Source: the human T2T-CHM13v2.0 reference genome, Homo sapiens
Assembly: GCF_009914755.1 (NCBI RefSeq)
Contig: NC_060930.1
Reading direction: 5' to 3' (one strand)
DNA length: 64,000 bases
The notes below the pieces were generated by a model, which did not search any database, had not been told where the DNA came from, and saw only the letters and a program-made list of their open reading frames with translations. This document shows positions 1 to 64,000 of this stretch, in pieces. The first letter of the stretch is position 1; every line of letters starts with the position of its first letter. The translations under genes and the position numbers were made by a program.

Positions 1-90
1 AGTGCAAAGGTGGGAAAGTTAGAGGTAGTTAGAGAAATGACAGAGGACTTCTTAGAAGTTGGGTCATTTGAACTAGTCTTGAAAGATGGC

Positions 91-514
91 TATGATGGTT
101 AAGCTTATGTGTCAAACTTGGCTAGGTCACAGTGCTTAGATATTTGGTCAAACAGTATTCTGGGTGTTTTTGTGAACATATTTTTAGATGAGATTAACAT
201 TTAAGTCAGTAGACTTTGAGTGAAGCATATTACCCTCCATATGTGGGTGGACCTCATCTAATCAGTTGAAGGCCTTAATAGAGAAAAGACTAACTTCCCT
301 GGAGAAAGAGGGAATTCTGCCAGCAGGCTGCCTCTGGACTAGAACTGCAGCTCTTCTCTAGGTCTCAAGCCTGCTGGCTTCCCTTGCAGATTTCAGGCTT
401 ACCAGCCTCTACAATCTCATGAGCCAATTCCTTAAAACAAATCTGTCTATATATGTGCACACATATATATATTCATCCTATTGGTTCTGTTTCTCTATTG
501 AGAACTCTAATACA
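91..514 (+). mobile_element. MLT2D-like ERVL solo LTR inserted in an L2 relic
   Basis: Begins tatgatggttaagcttatgtgtcaa, contains gatgagattaacatttaa and gagccaattccttaaaa, ends gagaactctaataca. Confidence 0.85.
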
Positions 515-1320
515 ATTTCCCATATTTTAATTAGTAAAGAAAGAGGAGTGGACAATGGAAATAAGTGCACTGTATGGAGAAGTGAAGAGAATGTGCCTAT
601 GGATTGTGAATTCTCTAATGTGGTTGGATTGTATGGGTATCACAGGGCTCCCTAGTGGTACATAGTCCTGGAAAGGTAGACTGGGGCCAGATCATGTATG
701 TCTTTGGTTACTGAGGCAAGGGGTTTGAGCTTTATTCTGTAGAAAGGTTTTGGAGCAGAAGAATGATATAACCATGGCTACCATTAGGAAGGTGACCCTG
801 GCAACTGCGGAGGATAGAGTCAGGATGCCAGAGACCACTGCACTATCCACATGAGCAGAACTGAGCTGATGACGGCGGAACCAGGGCACTAGCTGTAGGA
901 ACGGATTAAGGGTATAGAATCAAGACGCTTAAAATCAGTAAGATTTGAGGATTGAATGGACAGTCTGAATCAAACATGTCTCTAAAACTTCTACAATGAT
1001 TGGCTTGCAAGACGGTGACACCATAAATGAGATAAGGAAAACAGAAGGGGAAACAGGAATGAAGCTGTATGCAGGGACACAGGGTGTTAAGTTCAGCTAT
1101 AGTCCCAGACCTGTGAGCATTCAGGCCTCAGTAGCACATGTGAGTGAATAGATTCAGGAGATATCCTGAGCAAAGGTGAAGTGAGAACCATTTGCATAAA
1201 CAAACTATGGAGGAACAGGAGAATAGAGTTGGAGGATGTTGATATTTGAGGGCTGGGCAGAGGAAGAGGATTTAGCAAAGAAGACTAAAAAGGAGAGTTA
1301 GGAGAGGAACTAGTACCTAG
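515..1320 (-). mobile_element. L2 LINE relic (approximate)
   Basis: Purine-rich degenerate sequence typical of antisense L2 (agactggggccagatcat, tttggagcagaagaatgat). Confidence 0.6.
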
Positions 1321-1459
1321 CACATAGGTGGCACCCAATGACTTTTAAAAAAAAATTAATAAATAAACTAGGGTGATGCCCAGTCATAGAAGTTCAAAAA
1401 GATGAGCATGTGAAGGACAAAACAATGATTGTACATTTCAAAATAATGAATTTCATATA

Positions 1460-1792
1460 CACTCGTTCCTCAATATCTGTGAGAGATTTGTTCCAGGATC
1501 TCCTATGAATACTAAAATCCATGGATACTTGAGTCTGTGATATAAAATGATGTAATATTTGCATATAACTACTAACAAACTCTTGGATCATTTAAATCAA
1601 CTGTAGATTACTTATAATACTTAGTACAATGTAAATGCTATGTAAATTGTTGTTATGCTGTATTGTTTAGGTAATAACCGACAAGAAAAATGTCTGCATA
1701 TGTTCAGTACAGACACAGTATTTTTTAATACTTTCAAATCACAATTGATTCAATCTATGGATTCAGAACCCATGGATACTGAGGGATAACTG
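1460..1792. mobile_element. MER2 (Tigger-derived MITE) with TA target duplication, nested in an L1M 3' fragment
   Basis: Terminal inverted repeats cactcgttcctcaatatc / gatactgagggataactg flanked by TA (1458-59, 1793-94). The flanks rejoin as an L1M 3' end (…tatgaattatctctcaataaagctgtt). Confidence 0.85.
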
Positions 1793-2130
1793 TATATGAA
1801 TTATCTCTCAATAAAGCTGTTATTTAATATGAATAAAGAATAAATCGATTAAGTAAGATTTTGTAAAAAATTAAGTGAGCTAAGGGCTAAGAAGAGGTCT
1901 TTGCAGTTGACCACTTAAGGCACCAATCACCTCTAAGCAAGCAATTCCAATAATGAAGGAATGGCAGAAATTCAATTATTGTAAGCAAAGAGTAAGAGGG
2001 TCAAAAGTGGAAGGATCTAGTATGGTACCTTCTTCCTCAATAAGTTTAACATCCTTTAAAGTTTCATTTTTAATATAAAAATAAACATTGTTATTGTAGA
2101 ATATTGGAAAATAGATAGCTTTTTAAATAA

Positions 2131-2469
<339 letters not shown>

Positions 2470-3469
2470 TGATTTTCTACCATACTGATAACAATGGTTA
2501 ATGTTTTGATAGATATTCCAAAATTTTTTCTGTGCTTATTATAGAACTGAGATTATAAAAAACATTCAGTTTTATAATTTTTGTCCAAAAAATTCAATCT
2601 TACAGCATTTACCATTGCATAAATGTGCCATCATTTTAAACCATTCTCATATTGCTAGACTTTATTTCTTCCATACTTATTTTGCTATTTTCACTGTGAT
2701 GAATATGTTTGTTCCTAAATCTTTGTCCAATATTGCTTTACTATTTCCTTCAAGTAAATGCATAGATGGAGAATACATGTGTCATAGATGGAAAATGCTA
2801 TGTCAAAATTCATGGGCATTTTTATGACTCTTGCTGTATTGTCCAACAGCTTTTCAGAAAGGTACCAATTTACAATCCTTCATGAAGGATTCACTACATG
2901 TTCTCCCCTACTGAGTGTTAGCTTCATTCACTTCACATATTTGAGAGATAAAAATGATATCTCACTGTTGTTTGGATGTGCATATCTTACCTCAAAGAGC
3001 TCTCACGTAAGATTTATTCTTTAAGAGCTATAATTTGTTTCTAAGCCTCCTGATTAAAAAGTCAATAAAGAGAAACAAATTGATGAAGAAAGATTATGAT
3101 AATGAACTCAGATTAAAATTTAGTTTTAAAAAACCAAGAAAGGGACATATCAATTTGGATAAAAAGCAGGACACTCTTCATTTATGATAACCAAGAACTG
3201 CAGGGAAAGAATCCCTCTATCATTCAGTTGCCATTACTCCTCTGGCCATTTTCTGAAGTCTGTTCCCCAAACAATACAGGAGCTGGGGTAAAACACTGAT
3301 GTTCCAGTTTTCTCTAATTCCTTATATATAATCTTATCGACATAATCCAACATATTCAATTTCATTTGGGGGTAGTGTATTTCAGAGAAACGAACTAAAA
3401 CGCTGTCTTAAGTATTTGTGTGACAGGTCTAATGCTACTACAATAAAAATAAAGCTGCCATTTCCTAAG

Positions 3470-3680
3470 AGCCAGGCACTGTGCCAGGTAATTTACACAC
3501 ACAATTAATTTTTGCAATACTTAATTGCAGAAGCTATTAGATCTATTTCACTGATGAGAAAACTGAGGCTTAGATTTGTTTATTTATTTTTACTGTGATA
3601 AGAGTCACACAGCTATTAAATGAATAATCTGAAACTTGAATCCAGCTGTCTGGTGCAAATGCCAATGTTCTCTCACAAAT
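3470..3680 (-). mobile_element. MIR
   Basis: Core gatgagaaaactgaggcttag…gtcacacagct. Confidence 0.7.
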
Positions 3681-4330
3681 CCCACCTTTGTTTTGTACAT
3701 CATTTGACATTAATCATATATGAGATTATTATCACTATCCTTATTTAAACTTCAAGAAAGGAAAATTATGATAATATAGTAATATAACATTATCTTAACA
3801 AAATATCTTATACTTTAGGTATCTAACGTCCATTATAAGGTCAGAGACAAACAACCTGAATTTTTAAAGCAAACACTTTAAAACTCTAAAGCCATCACTA
3901 AAAACTAAGTTATATAAATGTGCAAGTTAATCAATTAAAACGGAAATAATAAACACTTCAAATATTCCTCTCTGACCCTTCCAAAAATTCTTCCACTTCA
4001 TTCAGCCCTCTAATCATTAAAGCTGCCACTTTTTCGCCATCCAGAATCAAAGTAACTTGCTCCACGTCCTCAATTCCTTACAAAATTTGGATTTCATATC
4101 CCACCCCTCCTTACAATCAGTGCCTTGTAACCACCCTTTAATGACTACGTGGATCTTTTTGTCATTCTCGTCTGACCAGTCTCAGTGTCCCCAGACCCAC
4201 TGACCCACACCAGACACTCTACAGGTGGAACTAGTCATGTGCTAGGAGCCAGCTCCCATCCACTCTGGGGGAGTGGCTTAAATTTCCAGGAATTTTATCG
4301 GCTGATTGTTAAATATAATCATCTCTAAAA

Positions 4331-4332
4331 TA

Positions 4333-4373
<41 letters not shown>
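4331..4373. repeat. (TG)n(TA)n microsatellite
   Basis: Directly visible. Confidence 0.97.
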
Positions 4374-4377
<4 letters not shown>

Positions 4378-4450
4378 TTGCAGGTAAATGGATTAAGACA
4401 GAAATAATAAATACTCAAAATTCAATGCTTCTTTAGAAAATAATGTGATT

Positions 4451-4677
4451 GGCCGGGCACAGTGGCTCATGACTGTAATCCCAGCACTTTGGGAAGCCGA
4501 GGTGGGCAGATCACAAGGTCAGGAGATCAAGACCATCCTGGCCAACATGGTGAAACCCCGTCTCTACTAAAAATATAAAAATTAGCTGGGCGTGGCGGCA
4601 CACACCTGTAGTCCTAGCTACTTGGGAAGCGGAGGCTGCAGTGAGCCGAGATAGCAAAAAAAAGCCCAAAAGAAAAA
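4451..4677 (+). mobile_element. AluSc-like SINE with right-arm deletions; 16-bp TSD
   Basis: Starts ggccgggcacagtggctca. TSD agaaaataatgtgatt (4435-4450) / agaaaataacataatt (4678-4693). Confidence 0.92.
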
Positions 4678-6186
4678 AGAAAATAACATAATTTGGCTAC
4701 AATCTGTGCTCTTCAGGCCGTGTGCATATATTGTAGGCATATGGTGAAAATACGACGTAATAGTGAGCTACAGTACATCTCTTCTCAACCCTACATTTAG
4801 TGATGCCATGTGGAAAGTTTGAAACCAGCCACAGCGGGAGCATTTACACCATGGAAGTCAGCAAATGCTACACATCAGGGCCTTTTAACCAATAAGCCAG
4901 TTGTAAAGCATTTAATAGTATACCACTAGATAAGACCCAACAACCTTTTTTCAAACAGGCCTTCCAAGTGATTCTGATTCTGCTAGAGCTTGAGAACCAC
5001 CGGTTTAGAAGGCCTAGTATGCTCTTCTCCCAATATTCCAACTTCTTCCTCATCCACACACAGAGTACCGGAGTTTGGAGCTTGCTTCACTTCAAAACCA
5101 ATCTATCACAGCTTCAAACCACCTGATTTCATCCACGGAAGGTACATGTTAATATGAGAAAGATGACTTTCCCTGGGACCCTGTTTTAAATTTTTGCCCA
5201 AGATTTTATAAAAATAAATTGTTCTAAGCAGATTATTTGTTTATTTAATCTCAATTTAGTATTACTTCTATTTTTAAAATATAATAAAATTACAAAATAT
5301 TTTTCCCCTGAAAATCATATCTCATGGAACCATGTCATCCAGACTCCATTTAGAAGTTGGCTGCTGAATAATGAAGACCAGCAGATGGCAGCAGGGACTC
5401 TTGGAAAGAAAGCCTCACGTCTTCAAACCATTTTGGCTGAGAAAGAACATAAATAAGTCAAGCACATTTCTAAATAGTTTGCTGGTTCATTTATTCTTCG
5501 TGTTGGCAAACTGCCTTTCAAAATTCAGTATAGATTATATTCTATGATTTCATAAAAACATTAACAACCAAAAAAGTCATGTAGTCTTTTTACCCAAATT
5601 GGTTCATGCCAGACAAGAGTAGACAGATCCTTTTCACTGTGTTGTCAGATTTAAAATTTCAAATTCTCGCAGACAAGACTTAAATTATTTTACTTCATTA
5701 ATATTTTTAAGTATATTTAATATTATCCCTTCTACAACCAGTTTTCCTATGAAGTTAGGAGTTAAGACAGGCAGATAAACAGAGTACAGATTATAAGCCA
5801 TACAACCCTCACATTAAAAAAAAAAACAAAACCTGAAAGACTAGAGCATTTAAACAAATGTTTTAGTTATCATCGTATCACTAAAATCCATGCAAGACAA
5901 TTAAATTGAGTCTGATTTTAAGAATAATACAGACTACCGTGTGCAAGAGTCTTGGTTGCATCATTAAGGGGAGCTATTTGCAAGGAGTGGTTCTGTATCT
6001 ATATAGCACTGACTGTTAAGAATCCATCAGGAATCTTCAGGCTCAAGAGCGGTTCAGCAACAGCAGTAATCACAGCATGAAGAAGTGATTCTCTGACTGC
6101 TGAGCAGGGTGTGGAATCAGCACTGGAAATATTGGCAAAACTGTCCTGTTATTTTTTATAATGTCATTTCAATGTCTTCTGATTAA

Positions 6187-6490
6187 CTTTTTTTTTTTTT
6201 TTTTTGAGATGGTGTCTCACTCTGTCTCCCAGGCTGGAGTGCAATGGTGCAATCTCGGCTCACTGCAACCTCCCCTCCTGGGTTCAAGTGATTCTCCTGC
6301 CTCAGCCTCCCAAGTAGCTGGGATTACAGGTACCCACCATCAGGCCCGGCTACTTTTTTTTGTACTTTTAGTAGAGATGGGGTTTTATCATGTTGGCCAG
6401 GCTGGTCTCGAACTCTTGACCTCAGGTAATCTGCCCTCCTCGGCCCCCCAAACAGCTGGGATTACAGACATGAGCCACTGCACCCAGCCT
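6187..6490 (-). mobile_element. AluS SINE
   Basis: Poly-T plus full antisense dimer. TSD-like tgattaact/tgatcaact. Confidence 0.95.
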
Positions 6491-6539
6491 GATCAACTAT
6501 TTTTAACTGGGCACATAAAGATGCACAGACACTAGGCAG

Positions 6540-7505
6540 GAGTGAATCCATAATGTGTTTTTAACATCATTTATGAATCAGCACTGTGCTAGGCACTAAG
6601 GAGGCTGAGATGAACATGATGTCATCCCTGGTTACAGGAGCTCATAGACTACTGAATTCTAAATTTAGAGGATATTCAGTAAGTTCCAGTATTTATTTCA
6701 CAAAGTTGTTTTGATAATGAAATGAGATAACATTTTTTAAAATTACTTCACAAACCATCCCAGCATTGAGCAAGTGCCAGTTTGCCATTATTTCTAAATA
6801 GATGAGTGACAGAATCAAACTGATATCCAAAAAAAGAGCAATGGGCAATGATGTACAAAACAGATTAAATGGGGAAAGTAAACTTAGGCAGATTAATCAG
6901 CTGGAGTCCACTGTAATAACCCAGACAGGAGGTGGCAGAGTATGAAGTGTCTGGGGCAGTGGGAACAACTGAATGAAAAAATGAAGAAAGCACGCAGATG
7001 ACTTTGTGGCTGACAGCAGGACAACAGAGAGGAAAGAGACAAAAACGCCAAAAGGATGATTCAGAGAATAATGTAATAGGAAACTCAAGTGAGTGAAGTA
7101 ATTTAGGGTGAAAGATAAAGAATTTGACTTTTGACATGTTAAATTTAAGATGACAGTGAAACATCAGAGTGAACAGAGCAGAAGGAAGTTGGGAGATGTC
7201 GCAACTCACAAACTCCTACTCAACTTTTAATACCCACTGCCAATGTCCTTTCTTCCAGGAAGTCTTTCCTTGATAGTCCTCAGAGGTCATTTACTCACTT
7301 CTCCAGGTTCCAAAAGCAGTTTGTTTAACATCCTAGTTTAGCATGTTATATTGGGTTGGCATTATCTAACTCTGTGTCTGTCACTTCAATGAGACTCCAT
7401 TAGAACTCATTAAAAGTAGAGAAAGTCACTGATCTTTATATCCTTAGTACCAGCACAGTACATAATTCATAATAGGTACTCAATAAATGGCTAATGAATG
7501 ATGAA
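6540..7505. mobile_element. L2 relics (minus ~6540-7200, plus ~7205-7505)
   Basis: gcactgtgctaggcact…, ttgacatgttaaatttaagatg, and the L2 tail aataggtactcaataaatggctaatgaatg. Confidence 0.55.
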
Positions 7506-7664
7506 AGTAACCAGCTGATAAAAATAAATAAATATCAAAACATAAACATCATCTGCTTAAAGGAGATAGAAAACTGTTAGTAAATATAATTTCCAAGGAA
7601 AATAATTATTTAGAAATAAGAAGTGAGCTACGTATAGGACCATAAGAATAGATGCCTTAGGGAG

Positions 7665-8095
7665 TGCTGCAGTTTGGTTTGTTTGACTCTTCCAAATCTC
7701 ATTTGAAATCTGATCCCCAGTGTTGGAGGTGGGGCTTAATGGGAGGTGTTGGGGTCATGAGGGAGGATCCCTCACTAATAGATTAATATCCTCCCTGGGT
7801 GGTGGGGATGAGTGAGTTCTCACCGTTAGTTCCTGCGAGAGTTCTCCTGCCAGCTGGTTGTAAAAAAGAGCCTGGCACCTCCCCGGCCCAGCCCTCTCTG
7901 GCCTCCTTTCTAGCCTTGTGATCCCTGTATTCCTTCTTCTTCTGCCATGAGTGGAAGCAGCCTGAAGCCCTCACCAGAAGTGGATGCTGGCACCATGCTT
8001 CCTATACAGCCTGCAGAACAACAAATAAACCTCTTTTCTTTATCAATTATCCAACCTCAGGTATTCCTTTATAGTAACACAAATGGACTAAGACA
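7665..8095 (+). mobile_element. MSTB-type MaLR solo LTR with perfect 5-bp TSD
   Basis: TG…CA ends (tgctgcagtttgg…atggactaagaca). TSD gggag at 7660-7664 and 8096-8100. AATAAA is present in R. Confidence 0.92.
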
Positions 8096-9439
8096 GGGAG
8101 TAGAGAAGAAAGAGAAGCTAGTAAAAGAAAAAGAAAATAAGCCAAAGCCTCATAGAAAAGGGATGCTTTTAAAAACGAAGGAAGACATGTTCCAAACAGA
8201 TTTAAAAAGCTACCAACATCAAAGTGAATGGAGATAAAGAACATACCATAGAATTTCAAAGCCAAATTTAGTTGAGAAAATTTAGGTCTATTCCACCAAG
8301 AACAAAAATAAGAGTAATGAGTAAATGTAGTTAATTTAGTGAAGAAGCCAAGGCTATGGGAACAATCCATTCTTGTTATTTATATGCTGTACAAAGGCTG
8401 CAGAAAACCAAGTTCAGGCTGGGTGCCTATCTCAAGGCAGAGAAGTTGAAAATATTAAGAGGATTAAGAAGCTAATTTTAAAACATGATGAATAACAGAA
8501 ATGTTAGCACAGCACTACTGATGAGGAGGTGAAGAGAATAAACAAAGCTCTCAAGGGCATTTTTCACAAGGAGTAATGCTATGTCAAGATAACCAACTTC
8601 TTGTCAAGTATGCATTACTTTAGGACCAGACAGACTTATCTCAGACCATCCTCCTGTGACTGTCAGGCCAGAGGATCCAGAGGACCTTGGTTCCTGGGGA
8701 GGTCCAGGTGTTTCATTTGGGGTATCTAGAGCCTTGGTGAAGGAGTGGGTCTAAGCATTAGTATTAGACCATCTGGATTCCTAATTTTATTCCAGGAAGT
8801 CCTAGTATTTCTGGATTGTTTAGGTGATTCCAAGAATCAGCCTAAGAAAGGACTCTTAAGATAATTTGCCTTCTTATTTCCAAATGAGGAGACTGGGGTC
8901 CCAGGAGGCCAAGTGGCTTGTCTAAGATCACACTGTTGATTATAGCAGACCAGACCAAGTCTAAAACCCAGGACTCTAGATGGCCAATCCTATAGTGTTT
9001 GTATTTTACACTTTTCAATATTGTAGAGGATAGAACAAAGAAAAAAGCAAGAGAGAACAGAAAAGAGACAAGATGAGACCAAGCTATTTCTCCTCCTTCT
9101 TGAAGGTTGATTCTTATCCACAACTCTGGTGAGCTCTTTCCTCTTCCTTGGTATAATATGGACTTATTAGCTCGAGAATACTGACCCTTCCTCTCTGAAG
9201 TCAATACTCAGGGTTTCACCTTCGATAGACATTTTTTAAATCTACTTGTATAAATCATTAACCTGTTTCCTTATACATTTTGTAATTTAATTATGGGTAC
9301 CTTATTATCTCATTGTTTTTATTGTGATCTGATTATCACATTTTAAATCCTATTGTCTTAGATAGTTACAATTTTTGCCACATCTTTGATTTCTGAGATT
9401 AGACTGAACTTCCTTTTCCAATCACTGAAGGCATAATCT

Positions 9440-10480
9440 GATGATGCAGTAAGAACTACATTGAGTATACCACATACCACGGTCCAGGTACTTCTCTAAA
9501 CAGTCTATATTCATTAACTTACTACTTCACATAATTCAATCACATCAGCCCTCTTGTCTTCTCTATTTTACATAGAAGGAAGCTAAAGCACAAAAGGGTT
9601 AGGTAACTAACCCAAGAACACGCAGCCAATAAGTGTGGCAAAAGTGTGGTTCTCGAACCTGCGAGCTAACCACTCTGTACCACCATCCCAGCAGCCCTGC
9701 CTCTGACTCCACTGAAACCTGGTTCATCCCTTTTACTTACAAGGAAGTTTCATGAGCCCCTGACAATTTCCAATAAAATAACTGCTCGTACTTACATAGA
9801 CTTATATAGAACTTAGTAAGAGCATGGCACCATTTTAAGGACTATCCAAATATTATCAATTCACTTAATTTCAAAACAATCCCACAAGGTAAGTGGGAAT
9901 ATTATCATCACATTCATGTTACACATGAGAAAACTGAAGCACAGAAAGCTTAAGCAACTAACCAGACATTACACAGCAAGCAAGTAGAACTGGGACTCAA
10001 ATCCCAGCAGACAAACTCCAATCCTCCCATCTTAATCACTAGGGTGTCCTGCCTCTGAAACAAAGGGCATAAAACAAGCCAGAAAGTGACCTGCCTTTGT
10101 CATGGACTCAGTTTACCAACCCATCCTCCAGTTCTTCTTCTCTGACCCTGACTTCCTTTGCATCAGATTCTGCTTGTCTGCACCTATCCCTAGAATGCAC
10201 TGTTGTTTTCTTCCAAATGAGTTGACCCCTCTATACCGAACTCCTTAGATCTGTGATATCTGCCACACACCCCTACTTATCTGGCCTCAAGGAGCCAATG
10301 GAGCAGAGGCGGCAATGTGTGAGTCCTTAGGCTGCCCCTGACAGACTGTGTGACCTGGGACAAGTTACTTCACTTCCTTAAACAGAATGGAGATAATGTA
10401 TCTTCCACCCAGGGATTCTGGGAATACTATAGATAATATATATAACAAGGTTAGCACATAGTAAACAGTTAAATATTTCA
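9440..10480. mobile_element. Cluster of three MIR relics
   Basis: Cores catgagaaaactgaagcacaga (~9925) and tgtgtgacctgggacaagttactt (~10347), plus a more degenerate copy at ~9560. Confidence 0.6.
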
Positions 10481-10780
10481 ATGTCTTAGATTTTAATCAA
10501 TGCTTTCAAATTTAAACAAATGCATATTGGGGGCGTGCTAGATACTGTTATAAGCCCTGGGCATAGAGTGGTGAACAAAGCAGTCAAAAAGCCCTTACCC
10601 TCATGGAGCTTTTGTTCTAGCCAGGAACAAATAATTGTATAATACATACCAAGTAATGATCTTGACAGAGAAAATTAGACTCCTCAGGCATGCATGTGGT
10701 CCCCTTTCTTCAACAGGCTGGATGTCAACAGCTCTTGCAAGATGATCCTGTCATCCACCAGGAGCGATCTTATTCTAGAG

Positions 10781-11159
10781 CAGTGGCTCTGAAACTTTGT
10801 GGTCTTAGAGATCCATTATGCTTTTAAAAATTATTGAGGACACCAAAGTTCTTTCATTTATGTGGATTATATCAGTGTGTATTTACTGTATTAAAAATTT
10901 GAGCAAAGTTTTAAAGCACAGGAATGCACAAAAGCTCATTCCATTAGTCCTCAGAGCAATGACATCACCACACATCATGCAGCCTCTAGAAAACTCCACT
11001 GTGCACCTATGTGAGAATATAAGTGAAAAAGGCAAAAACATCCTTGTACCTAAAAAGAGGTAACATTTTACCACTTTTAATATTGTGGTTAACTTCACAG
11101 ATCCCTGAAAGGATCTTAGTAACCCCCAGGAATTATCAGACTATACTTTGGTAACTGTA
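10781..11159. mobile_element. Charlie1-derived (MER106-like) hAT non-autonomous element with 8-bp TSD
   Basis: TIR cagtggctctgaaactttg. TSD ttctagag (10773-80) / ttctagtg (11160-67) fits the hAT-Charlie NTCTAGAN preference. Confidence 0.8.
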
Positions 11160-11524
11160 TTCTAGTGAAGATATATTTAGACTGATGTAAGAATTTTTTT
11201 AAAAAAAGATATTTTAATTTATTCTCCTATCTCTGCTGATGTCTTCTTGCTCATTTTCTACAATCAGAAGCTGAAAAAATTAAATTACAGTTTGGAACTA
11301 CATAAAATGTGAACACCTATGATTAGTTCCTTGAGTTATAATTTATGTGCCTACTTACCTTAAAAAAAACAGCATATATCAAAATCTTAATTCTTGATCT
11401 TCAGAAGCTCAGCCATCCTTATGAGATAAAATTAACTTCTCAATTACAATTATACATTAAATATTTCTCAGTGGTTCACTTCGCAATAGCTTTAACTCTG
11501 GAAGTTTGTTCAGATAGAGGCTAA

Positions 11525-11840
<316 letters not shown>

Positions 11841-13448
11841 TGACTGATTACTTCTTTAAAAGGTGTGTTAACATTTCCTTCCCACAGAAATTTAATTATT
11901 CTTTTATTGCTATTTTAAATGAATATTTTCGCAGAATGTTTCTAAACATAGATAAAATGATTTCACAATTGCATTTCATTATGTATAATAGACCTTCTCT
12001 AGGTTTTACTTTCAGTGTTCCTGTAATAAAATTATTATTAAAGACACAGGAATTTTTGGATAAATGTTAATTCTTTTCATCATCAAGCAGTTTTTAAAAA
12101 GACAAGCAATTTTACCGCTTTTAGTACTAATCACTTTAATTAATCTGCATGGGAAAATAGTAGGCAGCTGAACACTGTATTCCATAGATATTTTTGAATG
12201 AGAGGAACAGCTGGCTATGCAAATACATACAGGTAAATGAATGAGCCCTAAATCTTAGAATGAAAAACTAAAATGCCTTCATGATACAAAACAGATCTAG
12301 CATACAAGAAGGGGAAATAAAACATAAATTCATGGGTAAAGAAGAAGGTATTTTTTACTGAACATCTACTGTGTAAACAGATCAGGTGTTCAATAAAACT
12401 GTGCTGTGAAAAGCCCACTTATACACTTAAAAAGAGTATAACACAGAGAGAAGCATGGAGTGTTTAAGTAACTTGCTCAAGGTCACACAGCTAGCAAGTG
12501 GTAGAGATGAGATTTGAACTCTGGCAGACTTTTAGCAAGTAGAGGATAGGGTTTAAGTAGCAAACCTGTATGTGAATCCTTTTACTAACTTATTAAATAT
12601 GTGACCTCAAGAAAGTTACTTTGCTTCTCTAAATAGAAGGCAGATAACAATGATCCTCCCTCCTAGGGTCATTGGGAATAATATGGAAGAAAGAGTCTTA
12701 TTAGGAGGGTAAGAGAGGGGTCTATATTATCAGGATAGTTTTCTGCATCTCTGAAATAATTTTAAATGTTTTGAATAACTGGAATTTAGAATGACCCATG
12801 TAAAACAAAATTTTAGGAAAATTATATGAATCCTTATAAAAACTATACAGTTAATACCTTAAAAACCACATTATCATCTCTTACTTTGTTCACTTAGTGT
12901 GCCATAGGAACTGTTATTTATTCTTCTCAGCAGTCCAGCTTACTGGTTACATGCATGGGCTTTAGAAACAGACCTTTTAGGCCCACATCCCTAGTTGACC
13001 TTGGATTAGTTAGTTACTGACCTTCAATTTCCTCATCAGTAAATGGATGTAAGTATTAGTACCTTTCCCATTGCATAGTTATTAAAGTTAAATAAGATTA
13101 TACATGTAAAATAATTAAAATCATGCCAGGAATATAGTGTTCAGAACTCAACAAATTTAGCAACTATCTTTCATCTAATTGTTTCTCAAGGGCTTGGGGC
13201 ATAACAAGACTGGGTAAAATGTGTATTGAGTAAATAAATAATGACATACCTATCAGATTAATACACTAATGAACATTCTCATTGCTTTCTGACATCCTGC
13301 TCTCTTAACCCGGATTCTGAGTCACATGACCTCGCATGCAATATAGCTGTATTGACATACAACCATCAGAGGGCTTTGCATTTTCAAAAGAAACGAGAGA
13401 AACCAACAGATAGACAATTCAAACTTTCAAGCAATCCAAGCGTAAGTT

Positions 13449-13900
13449 TATGGCAGACATTGTCTGTTGATTCCACATAAGTGATTTCTTTCTTCTCCCT
13501 TGATGAGAGCCTTGATTTACTAAGGACCACGTTTCAGCTACAGGATGAATCTGTTATGGCTAAGCTAGGACCACATTTCAGCTACAGGATGAATCTGTTA
13601 GGGCTAAGCTAGGACCACAATTCAGCTACAGGATGAATCTGTGAGGGCTAAGCTAGGACCACAATTCAGCTACAGGGTGAATCTGTGAGGGCTAAGCTAG
13701 GACCACAATTCAGCTACAGGATGAATCTGTTAGGGCTAAGCTAGGACCACATTTCAGCTACAGGATGAATCTGTTAGGGCTAAGCTAGGCCTGGTTGTCC
13801 TATTCCTCTCAGATAGATGCTTGTTTTTCCAGGCTCTTTTGCATCTAAGGGTACCAGCCAATGAGAGGTAAGTGAAGATTCACTGGGGCTAGGGAGTACT
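13449..13900 (+). mobile_element. MLT1I/J-like MaLR LTR fragment hosting the minisatellite
   Basis: tatggcagacattgtc…ggatgaatc…gctaagc…gccaatgagaggtaagtgaagattcactgggg resembles recalled MLT1I/J. Confidence 0.6.
13523..13789. repeat. Minisatellite/VNTR, 6 x 44 bp
   Basis: Unit aggaccacaWttcagctacaggatgaatctgtKagggctaagct starts at 13523, 13567, 13611, 13655, 13699 and 13743, with no spacers. Confidence 0.98.
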
Positions 13901-14773
13901 CGTTCTGCCAAATATTTTTACTCCCTGATCAAAGAATATAAGAATGATGCCAAAAAAAAAGTCCCTCACCACAGCAGCGTCACCTTGTAGTATTTATTCC
14001 CACTGAAAATCACATTATGTATTTTTTTATGTGTTCATCATTTCTCTCCATGAGATGATATGCACCATGAGTAATGGTATAGTTTATGCATTATTCATGG
14101 TACTTTGAACAGTAAACATAGTTGGAACTCAATAAATATCTGCTAAATGAATAAATAAATGATCTGACTGGGATTTTCTTTGGAGCAATGGCTTAGAATT
14201 TCCAGAGAAGAATCTCCAGTCTCTGACCTGGAAAGTAATCATCATGCTTTGGATATTCAGGGCCCAGGACAGAGGAGCATGGCTAAATTTTCACTATATC
14301 TCTGTCTTTCCAACCATGAAGCTCACCTTCCTGTACCTTCTCTTCCCTGTACCTGATGTCCCAGAACTCTCAGAACTTTTGAGGGCTTGTTTTTTTAATA
14401 TATTCTCCCTCATGGAGGCAATTTAGCTGAAAGCTCCTTCCACTCTGCTAAATTAGTTGCCATTCCTCCATCTGCTTTCTTCTCAAAATGTGTTAAAATC
14501 TCTTGACAGGTGATATCTTCTCTCTATTCTCTTCTACCATGGTTTATACCTTGTTATATTTTTACTTTTAGGAATGAGAGTAAATTCATATGGCCAATGT
14601 GTCATATCTAAAACAGGAATGTAAATATGTAGAAGGTAAAAGGTAGATGACCTCAGCCTCAGAGATAATATCAGGTAATCAATTAAGCAAGAGCTTATGA
14701 TATTAATCACATGTATAATTGTTTTAAAAGATAAACCACAGTGTAAGTAGTAGGGGCAAAAGGGGTGATCCAG

Positions 14774-14838
14774 GAGTCCTTTACAGAAATGCACCTAAAG
14801 TATAGAAACCAGAGTCCTTCACAGAAATGCACCTAAAG
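14774..14838. repeat. 27-bp direct duplication (period 38)
   Basis: gagtccttYacagaaatgcacctaaag at 14774 and 14812. Confidence 0.92.
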
Positions 14839-15257
14839 CATCCCACTTAATATAGGGGAACACAGTATGCTAGATATAAATGAATAGAATTGTATAAACA
14901 CTTTTACAGGGTGTACTCTGAACTTGCCACTTTAGAGGCAGCTTTGCACAACAGAGGCATTTTAACTCGAAGCCAAAAGATACGGGTTCCAGTCCCACCT
15001 ATGATAGATCTATGTGAATATCAGCAAATTACTACAGAACTCTGCATCTTTTACCTTGCACATTTGCTGTAAGGGTCAAATAACTCACAAACTTCTTGGT
15101 AGACTGCAGAGTACTCTTCAGTTTTCTTGGTTATTACACTGAAGAAGGAAAATATTATCTTGAGAGTTATCAACGTTTTAATTTCTGAGAGAAATAGGTT
15201 CCATATGAAACGTCTCTATCAGTACAAGCAGAATCTGAAGGAATCCCTAAAAGGTAT

Positions 15258-16200
15258 TGTATTCATTTTTTTTCAACAAATTATATGCCAGGCACTGTGC
15301 CAGGTGCTAGAGAATGGTCATTAGGGCAGGTACGTTCTTGCCCTTATGGACCCTAGGGTCTAATGTGAAGATGTTAGTTAACAATCACATAAAGAAATGG
15401 ATCATTCATGCTGAGATAAGCGCTCTGAAGGAAAGAAGCACAGCACTCTAAAAGTGTATCCCAGAGGAACTAACGAGGTCTTGCACTGGCACAGGAGGGA
15501 TGCGGCTGGCAGTGTATATGGCAGATAAATCAGCACATGCAAAGACCCTGGGAATATGACAACAGTTGTAAACTCAAAGAAGGAGAGAAAGTTAGCATGG
15601 CTGGAGACAGAAGACTCAGGAGTGAAGGAAAAGCCTTGAGGTAGGTTGACCTTGAAGGCCAGGCTAAGAATACTGACCTTCATCCTGAAAGGAATGGGAA
15701 GCTTTGGGTGGGTTTTACACATACCATATTTGAGCTTTGAAACCAAAAAACTAAAGCACTTCAAGCTTCAAAGTGAAATGCATTGAAGAACAGCAAGAGA
15801 GGACCAGTCGCAGACCAAGACAGAGACAACTGCAATAGTCGAGATGAGAGATGCCTGAAGCTTGGAGCAGGGATAAAAGTGAGCTGTCAAATAGGAGAGA
15901 TATTTAGGACGTAACATCATCAGGATTAGCTACAGAATGATTGGGTGAGGGAGAAGGAGAGCTTCTGAGTGGAAAAACTGGATGTAGGGTGGTTTGGTTC
16001 AGGAATACAAGAAATAATGGAAGGAGACCTGGTTAGCAGATGGCTTTCTATATCATGAGACATCAAGAGGAGACATCAGTTACCTACCTCAGAGAGGCTG
16101 CTTGGATCAGGGGTAGAATGTTCATAGTTGTTAGTGTACAGGTGGCAATTAAAGGTTTGGATGAGATTGCTTAGGAGGAGAATGAAGAGGGAAATAAGAG
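15258..16200 (-). mobile_element. L2 LINE 3' portion
   Basis: attcatt…caacaaattatatgccaggcactgtgccaggtgctag followed by typical antisense L2 body. Confidence 0.75.
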
Positions 16201-16344
16201 GAATATATGAGTGAAAATGCACTCACTTTTATAATTTAATTCAATCCTCCTAGTCCTCCCAATTTTAAGATTTGCCTTCTCATCGGGAATGTGGATTTTC
16301 CATAGGTGTGATTTCACTTTTATACATTCTCACTGAGAAATAAA

Positions 16345-16413
16345 AGATTGGTTTCTTCAAAGTTATGTACAATAGCAAATTGGTTTCTTCAAAGGTATGT
16401 ACAATAGCAGATT
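16345..16413. repeat. Tandem duplication, 2.1 x 32 bp
   Basis: attggtttcttcaaagKtatgtacaatagca at 16347 and 16379. Confidence 0.95.
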
Positions 16414-16743
16414 CCCAGCACATGTGTATCAAGAATACAAAATAGGAAACAACAGACAGGCAACTAAGAGAGGCTATTAGCTGTAGGTTCTAAGAGTTAT
16501 TAAAAATTGAGAGATGAGGAATAAGAAAAAAATGATTTTCCCTGAAACAGCTTTTAAAATACTTTTGCGTAGAGAACCCCAGATGCCATCAATCAGGAAA
16601 ATGATCTCTGGCAGAGAAGAATATGGTTGATGTAAATAATTAATGAATGAAGACAGAAGCAGAATATGGAAGCAGGAGGTGCTCTTGGAGGAACTTTCTG
16701 CTGGAAAGTTCAAGCAACAGCTAAACGATTTCTTCCTCGTTGA

Positions 16744-17031
<288 letters not shown>

Positions 17032-17839
17032 TAATGAAAACCTCTAGAGAAAAAAATAACATGGCAAGGTCATTATCTAACACATAGTCCTCAATAAATT
17101 CATTCAGGGAAAAACAATAGAAGTCCGCTCCTTGTTTTGGTCAGCACTCAACAACGATGAATACTAGAGGTGATTCTAATGCTTCCATGGCACACACAGG
17201 CATCTGAACGACTCAAATATTTGTTCCTAGAGATGCTCCAAGTGACCTATGTGACACTAAAAATTGTTCTCTAACTCCACAGGAAGTGCACACATAAAAG
17301 TCCTCACATAAATAAAACAACAAAACATTTATTGGCTAGCTTCCTTTAACTTTAACCCAACATTTATTCAAAAGTTAAAGTTAGAAAGAAAAAAATCATG
17401 CTCTAGAGTGTCCATTGGTTTATGAAGCCCAGTATATTATCTGACGATTAACAATCTGATTAGGGATTTCTCTTTTCCCAGTATCAGAATAATTTCATTT
17501 CATTTCAAATTCAAATAGGGAGAAAAGGCCCTGATATGTATTGACTTTGTATTGGAAACTACATCCGTATGTTTATATGTCAAAAGCATGACAATTCCAT
17601 TCAAAATTGGATATATTGAAGATCAAATATGGAGACAAAAATGTTGTGACTAAGATAGAAGGCTTACAATAAATTATCTTCATTACTTTGTTACCCTATT
17701 TTCCTACTAATGAATTACACAATGTTCTTTAAGATGATTTATAAGTTGTAGTTACAAACTTTAACTGCACTTAGTATCAGCTTATAAAGGTTTAATTTAC
17801 CATAATAACTATTTTGTGTAAGCTTTAGTGTTTTGGGGG

Positions 17840-18155
<316 letters not shown>

Positions 18156-18914
18156 TATCTTTAGCTTTATATATAAATATATAAATAAATAATTTGGTGT
18201 GCTTCATCAAAAGTCATCAATATCTTTAGAAGCAATGCTGTTTCTAAACATGAAACATGAAAATCACCAGTTACCAGCAGACTTGGCCAACGTGTTCACT
18301 GACTGTCAAATTGCATCATAATTAGATAATTAATACATGCCGAAGATATTAGCAACTCAAAAATCCCTATTTGTGATGATAAGCAACTTAGCTGAGGGAG
18401 GCAGCTTATCTGATTTTGAGGTTTCACAATTTAATAATAAGAAGGTGGGATATATGTGACCTCGTGGCACAATGGTAGTACATCTGACTCCAGAAAGTGG
18501 GGTATATGCCACTTTGTAATAGTCAAGACACATATTCACTATAAACCTGAAAACATAAGAATGTTTTTGGAAACATTTTTAACAAAATCATTCCTGAATC
18601 TTTAAGTACATTATTATTTTACTTTTTTTGGAAGAGGAGGAGCCTTCCCTTGGCTCACCAATTAAAAACTTATGAGCATCTCTGCATGGCTTTGGGTGAA
18701 TAACTTTTTTACCTCTATGTGTCATAAGAAATTATGTTAACAACAATAATAATCAGGAATATAATATCAAATTTTAGTGATCCTTTTTAGAATGCTGAAA
18801 ATCAGGCAGTAGGGAGTAAACTGTAGAAGAGAAAAGATGTTAGTCTACATATGGTCCTCAGATCGGCCTATACTCCCAAATTCAGAGAAACTGCCATATA
18901 CAGTATAGTATAAC

Positions 18915-19613
18915 CAGTGGTATGCTGGTTAGCAGCTCTCAGCAGGTGTTAGACAGAATAATACAATTCACCCTCACTCCTACCCGAGTCCCACCAAGGA
19001 TATCCATGCCCTAAACCCTGAAACCTGTGAATACATTACTTTACAAGGCAAAAGAAACACTGCAGATGCGATTACATTAAGGACTTTAAAATGAGAAGAT
19101 TATTCTGGATTATCCAGGTGTAACACAAAGCTACAAGAGGGAGGCAAGAGGATCAGACTCAGAGAAGGAGGTGTGTTATTGGAAGCAGAAGTCAAAGAGA
19201 TGGGTAGTGAAATATTAAGATTTACAGTGTTGGCTTTGAAGTTGGAGGAAGGGGCTACAAGTCAAGGAATGCAGGCAACCTCTAGAAGCTGGAAAGACAA
19301 GGAAATGGATTCTTCTCAAGAGCCTCCAGAAGGAATACATGACTGCTGACACCTAGATTTTAGGACTTCCGACCTCCAGAACTCTAAGATAATACATTTG
19401 CATTGCTTTAAAACACTAAGCTTGTGGTAAATTGTTAGGAATTTAATTTAAATTAGTTAAATAGGAAACTAATACTCTAGGAAAACAAACAAGCCTGATT
19501 TATAGTTTGTTCATTTCCATGTTGTTAGTACTCCCATGGCCAATTTAATCCATGTTGTTAAATGCTGCACACAATTGGTGGAGCGGGTAAGTGCCCACTT
19601 CAGCATATTACTG
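18915..19613. mobile_element. MER63A-like hAT element split by an MLT1D LTR; 8-bp TSD
   Basis: TIRs cagtggtatgctgg / tcagcatattactg. TSD agtataac (18907-14) / ggtataac (19614-21). Confidence 0.8.
18945..19475 (+). mobile_element. MLT1D-type MaLR solo LTR
   Basis: aacctgtgaatacattactttacaaggcaaaag…gattattctggattatccaggtg…caaggaatgcaggcaacctctagaagctggaaag…ggaaactaatac. Confidence 0.85.
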
Positions 19614-20381
19614 GGTATAACTACAAAATGGCACCAATAACACAGACTGCCTATACAAACCTGGCACAAGACTTTCATGTGATTTGATATGGTAATTAAT
19701 TTATCATTGGTACTTTAAAATTTACTCCCTCTGACCAATGTGCTGATTGCCCAGTATGCCTGTGTCACCTTTCTTTAGGTTCCATTCACACTATGTGCCT
19801 CACAAAGATAGCTGCTTTTCCTAGGATACTGAATATTACCACAGTGATAAAAGTGCTGAGCCTAACCATCTGGGTAACCAATCCAATGGTAACTCCACAA
19901 ACAAATTATCTCAAAACAAAACTTCTCCTTGGTCTGAATCCCACAATTTCTGGTGTCCTGAGAGTGGGTGCAGTAATGGTGGCAGCTGAGGGAGAGGTGT
20001 CTGTGAAGCAAACTCAGAGACAGGTCTCCTGAGGCCCATGCAGAAACACTCTGGGGAGACCTTACATGACAGTTTTTTTTGGAATGAGGAAGGAATATTT
20101 GGAGGGCTGCTTATGGGAGCCTCCATGTCACTAAGCACAGACTGCCCCAAAGCAGCTCATAAAGAGAGGACTTGAAGAACTGCAGCCTCCTCATTTAGAA
20201 TGGAGGAAAGAAAAGAACTCAGAATGAGATGTAGAGAATGGGATTATAACTTTCTTTTCTTCATGCTTCTTCTAGAGACCCACCCCAGGAGATTCTTATC
20301 CTAAGATGAGGTCCTAGAACAGATTATTGAGAAATGCCCAGGCAACTCCTCTCATCTGTAGTTTGAAACCATCAACTGGGC

Positions 20382-20591
20382 CAGTGATTCTCAAGCAAGG
20401 TGATTTTGCCCCCCAGGGGACATCTGGCAATGTCTGGGGCCATTTTGGGTATTCATGATGGGGAATGGCATACTGTCAGCCAGTGGGTAGAGGCCAGGGA
20501 TACTACTAAACATCCTACATGGCACAGGGCAGCCCGCACACAAAGAATTATCAGTCAGAAACGTCAGTAATTCTGAAGTGGAGAAACCCTG
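20382..20591. mobile_element. MER20 (hAT-Charlie)
   Basis: cagtgattctcaa…gattttgccccccaggggacatctggcaatgtctgg…gtagaggccagggat…gagaaaccctg. Confidence 0.9.
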
Positions 20592-21693
20592 AATGAGATT
20601 GTGCCATGAGAAGTTGTGCACCTCCCATATTAGTTATATTTCTGGCAACAAAGTCTCTGACAATTAAATATGTCGTTGCGATGCATTATTTATTCATGAT
20701 GGCCTTCTATATAGATTGGAATATAAATCTTCTCACTTTGTGCCCAGCAATAATTAGTATTATACAAATGACAACCTGTGCCAAAAGAGATTTTTAAAAG
20801 GTTACCATGTATGCTATTGGCTATCATTCTGTCTACAGTGATTATATAGGATTCCCTAAAGAATTATTTTTTGAAATAACTCCTTTAATCATATAAAACA
20901 TTAAGTGTAATAAAGTCATTCATATGAATTCAAATTCTCTTTATAATGATGTTTCTCTTCCAGAGAACTGTCACTTTTCATGTGGCTATTTTGCTATGAT
21001 GCTTCCTGCACTATTTTCTTCAGAAAGAAATGTGCTTGGATTAAGTGAAGAGTCTTCTAAGTAAAATTCTCAAAGTACTTAATGAATATATTTTAAAAAC
21101 CATATTCAGATTTTAAAGGGCTCTGTTCTCATTTACCTTCTCTTTCCCATGCAAATGTTAATTCCTTCTAAAGTAATTGGACCTGCTTAAATTGCCAATC
21201 ACAATTAACGAATACTCAAAATTTGCCATTAGCAAGAATGAAGCACCCGCAGAGGAATGTATCTTCTATTCAGTAGACTTTTGTTTCCTGAAATTAAAAT
21301 TTGAAATGCCTTTAATTACTCACAAAGAAGGCTTGGTCAACCAATCCAGTTTTCTTTAGGAACTGATGCAACGACAGAATGGAAAGCAAAACAGGAAGGC
21401 AAAACTGACTTGTCTTTTCAGAAAACTTCTAAGGATGCTGTACCAACTACAAGTCCAACACTTATCAGGCTTCACATGGAGGCATATGAATGGAATTGCC
21501 AAGTGACTGCATCTAGTCTTTGTAACTATACATCAAACATAAAGGAAAATGGAACTTTCTAGTGAGCACTGGAGAAATGAAGACAAAAGACTGTCAATTT
21601 ATTGGTACAGTAAGGAAATGTGTAGCTGTTCAAGACTCTGTACGCAGGGGAGATAGAAAATGCACTTTCTTCTGGGCTAGTTCTTGTGAATAA

Positions 21694-22167
<474 letters not shown>

Positions 22168-22269
22168 TGAGTTTTAAATGATGCAAGATGCAGATCAGAC
22201 TGATGGGCAGAAACTATTATTATTCCTAGCCAATAGTTACAGTTAACTAGGATCAAGACATCATTGACT

Positions 22270-22460
22270 ATATCACTTATATCCTTACAGGAAACCTATG
22301 AGGTCAATACTGTTACTTGATGCTGTTTTACAGGTGAGGAAATTGATGTTTAGAAAGGTTAAATAAACTGCCTATGGTCGCACAACTAATAAGCAGTGGA
22401 ATTTGGTTTTGGACTTAGACTGATAGATGCTAAGGCCCTCTCTCTCTCAATCACTCTGCT
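22270..22460 (-). mobile_element. MIR
   Basis: tttacaggtgaggaaattgatgtttagaaaggttaaataaactgcc. Confidence 0.7.
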
Positions 22461-24609
22461 ATATCATTTCCCTAATTAGAGACAGAATGACCCTTGTGGG
22501 GATGAGGCTTGAGTTCTTAGATAATAAAAACAGAACCAACCCCTCCAAAGTACCAGTAACTCAAAAGAAAGTTCAGCCTTCCCAGTAGGCACCAATGCCT
22601 TCAGTCACATGTAGACACAGATTATGTGACTGTTGTCTGTCATCTCCAGACACTATAACATTAAACAACTGCCTCATTTTTTTCCAAGCAGATGCTTCCA
22701 TTTATGCTTCAGTTGGAAAAGCATTTGGTTATACTCAGAAGCCATTAGTACTCTTACGGGCTTGAAAGTGCCACGTAAAATAAATTGATCCTATTTGGGT
22801 GTATGCCCTGAACAGGCAATAGGAAAACGAGCCTCCACATTGACCCATAATGTTCCATTTCTGGGCTTGCTCAATCCTTTTTAATGCCCTGCCATCAAGT
22901 TCCAATACAGTTTACAGTTTAGATGCTTATTTAGTTTAACATGGTATAATAACATGTGTTTTGGCTGCTTTTAGCAGATCCTGCATAAATTCCAAGAGCA
23001 TCACTCCCACCCCATATCCTAAAATAAGGGATCTATAGTCACTTAATTTATAAAATACAAGGCATGAAAATATGTCTTGAAATGTTTAAAAATTGGGTAA
23101 AGTCACTGATTAAGGTGTTCACAAACCAAATGTACATTGAGTGCAGATAATAAGGAAACTTTTATTAGGGAGGACTTCAAACTTTGTTGTTGTTACAGTT
23201 GTTGTTTCCAGCTATAAGTACTTTTGACAAAGGGTTGAACAACTTCAAGTGACAGCTCCTGACAAAGTCAATCGTCTCAGGAAAAACCTAGAAAGGCAGA
23301 ATGTTTACAAGTAAAATTCTAAAAAGTATGCCTTGAGCTTGAAAATTAAGAAGGCATCCTATCCCAACTGCTGAGTGGTGACAGAATCTTTACTGTGGTG
23401 ACTTTCTGTAGAGTCCAGACACAGGGGCTATTCTTAGAACAACCAAAAAAAGCATGGAGCTGCCTAAAAATAATGATGACTCAACACCTAGAGGCTTCAA
23501 TGATGTAATGTTGTGAAAGAACACCCTCTCTCCTCACAGGTTGCAGTTTTTAAAATAAGCAAGCTCACAGGTCACCTTCCAAGGAAAGCAAAAATTTCTC
23601 ACACTAAGGAGAAAATTAGGACACATGGGTCACAAATAAAATGTTTCTTTCCCACCTCACCTGTCACTGTGGCTGGGTTTACTTGGAGAAGCAGCCCTGG
23701 CCAGAGTCAAAGGCCATTCTTTCCCTGTCACCCCCACTCATCAGTCATCCTTTCAAAAAAGGCCCTGTGTGACAGGACAACAATGCTGATTACACAAGAG
23801 GAGGGCCTGAAAAGTCCTGACAGCCAGCACATTTTATGACATGGGATGGGTCCATGTGGAGACTGTTGTACAGGTACAAGGCGTAGCTTAAAACAAAGAA
23901 TAAAAACATCTCTCAGAGCTTCTGTGACAGCAGCCATTGAAGCATGGCAGTCATGGCTCTGTGCTATCCCATGGCCATAGGACTCAATAGGGCCACAAGG
24001 TGACCAAGAGCATAAGCCAAGGCACAGCTGCCACTGCAGACACCTCACCAAGCACTCAGAATTCAAGTGAGACATGATCCAAGGAGCATGCAGCTTCATC
24101 CTATAAGAGTGACACATCATGGAGCTCAAGGTCTCCAAGGACAAGAGTACTGCCAGGTTCACCAAGAAAAGGGTGGGGACACATAGCCATGCCAAGCGGA
24201 GGTGAGAGGAGCTGAACAACGTCCTGGTCACCATGAGGAAAGCGGCTACCAGGATACACTGAACTGCCTCCTCGCTCTATACATGATAAAATATAGAAAA
24301 AATATTCCAGAGCCTTCACTCTTCCCTCTTAGTGCCCATGCCCTGAGCGCCTATAATATGCTCCTTCTGCCTCCATCTCTCACTTCACCTAACTTGTACT
24401 ATAATTTTCAGATCTCAGTAAACATTAAGCTTCATGAGGGCTTGCATTTCTTTCATCTTTGTACTCCCAATGCCAAGAGCAATACTTGGGACATGGTAGA
24501 GTTTCAATAATTATTAAATAATTGATGGCTGATTGATTGATTGCTGCAGTACTCTTTCGCTTTGTTAGTGTATTTATAAGTCACTGTTCTTCTCTGGGTA
24601 CTTATATTG

Positions 24610-24666
24610 TATATCTTAGAATATCTTAGGATACATCTTAGGTATATCTTAGAATATAATATCTTT
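24610..24666. repeat. Short tandem repeat (ATATCTTAGR)n, ~5 imperfect copies
   Basis: atatcttaga atatcttagg atacatcttagg tatatcttaga atataatatctt. Confidence 0.85.
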
Positions 24667-27600
24667 CAGGGTTATGTTCATTAAAAAGAAGATTCTTAAT
24701 CAGAAAACAGCCTTTAGGTTTCAAAAGACTCTAGTCCACTGTAGGAGATACTTGGAGACAGGATTTTCCTCACACTACAGAGCCCATTTCTTTGTTCCTA
24801 AGGCTTGCCCTGTTCAGCAAGAAACATGGGCCTGAGACTCAAGGCTGGGTGCATTATAAATAAAGCACAATTTAAAAATGTACCTGATGTAATACACTAA
24901 ATTTTACATGTACAGCTGAGTCTTTTTCAAAAAGGTGAACTTGTTGCAGCAATGCTTTCATTGTGCATTTCTGAAATTCCCAAATATCAGTTCAAAAGCT
25001 CCAAAAGGAAGTCATTCCTAGTGTTTTGTAGCTATTTCTTATTATAGTTTATGTGCATGTTGTGTTTAAATAGAAATTATTTTTACCTGGGTTGGTTACC
25101 TACATGAGTCACCATAGTTAACTCTAAATGACTTGCTTCCACCAATTCAAATCCACTCTATAAATACATACGCTTTGCACCACTCAAGATATTGCAAAAA
25201 ATGAGCAATCAGTGAGTGGTGCCTAAAGAGGAATCACTTTGAAAGGGACCACACTTACTTAGATATGTAAACTCAGAGATGTTTCTGGGGGAAAGACAAC
25301 CCCACTTGAGCTGAAAGCCTGGTTGTCAAGGAGGCTGGGCAAAGGTAGGGCTAGGTAACCAAATGTATACTCACTTTCTCCTCCTCCTTCTAAATTATCA
25401 TGTCCCTACCCTCCCTCCTCCCATATTTAGAACAAGTCTACATATAAAAAGCATGTGTAATAAAAGCTGATTATCACTGCCACATTTATGACACTGAAGA
25501 CTCTCATTCCCTGAAAATTTCTAAAGAGGCTAGTTGAAGAGTGAAACGACTTTCCTTTCATGTGCCCCTTGCAAAGTCGTGAACTTAAGCTGCACAATGG
25601 TAAGTTTTAAGTGGACTTCTGTTCCAAATTCTACAACTTGACGGAACATAATATCAACAAAAAGTAATCTATTTGAGGGAAAGAATAAAACTCTCAAGCA
25701 TCAGGCATTGAAACTATAGCATCTTCCCATGAAATAATGTGTCTCTAAGCCTTTAGAGTTCAAAATCAGACTGATTTATGATGAGGACAAACTTGAATAC
25801 ACATATCCTCAAATGCTTTATAAGTGTTCATTTCCTCACAAATGAATATTAGAATAATGATCACATTTAAGAGTAAAACTTAAAGATAGTTTAATTACCC
25901 AGTGCTTTTCTAAAACCATGTGGACCTAGATGGCACGTGTTCCTGGAAGATGTTGTTGTCAATTGTGATTGCCAAGTTACATTCTTTTCCTTGGAGATGT
26001 TTAAAAACTATTTTTCTAAACCATATGAGTCACGGCAAAAAAAAAAAAAGTTTGTGTGCATGTTATTCTAAAAATATCATATTAACTTAGGTGATTTTTT
26101 TCTATTCACAATGGAATTTAAAACATCTGTAAAACACATCCTTAATGATCACTGGACATCTTCTTTACATGTTAAAAGATGATTGTTAAAGTATTCATTA
26201 AAATGTGAAGAAAGTTTGAAGAGCTAATTCAGAAAAATATCTTATATTACATATATACATAATTAGGTTAGTATATAAGAAATAAAATATCAGGATCAAT
26301 AAGAAAAAAGATAGTTGCTATGACTGAATATTAATTTTTAATTTGAGTTTCCTAGAAGCCAGAGAAAAAGAAAAACACATAAATCACATAATCCTCATAG
26401 TGAGAAAAAAATACCAGTTCCCCAGAGTAAACAAAGTCTTCCTGGAACTAGTTCTAAAAGAAAAGTATCACGTGAACCTTATATGGGAAACAGTGAACAA
26501 GAAGTGTCCTAAAACAATTGAAGAAATAGTTTCCATGTGGAAACTGAGATTAACCTTCCTTAAAACTCAAGGCTATGATATAAAAGCACAACTTTGTTGT
26601 TATAATTCTGCAAGGATCTGCTGAAGTCTTCCTTCCAAATTCCATAGACATGTGCTCTCTAGGTCTACATATTTTTAGAAAAACACCTGGTTATTAGAAA
26701 ACCTCCTTCCTTCCTTGAACCAGAGATAGACAGTCACAGATCTGGGTCGCAGGGAGGGGAATGAAGAAGAATGAGGAAGAGAACATGCTTACTAAGAAGG
26801 TCTAGTATTATGCTGCCTCCTCTGTCTACTTCATCTCATTTAATCACATAAGAAGCCAATAAACAAGGTGTTGTTAACACCATTTTATAAAAAAGGGAAC
26901 TGAGTTTCAAAGATATTTTTAAGTTGGCAAAGATGAAATAACTACTACATTGTCAAGGCAGGATTTGGACCCCAATGCTTCTGAATCCAACACCCACATC
27001 ATGTCTAGAGAGCTGTATTCAACATCTGGGACACCCGAAGAATGAGGAGGTTGCTCTTCCAACCTCAAGACACTTACAATCACCCAGCTGGAATGTAAAG
27101 ACTAGACCATCATATGACACAGTGCATTCTATGTATAAATAATACATTATACTAAATAATTTGGAGTTAATAATAGCTAAAAATTTTTTGGGGGGAAAGG
27201 TAGGTTTTGAACAAAGTATGAGGCATGATATTTGAATATGGTTGATTAAAAAACCTTAACTATCATGTACCTGATCAGCAAGTCTCTCTCTTAAAACACA
27301 GATGAGATTATGGTATTTCTGTTTAAAATAATAGTCAGGCTATATGATAGAACATTCCCAGTAAAATAGAATATTAACAGAAACTGATAAAACTAAAAAA
27401 ATAAACTACACATGTTCTGTTTCTATATATACCCATTTTGCTAAAAGGGGCAGGGGCATATGGTTGAACACCATAAGCACAAAATTATCAATGAACAGGT
27501 AATAAGGAAGTCTATACAGCACACTAATAACCCCACTCTCACAGAGAAAATAGCAGAGGGTATTAATAGAACTGGCACTCAGCCCATCTATATCACACCG

Positions 27601-30106
27601 ATCTCATCCATTGAACTAAATGTCAGGCCTGCTGTGATGGTTACCTTGGAGGAGTTTTAAAGTTCACATCAAAACTCTGACTTTCTCTGGTTATCACCAA
27701 GTCAATCAAGAATTTCATGCCCACCAAACTGAGACTAGATTCAAGGAAGTCAAGACAGGCAGGGTGAAGCCCATGACATCCTCAGCTGTTGAGACTAAAG
27801 AAAATAATAATGATAAAGCTCATCCTAACCCTGGGTTCTATCTCTGAAACTGCCTCTGAAAAAAGTAATGTTCTTAGGCAACAGAACTCAAGAGTTACCT
27901 TTGAATTTACATCTTTTAAAATTTGAAGTACTTTGAAATTTTCATGGCCCCCACGATGGTTGTGTCTTTGTGTACTTCTCAGGGGCTCCTGGCCCAGGAA
28001 GTGAGTGGCAGATGAAATCTAGCCTACCCCTCCACCACCACCAAGGCACCCTGTTCAGGGCTGCACGCAGCCCATCAGCCTAGAGGGCAAGACACTATTT
28101 TTACAAAGTCACTTCCTTTCCCCAGGCAGTATGCCTTAAGACTGCTTCTGCTCATTTTAATAATTCACAGTCACTGTATAGACTAGAAGCAGCTCTGATG
28201 GAAACCATATGAAGTGGGTTCCAAGTACTCATTTTTGCAAATAGGGAGAAAAAAAAGCTCCATGTCCCTATTTAATATCATACCAGAATAAATGGAATAT
28301 GGCAGTCATCTTTCACCAAGTGTCATCAAGAATATATGTTTACCCACTTTTTGGCACAGAATCCAAATACTCTCAACTCTATCCATCAGGTTTAATTCTC
28401 TCTACTGTCTCAATTATTTTCAGGTAGTTAAGTGGGACTTTTAGAGTAGCTTGTCAGGCTCTTGGGCCCCGGGGGTCACTCAGTACTGTGGAGAAGCAAG
28501 ATACTAAATATGCCTCTGGAATATTTTAGTCACTTTAAGAAAGGTTAAGGTTTCATAAAATGTCCTACAGCAGCGTTCAAATCTGCCCCACACTGGGCCT
28601 CTCATCTGGCAGGTGCCCCCAAGTGATTAGCAGTAACTAATTATGGGTCTCAGTCACTGTTCAGGGAAAAAAAACAAAACAAAACAGATTTAACCTCCAG
28701 AGTACAATGATATGCCCTTTTAATAATTTAAATATTCCTTAAGACAACAAATATAACTATAAATGTCACTTTTACCTATAAGGAATGAACAACACAAGAA
28801 AAACAGTGAAATTCCTAAGTATTCCTTATATATTTTATGTCTAATTTAACTGTTACCTGCTTTAATATTTAAAACTAATATTTGGTGATCCATTTTCCCA
28901 CCCTCAAGTTCCTATAGTTCACTTCTATTTTATTTTTACAACATATATTCAGTGATACTTAAACCATAGTGAATTATTATCTTCATATTTAGTCTTTGTT
29001 ACAGATCCCTAGCATGAATTTTCCAACCAGCCTTAATGTTTTCTAGGTTCTTCCAGAGTTCGAGATTTTAGCTTTTATTGTTACCTTTTAAAAATGTATT
29101 TATTACAGTAACATAAACATAATAATATAAATATTTATTTTATTTATTGCTTTTATTGCTACTCTCTTTTTACCCATCTCCCTTTTCTTCTCCTTGATGT
29201 AGTTATAAAAATAAATCTGCTTAAGACACTTCTAATTTTTTTATTCACTCGGCTTGCTAAATGAGTCAGTCCCCTCTAAAAATTTTGAACATTACATAAA
29301 TATAAATTGACGTATAAAGCAGGTTTCTTTATGAACGTCAAATCTTAACTACAAGGGTGATTTGGATTCAGTGCATTTACATTTGGCTTGAGCATTGCTG
29401 CTGAATCACCTGAGTTCTTTCTGCCTTACATTCTTCTACATGGAAGTTTGTGCTGATGTACAGCCAACTTTGTTTTTGGAACCTGCTTTCCACAGTACAA
29501 TTCAGACACAGTGATGCACAGTGGGTAATGAACTGGACTTAAAAGTCAGAAAGCCTCACTCTACTCTTTTTTATCTCTCTAAATAATCAGCTGATTCTGG
29601 TAAATTCATCTCTCTGTGTCTTAATTTGGTCACCGTTTAAGAAGAGTTTCATTTCAATATTGATTGAGCACCTACTGTGTGTCAGGCCCTATGCAAGTCA
29701 CTAGAAATACAAAGAAGACAAATACAAATACTGTCTGCCTTGAAGGGCTTCAGGGTCTAGAGAAGAAAATGTAAATGGAGAAAAGGAAAATATGTCTAGG
29801 TAGGTGACACAAAATATTTTACAATTTAAGCTCCCTGAGTCAAGACAAACGTGCACAGAGCAGTAACTATCTGCTTTGTGGGCTAGGAGGCTCTCCTATA
29901 GACCCAGAGCAGACCATTAGTGAGGAGCTAGAATGAAGGGCTGTGGGCAGCACAGGCAGGTCAAGGCCAAAGGCTTTAAACTATAGATACTCAAAGAAAG
30001 ACTCAGTGAGTGTCAGAGTTTGGCTTGGGGAGGGCTACACAGACAGTATCTATACACAATGCTCATCCTAGCTTGAGTATATTCTTTATTTCCAAAAGAC
30101 ATGAGC

Positions 30107-33100
30107 CCCCCACAGCTCTAGTCATCATGCTGGTACCCATGGACTCAGCATCCAGGCAAGCACCTATGGCCCCAGGCCCCAGGTCAGCCCACAAAGTCCC
30201 AGGCTTTAGACCTGCCCCTTTGCCAGGTTGGCAACCCTGGCATCAGTTACCAGGCTAGCACTCAAAGACACAGGTTCTAAGATCCTGCCCAGTGCCAAGC
30301 CAGTCCCTACAGCCTCACTTTCCATGCCAGTCCTGCAGCTTCATGCTCCAGCATATTCATGGGCCAGGCCTGCTCCAGCAGACCCAGGGGCTAGGTCCAT
30401 CCCAGTAGACCTCACTGCTATGCTTCTTCACACAGAGCTAGGCTCCAGGACCACCCCTTGGACCCAGATACCAGGACAGCACCTGTGGCCCCAAGACCCA
30501 GGCCTCCCTTCATGTACTTAGCCTCTAGGCCAACAGCTGCATATCCGGCCCCCAGGCTCCACACTTGTCCCAGGTTCCACACTTGTCCTAGCAACAGGGC
30601 AGCCCCAGGCCCTTGGCCAGTTCCAGTGTCCCCGGGCTCCAGTTGACACAGGGTCCAGGCCTACCACAGTGCCAGGCCAGTCCCTGTGGACTCAGACTTC
30701 AGCAATGTCCCAGTGAACCTAGAAACCAGGTCCATACCAGCACCTAGCCAGCCCCTAGAAAGCCTCTTCAGACTCAGACTCAAAGACCACCCCTGCACCA
30801 GGTCAGCCTCTATAAACCCAGGCTTCAGGCCAGCTTCTATAGACTCAGGCTCTAGGCCTGTCCTTATGGACATAGGCTCTAGGTCCACCCCCATAGAACC
30901 AATCAATACGTTTATCCCAGTAGATCCAGGCTCCAGGCCTAACCCTATGGACTCAAGCACCAGGCCTGCCCACCTGCTGACCCAGGCACCAGGATAGCCT
31001 GCCCAAGGACTCAAGCAGCAAGTTCACCCATGGACCATGCCAGACCAGCTGCTGAGAATCTCTAGATGAGCTGACTAGTAAAGGACTTCCCCAGACAAAG
31101 CCAGTCCAAAAAGACAGGAATAAGTCCCTACTTCTTCAAATGCATAGAAACTAATACACAGTCACAAGAATTAGAAACAATCAGGGAAACGTGACAGCAT
31201 CAAAGGAATAAAATAAAGCACCAATAACCACCCTCAAAATAAAGATTTGTAAGCTGCCTGACAAAGAATTCAAAATAATTGCTTTAAGAAAGCTCACAAA
31301 AATATAATAACATACAGAGAAACAATTTAACAAAATTAAAGAACAATAAGCAACCAAAATACGAGATGTTGAATTATTAAAAAAATTCTAGAGCTGAAAT
31401 ATGCAATGAACTAAGTTAAAAATACAATAGAGGGTGTCAACAGCGAACTGGTGAAGCAGAAGAAAGCCTGTGAACTTGAAGACAGAGACAGGTTATTTGA
31501 AAATATATAGTCAGACGAAAATATTAAAGTGAATGAAAATGCATAAAGGAAGCTTATGGGATTTATAGGACAGCATCACAAGCAAGTATTCAAATTATTG
31601 GAGTTAAAAAGTAAGAGTAGAACAATAAAGGGCCAGGAAATTCAGTTAAAGAAATAATAACAGAAAATTTTTCAAATCTGGAAAAATATACAAATATCCA
31701 GGTACAGGAAGGTCTCCACTAAGATTCAGCCCAAACAAGATTACAATAAAATATATTATAATCAAATTGTCAAAAATCAAAGATAAAAAGAGGATCCTAA
31801 AAGCAAGAAAAAAAAAAAAAGAAACATATCACACGTAATGAAGTTCCTATAAGGCTAGCAATAGACTTTTTTACATAAACCTTACAGGGCAGAAGAGAGT
31901 GGGATAATATATTCAAAGTGATAACCCAGAGGCAGGGTGTGTGTGTGGGTGGGGGTGCTGGGGGGAAACTGCCAACCAAGAATTCTTTACCCAGCAAATC
32001 TATCCTTTAGAAATGGAGAGAAAAATACTTCCCCAGACAAACAAAGCTGACAGTTTATCACCACCAGACCTATTTTACAAGAAATGCTAATGGGATTTCT
32101 TCAATCTAAATGAAAAGGAGGATGCTAATTAGTAATACAGTCAAGCATAGGAAAGTATAAAATTTGCTGGTAAAAATCAGTACACAGTCAAATTCAGAAT
32201 ACTCTACTACTATAATGGTTCTACGTAAGTCACTTATATCTTTAGTATGAAGTTTCAAAGACTAAATTATAAAAATAATGATAGCTACTATAATTTGTTA
32301 AGGGATACATAATATAAAACATGTAAATTGTGACACCAAAAACATAAAATGCGGAAAGAGGAGTAAAATTATTGAGTTTTTTCATGTGATCAAATTGTCA
32401 GCATAAAAAAGTCTATTATAACTATAAGATATTTTATGTAAGCCTCATGATACAAAGCAAAACACTTTAGTTGATACACAAACCATAAAAAGTAAGGAAT
32501 CAAAGCATAAGCCACTATAGAAAATCATCTAATTACAATTTCTCTCACAGTAAGAGAGAAAGAAAGGAACAACAGATCTACAAAGCAACTAAGAACAATT
32601 AACAAAATGGTACTAATAAATTCTTACCTATCAATTAATTCTTTGAGTGTAAATGGATTCAATTTTCCAATCAAAAGACAAGAATGACTGAATGGCTGAA
32701 AGGGCTTTTTAAAAAAGACCTAACTATACACTGCCTACAATAGACACACTTCACATATATACTAAAAGGGAAGGGAGGGAAAAAGATATTCCATGTAAAT
32801 GCTAACCAAAGGAGAGCAAGGTAGCTATTTATATTAGATAAAATAGAATTTATATTAAAAAAAGTAGAACAAGACAAAGAAAGCCATTATATAAGTTAAA
32901 ATGATTAATTTGATAATAACGGTTGTAAATATACATGTGCCCAACATTGGAACATCTAAAAATATAAAGCAAATATTAATAGATCTAGAGAGAGAATAGA
33001 GAGAGAGAATAGAGAGAGAGACTGTAACACAATAATGGTAGAGGACTTCCATACTCCACTTTCAGCAAAGGATAGATAATCCAGACAGAATATCAATAAG

Positions 33101-36100
33101 GAAACATCAGACTTAAACTGCACATTAGACCAAATAAACCTAACAGACATATACAAAAGATTGAATCCAACAGCAGCAGGATATATATACATTCTTTTCA
33201 AGTGTACACATAATATTCTCTAGGATAGATCATATTAGAGCACAAAAAGGTCTTAACAAAATTTAAAAGATTAAAATCATATCAAACATCTTTTTAAACT
33301 ACAGTAGTATATAAAACTAGAGAACAATAACAGAAAGAATTTCAGAAAATTTACAAATACAAAAAAATTTAACAAGATGTTTCTGAACAACTAATGGGTC
33401 AAAGAAGAATTTAAAAATATCTTGAGACAAATGCAAATGGACACACAAAATACTAAAATCTAGTAGCATACTATGAGATACAGCAAAATATATCTAAGAA
33501 AAAAACTTATAGCAATACATGCCTACATCAAAAAAGAAGATTTCAAACAAAAAACATAACATCATACCACAAGGAATTAAAAAGAAAAGAACAAACTAAG
33601 CCCAAAGTTAGTAGAATGAAGGAAATAATAAAGATCAGAAAATAAATAAATGAAATAGAGACTAGACAAATAGTAGAAATTATCCAAAAACTGAGTTGGC
33701 CTTTTACAAAGATAAACAAAATCAACAACCCTTAAGCTAGCTTAATAAAAAAATCTGAGAAGACTCAAATAAAATCAGAAATGAAAGAGGAGACAATAGA
33801 ACTGATACCACAAGAATACAAAAGATCATAGGAAATTACTATGAACAATTATATGCCAACAGTTGGATAACTTAGAAGAAATGGATAAATTCCTAGAGAC
33901 GTAAAACCTACGAAGACTGAATCACGAAGAAAAAGAAAACATGAACTGACCAATAACAAGTAAAAAGATCAAATCAGTAATAAAATGTCTCCTACCAAAG
34001 AAAAGCCCAGAACACGATGACTTTATTGCTGAATTTTAACAAACATCTAAAGAACTAAAACCAATTATTCTCAAACTTTTTCCAAAAAATTGAAAAAGGA
34101 ATACTTCCAACTGTATTTTACAAAGTCAGTATTACCCTGATACCAAAGTCAGACAACTACACTACAAGACAAGAAAATTATAGACCAATATCCCTAATGA
34201 ACACAGATACAAAAATCATCCACAAAATACCTGTAAACCAAATTCAACAGCACATTAAAATGATTGTTCACCACAATCAAGTGAGATTTATCACAGAAAA
34301 GCAAGAATAATTCAAGAAATGCAAATCTGTAAATGTGATACACAACATTAACAGAATGAAGGATAAAAACCATATGGTTATCTCAACAGAAACAGAAAAA
34401 GCATTTGACAAAATTCAACCCTCTTTCACAATAAAAATTCTCAACAATTTAGTTGTCAAAGGAATGTACTTCAATATAACAAAGGCCATATATAACAAAC
34501 TCACAGCTGACAGCATACTTAACATTGAAAAGATGGAAGATTTTCCTCTAAGATTAGAAACAAGACAAGGAAGCCACTCTTACCACTTTTATTCAACATA
34601 ATACTGGAAGTCCTAGCCAGAGCAATTAGGCAAGAGAAAGAAATAAAAGGAATCCAAACTGGAAAGGAAGAAGTTAAATTGTCCTTATCTGCAGATTACG
34701 TGATCTTATACATAGAAAACCCTCAACACTCCATCAAACAACTGTTAGAACTAATAAACAAATTCAGTAAAGTTGTAGGATACAAAACCAAAATACAAAA
34801 ATCAGTAGCATTTCTATATACTAACAAGGAACTATCTGAAAAAGAAATTAAGAAAACCAACCAAATTACAAAAGCTAAGAAAAATCAAATACTTAGAAAT
34901 AAATTTAACCAAGGAAGTGAAAGACCTGTACACTGAAAACTATGAAACATAATGAAGGAATCTGAAGAAGACACAATAAATGAAAAGATATTCTATCTTC
35001 AGAGGCTAGAAGAATTAGTATTAATATTAAATATTAACATTTAATATTATTAAAATGTTCATACTACAGAAAGTAATCTATAGATTCAGTGCAATCTCTA
35101 ACAAAATTCCAATAACATTTTTTCACAGAAATAGAAAAAAAAAATCCTGAAATTTATATGGAACCACAAAGGACTCTGAATAGCCAAAACAATCTTGAGT
35201 AAAAAGAAAAAAGCTGACTACAAAGCTATAGTAATCAAAACAGCATGGTACTAACATAAAAACAGGCATGTGGACCAATGGAACAGAATAGAAAGCCCAG
35301 AAATAAATCCATGGATTTACAGTCAATTGATTTTCCACAAAGGTGCCAAGAACACACAACGAAGAAAAAACAGTTTCTTTAATAATAATAATGTTGGAAC
35401 AACTGGATATCCACATTCAGAAGAATGAAATCAGAACTTTAGCTTATGACATATACAAAAATAAATTCAAAATGAAATAGACTTACATAAGACTTAAAAC
35501 TAAAACTACTAGAAGAAAATGTATGAAAAGAATTGTTGACTTTGGTCTGGGTAATGACTTTTTGGATATGACCCCAAAAGCACAGGCAACAAAAGCAAAA
35601 ATAAATGGGATTACATTAAACTAAAAGGTTTTTGCACAGTAAAGGAAACAATCAATGGAGAAAATATTTGCAAAGAGAGAAAACATTTGTAAATCTGACA
35701 AGGAGTTAGTATCCAAAAATACATAAGGAACTCAAATAACTCAACTGCAAAAAAACAAATAACCTGATTTAAAAATGGGCAAAGGAGCTGAATTGACATT
35801 TCTCAAAAGAAGACAGACAAATGACCAGTAAGTGTATTAAAAAGTACTCAACTATGCTAATGATCAGGGAAATGCAAATTATACCGCAATGAAATATCAC
35901 CTCACACCTGTTAGGATGGCTACTGGAAAAAAGGTGAAAGTGTTGGTGATGATGTCAGGAAAAGGAAACTATTACACATTGTTAGTGGGAATGTACATTG
36001 GTACAGCTATTATGGAAAACAGTATGGAGTTTCCTCCAAAAACTAAAAATAGAACCACCATTTAATCCAACAATCCTACTACTAGGTATACATCTAAATA

Positions 36101-36729
36101 AAATGAAATTGGTGTGTTGAAGAGATATCTGCTCTCCATTATTCATCGCAGCATTATTTATAATTGCCAAGATATGGACTTAACCTAAGTGTTCATCAAT
36201 AGATGAATGGATAAAGAAAATGTGGTATATATGAAATACCAGTCAGCCTTAAACAAGAAGGAAACCCTGTCTTTGCACAACATGGATGAAAATGCAGGAT
36301 AGTATGTTAAGTGAAATAAGCCAGGTACAGAAAGACAAATATTACATAATCTCACTTACATGTAGAGGATAAAAATGTCAGACACATAGAAACCGAGAGT
36401 AGAATGGTACTTACCAGGGGCTGGGAAGTTGTTGAACAAAGGCTACAAAATTTTAGCTGGACAGGAGGAATGAGTTCAAAAGATCTATTCTACAACATGG
36501 TGACTTTAGTTAAAAATAATCTATTGTATTTTTAAAAACCACTAAGAAGGTAGATTTTATATATTCTCCCCACGAAAAAGTAATAAGTATGGGAGGTAAT
36601 GTATATGTTAATTAGCTCAAATTAGTCATTACATAATGCGTACATATTTCAATACATCATATTGTATACAATAAATGTATACATAATTTTTGTTAGTCAA
36701 TTGAAAATAAATTATTTAAAAATTAAGAA
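30107..36729 (+). mobile_element. Near-full-length decayed LINE-1 (L1MA4/L1MA5-like), antisense to RCAN2, with 13-bp TSD
   Basis: GC-rich repetitive 5' region, ORF1 remnants at ~31130-32110 and ORF2 remnants from ~32608 (KDKNHMVIS…EKAFDKIQ; [12 protein letters not shown]…[15 protein letters not shown]). L1MA-type 3'UTR. TSD aaaagacatgagc (30094-30106) / aatagacatgagc (36730-36742). Confidence 0.93.
34335..34936 (+). pseudogene. L1 ORF2 reverse-transcriptase remnant (frameshifted; FADD motif reads SADY)
   Basis: ORFs 34335-34601 and 34679-34936 translate to recognisable L1 RT segments in different frames. Confidence 0.9.
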
Positions 36730-36851
36730 AATAGACATGAGCATCTTATGGGCAAAATACATTGAATTGCTCACTTTATGGCGTTTCAGATTTCCATGAT
36801 AAATTCATTCTTCTCTTTGAATATGGAATGTAGATTCATTTTTATGTTTTA

Positions 36852-37147
36852 TAGATCTACAACCTACTGTCTGAAACTCTTGAGGAGTGATATGTTTGGC
36901 ATTCTGAATTGGGGGATTTGGATGTGTAATACTGGGCACAGGGCTCATATTGTGTAATGTCCCAGCAACATCGGGGGCAGCCCCTAGTAATTAAAGGGAG
37001 GAATATTTCTACAGAGAAATAGCTGACTAGTCGAACTACAAGTAGCCTCTTATCAGTTCAGGTCAGATTTTAATGAAGTGATGTTTTGTCTCACAATGGA
37101 TTGTGAAAAAAGTCTCAGTTTTCAGATGTTCAGATTTTAGTACTATA
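36852..37147. mobile_element. MER46C-like Tigger derivative
   Basis: Right end tcagttttcagatg…gataagagattgtggaccgg resembles the recalled TIR caggtccacaatcccttatc. Confidence 0.6.
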
Positions 37148-37794
37148 GATAAGAGATTGTGGACCGGCAGTTGTAAAGTTCAAAGTAAACATCGACATTC
37201 TCCTACAAACTAGAGTGAGGGGAACTCAGTAAAAACCACAAATAATCAGATTTAGCTTTGAAAATCCTTTAGGATGCTCTCATAATGCCTGCAATGTTAG
37301 ACTAGCTCAGCGTTTAGTCAGCTGAACTTGAGAAGAAGAAATTGGTTCAGATTTAGTGGATATGCTGAATGAAAGTGTACATCTTTGAATATTAGAATCA
37401 CTCTAGCTACTTGCAATGCATTGCAATGATCTATTTACAAGACACACAAAGACTAAGAGAACAGCAGAGCCAGGTCTTTCACCACATGCCCATTCTAGTA
37501 GAATATACTCTTTAATGGTTGGCAGAATTACCATCTTATTTTTAAAGAACTGTGTATGTTCATGTGTGATGTGTGTATGTCTGTCTGTGTGTGTAAGGAA
37601 ATGAATGTAGTTGAAAATATGCTAAATGTCCTTTTGTTTTGGCATCACTGTCAGCATTTATGTTTATTAGTTGTTTGCTTATTTTGAATAGACCACTCTT
37701 GGTACATTATAAATTAAATTTAAGCCTATTTTGTTTACCATTGAATCCCCAGAACCAAATATCATACCAGCTTTCAATAAATATCTGTATATCA

Positions 37795-38430
37795 GGAGGC
37801 AGTAGTGCATAATGTTTAAGAACATGAACTCTGTAGTCTGGCAGCCTAGATTTGAATCCTGCCTTGGCCACTACTAGCTTAGACCATGGGAAAAGTCTCT
37901 GCTCTCTAGTGTCCTCACCTGAAAAATAGGGATAATGATACTTACACCAATCTAGATGGACTAATTTATACTATAATAACAAACCCCAAAATCCCAGTGG
38001 CCTGAACCAACAAAAGTTCTTGTTTGTTTGTTTTTCTTGTTGCATTACATGTTCATGATAGGTTAGCTAGGATTCTATCCTACATCATCAGTGTCCTTAC
38101 TCCAGGACCCAAACTGCCTAAGCCAGCACTACTTGGCACAATGCCAGTTTCCCTAACAGAACAAAAGGAACATTCTTCAGGGTCCAATATAGGTAAATTA
38201 AATTCTTGGCCTAGAAATCACACAAGTCATTTCTGCTTACACATTGGGTAGAAACAGCCAGTAGGGTCCAGGGAATACAATCCTGACACGCACCCAGGAA
38301 GTAGAGTTACAGAAAGATACTACCCTCATAGGGTTGTCATGACAAGTAAAGGACTCATGTTTATAAAGCACCTGGAAAAGGACCTGGCACCATGCCAAAT
38401 GCTATATAGGTATTTGCTGCTGATGTTATA
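37795..38430 (+). mobile_element. MIR split by an old MLT1-type LTR (~37945-38315)
   Basis: MIR 5' half (gcctagatttgaatcct…gtcctcacctgaaaaataggg) and 3' half (cctcatagggttgtcatga…taaagcacc) flank ataacaaaccccaaaatcccagtggc…. Confidence 0.65.
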
Positions 38431-38461
38431 ATTATTAATAAATTGAATAAATACATATTTT

Positions 38462-38591
38462 GGAGAAATACCTAATGTAGATGACGGGTTGATGGGTGTA
38501 GCAAACCACCATGGCATGTGTATACCTATGTAACAAAACCTGCACGTTCTGCACATGTATCCCATAACTTAAAGTATAATAATAAAAAAAA
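38462..38591 (+). mobile_element. 5'-truncated L1PA (L1PA7/8-like) 3' end with poly-A
   Basis: ggagaaatacctaatgtagatgacgggttgatggg…aacctgcacgttctgcacatgtatccc…aacttaaagtataataataaaaaaaa. Confidence 0.92.
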
Positions 38592-41217
38592 GTCACCTTT
38601 CAGGTTTCTTCTTATTCAATTGAATTTGGCTAAACATTTCAGTCATTGCTTCACTGTTCCCCTTTAGCAAGCAGTGCATTCCAATGTCCTACCCAGCAGA
38701 CCCTTATGTGTCTTTAGCATAGACACAGGGCAGCTCAAAGGACAACCTTCCTAGCCTCACCTTCCTCAAGATGACTTCTGCAGCCCAGCTGGATCCCGAA
38801 AGATGAACCCAGGGGAGTGCTCTGAAGAGAAATGTACCCTAGTAATTTTCAGGTGTTGGACACTGTGAAGATCACAGTTTTAAATGTGTTTCATACAAAA
38901 ATATTTATACTTCAAGCTGTAGCACGCACACAGCAATCTGCATTTATTGGTTTCAGATGCCAATTTCCTCCAGCTCCGGTTCTCCTTTGTGTTATATAAA
39001 CAAATCTCAACCATCTGGACCACAACAAGCCTCACTGAAGTATGTGCTCACTCATTGCAAAAGCATGAAATCAAAATACAATCTCACGGAATTCTGCCTA
39101 ACTGAAAATTGGAATGAACATTACGGACAACACAAAGCTGTTTTTTAACATGTGCTTTAGGTGTCAGAACTTAGAATGTAAATAGGACAGCAGAAATGAG
39201 CATATCAGAATATTTATCATTTTGCACAGAACAAAGTGATACAGAAATAAACAGATCCAGATCACATCCTGTGCTGTTACCTATATTATGAGAAGTTCAA
39301 TTCATAAATTTCCTCAAAAATGAAAAGGTATCTCAGACATGTAGGAAAATAGAGAAGAGAATGCTGCAAGACTCATTTGTGATAGAAAGCAAAAGGTTTA
39401 ATTCCTACCCAACTATGGAAGTTAAATGTATACTTTATAATAATTGCAAGACAAAGGCTAAACTTAAATGCATCAATATCAAGACACAATGATTTCAGAA
39501 GCAGGCTGTGCCAAAAAAGAAAAGACTCTGCCAAAACAAATTACATATGAAACCACCGACCCTCGTAAACCTTGGAAATGAAGGCTAAGCATCATTTCTG
39601 ATGTCTCCACCCCCTGCTATAATTCCAGGCTGCTGAATACATCTTCCCAAAGCCAAATATAAAAACAATTACCATGGCCAGCCTTGCCCATAGGCCAATA
39701 CAAGGAGTGCTGGAAATGCTTTTTGCTTCTTTTCCCCCTGCCTAAAAATATCTCCCCACCAACTTATCACAGTGCCTAAAATGTCCACCCTTTGTGGAAA
39801 ATACCCATCATCAGACTTCATGGCTCAGATTCACGAAACCTAAACCTTGTGGAAAGAATATTCTGACAGAATGGAGTATGATACTTAATGTCTTAAAATA
39901 AGTGATTTTATCATAATAGTTTTTTAAAAAGGAGGTTAAATGAAAGAAATATGAATTTCTGGGTCTGGAAGAGAAATATGCAGTGAAAATGAGATGCCAC
40001 AAGACTCCCCACTTTTTTTTCTGGAGTCCCAGCAATCATGCCTCCTGGCTATTGTCAACTTATCTGGTATCTGATTATCTTGTTTTGTCACCTTAAACTA
40101 TATAGATATAATTAAGTCAAAATTAAATCCATGTCAGATTATTTGGTATCCTAAAGACTGTCCACAAAAGGAAGAGTAAAAAAAGAAAAAAAAATCTTGC
40201 TGAGGTAGGACACTTTCTGATTTAATAAACTGAATTACATAGACTTCAGCCAATTATAAAATTCACCTCCATGGCTGTAAAATGGTGATCTAAATCATTT
40301 GAAACTGAGTGCAATTAACTATATTCTTGTTTATTTTGCCTCAATATTTTATCAAGGTCATCCTAAAACCAAATACTATTTCCCAAACTGCTATGCACAA
40401 ACTTCGTATACACATTAGATGAGAATATCTTGTAATCCTTTATTCAATCACAAATCAGAATATCAAAATAGATGTGTACAGACTCCCATGAACTCCCCCC
40501 TCCAGCCCCTGTCCTTCTATGTCCTCAGTTCTAATTCAGTTAATCAGCCATTCTTGAGCAGCACTGCTAAATGAGATTAGCACCTTCCTAGGCCTCATTG
40601 TTTCAGTCTACTGGGAAGTATTTAATCAGGAAAGAATGAAAACCCTCATTAAATCTCTAAGGAAAATCCTTCTAATTGTGATATTTAGAGAAATGGATGA
40701 TATGATGAGAATACATAGACTGTTGCTTTATAGTTTATGGCAGGTATATTTCAGAGGAAACTACTTGCCCTGAGAAAATTATCATTTGTGATAATCTGGT
40801 TATAATCCAAGAACAAAATTCTCAGTTTCTTCCAAAGAAGAAATTGGCATGTGCCACTTTCTTACTTTAAATAGTCTGATGATCATAGCACTGGAGGTTC
40901 TAATTATATATAATTCCTTGTATTTCAAGCTATTTTCAGCCCATAATTTCAACAGTTCAACTCCACACTGATATCATTATAAAAATATCTTTAAATGGCT
41001 TAAAATAATTCCTAATCCTCTGGGATGGTTTTGTCTGTGGCTATCAGGATTGTCTACAAAATCAATCATATCCGTAAATCAGACTTCCAGTAATTATGCC
41101 AGACACAGACTTCAGCAATGGGCAGAAAGAGCTAAAGTCTGTGAAACAGCAACCATAAAGCCTACTCTTATACCTCACACAGAGTCATATACTTTAGTTT
41201 AGAAAAAAAAAAGCCTC

Positions 41218-41549
41218 AGCCGGGCGCAGTGGCTCACACCTGTAATCCCAACACTTTGGGAGGCCGAGGCAGGCAGATTACGAGGTCAGGAGATCGAGAC
41301 CATCCTGGCTAACACAGTGAAACCCCATCTCTACTAAAAATACAAAAAATTAGCTGGGCGTGGTGATGGGCGCCTGTAGTCCCAGCTACTCAGGAGGCTG
41401 AAGCAGGAGAATGGCGTGAACCCAAGGAGGTGGAGCTGGCAGTGAGCCGAGATTGCACCACTGCACTCCAGCCTGGGCAACAGAGCGAGATTCCGTTAAA
41501 AAAAAAAAAAGAAAGAAAGAAAGAAAGAAAAAGAAAAAGAAAAAAAAAA
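41218..41549 (+). mobile_element. AluY SINE with A/(GAAA)n tail
   Basis: Y-diagnostic gagatcgagaccatcctggctaacac and agaatggcgtgaaccc. A-rich TSD-like flanks. Confidence 0.95.
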
Positions 41550-42388
41550 GGCCCTTTATCCAAAAAATTTTGTCCATGTTTCAGTAGTATAATAGTGGCT
41601 TTTACAACTAAGAATCTACATCTACAAGGGAAGGTTTAATCCATTTAGATACCCCATTCAAAGGTCAGAGAAATCTGAAATAAACTTTGGAAAGGTCTCC
41701 AAATGGAATATTTACTGTGATTGCCAAAAACATTTACACTAAGTTAAGTCTGTTTCTTAAAATGGGAAGCTGGAAAATGTTAATACATAGACAACCTCAT
41801 TCCCCTATCATTTCAAATTGAGGAGTTGCTGCTTCATTCAAATTCTTACAACACACACATGGCAATACCACCATGGTATCAATGAGCAAAGAAGGACTCA
41901 GATGCCAACCAACTTACCTTCTCTAATATCTACTGTGAGACTTGGCTCACAGTTTAAGAAGGCTTTTTTAGAACATTCGTCAAGCTGCGGGAAGGCTGGA
42001 GGTAAAATGGAGTTTGTATTGTTTTGAGAAAGGCAAATTATATTTATGGCAGAATAGAGGAAAAGGAAACTTTTAGGAGTTTAAGACATCTGCTTCCTAG
42101 CCTAAGGGGCATTTCCTACAATCCATATTAACACCATTTGTTTTGCTAGATAGACCTGTGAGTCACAGAGGACTCAATTTGATTCAACATATTCTCATCT
42201 ACAACCCTGTCAGATGTATCTCTAAAGTTAGTTGATAATAGAATGGGATTTTCTTATCCTGGTACACATGCCAAAAATAGAGCCAACTAAACATTTCCAA
42301 AAACTTCAAAACACCAACCACAAATGAACAACAGGATTACTTGGAGATAATGCCATATCTCCCCATGTTTTAGGAACAGAAAAAGGCA

Positions 42389-42394
42389 GCTTAC
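42389..42394 (-). other. RCAN2: 5' splice donor of the RCAN2 AUG exon
   Basis: AAG|GTAAGC, near-consensus. RCAN similarity ends exactly here. Confidence 0.93.
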
Positions 42395-42619
42395 CTTGCT
42401 CTCTTCTCCTTCAAACACTGACTGGTGAACATTGCACGCAAACAACGAGTTGGGGAGGTCATTGAAGTCAGTGATTGCTTGAAAGGCTTCTTCTGCAAAA
42501 CAACGAGTGACAGCCCAGTCCCTGTCTATGCAGCACAGTAAGAAAAGTCCTCCATCTTCAGGGACGTGTCCCTGCTGCCCTGGGCTCCTCATTCCGATGA
42601 AGTATGATTCTCCCCTCAT
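42395..42619 (-). CDS. RCAN2: RCAN2 first coding exon of the long isoform (codons 1-75, phase-0 donor); full exon 42395-42621
   Basis: Translation MRGESYFIGMRSPGQQGHVPEDGGLFLLCCIDRDWAVTRCFAEEAFQAITDFNDLPNSLFACNVHQSVFEGEESK matches the recalled N-terminus of RCAN2/ZAKI-4 beta, including the RCAN 'DLPxSLFACxVHxxVF' start of the RRM-like domain. The acceptor is ctttgtatccccAG|GA-ATG and the donor is AAG|GTAAGC. 225 coding nt. Confidence 0.96.
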
Positions 42620-42621
42620 TC

Positions 42622-42643
42622 CTGGGGATACAAAGATGAGCAT
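42622..42643 (-). other. RCAN2: 3' splice site / polypyrimidine tract of the RCAN2 AUG exon
   Basis: Minus strand atgctcatctttgtatccccAG, with AG at 42623-42622 and a yTnAy-like CTCAT candidate branch point. Confidence 0.9.
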
Positions 42644-42899
42644 GTGTTACTGCAGAACAAATTCCTTAAAACTCAGTTTTCGGGTCACAGTTTTGTATTG
42701 TCAGGGGCAGAACAGTGGAGTACGATTAGGAGCAGAGGCAGGGGATATTGGAAGGGAGAAGATCTGCAAGTTCACATGGTTCCCTTGATCCCTGAACCAG
42801 AATTTCCCATACAGCTCTGCTCTGGGGCAAGAACCGAGTCAGTACTATGGTTTTTTAAAACAAACAGACAAACAAATAGGTATAGGAAATGGAGATCAC

Positions 42900-43170
42900 C
42901 ACCACTACTACCAATGTCTATCGTGTATTGAGTTCCAGGCACTATTCTAAATGATTTATATAAATTTAGAACATCAATTACATACATTAACTACCTTATT
43001 TAATCTCCACAATAGTCTATAAGGTTGGTACCAATATTTTCCCCAATTTACAGATGGGAAAACAGGAAGAAAGCAATTAAGTAACTTTTACAAGACCACT
43101 GACAAAATGGCAGGGCTAGGATTCAAACTCAGGGAAACTGGCACCAGAGCTCACTCTCCTATGCCACAGG
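42900..43170 (-). mobile_element. MIR
   Basis: ccaggcactattctaaat…ttttccccaatttacagatgggaaaac…ggattcaaactcagg. Confidence 0.75.
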
Positions 43171-44481
43171 AATGAAGCAGATCAAAATAAGTAGAAGCCT
43201 ATATTTAAGAAAGTATGATCTACTTCATCAGCACCTGAATCCTGATCATGATAACTCTAACAGGTAATAGTTCATCCTGTGAGAGTACAGTGAGAGTAAA
43301 CACACCACACACACACACCTCCCAGATATTTCCTCTTCTGACTGAGATAATTACTTCAAGTCATTTGTGAACCAGGTCCAGATCCTAAAAAAATCAGTGC
43401 TATCTTGATCAATCCATGGTGCACAGGTCCCCGTCCCTCCTTGCCTTGTAAGGCTTTCCAGTATTGATTTCACCTAGCTGTGTTCAACCCTTCTATTATT
43501 TTTTCACCCCTTATATTTGCAGTTTGCCTAACTGCAGAGTTTTTCCATTTTTTTGATACTGGTACATAATTTAGTGGATTAGGTCAGTATCCCCATATAG
43601 TCCAAGGCTGGTATCTACTTTCTTCTTTTGTACCGATTTTCATGACTGTGATACTATTCTGCTCAAAGCTCAATAGTTAAGAGGCTCGGAAAGTGAAATA
43701 ACTTGCTCATGGTTACGCAAGTAAGACTGACTGAAAATTATGACATGGCTACTGAATCATCTTCAGGAAGCTCCATGTTCTTCAGTCCCATCATCACAGA
43801 TGCTCAGAGCAAAGGACAGAAAGGTGGGTACCACTAAACATCAATCTGCTCTCATGAAGTTTAGCTAGATACAAATTCCAGATCCCCAGACAAAATATCA
43901 GTTTCTGCTTATCTCTCTCTTGAACTGTGAAATAAACCCTTGAACCTCATAGTGATGAGGTTATGTTTTTTATTTTCATTTTTCCTAGAAAAGCCCCAAT
44001 GAGAGTTGGTAAGCAGCATTTTCTGGCAATAATGCATTACATATAAAATCTTAAGCCCGGTTGAGGTAGGAGCCAAAAATTAAATAGTTTGAGGTGATAT
44101 CTCTAAAATCAAATCATCAAAATTGTGGTAAGTAAAAATTTCTATATAAAATATAATAAAACAATTCTTGCACTCCAAAGTTCTTCAAACTCCAATTAGC
44201 GCATTTCCATATTTAAATCAACAAAATACTTATTTTAAATAAAAATATGGTACATGTTTTATTAAATAATCTAAAATATATGAATATTTTTAACTAGAAG
44301 GAAAAACATGTAATAGCATTAATATAAAGGGAATTGAACTGCTAGACAACTTCAATGAAACATGTGCATGTATTTTCTTTCATATTTATTTATACTGTTG
44401 CTTGAATATTTTAGCATAAAACACCTAATTACCGTCATTTATTAGAGTATCAATTGTTTTAATAGTAAAAATATTTAGTAA

Positions 44482-44937
<456 letters not shown>

Positions 44938-45479
44938 TAAAATATTTTAAGTGAATCAAAACATTATAAAACACTCTTAGATGTGTTGTAAGAATGTTTC
45001 AATTATTATTTTTCCAAAAAAAATCTAAAATCCATTGCCGAACAAATTAATTAAATAGATCAAATTTTAAGCTTAACTCAGGACTCATTTTAATCTACTC
45101 AAATAGCCTTAATTTCTATCCTAAGCTGTAACAATATTATCTTCATGAGATTTTATTTTAAGCTCATTACTTTCAGTAAAGATTTAAGGGTGAATGCATT
45201 TTTGGCAAACAACCTACTTTACTTACATGGAGAAATACTTTAGAAGTCAGAGCTTTGAACAAAGAAATTCTAATTTCTCTTTCTAGTTTCATTACTAACT
45301 CACCCCATAATTTGGAGAAGCCAAGTGATCATTCTGGAACTCAGTTTATCCTTGTAAAACAACAACAAAACAACATTGAACTGCCTCCTTCTGCAGAGTA
45401 AGGGGAGGCAGGGGAATGAAACAGGAGCGGAAGACGTGATCAAAATCAGTATTAACCACTACATAAAAGAATATGTAAT

Positions 45480-45545
45480 ATGCAGTTTTGCAATACTGTA
45501 ATATACAGTATTGCAATTTTTACTGCATGAACTATGCAGTAAAAA
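45480..45545. repeat. Two adjacent perfect inverted repeats (13-bp and 12-bp stems)
   Basis: ttgcaatactgta-ata-tacagtattgcaa followed by tttttactgcat-gaact-atgcagtaaaaa. Confidence 0.95.
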
Positions 45546-45683
45546 CACATCGTGATAATTTCAGAGCAAGGCAATTATGCTTCAGTATTGCCCAAATAAA
45601 CAGAAGGAAATTCTGAAGATTAAGAGAACTTCCCAATAAAGAAGTATAAAGGTCCCACAGCTCAAGTTAACTGGTTTGTCTTT

Positions 45684-46004
45684 GTTTCCTCTGTTGTTGT
45701 TTTTTTTTTCCACTTTTTCAGAGAGGGTCTTGCTCTGTTGCCCAAGCTGGAGTGCAGTAGCACAATCATAACTCACTGCAACCTCCAACTCCTGGGTTCA
45801 AAGTGATCCTTCCACCTCAGCCTCGTGAGTGGCTGGGACTACAGGCATGCACCACCATATCTGGCTAATTTCTTTTTTATTTTTTGTAGAGATGAGATCT
45901 TGCTATGTTGCCCAAACTGGTCTCCAACTCCTAGCCTCAAATAGTCCTCCCATTTTGGTTTCACAAAGTGCTGGGATTACAGATGTCAGACACTGTGCCC
46001 AGCC
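45684..46004 (-). mobile_element. AluJ SINE with 12-bp TSD
   Basis: TSD tggtttgtcttt at 45672-83 and 46005-16. Confidence 0.93.
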
Positions 46005-46699
46005 TGGTTTGTCTTTTTTAATTAATATCAAACTGTTAGTCATTGTAAGAAACCTTTGAGGCAACCATTGTCTACCAAGATTGACATGTGTTGTCCTTAT
46101 TTCTAAATCTGAGGTTGGCCATCCAAAGGAGAAGAGCTTCCTTCAGCTAGGAGGCCATTTTCCGGGAGGGCTTCCCAACCTCACCCAGGCTGGGATGAAT
46201 GTGGTGTTCTTTCTCAGAGCTCCCTGAGCACCTGCACAGCCTTTTCTCATAAAATTGTCCTCCAATGCAGCTACTATTGTGATTACTACTTTACTAGTCT
46301 GTATCTCAATCCAGATTGGTATTTCTTGAAAGCAGAGGCTGGGTTGTCTTCATCCATGTATCTACAGGAAAATATAGAAAGCCCTCAAAATAATGTTTGG
46401 CTGAATTAATGAATTATATAAAAAAGAGTCACTTTTTGGAAATAACAGACCAGCAAGTGGGTTATAATGTCCAACTTAAAATGTATACACTAATGATATA
46501 CTATTTCAAATGTCTACACTAATAATGAAAACAATCCTCTCATTTAAATGTAAAGGTTTGATTTCTAAAATGTAATTTTACAAATGAAAGATAGCAAGAA
46601 TCACTCAAAGATAGCAAGACTCACAGGATTCCTCTAGCTAAAATTTAATAATCTGTGGAAAATAGCAAAAATAACATTAATGTTTTTTAATGAGTTAAC

Positions 46700-47010
46700 T
46701 GAAGAAAAACTGGAAAATTCAAAAAGCTATAAAGAAGAAAATAAAAGTAAACCATAATCCTACTATCCAGAGAAAACTCCTGCTAACATTTTGGTATATT
46801 TCATTGCAGTGTTTTTTTTACATGTAAAATTTTTAAACAAAATGGGGGTCCTGCTGTTTAGTATACCGCTCCTGTCCTGCAACACTGATATAATCAAGAG
46901 CAGTTCCCTGTGTGATTATATATTCTTCAAAACATTAATTTTAATAGCCACATTGTATCCCAGTGTATGAATCTGTCATAATTTAATCACTCTTCTGTTG
47001 TTTGACATTT
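46700..47010 (-). mobile_element. Old L1ME-like 3' fragment
   Basis: ataatcctactatccagagaaaactcctgctaacattttggtatatt pattern. Confidence 0.55.
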
Positions 47011-47220
47011 GGAAAGCATAAGTTTCCATCACCTTATGCATGTGGAAAAGAAAAACCACTATCCACTATTAAAATATAAATCTTCCCATGGGAGAATTTC
47101 AAAACTTCTTTAGATAAAGAAAAGAGACATCTTCATGAAATACTGGAAAGAGCCCTAAGGGAATACCTTCATGCCAGTCTCAAGCTGTAAATAGGGGGCC
47201 TTCTGGGCTGTGGCTTTCTT

Positions 47221-47604
<384 letters not shown>

Positions 47605-50600
47605 TGAAGGCCCCCCTCTGCCAATAACATGTGAATGAAAGCTATTTATTACTATTGTTAGGCTTATCAAGAGCAAGCCAATGGCAGAGGAAGTTGGCAC
47701 TGCAGAGGTGGCCATCATCTTCTACTGTTAAGTGTGTAAATGAGTTTCAAACCTCCAGTGTATGAAACCTCCAGCTTCAAACCTCCAGCTCATATCATTA
47801 CAATGAGAAACAAGCAGCAGTGCAGCTTGAATATTTGGTATGAGTTTGGGTGAAGACCCTATTAGGAGGAAAAGATATTTGTAAGGCAAAAGAAATTAAT
47901 TAAAACAAAAAACAAACAACCTTTTCCCCCCAGAAAACATCACCAACAACAAGATGACAGTTTATTTAAATGTTAGAACGTTAATGGCAATGAAGACATA
48001 GACAATTGCATTTGACTCATTTTAATGAAGAAGGAAGCCTGGAGAAGGGAGGGTTTGCGACCATTTCATTTTTTCGCAAACATGTGAAGATAATTTTCAT
48101 CCAAGATTTTCAAATAACATGATAGCACTTTTTAAACATTAAAAGACCTAAAGTAAAGACAATATGTTTCCTACCTTAAAGACTAGCCACCTGAAACATA
48201 AAGATATCTGTTCAACATCTGTTACACAGAAGTAGCCATTTAATAAATGTTGTATGAATAAGTGAAAAAATTTCTTTTCCCCCAATAAATCTGGATGTTA
48301 GAGACATTACTGGCTTTCTACACAAGGAATTAATCTTTCCAAAACTCTCTAATTTCTTTCCTGACAAATGTTTATACATATGATTAAACCCGGAGGAAGA
48401 GACCTTTAGAAGACATCTGATTCTGCTGGATATCATTATTGTCACAGAGTTATCAATGTGCATGAGATTCACATTTCTGAATTGCAGAATTCTAAAAAAA
48501 TTCACTTTTCTAGGAATTGGGTATAACTCATGAGAGCAGGGAGCCATGCATTTGCCCATAGGAATTCTGGTCTAGAAAGCCTTTAAATATAAAAGGAGAG
48601 GAAGTTAACCACAAATAAGTCCATGAGAACAACCTGGGAGCCACAGAAAGATGGTAAACATTCATGGAGATGCTTATAATAGTTTTACCATCAAGTAAAA
48701 TCAGTCAGTAGCGTGATGTGTGACCAGAAAGGGTTGGGTGGTGATAATCGCATCTAGAGTCTTGGCAACCTGGAGAGATCATGGCCAATTCTGGGTACTG
48801 TCCACTACAGAAACACTGAGTCTTTCAAAGGAAAGTATTCAGTCAAGTTACGTTATCTAAGAGACAGATGCATGATAAGAAAAAGCATACGAAGCATAGA
48901 AAATAAGTTTTGAGTTAAAGCTTGGTTGCCTTCAAATTCTGAAAGAGCAAATACAATTTTTGTATACAAAAACAGAAGTCAAACCAGAGAGAAAGAGTTT
49001 AATTTCATATAAGGAGCCACGGATCTTTTAACAATTTGGGTTAGAATAGCATGTCCTGCCTTATGTGTTAGTGAACTCCTTGTAGTGGTGATATCCAATA
49101 AGAAAGTTTCATTGAGCAGGTGCCATTCATTTAGCAGGATGTCAAACAGGGAATCCAAGGAACAGGGTGATGATTGCCTGACATTTCCTTTAAGGATTCT
49201 CCTCAATTTGAGATTTTTATCTTACCATGATTGGAAAAAAATACATAAGAAAAGAGACATCTGTTTATCTCTGGGATTAAACATACTCAAGAAAGGGGAA
49301 CATATAACTTTTAACAAAAGCTTTCTCCAGAGTTTAAATCTTAAATTTGGATGCTCATAAATAACCTGTCTCTATTTTTTCTCTTCCAGGTGACTCAAAC
49401 TAAAAAGCAAGAATTTTTCAATAGAAAGTAATGATCCATAAAAAGATAAAAATAAGCAAGACATACAAAAAGCAACTTAAGTTTAAATTTGTTTTTTCTT
49501 AGACAAAAAGAATGTTAAAGATTCACCTCATTTGCTTCTAAAATTAAGAACAGAAATATAAAACTTTTGCAATAAGGGCAACAAATAAAAAAATATGCCT
49601 TGATTCCATGTTATGGCCAGCTAAGGAGAATAAATAAGGAAATAGAATAAATGGAAATGATTAATGAATAATTCATCCTGACTTCAAGTTCAGTTTTGAT
49701 TGAAAAACAAGTAAATGAATTATGGGAGATTTGTTAGTTTACAAGAACTTAAATATAACAATGTCAGCTTAAATATTAATGACAAAAACTGGGAATACAA
49801 TGCAGCATTAATAAGTAATAGAAAAGAAATGCCTATATTTTTCAATTGAATATAAGGTTAAATGAGCCAAGTTCAGAATTTTAAAGAATATGAACCTAAA
49901 GTTTTGCAGTGTTTAAAATCCCTTCAGCTCTAAAACCAAATGATTATTTGATAATATCTGGGACAAAATGAGCTCATTAGAAGAAAATATTTAGATGAAT
50001 AATAAGAATAATAAATTTACAATTAAATTTTATTATCAGCATTCATTTTTGGTCTGGCTTTAGAAGTGGGATCTTTTTGATTTGCCCTTTGGGTGTTTTA
50101 ATATCTAGATCCTCCTAGGGATAAGACAAGCCTTTTGCTCATTTTTGTCCATCTTACAGGGAGATTGAAGTATAATATTAGTAACAACAAACCAAGCCAG
50201 CCATCCTGAGATACAAAGGAGAGACATGATATTCTTAGGCTATGCTCCATAGAAACCCATTAGAGCTCTTTCTGAAATATAATGGAACCTATTTAATTCA
50301 GCTGCAGAATTTCACACCTGCTGAGCTATGTGAACCTCATGCTATTCTTGATATCATTTGGGATCAGTCTTGAAAGTATCAGGAACATGCAGTTTCCAAC
50401 TCATAGTTTTCAAAGGAAATCATCCACATTCCTCATTTATGGCTCTCTTCAGGACACCTTCTGGAGCCACTGTTCCACCTTAAGCTCCCAATGGGCAATA
50501 ATTCAATTAATTCAATTCCCTGTGGAAGCAGCAGCTTATGAATTTTTATGAAGTGCAAAAAAAAAAAAAAGCAAGTTGTTTCCATCATGTCCTTTTGCAC

Positions 50601-50984
50601 TGGATGTGTACACCTGCAGGATTTTAATGCCCATGATCTCACAAGATTTGCAGATCCTATATATTCTTTCAATAAACATAATAAAAAGGGGAGGAAGACC
50701 CTCAAATTTACCAAAGGTCAGATGGGACAAGCAAATAGGGCATTTGTATTCCATTCCCACAAACCTAATATCATCATCAAGAAAATGCATTTCAAACAGG
50801 TTTGCTGCAAAAGAACAGAGTCAGAGGAAACACCATCTTTTATGAGGGGTGTGAGGGTGACAAAGTTGTTCTTAAAGACAGAAAAACCTGTGTCTACAAA
50901 GAATGAGCTACAGTGAATTATAGATTTGTTAAACAAAACAAGCAATATTGGAGCACTCACACAAAGCAAAAGAGTTTTGGACAT

Positions 50985-51477
50985 TGTATTAGTCAAGGTC
51001 TCACAGGAAACAGACAGCATGTTCAAATTGGATAATTTGAAAAGAGTATAACAAAGGGACTATTTACAGCATGGGCAGGGTACAGGAAAACCACAACAGA
51101 TAGTACAAAACCCTGGTCTAGCACTCTCCCTAGATTTGAAGAGTTGAGAGGAGGGGAGGGGTTTCCAGAACCTGGGGATATTCTGGAGAGAACAGACGGC
51201 TGTGTGGAGATGGCCCCCTGACACATCTTTCACTGCAGGATGTAGTCAATCTACAGTAGTGCTACAAAGAGAGTGCCAGAGAAATAAATATCCCCAACTT
51301 GTTATCTTTCTCTGATCTCCTGCTGGTACCTCCCATTGGTCAAACCCAGCTGGAAACCAGAGGGCCAGGGGGCCATGGAGGTGGAACACAGAGGTCAGGC
51401 TCTGGGGCACAGGGCGCAGTGCAGAGGGATAAGGGTGGAGAGAGACTCTCTGGGATCAAGTAAAGATAACAAGCACA
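50985..51477 (-). mobile_element. LTR33-family ERVL solo LTR
   Basis: tgtattagtcaagg…aaagggactatttaca…ctcccattggtcaaacccagctggaaaccagagggc…agcaca. Confidence 0.75.
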
Positions 51478-52889
51478 CCCTTCATAAATGGGTAGTAGTC
51501 TAGAAATTTTATAGGTTAATTTCAATAGCACTTTAAATTTTGAAAACGTACAGCTGAGTCATTTGTAAATAGATGGCTCAAACCAGGGCTTATGTAATAC
51601 AATTGAAGATTCATCACCTCTGACTGCATTTTTCTTAGAAACAAAAAAGTGAACAGGGAATGAGTGGCTCTGTATATAGTAGAGAATGCCTGCACCACTG
51701 GGGGAGATGTGTTCAGATGCCCCACCTGGAGACAGAAGACCATCCTCTCATGATTGCTTAGAAGAAGCTTAAAGAAGGCCCAAAGCCTCTGGAAGAGTGG
51801 AGCAATGTTATGCAAAATAACTTTTCACAGGAGGGCAACACTTCAAAAGTGGGCAGCAAAGCACAAGAACGTTGCTATGGTAGCCAAAGTAAGATTTATC
51901 CTGTCATCTTTCACCTTTGGTTTTCAGATGGGGCATGGAGTGCTGGAGAGAAACAGAGTGAAAAGGAAAGAAAGCAGGGAGTGAGAGATACTGCAGCTTT
52001 GAGAAAAATACAGCTAAGAAGGGTCTGACTTATTTAGAAAAGAAAAGATGGACTAGAAGGCTGCCTAGGGAGTGGAGAGCTGGACAGGACTCACTAGAAG
52101 TCCAAGGAGGCAGGTCACACTCCCTTCCACAACATTAGCAGGTAATGAAGAGCTTGGAATTCCTTTCAACTCAAGGAGGAAAGGCAGGGGGAAGAAAAAT
52201 CCCCATCTCAGTACCTAGCAGACAGTATGCTATTTTTTCCCACAATACAGCTAAATATTCACGTTATTTCCACATTAAAAATCTTCCATAACTCCACAGG
52301 ACCTGTCAAATTAAATAAAAAACTCTTCAGCCCAGCAAACCAGGACAGCCACAAGATGACAGACTTCCTATCTAGACTTATCAACTGCCTCATCAACGCT
52401 GAAAAAAATCACAAGTCTCAGTATCAAGTTCCAGCTCAGTCCATAACAATAGCGGCAGGAGCAGCGACAATCATTGAGTGCTTACTTTGTTCTAAGGGCT
52501 TTATCTGTAACAAACTTATAAATATTAAATAGCTGTGTAGCTTTGGCCAATTTCCTCAAGCTTTCCTTAAGGTTTTCTTCTGCTGTGCCCCATTCCCACC
52601 TATCAACATTCCACTCATCTTCAAAGTCACATCTGGGGTCACTGCCTTCATACCCCGCTCTCAGCCCAGCCTGCACTAGATGAGATTCCCCAGTTACTGA
52701 TTGCTATTGTCTTGCGCTTGCACCTCTTGGGACACTTACTTTGTTTTGCCTCTCTTTGCACTAACTTATTTCTTATCTTCCACCCAATGTTGAGCGCAGG
52801 AGCTGTGTCTTACCTGCCTGCATAACTCTTGTAGCTACTAAACAGGACCTTGCACTTGGAAGGTAACTTCTGACATTTCTTGAATTGAA

Positions 52890-53790
52890 TGGAATTCAAA
52901 GAGCTCTGAATTTGACTTTCAGCTGTCCAGCTTACTGGCTGTGTGACCTTGGACAAATCACTTAATCTCTGTGTTGTTTCCTCAACTGTAAAGATGACAG
53001 GAGTATATGCCTTTTATAGTGCTGTTTTGAAGATTTGATAGCTAATGCACATAAGGCACTTAGAACAATGACTCGGACACACCATGAGTGTTCAGTAAGT
53101 GTTAACTATTATAAGTGTTAACCATCTTAAGTTCTCAACAGAGCAACCTTCTGTCTCATATGACACAGGAGCTCCTCCTCTCTTTCCTAGAGTCATGGGT
53201 CTTTTTGCATGTACAGAAGGAGTACAGTGGTTAAGTGTGAACTTTGAAGTTGGTCTTGAATTTTGGCACTGCCACTTTCTAGCTGTGTGACCTTGGACAT
53301 GTTACTGAACATCTCTGGGCACCATATGCAATGTGGGAACCACAGTAGTACCTACTTCACTGGGCTGTTCCTTGGATTAAATGTTACACATCTTACCATT
53401 CTTCTCCCTCTCACCTACTCCAAAATCCCAAAATTTCTGGTGGGTACTATGTTTTTCGGCTCTTCGGAAGAGACTGTACCTCCACAGTGAAAAAATGCAA
53501 GAACACTGAAGTCAGACAGACTCAGACTGAAATCCCAGCTCCTCAGCATTTGTGATTATCAATTAGGAGAAGATGGACTGACAGTAGTGGCTGGCCCTGG
53601 AGTCTGAATCCTCTTTCTACAACAATTTTACTTTGTGATTTTCTGCAAGTTAGCTCTGCTTACTAGGCCTCAGTTTCCACAGCTATAAATTGGGACTACT
53701 GAGAGGTCCAAATGAGATAATCCTAGTAAAGAATTTAGCCCAGGGCCCAGCAGCTATAATCACTCATGAAATATTAGCATTTGCTATAAT
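52890..53790 (+). mobile_element. Tandem cluster of three to four MIR relics
   Basis: Repeated cores gctgtgtgaccttggaca (~52938, ~53282) and ggcctcagtttcc (~53666). Confidence 0.7.
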
Positions 53791-55344
53791 TGCTTAATCT
53801 AACTGCCAATTATACCTTTACTTAATCTGTTCTCCCTTAATTGTTTTACTTTCCAAGAAAGTCAACATTGGTGTTAGGCCCAGAGTTTGACTTGAGTTTA
53901 GGATAAGAATATGGACCACTGTTCTAAACCTTTTAGTTTTATCAGGTCATCTTCAACCCAAAGGGGACCTGAAGTACTTAGCTTCCTAGTACAAATTCCC
54001 TGCTTCAATCTTATAGTCTTACTTACCCTTCTCTTTTCTTTAATCACAATTTTCCAACTTAGATGAAAACCCTGTCAGGGCTTACCAGAGGATCCAGGGT
54101 ACTTCAGAGTGAGGTCCAACCCCACCACAGCCGCGCCAACGCCAGCAAAGCAGCCCCCATCCTGGGAGGGCTGCCCAGCTTCTCCTTTCTGTCCTCCCGT
54201 CTGCACATGTGTTGTTATTTACAACATTTGGCAAAGCAAACCCATTTATTGACGTTTTTACATCTCCTTCCATATGTTGAGCATACTTGCTTCTTCCTAT
54301 AATGCTGGCTCCCAGCACGGCTCCTGATATGCTGTGCTGACGAGACAAATGGAATGTAATACCCTCAGATTCCCTCTCTCCCCTCTCTTCTCTCTCCCCA
54401 CTCTTTCTCTCTCTCCGCTAGATGTTCCAGAGCCTTGCTCACCTTTAATCAGCACTTTCTCAACTTGAGTGACTTCCTGAGTCTCACAGATTCTCATTGT
54501 CTCCAGCTGTGTTAAATCCGGAAGGCTGAGTGTTTTCATTCTCTCCTCCTTAACTTTACTTGTTAGCACAATTTGCTCTTGATCTGAAAGTAAGTCACTG
54601 CCCCCAGCTGCTTCAGGTTACTTTTAAAACCCTTCCCTTCTTTTTATATCCATTTATTGAAGACGGTTTCTATCACACCTCTGTTTCTCTCTCAAATCTA
54701 CAATTGTAATACCCTCAGGTTCCTACAGAAGCCAGGGCTGATTGTACTTCTGCATTGCCACCTCCCATCTAGATGGAGCTGTCTGCCCTTGGCCTGTTCA
54801 ACCAAGGGCCACAACTGAGACACTGACACAGGGCTGGGCAGTTGTGGAAATAACTTCCAGTTTCTCTCACTATTGTCAGAGAGTCACAATTCAAGATGAT
54901 CCGTAATTAATCTCCCACTTCTAGTGCCATGTGTTGTTTACAAGAAAGAGCTGACCCAGATTCTAGCCTAGAAAAAAAACAAACTGAAACCTTTATAAAG
55001 TCCTTTCTGGCCTGCTGCAATTGGGACCAGTTCACCACATCCCTCACCCCCTCCAGCAGCTGATCAGTGGCTAGGGCTCGTGGAGGATGGAACCAGTCTT
55101 GGTAGCAAAGGGTAGTAAGATTTCTGGGGAAAACCTACAAAGCATTTGGGGGAAGAAATTGAGGCAGTAGAGGAAACAAGTAGGAACAGCTAGGTGATTT
55201 AGCTGATAATCCACCTTTTGAGAACTGGTAACTTAACTGTCCTGGCCTCCACACTGCTTTACAACAAAGACCATGCTAGAAACGAAGTGGGAAGAGGATG
55301 TATACCATCCTTCTACTTGTCCAAAAGAGCTGGTGGAATGCTTG

Positions 55345-55777
55345 TGCTATGTTATGAATGTGTCCCCTCCTAAATGTAGGTGTTGAAACTTAATGGCCAA
55401 TGTGATGGTATTCAGAGGTGGGGCCTTTAAGAAGTAATTAGGTCAAAAGGGCTTCTCCCCTCGTGAATGAGATTAAGGTACTTACAAAAGAGGCTTCATG
55501 TAGCATTCAGCTAGCTTGCCCTTTGGCCATGTGAGGACACAGCATTCCTCCCTTGTGGAGGATACAGCAATAAGGCACCATCTTGCAAGCAGAGAACCAC
55601 CCTCACCAGACGACCGAACCTCGATCTTGGACTTCCTTGATCTTGGACACCTTGATCTTAGACTTCCCAGCCTTCAGAACTGTGAGAAAATTAATTTCTC
55701 TTCTTTTTAAATTGCCTCAGATATTTTAAAAATTGTCTCAGATATTTTGTTATAGCAGCACAAAATGAACTAAAACA
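55345..55777 (+). mobile_element. MSTC/MSTD-type MaLR solo LTR
   Basis: tgctatg…gaggtggggcctttaag…ccatgtgaggacacagc…aactgtgagaaa…gttatagcagcacaaaatgaactaaaaca. Confidence 0.85.
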
Positions 55778-56714
55778 ACTTTAATGAACTGAAACCATCA
55801 CAATAGACACCATGATAGTCAAGACAATGTTTTTGATAGTGCAGCCGACAGACTCCTGAGAAATACAACTAGAACATTATGAGGGGCCCATCTGGCATTC
55901 CAACAAGACCAATGGAAGCTATTTATATTAGAGGAGAGAACTAGGACCCCCTTTACCTTCCTACTTTTCTAACCAATCCTAGCACCATCCCATATATATA
56001 AAACTGGATAAACAGCCAACAACATTGAAGTGCCTTATTAAGATGTCAGAGATCAGCGTTCACCACTGGATTTATAAAACCTAGTTCAGTACCAGGAATG
56101 GGGTGATATTAAAGATGAGAAACATTATATTAGGCTTGCTTGTCTTTTTGAGGAACTATTGCCATTTGTCTCTTTATATAGTTACTTAATAGCTCTACCT
56201 TTCAGATGTCAGTGACACATACAAAAATGTTCACTAAATAAATCAAGCCAGTTTTCTATGTACCCTCTCTCTACCAGTTCACTTACTTTTCTCATTTTTT
56301 ATATTTCTTAAAACTGGTTTCATTATTTTCCTTCTTCCAAATAGAACTATTGTTTTTTCACTTACAATGTACAATTACTTCAAATAGTAAATATGAAACA
56401 CTTAAAAATGTAATAAGGGTATGAGTCTTAAAAAGAAAGCAAGTTTAACTGACCACATAAACATGGTTTGCCCATGGCTTAGATGTGGCAAGGATGAAAT
56501 CTGTCTTCATTGTGCATGGCTCAGTCTTTATTCATTTTTTCTTCTGGTGAATTCACCTCTCCTCATTCACCTCATTCACCACTCCACCAGAAGGCACAGA
56601 TACCCTTCAGAGTATTTATACCCACCTATCAAAACCTGTGTAGTGTGGCTCTGGTATAGAGCATTTGCTATTTTATACACTTTATGTAGGGGTGGTGAGG
56701 AATATGTCTCTGAT

Positions 56715-57410
56715 CAATAAGGAAGAAGGTGAGGCTGGTAAGGAAGAGAGAGTGTACAAGATGGGTTCAGAGGAAAAGCAGATGGCCAGGACATGTGGAG
56801 CCTTACAAGCCTTGGAGAGGACTTTTTGATTTTACCCTGAGATGGGAAGCCACTGGAAGAGTCTGAACAGAGGAGTTTCAGGAACTGACTTATGTTTTAA
56901 AATAATTTATCTGGCTGTTATCTGGAGAATAGAGCAATGGAACAAGGCCAGAAGTAGGAACCTACTAAGAAACAATTGCAGTAATCTAGGTAACAGATGA
57001 TGGTGATAGAGACCAAAGAGGTGGCAGTAGAAACAGAATCAGTAGGAACTTGAGTCTGGGTGTTTTTAATGTACACGTGGTATTTGCTGATGGATCGGAT
57101 ATGAGGTAGGAGAAGATTGAAGAGTAATACCAAGATTTTGGCCTGAGGACCTAGAAGCACAAAACTGCCATTTACTAAGGTGGAGTAGGCTGTGGCAGGA
57201 GCAAGTTTAGAGGGATGAAATCAGAAGTCTAGTTTAGGACATGCCATAAAGAATGCTATTATTCATCTAAGTAATGAGCAGTTGGTGCCATGAGTTCAGA
57301 GTTCAGGGGAGAGGGGAATAAAATAGATGACACTTATAGCCATGGGTCTGAATGAGTGAGTTTAGTGAGAGAAGAGGTCTAAGGCCTGAGCCCTGAAACA
57401 CACCACAATT
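56715..57410 (-). mobile_element. L2 LINE relic
   Basis: gagatgggaagccactggaagagtctgaacagaggag…gatttgctgatggat…caagattttggcctgag. Confidence 0.75.
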
Positions 57411-57525
57411 TTAGAGGAATAATAATAGTACCATTGCAAGGGGGTGTGTTATAGGGATTCAATTAGATAATACATGTAAAGCACTTAAAATAGTATAGGA
57501 ACCTTCTTCAACAGTCAACAACCAG

Positions 57526-57556
57526 GTGCGTGCGCACACACACACACACTCACACA
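57526..57556. repeat. GTGC/(CA)n alternating purine-pyrimidine microsatellite
   Basis: gtgcgtgcgcacacacacacacactcacaca. Confidence 0.95.
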
Positions 57557-57567
57557 GTCCCCCTTAC

Positions 57568-57657
57568 CTCTTACCACCTGCTAGCCCCTACCTCCCCTAG
57601 AGCACCTATCCCAGGACTCGGCGACTTGCACCTGGTGGAATTCTTCCTCGCATTGTT
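57568..57657 (-). other. Candidate cassette/cryptic exon in RCAN2 5'UTR intron (hypothetical)
   Basis: Acceptor tttcctgttctccacccacttccttacAG. Donors GTG|GTAAGA (exon end 57575) and GAG|GTAAGG (exon end 57568). No transcript evidence is available to me. Confidence 0.35.
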
Positions 57658-59559
57658 CTGTAAGGAAGTGGGTGGAGAACAGGAAACCTTGTTCTCACTC
57701 TAAAGGCTACAAAGGGAAAAATAATCTTGCTTGTATTCCAACCTGGAATTCTGAGTATTTTTCCCACAACAACGTAGCTTTTAAGATCTCTCAAATCAAC
57801 ACTCCTGTACTTTACATCAAGTACATCATGCATATAACAGGCTTTTGGGCCAGCTTGGGGATCTGGTCATAATTCATGATGCTTCCTAGGAAAATATATC
57901 CCAAACTCCAAACAATGTAATGGAAACCCATATTCAAAAGGCTACAGATTGTTTCCTGACATAAAAGCACACATATAAATTCTAAAGATGGATGTATTGG
58001 GACTTCCTTTTAATAGCAATGGTCTGTAACATATCGCTATATTTAGGTACCCAACTAAGACTAATAAAGTTGAGCAATAGTCCCTTTGTAGTGCCTGTGT
58101 TAGTTTAATCTCTGTCAAATCTCTCTGTGACTCTCCGCATCCCATTCCCCTGTGCTCAGCCAGGCAACGGAGAGGACAGTGAAGATGTTTAACTCCAGGA
58201 TAAATCCCCCATGATGCTGTCTTTCTCCATCATAATGGAGAAAGACACAATTGCTGTACTGTAATTGTGTAGCTGCCTCTCTTTCCAACCTGCAAATGCA
58301 GATTGTCTACCTTGTTCACATTGTATCTCTAGAACTCAACATTGTACCAAGTATCTAGTACAGACTAAGTAGAATTTCTTGAATGATTGGGGAATCAAAA
58401 CTCAATCTTAGTCTTAGATTCTAAGACATATAAGTCTTGAAAGAAGAAGGAACTTGGAGGACATACCAACTGAGTTAAGCCAATCAGTCTGGGAAAGAGA
58501 GTACAGGAACACTGGAACTTTTTCTGAAGTAACAAGATCTAGGGATTTTCACCCAGAGAAGAGCTACTTAGGTTGGCTTCTGGTAGCTCAGAGCGAGAAA
58601 AAGTCCCTTCATGGGACTAACTCAGAATACCAAGCTTAAGCCCCAAATCTTGCTTTCCAGATAAATGTAGTTTTTAATTTAAGTGACAATGTGATTTTCC
58701 TGGGGTCCACAGCCCTGAACTTTTAGAAGTCATGTTTCAGGACAGTTTGATTAGTTATATGCATGTATGTCTGTCTGTTTCTATAAATCATGTTTAAATG
58801 TACATATACACATTTATGTGGTCTCTTATTAATTTGCAAACTCTTAAAGCATACCAATGCTTTTCTCTCCTTTCTTTTGCCACATACAATATCTTACGGT
58901 ATACTGTTTGATCCTCCATGATAATCAATTATGACTCTACCTTATAGCTTCTTAATATCAAGAATGGCATCACACACATACAGACACATGCACACACAAA
59001 CACACACCCCTATCTCATACCTAGCATATAATAGGCATTCAGTAAATGTCTAGTGAACTGAATTGTTTAACTGGCTGTCTGTGCTATTTTTTTTTGTTCT
59101 CTTTAAACAATAAACTATTACCTATAAATCACCAATAAAATATCAGAATTGTAATAGACTAGAGTCTTTCATTACCATCAGGAACCAAATGTCAATAACA
59201 GCACCATATGAAACACATCAATGGCAGTGCTAGTCCAGTATATGCTCAGTGGGTTTATAACCTCAGTAGTATTTTCATAGAGAAAACTATGCATTATCCA
59301 AAACTAACTTGGGATTTTTTTAACCTGATAATTATTAGATAAATCAATGACATATTTTGACTGTGGATAAGGGAAAGGCTGCTGATTATCATTCAGGTCT
59401 GAATAATATCCATGGATATTAAACCATTTTCCTCTGTCATTTTATTCTTTAGGGGCACTCTTCATATAAACTCTCAGGAAAGGAATGAGGGTACATTTAT
59501 AAAACAAAGACAGTATTTTAACTTTTAAGTCTTACATATAAACTCACATATTTCTCTTT

Positions 59560-60480
59560 AAAATAACATATTGAGAAGCTACTATGTGCAAACTATCCTG
59601 ATTCCTCTTAGATGATTCAGAGTTGGACAGAAGGACTCATCCTGAGTGGGTGGTGGAGGAGAGGCACTGTGATTATGCAGGGACACCCAGGCCCAGAATG
59701 GAGGTGGACATCAGAAGAAGAGGAGAATAGGCAGAGCTCTGGGGACTCAAAGGAGAAAGGGATTTAGCTGGAGAAAGAATCAGGAAATGCTTCAGGAACA
59801 GGCAGAATTGGTGAATAGGTAGAGAGGAATGCAGCAGACATTTAGAGAAAGGGTAGTGGGGGGTAGCTGGGGGTTGGAGAGAACATTCCAGGCTAAGGAA
59901 AATTATTGAGCAAATATATACAGAGGGGAGAGCTTACTACATATTAAAAGAACTACAGGAGTCCTGACTGACACATGAGGCGGTGGGGAGGCAGGGGGAA
60001 GCCATATTGTCATGTACCTTTCATGACATAAAATCTGTTTCTAGCTCAGTAGGTAAAGGCCAGCAATGAGGAATATTCTTGAAGCAACAGAGTGCTATTA
60101 ATATCATAATAAATATTAACAAAATTCTCTAGCAGCTCAGTTAAGAGTTGGAGAGGGGCATATGGATAGAAGACCACCTAAGCCGCCATCAACAAGGTTC
60201 TGCAAGAAGTGAGTGATGGTACGTTTGGAAAGGAAGAGACAGGTATGGATAGAGAAGTGGGAGAATTAGGAAAAACCTCCTCACAATAGCATAGTCAGTA
60301 GGTTTTGGGAAAGGAGGAAATCCTTTGGAATCATTGCTATGTGAAAGTTAGGGATGCTGAAGACTAAGAAATAACTTTGATCTCCAGATTGGAGTTCCGC
60401 TGCCTTCAAAAGTTCAGTTCCAAAGGGGAGCAACAAAAGATAAATTGAACACAATTGGGGGTGAGTAGCTGGGAAAGAAA
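59560..60480 (-). mobile_element. Highly diverged L2 relic (approximate)
   Basis: ttgagaagctactatgtgc…gagaacattccaggc…, purine-rich. Confidence 0.5.
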
Positions 60481-62207
60481 CATAAGCAGCAGGTGGCATA
60501 GAAAAATCATATACCAATGCCCTACTGTACTCCAAGGGGAAAGTCAAGGCTTATTTTTTCTAGGTGAACATTGTCTTACTGCTTTACTACTCATATTATT
60601 TTTTCTAAATCAGGAAGTTGCTGTATGCATTTTTATGGATTTCCAAATATTTGTTGAAGTATTTTGTGAAATTTTTCAATTTTTAAGAAATACTGGATTA
60701 AAATGAGTTTTTTTATTTTTCTGTATAAGAATCTTAGAGGGAAGCTGATGACCAGCTGTTGATTCCTGGTCACTTGGAAATTAGGTTGGAGGTGAGGTCC
60801 TTCTGCACATGACTCAGGGCTCTATGACTATTGGTTACGGAGGGGAGAAACCCTCTAATAGCTGCATGTTGCCATCCTCTGCTTCAACAGCAGAAGCCAT
60901 TGCTGTTTTCAAGAAATGCCCACTTGAGCAAGCTTCTGGCAGGTGAAAGTCATGCTCTCTAGGCTAATTTATTGGCCATACAGAGCAGCAATTCCATTTT
61001 TTAACTTCAGGTAGGCAGTGAATTGTTATGTCCATTGCAAAGCAGGGAGGAGGGAGGTAAGTGCTTATTGTAGAAATGAGATATGAGCAGGCTGTGAGGA
61101 GATGAGCTGCTCCACCCTCTTCTCCAATGTCAAGACACTTGAAGGGAAGTGAAGAAGGATTTTCCAAGGCTTCAATTCTTTCCAAACAAACAGAAAAGCT
61201 ATAATTCCAATATTCTTTAGCTATTTCAACTTGAAATTATTTCTCTATAGTCACTTCTCTCCCTCCACACAGGTTGGTTTCTGTATTATGTTAAGCAGAG
61301 CAGTTGAAATGCTGTACTCTCCAGCATCTGATGGTGACTGCTGCTTCCACCCTCATGGAGCACAGAATGGCTACTCGACTCTATGATCTAATACTGGAAG
61401 TCAGGAGTTATGTTTATTCATTCAAAAAACAATCATGGAGGGTCTACCATGCTCTTGATAAACAAAACAAAGCAAATTGAACAACCATGATCCCTGCCCT
61501 CACAGCTTTCAGGGTCAAATGGTGATGTCATGAATCACCCAAAATGGGTCTTCTTTCTCTTTTCCAGTGTTCATTTAACAGACATTCTCATGGACTCTGT
61601 TTTAAAATTTGAAGCCAAAGATGGAACATGTAGGTGGACTAAGTAACACTGGTGAAGAAGGGGTAGTAGATAATGGGAATGCACTAGTGGGTGATGCTGG
61701 GAATAGTAATGCCTTTCATCTTTTGTCACCTAAGCTTTTATGCCATCTGACCCTCCACAAGCCTTATGAGATCACCAGGGCAGTTATTATAATCCCCATT
61801 TTACAGAGTAGAAAACTGAAGCTCAGTTGCTCACTGTCTCACAGCTAGCACAGCAGAATCAGAACGAGAATGAAGACCCCCTGAATCTTGATGTTTCCAT
61901 CCCACTAGGCCAAAATAATGAAGGCAATATTTTTTGGTAAATTGGCATGCATGAAGTGAAACAAATAATCCATAAAGCTAGGTAGCATTATTTTTATGGT
62001 TAGGTAAAAAATAATCCACTGAATATTAATAACATAATTAGAATGCTATCAACAGTCATCCAATCTATTCAAAAATTTCAATAATACTTCATGAGTGCTT
62101 GTTACATGCAAGATGCTTAGTCATGAAGGACATAGTGGTGAGTAACAAAACATGGTGCCAGCCCTCTTAGATAGAATCCTGAAGGTGGAAGTTTCTTTGT
62201 ATCATGC

Positions 62208-62810
62208 TGTGATATTGTGATATAAAAGGAAACATATATTTTTGTCTTTGTCCAAGGTTCCTGGCTCACAGCTCCTGAAATCCTTGTAATTTCCTAAATG
62301 ATTAGAGTGATAGGAGTAATAGGAGTATCTTTTGTGAAAATATTTTGTCTTTTGTTCTAGGTTTTTTAAACAGCTTACAGCAGTTACACAGCAAGAAAGA
62401 TGAACATATCTTCTCTTACTCATTGCAAGCCCCTTTCAGTCAGAAGATTTTTGGAAAGCCCCTAGATAACTGCAAGATGAGGCGCTGGTTGCCAGGGTGA
62501 GCCAAATGTGAGATTAAAGGGTTAAAACTTTCGGTCCCCCAACTCTGACCTCAAAGGAAAAGAAAGGAACTGAAGGTTGGGTTGATCACCAGTGGTCAAT
62601 CATGTAATCAATCATACCTGAATGATGAATCCTCCAAAAAAACATAAAAGAACAGAGTTTGGATTGCTTCCAGGTTCCTGAATACAAGCATGGGCCAGGA
62701 GGGTGGCACATCTCAACTTGCAGGGGGACAGAAGCTCCTGCATTTAGGGCCCTTCTAAACCTCCCTCTATGTAACTCTTTATCTGGCTGTTCATCATGTC
62801 CTTTAGAATC
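62208..62810 (+). mobile_element. MER21-family LTR, 3'-truncated
   Basis: tgtgatattgtgat…gttgatcaccagtggtcaatcatgtaatcaatcat…ggacagaagctcctgc…tctggctgttcat. Confidence 0.8.
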
Positions 62811-63059
62811 CTCCCCTTCTCTCTCTCCAACTCTGGTACTAAATGATACATGGACTCTGTTGGTTTCTAACAGCTTATTTACCCGACATAAAAAGTGAAA
62901 AACAGAAAAGCAGGGGCAAAACATAAGAGCTGATCCATTTTTAGGATAAAATTATTGGTGAGCTCTTCAAGGCTCAATTTATAAAAATGATAAAATTGAG
63001 TCTAACATTTTTGGGTAACACATAAAAGCTAGAATCAAATTGTATAAAAACCACAGATG

Positions 63060-63270
63060 TTGTGTGCTGATGCCTGGCTTTGAATTCCAGCTATGCCACT
63101 TATCAGCTGTGGGGCTTTGGCAAGCTATTTAACTTCTTTGTGCCTCAGTTTCCTCATCTGTCAAATGTGGAGGAAGATATTATGAGGATCAGATGTCATT
63201 TTATGAGTAAAATGTTTAAAATAATACCTTGCACAAAATAGGTTCTAGATAAGTTACCTATTAATACAAA
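63060..63270 (+). mobile_element. MIR
   Basis: gccacttatcagctgtggggctttggcaagctatttaacttctttgtgcctcagtttcctcatctgt. Confidence 0.85.
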
Positions 63271-64000
63271 TATTATCTACTGAAAAGAGATTTGCCAGAC
63301 AATACACTCAGAGTTGTAACAAAGTATAAAAATAACGTCGTTACCAATTCCTACAAAAATCGATGCCATCCTTTTCTCCCCTCTGTCAGTTGAAGACCCG
63401 GCAAGGATGTAAGACACATCCATCTTGCCATCTCTAGGGTGGAAGTACCCTGGCAGACAGTATAATTAAAAGCAAACTCAGAGAAAGGAACAGAAAAGCT
63501 CCTACCATAAAATGGCTAACTCTAAGTATATGCAAATGTTTGATCAGCTGGTGGCTCAATCTTAAGGATGCCCTGAAAAGCTATCAAATACCTCTCTCAC
63601 TGAAGATGACAAAAGTAAGTATTCCCATAGTCTTTAACTAAGAATAGCTCTGCATGAAAGATGAGCATTAAAATAATAATCAGAACTACCATCGGTCATT
63701 TTCATGAAATATTCCAAGGATGCTACGATGATTTCTTGCAAAGACTAGAATATACAAAGAATGAAAGAGCTGGCAGCAACTCCAGTGATCATTTTGCCCA
63801 ATACTTTAATGATGTAAACTAGAAAACTGAGGTCAAAATGTTACTAAGGGAAAGCCCAATCTCTCACAAGAAAATCACAGCCCATCTAGCCCAGCTCTTT
63901 GAATTTCCCACTCCATGCACCCAGTGATAATCTCTCTGTATCATGCAGGCTGTTGGGAAATAATAACAATGATAGTGATATAATAACAACAACAAACACC

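What the first reader, a model, noticed from the sequence alone, without database searches (positions are those of the whole stretch)
57526..57690. Candidate cryptic/cassette 5'UTR exon with a uORF, followed immediately by a (UG)n tract (TDP-43/CELF-type layout)
Seen on the RCAN2 sense strand: a ~27-nt pyrimidine-rich tract ending ttacAG (AG at 57659-57658), then an 83- or 90-nt body with three CpGs. Two strong tandem donors follow (GTG|GTAAGA and GAG|GTAAGG, 7 nt apart), and ~11 nt later comes UGUGUGAGUGUGUGUGUGUGUG. The body has an AUG with A at -3 (57653) opening a 15-codon ORF, MRGRIPPGASRRVLG*, that stops inside the exon. Established: TDP-43 represses cryptic exons via adjacent UG repeats, and uORFs lower main-ORF translation. 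Inference: inclusion upstream of the AUG exon would add a uORF and dampen RCAN2 long-isoform output, and microsatellite length could tune it. Weakness: there is no clear consensus branch point.
Basis: partly seen in the sequence, partly recalled or inferred. Interest (0 to 1): 0.72.

Follow-up and report, generated by a model that had tools for sequence, protein, structure and literature searches.

The report
Silenced exon-like decoy in RCAN2
An intron of the human calcineurin-regulator gene RCAN2 holds a 90-base stretch with strong exon boundaries, a short upstream reading frame and a neighbouring UG repeat, but RCAN2 is missing from the lists of TDP-43-controlled cryptic exons that were searched, and the stretch is most likely an ordinary chance decoy, probably kept out of the mRNA by its own silencer motifs.

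Summary
On a simple weight matrix both splice sites score like RCAN2's real coding exon. It is the only unannotated pair that strong in 82 kb of sense strand and sits beside the only long UG tract there. Genome-wide, donor-plus-UG layouts number in the hundreds, about as many as a reversed-pattern control, and 56% of random 90-nt stretches hold an AUG with an in-frame stop. The TDP-43 reading found no support: RCAN2 is absent from a 7,033-row knockdown splicing table although expressed in those neurons, from 421 NMD-unmasked exons (25), from a patient-nuclei gene list (32) and from an 18,113-row ten-dataset table (40). Caveat: transcription of the long isoform in those cells is unverified. Verdict: most likely a chance pseudoexon held silent by these motifs, with TDP-43 at most a back-up. 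Known kind; low interest.

The parts
57660..57686 (-). Polypyrimidine tract, 23 of 27 pyrimidines
57658..57659 (-). Acceptor AG, 10.9 bits (real coding exon 11.3)
57568..57657 (-). Candidate 90-nt pseudoexon; 83-nt form ends at 57575, 66-nt form at 57592
57606..57653 (-). 15-codon uORF including its TAG; A at -3, C at +4
57641..57646 (-). One GAAGAA enhancer hexamer
   Evidence: named as an SR-protein enhancer in PMC10760453
57605..57608 (-). Exonic UAGG no. 1 (overlaps the uORF stop)
57596..57599 (-). Exonic UAGG no. 2, in UAGGG
57587..57590 (-). Exonic UAGG no. 3, in UAGGG (lies in the intron if the 57592 donor is used)
57586..57594 (-). Third donor GAG|GTAGGG, 9.0 bits, with GGGG at intron +4..+7
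57569..57577 (-). Donor GTG|GTAAGA, 8.1 bits; its GGGG lies at +12..+16, outside the silencing window
57562..57570 (-). Donor GAG|GTAAGG, 11.0 bits (real coding exon 11.0)
57559..57563 (-). G5 run at intron +5..+9 of the 57568 donor (5'-splice-site-proximal GGGG)
57535..57556 (-). UG microsatellite (10 UG, one AG interruption); the only such tract on the sense strand in 82 kb
57699..57726 (-). Two upstream alternative acceptors (exon starts 57706, 9.6 bits; 57699, 8.3 bits)
42395..42621 (-). First coding exon of the long isoform (literature exon 3), main AUG at 42619; the downstream splice partner, 15 kb away
   Evidence: annotation supplied with the finding; PMC3896409

Best explanation
The stretch is an unannotated intronic acceptor-donor pair with strong splice sites, three UAGG motifs and a G run directly behind its best donor; it most likely arose by chance beside a UG microsatellite and is likely kept out of RCAN2 mRNA by hnRNP A1-type silencing through those motifs, with TDP-43 on the UG tract probably a back-up at most. 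Shown: the sites, motifs, uORF and spacing. Inferred: hnRNP A1 binding the UAGGs and the G run would block U1 recognition of the 57568 and 57592 donors, so removing TDP-43 alone would not release the exon. Any leak would most likely use the 57575 donor, whose G run lies outside the silencing window. A leaked mRNA would carry a uORF ending 33-40 nt before the main AUG and would probably be translated less or degraded, with no real effect at trace inclusion.
For: Three UAGG (57608, 57599, 57590) and GGGG at +5..+9 meet the Han et al. definition (exon up to 250 nt, at least one exonic UAGG, GGGG in intron bases 3-10). In their reporter three UAGG plus that GGGG gave about 0% inclusion of an otherwise strong exon. 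Of 61 sense and 51 antisense donors with an acceptor partner at 7 bits or more, the full pattern occurs at 2, both in this element. RCAN2 is absent from four TDP-43-loss tables although the layout predicts early, easy detection. Chance origin: donor+UG 199 vs 252 control; donor+GGGG+UG 28 vs 38; a strict pattern fitted to this site finds only this site, against 3 and 2 control matches. Exon trapping shows that nearly a million unannotated, unconserved exons exist and that tens of thousands of strong-site pairs on one chromosome strand are not spliced (PMC10760453). hnRNP A1 can repress the UNC13A cryptic exon without TDP-43 (PMC10057836 abstract).
Against: No binding or splicing data for this site were available, so silencing is inferred from motifs. 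Three UAGG arise in 6.6% of 5,000 dinucleotide shuffles of the exon, and 6 such clusters occur in 82 kb of sense strand, so the motifs may be a by-product of a G-rich patch. Among real exons the unconserved pattern raises confirmed skipping only from 4.6% to 7.9% (18 of 227). The 57575 donor does not meet the GGGG rule. The looser full layout is 1.4-1.7 times its control (87 vs 63, 94 vs 56), which includes real exons and duplicated copies. Absence from knockdown tables means little if those cells mostly use the short brain isoform, whose first exon lies downstream of this intron; this was not checked.
Confidence: 0.5

Rival explanations
1. Passive pseudoexon: never defined as an exon because the branch point is poor, enhancers are few and three acceptors and three donors compete; no dedicated repressor is needed.
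For: Only GTGAG (-38) and TTTAG (-44) resemble a branch point, whereas the real exon has GTAAC at -26. One GAAGAA only. Most strong-site pairs are not spliced in exon trapping.
Against: Both sites score as high as the real exon and the length is typical. Read counts in exon trapping rise with splice-site score.
Confidence: 0.2
2. Normal low-level or tissue-specific 5'UTR cassette exon, perhaps already in another RefSeq or GENCODE model, that trims long-isoform output through the uORF.
For: Top balanced splice-site pair in 82 kb. Known first exons carry no AUG, so this would be the only uORF. Only 1 of 5 RefSeq transcripts was shown in the supplied annotation. hnRNP H opposes A1 on this motif pattern, allowing tissue control.
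Against: The described gene has seven exons, with both 5'UTR exons at the CpG island about 19-20 kb upstream and none here. RCAN2 was not found in the one supplementary file held for a GTEx search for conserved cryptic exons (weak, conserved exons only). An AUG with an in-frame stop is present in 56% of random stretches. Conservation could not be tested.
Confidence: 0.14
3. One reading: a cryptic exon repressed mainly by TDP-43 (or CELF) on the UG tract, included when TDP-43 is lost, in cell types that express the long isoform but were not in the surveyed datasets.
For: UG tract starts at intron +12, the position enriched at TDP-43 cryptic exons. It is the only long sense-strand UG tract in 82 kb and adjoins the strongest unannotated pair. 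Most cryptic exons appear in only one dataset (650 of 3,905 in two or more). RCAN2 RNA dips slightly on knockdown.
Against: 0 RCAN2 rows in four TDP-43-loss tables, two with NMD inhibition, while RCAN2 has baseMean 2746 in the neurons and is flagged cryptic_junction = 0. The tract is short and interrupted. No paper links RCAN2 to a cryptic exon.
Confidence: 0.13

Closest known systems
GRIN1 CI cassette exon and the UAGG/GGGG silencing code (Han et al. 2005, PMC1079783; An and Grabowski 2007, PMC1790952)
   Same: Strong splice sites, several exonic UAGG, GGGG within intron bases 3-10, exon under 250 nt.
   Different: CI is a conserved, coding, demonstrably regulated exon with two UAGG. This one is unannotated, in the 5'UTR region, has three UAGG and three donors, adds a UG tract, and has no evidence of being spliced or conserved.
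TDP-43-repressed cryptic exons (STMN2, UNC13A and the compendia in PMC12667841 and PMC12262666)
   Same: Unannotated intronic exon with strong sites and UG repeats within 50 nt downstream of the donor.
   Different: Members are defined by inclusion on TDP-43 loss; RCAN2 is in none of the four tables searched. The consequence here would be a uORF, not a frameshift, peptide insert or early polyadenylation.
UNC13A cryptic exon, co-repressed by hnRNP L, A1 and A2B1 (PMC10057836)
   Same: TDP-43 site and hnRNP A1-type sites on one cryptic exon.
   Different: [quoted passage not shown] Here the hnRNP A1-type motifs are inferred to dominate.
Chance autonomous exons and pseudoexons (Stepankiw et al. 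2023, PMC10760453)
   Same: Unannotated intronic acceptor-donor pair of exon size.
   Different: Whether this one was trapped is unknown; the full table was not among the readable files.

Membership tests
TDP-43-repressed cryptic exon | Unannotated intronic exon with usable splice sites | tested here: met
   10.9 and 11.0 bits, equal to the real exon; absent from the one transcript annotated; the other four models were not visible
TDP-43-repressed cryptic exon | UG repeat close to a splice site | tested here: met
   UG tract at intron +12 to +33; position as
TDP-43-repressed cryptic exon | Included when TDP-43 is depleted | tested here: inconclusive
   0 RCAN2 rows in four published tables, which leans negative; long-isoform transcription in those cells unverified; raw reads not available
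TDP-43-repressed cryptic exon | TDP-43 CLIP binding at the repeat | not testable with these tools
   No CLIP tracks available
TDP-43-repressed cryptic exon | Not conserved across mammals | not testable with these tools
   No related genomes held
UAGG/GGGG-silenced exon (Han et al. 2005) | Exon of 250 nt or less with at least one exonic UAGG outside the splice sites | tested here: met
   90 nt, three UAGG; definition
UAGG/GGGG-silenced exon (Han et al. 2005) | GGGG within intron bases 3-10 | tested here: met
   Met for donors 57568 (+5..+9) and 57592 (+4..+7); not met for 57575 (+12..+16)
UAGG/GGGG-silenced exon (Han et al. 2005) | Motifs conserved in human and mouse (stringent set) | not testable with these tools
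   No mouse genome held
UAGG/GGGG-silenced exon (Han et al. 2005) | Silencing by hnRNP A1 shown by mutation or knockdown | not testable with these tools
   Needs a minigene; no paper found with RCAN2, alternative splicing and hnRNP on this point (listing only)
Known RCAN2 5'UTR exons 1 and 2 | First exons at the CpG-island promoter | tested here: not met
   Those exons end at about 77513 and 76915; here GC is 50% and CpG observed/expected 0.34
Functional regulatory uORF | AUG-to-stop frame in a mature 5'UTR, translated or conserved | tested here: inconclusive
   Frame present but as common as chance; no evidence that it reaches a mature mRNA

The most novel reading that the evidence does not exclude
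A double-locked uORF exon: hnRNP A1 (UAGG/GGGG) and TDP-43 (UG tract) each suffice to silence it, so single knockdowns miss it, and it opens only when both fall. Because UAGG silencing strengthens with neuronal calcium signalling (PMC1790952 abstract), the exon would tie calcium activity and RNA-binding-protein loss to translation of a calcineurin inhibitor, and would mark a class of cryptic exons invisible to current TDP-43 screens.
Probability: 0.05. Interest if true: 0.6.

Novelty: new member of a known kind. Interest (0 to 1): 0.2.

Why it matters
As a silent pseudoexon it matters little: there are hundreds with this layout. It is a fair latent target, since a variant that removes a UAGG or the G run could switch on a uORF exon and lower the long RCAN2 isoform. 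If the double-lock reading held, it would be a clean 200-nt reporter for cooperation between hnRNP A1 and TDP-43 and a route from their loss to calcineurin signalling.

Tried and rejected
Known exon 1 or 2: rejected, both map to the CpG island near 76.9-77.6 kb. Repeat-derived exon: no other genomic copy of 57560-58400 at E up to 1 and no local match over the exon body; both searches are insensitive to old repeats. Conserved RNA structure: folding z -1.57 and -0.38 against shuffles; pairing that hides the donors appears in the minimum-energy fold but depends on the window, so it was not used. Rfam: one sub-threshold match 1.3 kb away, none on the element. G-quadruplex: G4Hunter peak 1.72 at 57598, top 0.14% of windows, but loops are 5-21 nt; left as a lead. 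Uninformative look-ups: ciclopirox paper, main data file too large; exon-trapping supplements, no full table and my hg38 places were estimates from a recalled exon coordinate; circRCAN2 paper gave no human coordinates; CLCluster paper treats RCAN2 as a regulator, not this exon. The original isoform paper (Cao et al. 2002) is not held. A larger empirical background from the rest of the RCAN2 gene was not obtained, so local counts rest on 82 kb.

Full report
Setting. The window is human chr6 (supplied annotation; G000:C6:46252001-46316000). RCAN2 runs on the minus strand. The gene has seven described exons; exons 1, 2 and 4 are alternative first exons, exons 1 and 2 splice to exon 3 for the long protein, which is abundant in brain, heart, muscle and liver, and exon 4 starts a short brain isoform (PMC3896409, section 14 part 1 and passages read; PMC7468584 passages). 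Upstream sequence shows a CpG island at about 76.0-78.0 kb in window terms, with donors at 77513 and 76915 that I take as the ends of exons 1 and 2; neither stretch holds an ATG. The finding therefore lies in the intron between the 5'UTR exons and the first coding exon (42621-42395), 19 kb from one and 15 kb from the other.

Observation. Every stated feature is at the stated place. I scored splice sites with a weight matrix of recalled, approximate human frequencies; MaxEntScan and SpliceAI were not available. Acceptor 57657 scores 10.9 bits and donor 57568 scores 11.0; the real coding exon scores 11.3 and 11.0. Donor 57575 scores 8.1. Further sites are acceptors at 57706 (9.6) and 57699 (8.3) and a donor at 57592 (9.0). 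The branch point is poor. Inclusion would add the only upstream AUG; the 15-codon frame stops 16, 33 or 40 nt before the main AUG, depending on the donor.

Chance. In 82 kb (window plus 18 kb upstream), 2 pairs 50-250 nt apart reach 10.9/10.9 on the sense strand, the real exon and this one; 0 do on the antisense strand. At 9/9 there are 9 and 3 distinct donors, at 7/7 there are 61 and 51. By summed score this pair ranks fourth of the sense pairs, tied at 21.9. It is the only one with (TG)6 within 100 nt of the donor, and its tract is the only long sense-strand UG tract in the 82 kb. So it is locally outstanding. Genome-wide counts say such places arise at background rates. The tool counts each start once on one strand and many times on the other, so I compare the singly counted columns (my reading of the output): GGTAAG within 20 nt of (TG)7, 199 against 252 for the reversed control; donor plus GGGG plus (TG)6, 28 against 38; acceptor, donor and (TG)6 together, 87 against 63 and 94 against 56 for two length bins, a mild excess that includes real exons and duplicated copies. 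A strict pattern fitted afterwards to this site finds only this site, with 3 and 2 control matches. Of the 12 distinct donor-plus-UG places fetched (the first ones on chromosome 1, three of them paralogous), 3 have an acceptor of 9 bits or more 50-250 nt upstream. The uORF adds nothing: 80% of random 90-nt sense stretches hold an ATG and 56% an ATG with an in-frame stop.

TDP-43 test against published data. Brown et al. 2022 (PMC8891020; 11 of 18 supplementary files searched, main text not read): RCAN2 has baseMean 2746 in i3 neurons, log2FC -0.18 (padj 0.005) on knockdown, ribosome footprints log2FC -0.46 (padj 0.93, baseMean 25), cryptic_junction 0, and no row in the 7,033-row MAJIQ splicing table. 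PMC12262666 (passages, section 7, 3 of 3 files): 421 cryptic exons in 329 genes found with NMD blocked, 0 RCAN2. Ma et al. 2022 (PMC8891019; 16 of 17 held files, one more too large): 0 RCAN2, with STMN2 found as a control. PMC12667841 (passages, section 9, 2 held files; one spreadsheet too large to read): a compendium of 3,905 events in 2,684 genes from ten depletion datasets with three NMD blocks; 0 RCAN2 in the 18,113-row table, STMN2 9 times; the file is unlabelled and may not hold every event. That paper reports that exons with strong sites and UG in the first 50 intron bases respond earliest to TDP-43 loss, so this site should have been easy to see. The gap in this argument: none of these tables shows whether the long isoform, the only one that transcribes this intron, is made in those cells, and most events appear in one dataset only. 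PMC12297563 was uninformative. PMC11632617 (section 15, one file): 0 RCAN2, but the list is limited to 394 conserved exons and I could not confirm that it was in the file. Full-text searches found no report of such an exon: RCAN2 + cryptic exon + TDP-43, 1 review; RCAN2 + TDP-43, 9 papers, 8 listed; a six-term search whose top 30 of 2,532 had no RCAN2 mention; RCAN2 + alternative splicing + hnRNP, 9; RCAN2 + uORF, 1 unrelated. These were read as listings only, except PMC12181778 (passage). Subscription journals and unread supplements may bear on this.

The 3' half of the exon is G-rich (26 G in 50 nt) and carries UAGG at 57608, 57599 and 57590; the intron behind donor 57568 begins GTAAGGGGG. 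Han et al. 2005 (PMC1079783; abstract, passages, section 7) defined a silencing code of exonic UAGG plus GGGG in intron bases 3-10, mediated by hnRNP A1 and opposed by hnRNP H; a third UAGG brought inclusion to about 0% in two cell lines, and GGGG at bases 11-20 had no association with skipping. Donors 57568 and 57592 meet the rule, 57575 does not. Among 112 donors with partners at 7 bits or more on both strands, the full pattern is found at 2, both here. Against over-reading it: 6.6% of 5,000 shuffles of the exon give three UAGG, 6 sense and 7 antisense clusters of three occur in 82 kb, and among real exons the unconserved pattern raises skipping only from 4.6% to 7.9%. One G-rich patch probably produced the donors and the silencers together.

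Mechanism. Most likely (0.5) this is a chance pseudoexon whose best donors are blocked by hnRNP A1-type silencing, so that TDP-43 loss alone does not release it; hnRNP A1 can repress the UNC13A cryptic exon without TDP-43 (PMC10057836, abstract). Rivals: passive non-recognition (0.2), a normal low-level 5'UTR cassette (0.14), and a TDP-43- or CELF-controlled cryptic exon in unsurveyed cells (0.13). That uORFs lower main-frame translation and can trigger NMD is textbook knowledge, recalled. Trace inclusion in deep junction data would not surprise under any of these. Exon trapping shows that unannotated, unconserved exons are very common and that many strong-site pairs are not spliced (PMC10760453; abstract, passages, section 7).

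Comparison and verdict. It looks like a TDP-43 cryptic exon in layout but is not shown to be one: the defining feature, inclusion on TDP-43 loss, was not seen in four tables. It meets the sequence definition of the UAGG/GGGG code, untested in function. Either way it is a new candidate member of a known kind. The boldest reading left open is a double-locked, activity-sensitive uORF exon on a calcineurin inhibitor (UAGG silencing rises with neuronal excitation; PMC1790952, abstract), probability about 0.05. Interest 0.2.

Noticed in passing
window 41984-41918, minus strand: Another strong acceptor-donor pair (9.7 and 12.2 bits, 67 nt) only 0.4 kb downstream of the first coding exon, with (TG)4 within 100 nt of its donor.
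   Followed up: no
window 51942-51726, 45390-45304, 38152-37919, 32761-32628, 8117-7975, minus strand: Other unannotated pairs with summed scores of 21.4-22.5 bits, none with a UG tract.
   Followed up: no
window 57490-57200, minus strand: Just downstream of the UG tract, short stretches match other places in the locus at 81-86%; they look like old MIR and L2 fragments (family labels recalled, no repeat library available) and are not in the masked list supplied.
   Followed up: partly
window 58971-59007: A second, degenerate UG-rich tract on the sense strand 1.3 kb upstream of the candidate exon.
   Followed up: no
window 13523-13789: 44-bp tandem repeat, 6.1 copies, 96% matches, not in the masked list supplied.
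   Followed up: no
window 30168-30858: Cluster of degenerate 18-27 bp GC-rich tandem repeats.
   Followed up: no
window 58218-58270: Short perfect-looking inverted repeat (30 bp, 93% self-complementary).
   Followed up: no
L004, window-scale 78184 and 77702-77513, minus strand: A further consensus donor upstream of the annotated gene start, and a strong acceptor at 77702 in front of exon 1 (11.3 bits), which could make exon 1 an internal exon of a longer transcript.
   Followed up: no
window 42621-42619: The main AUG is 2 nt into the coding exon, so the -3 Kozak base comes from whichever exon is spliced upstream; all candidate donors supply G.
   Followed up: yes
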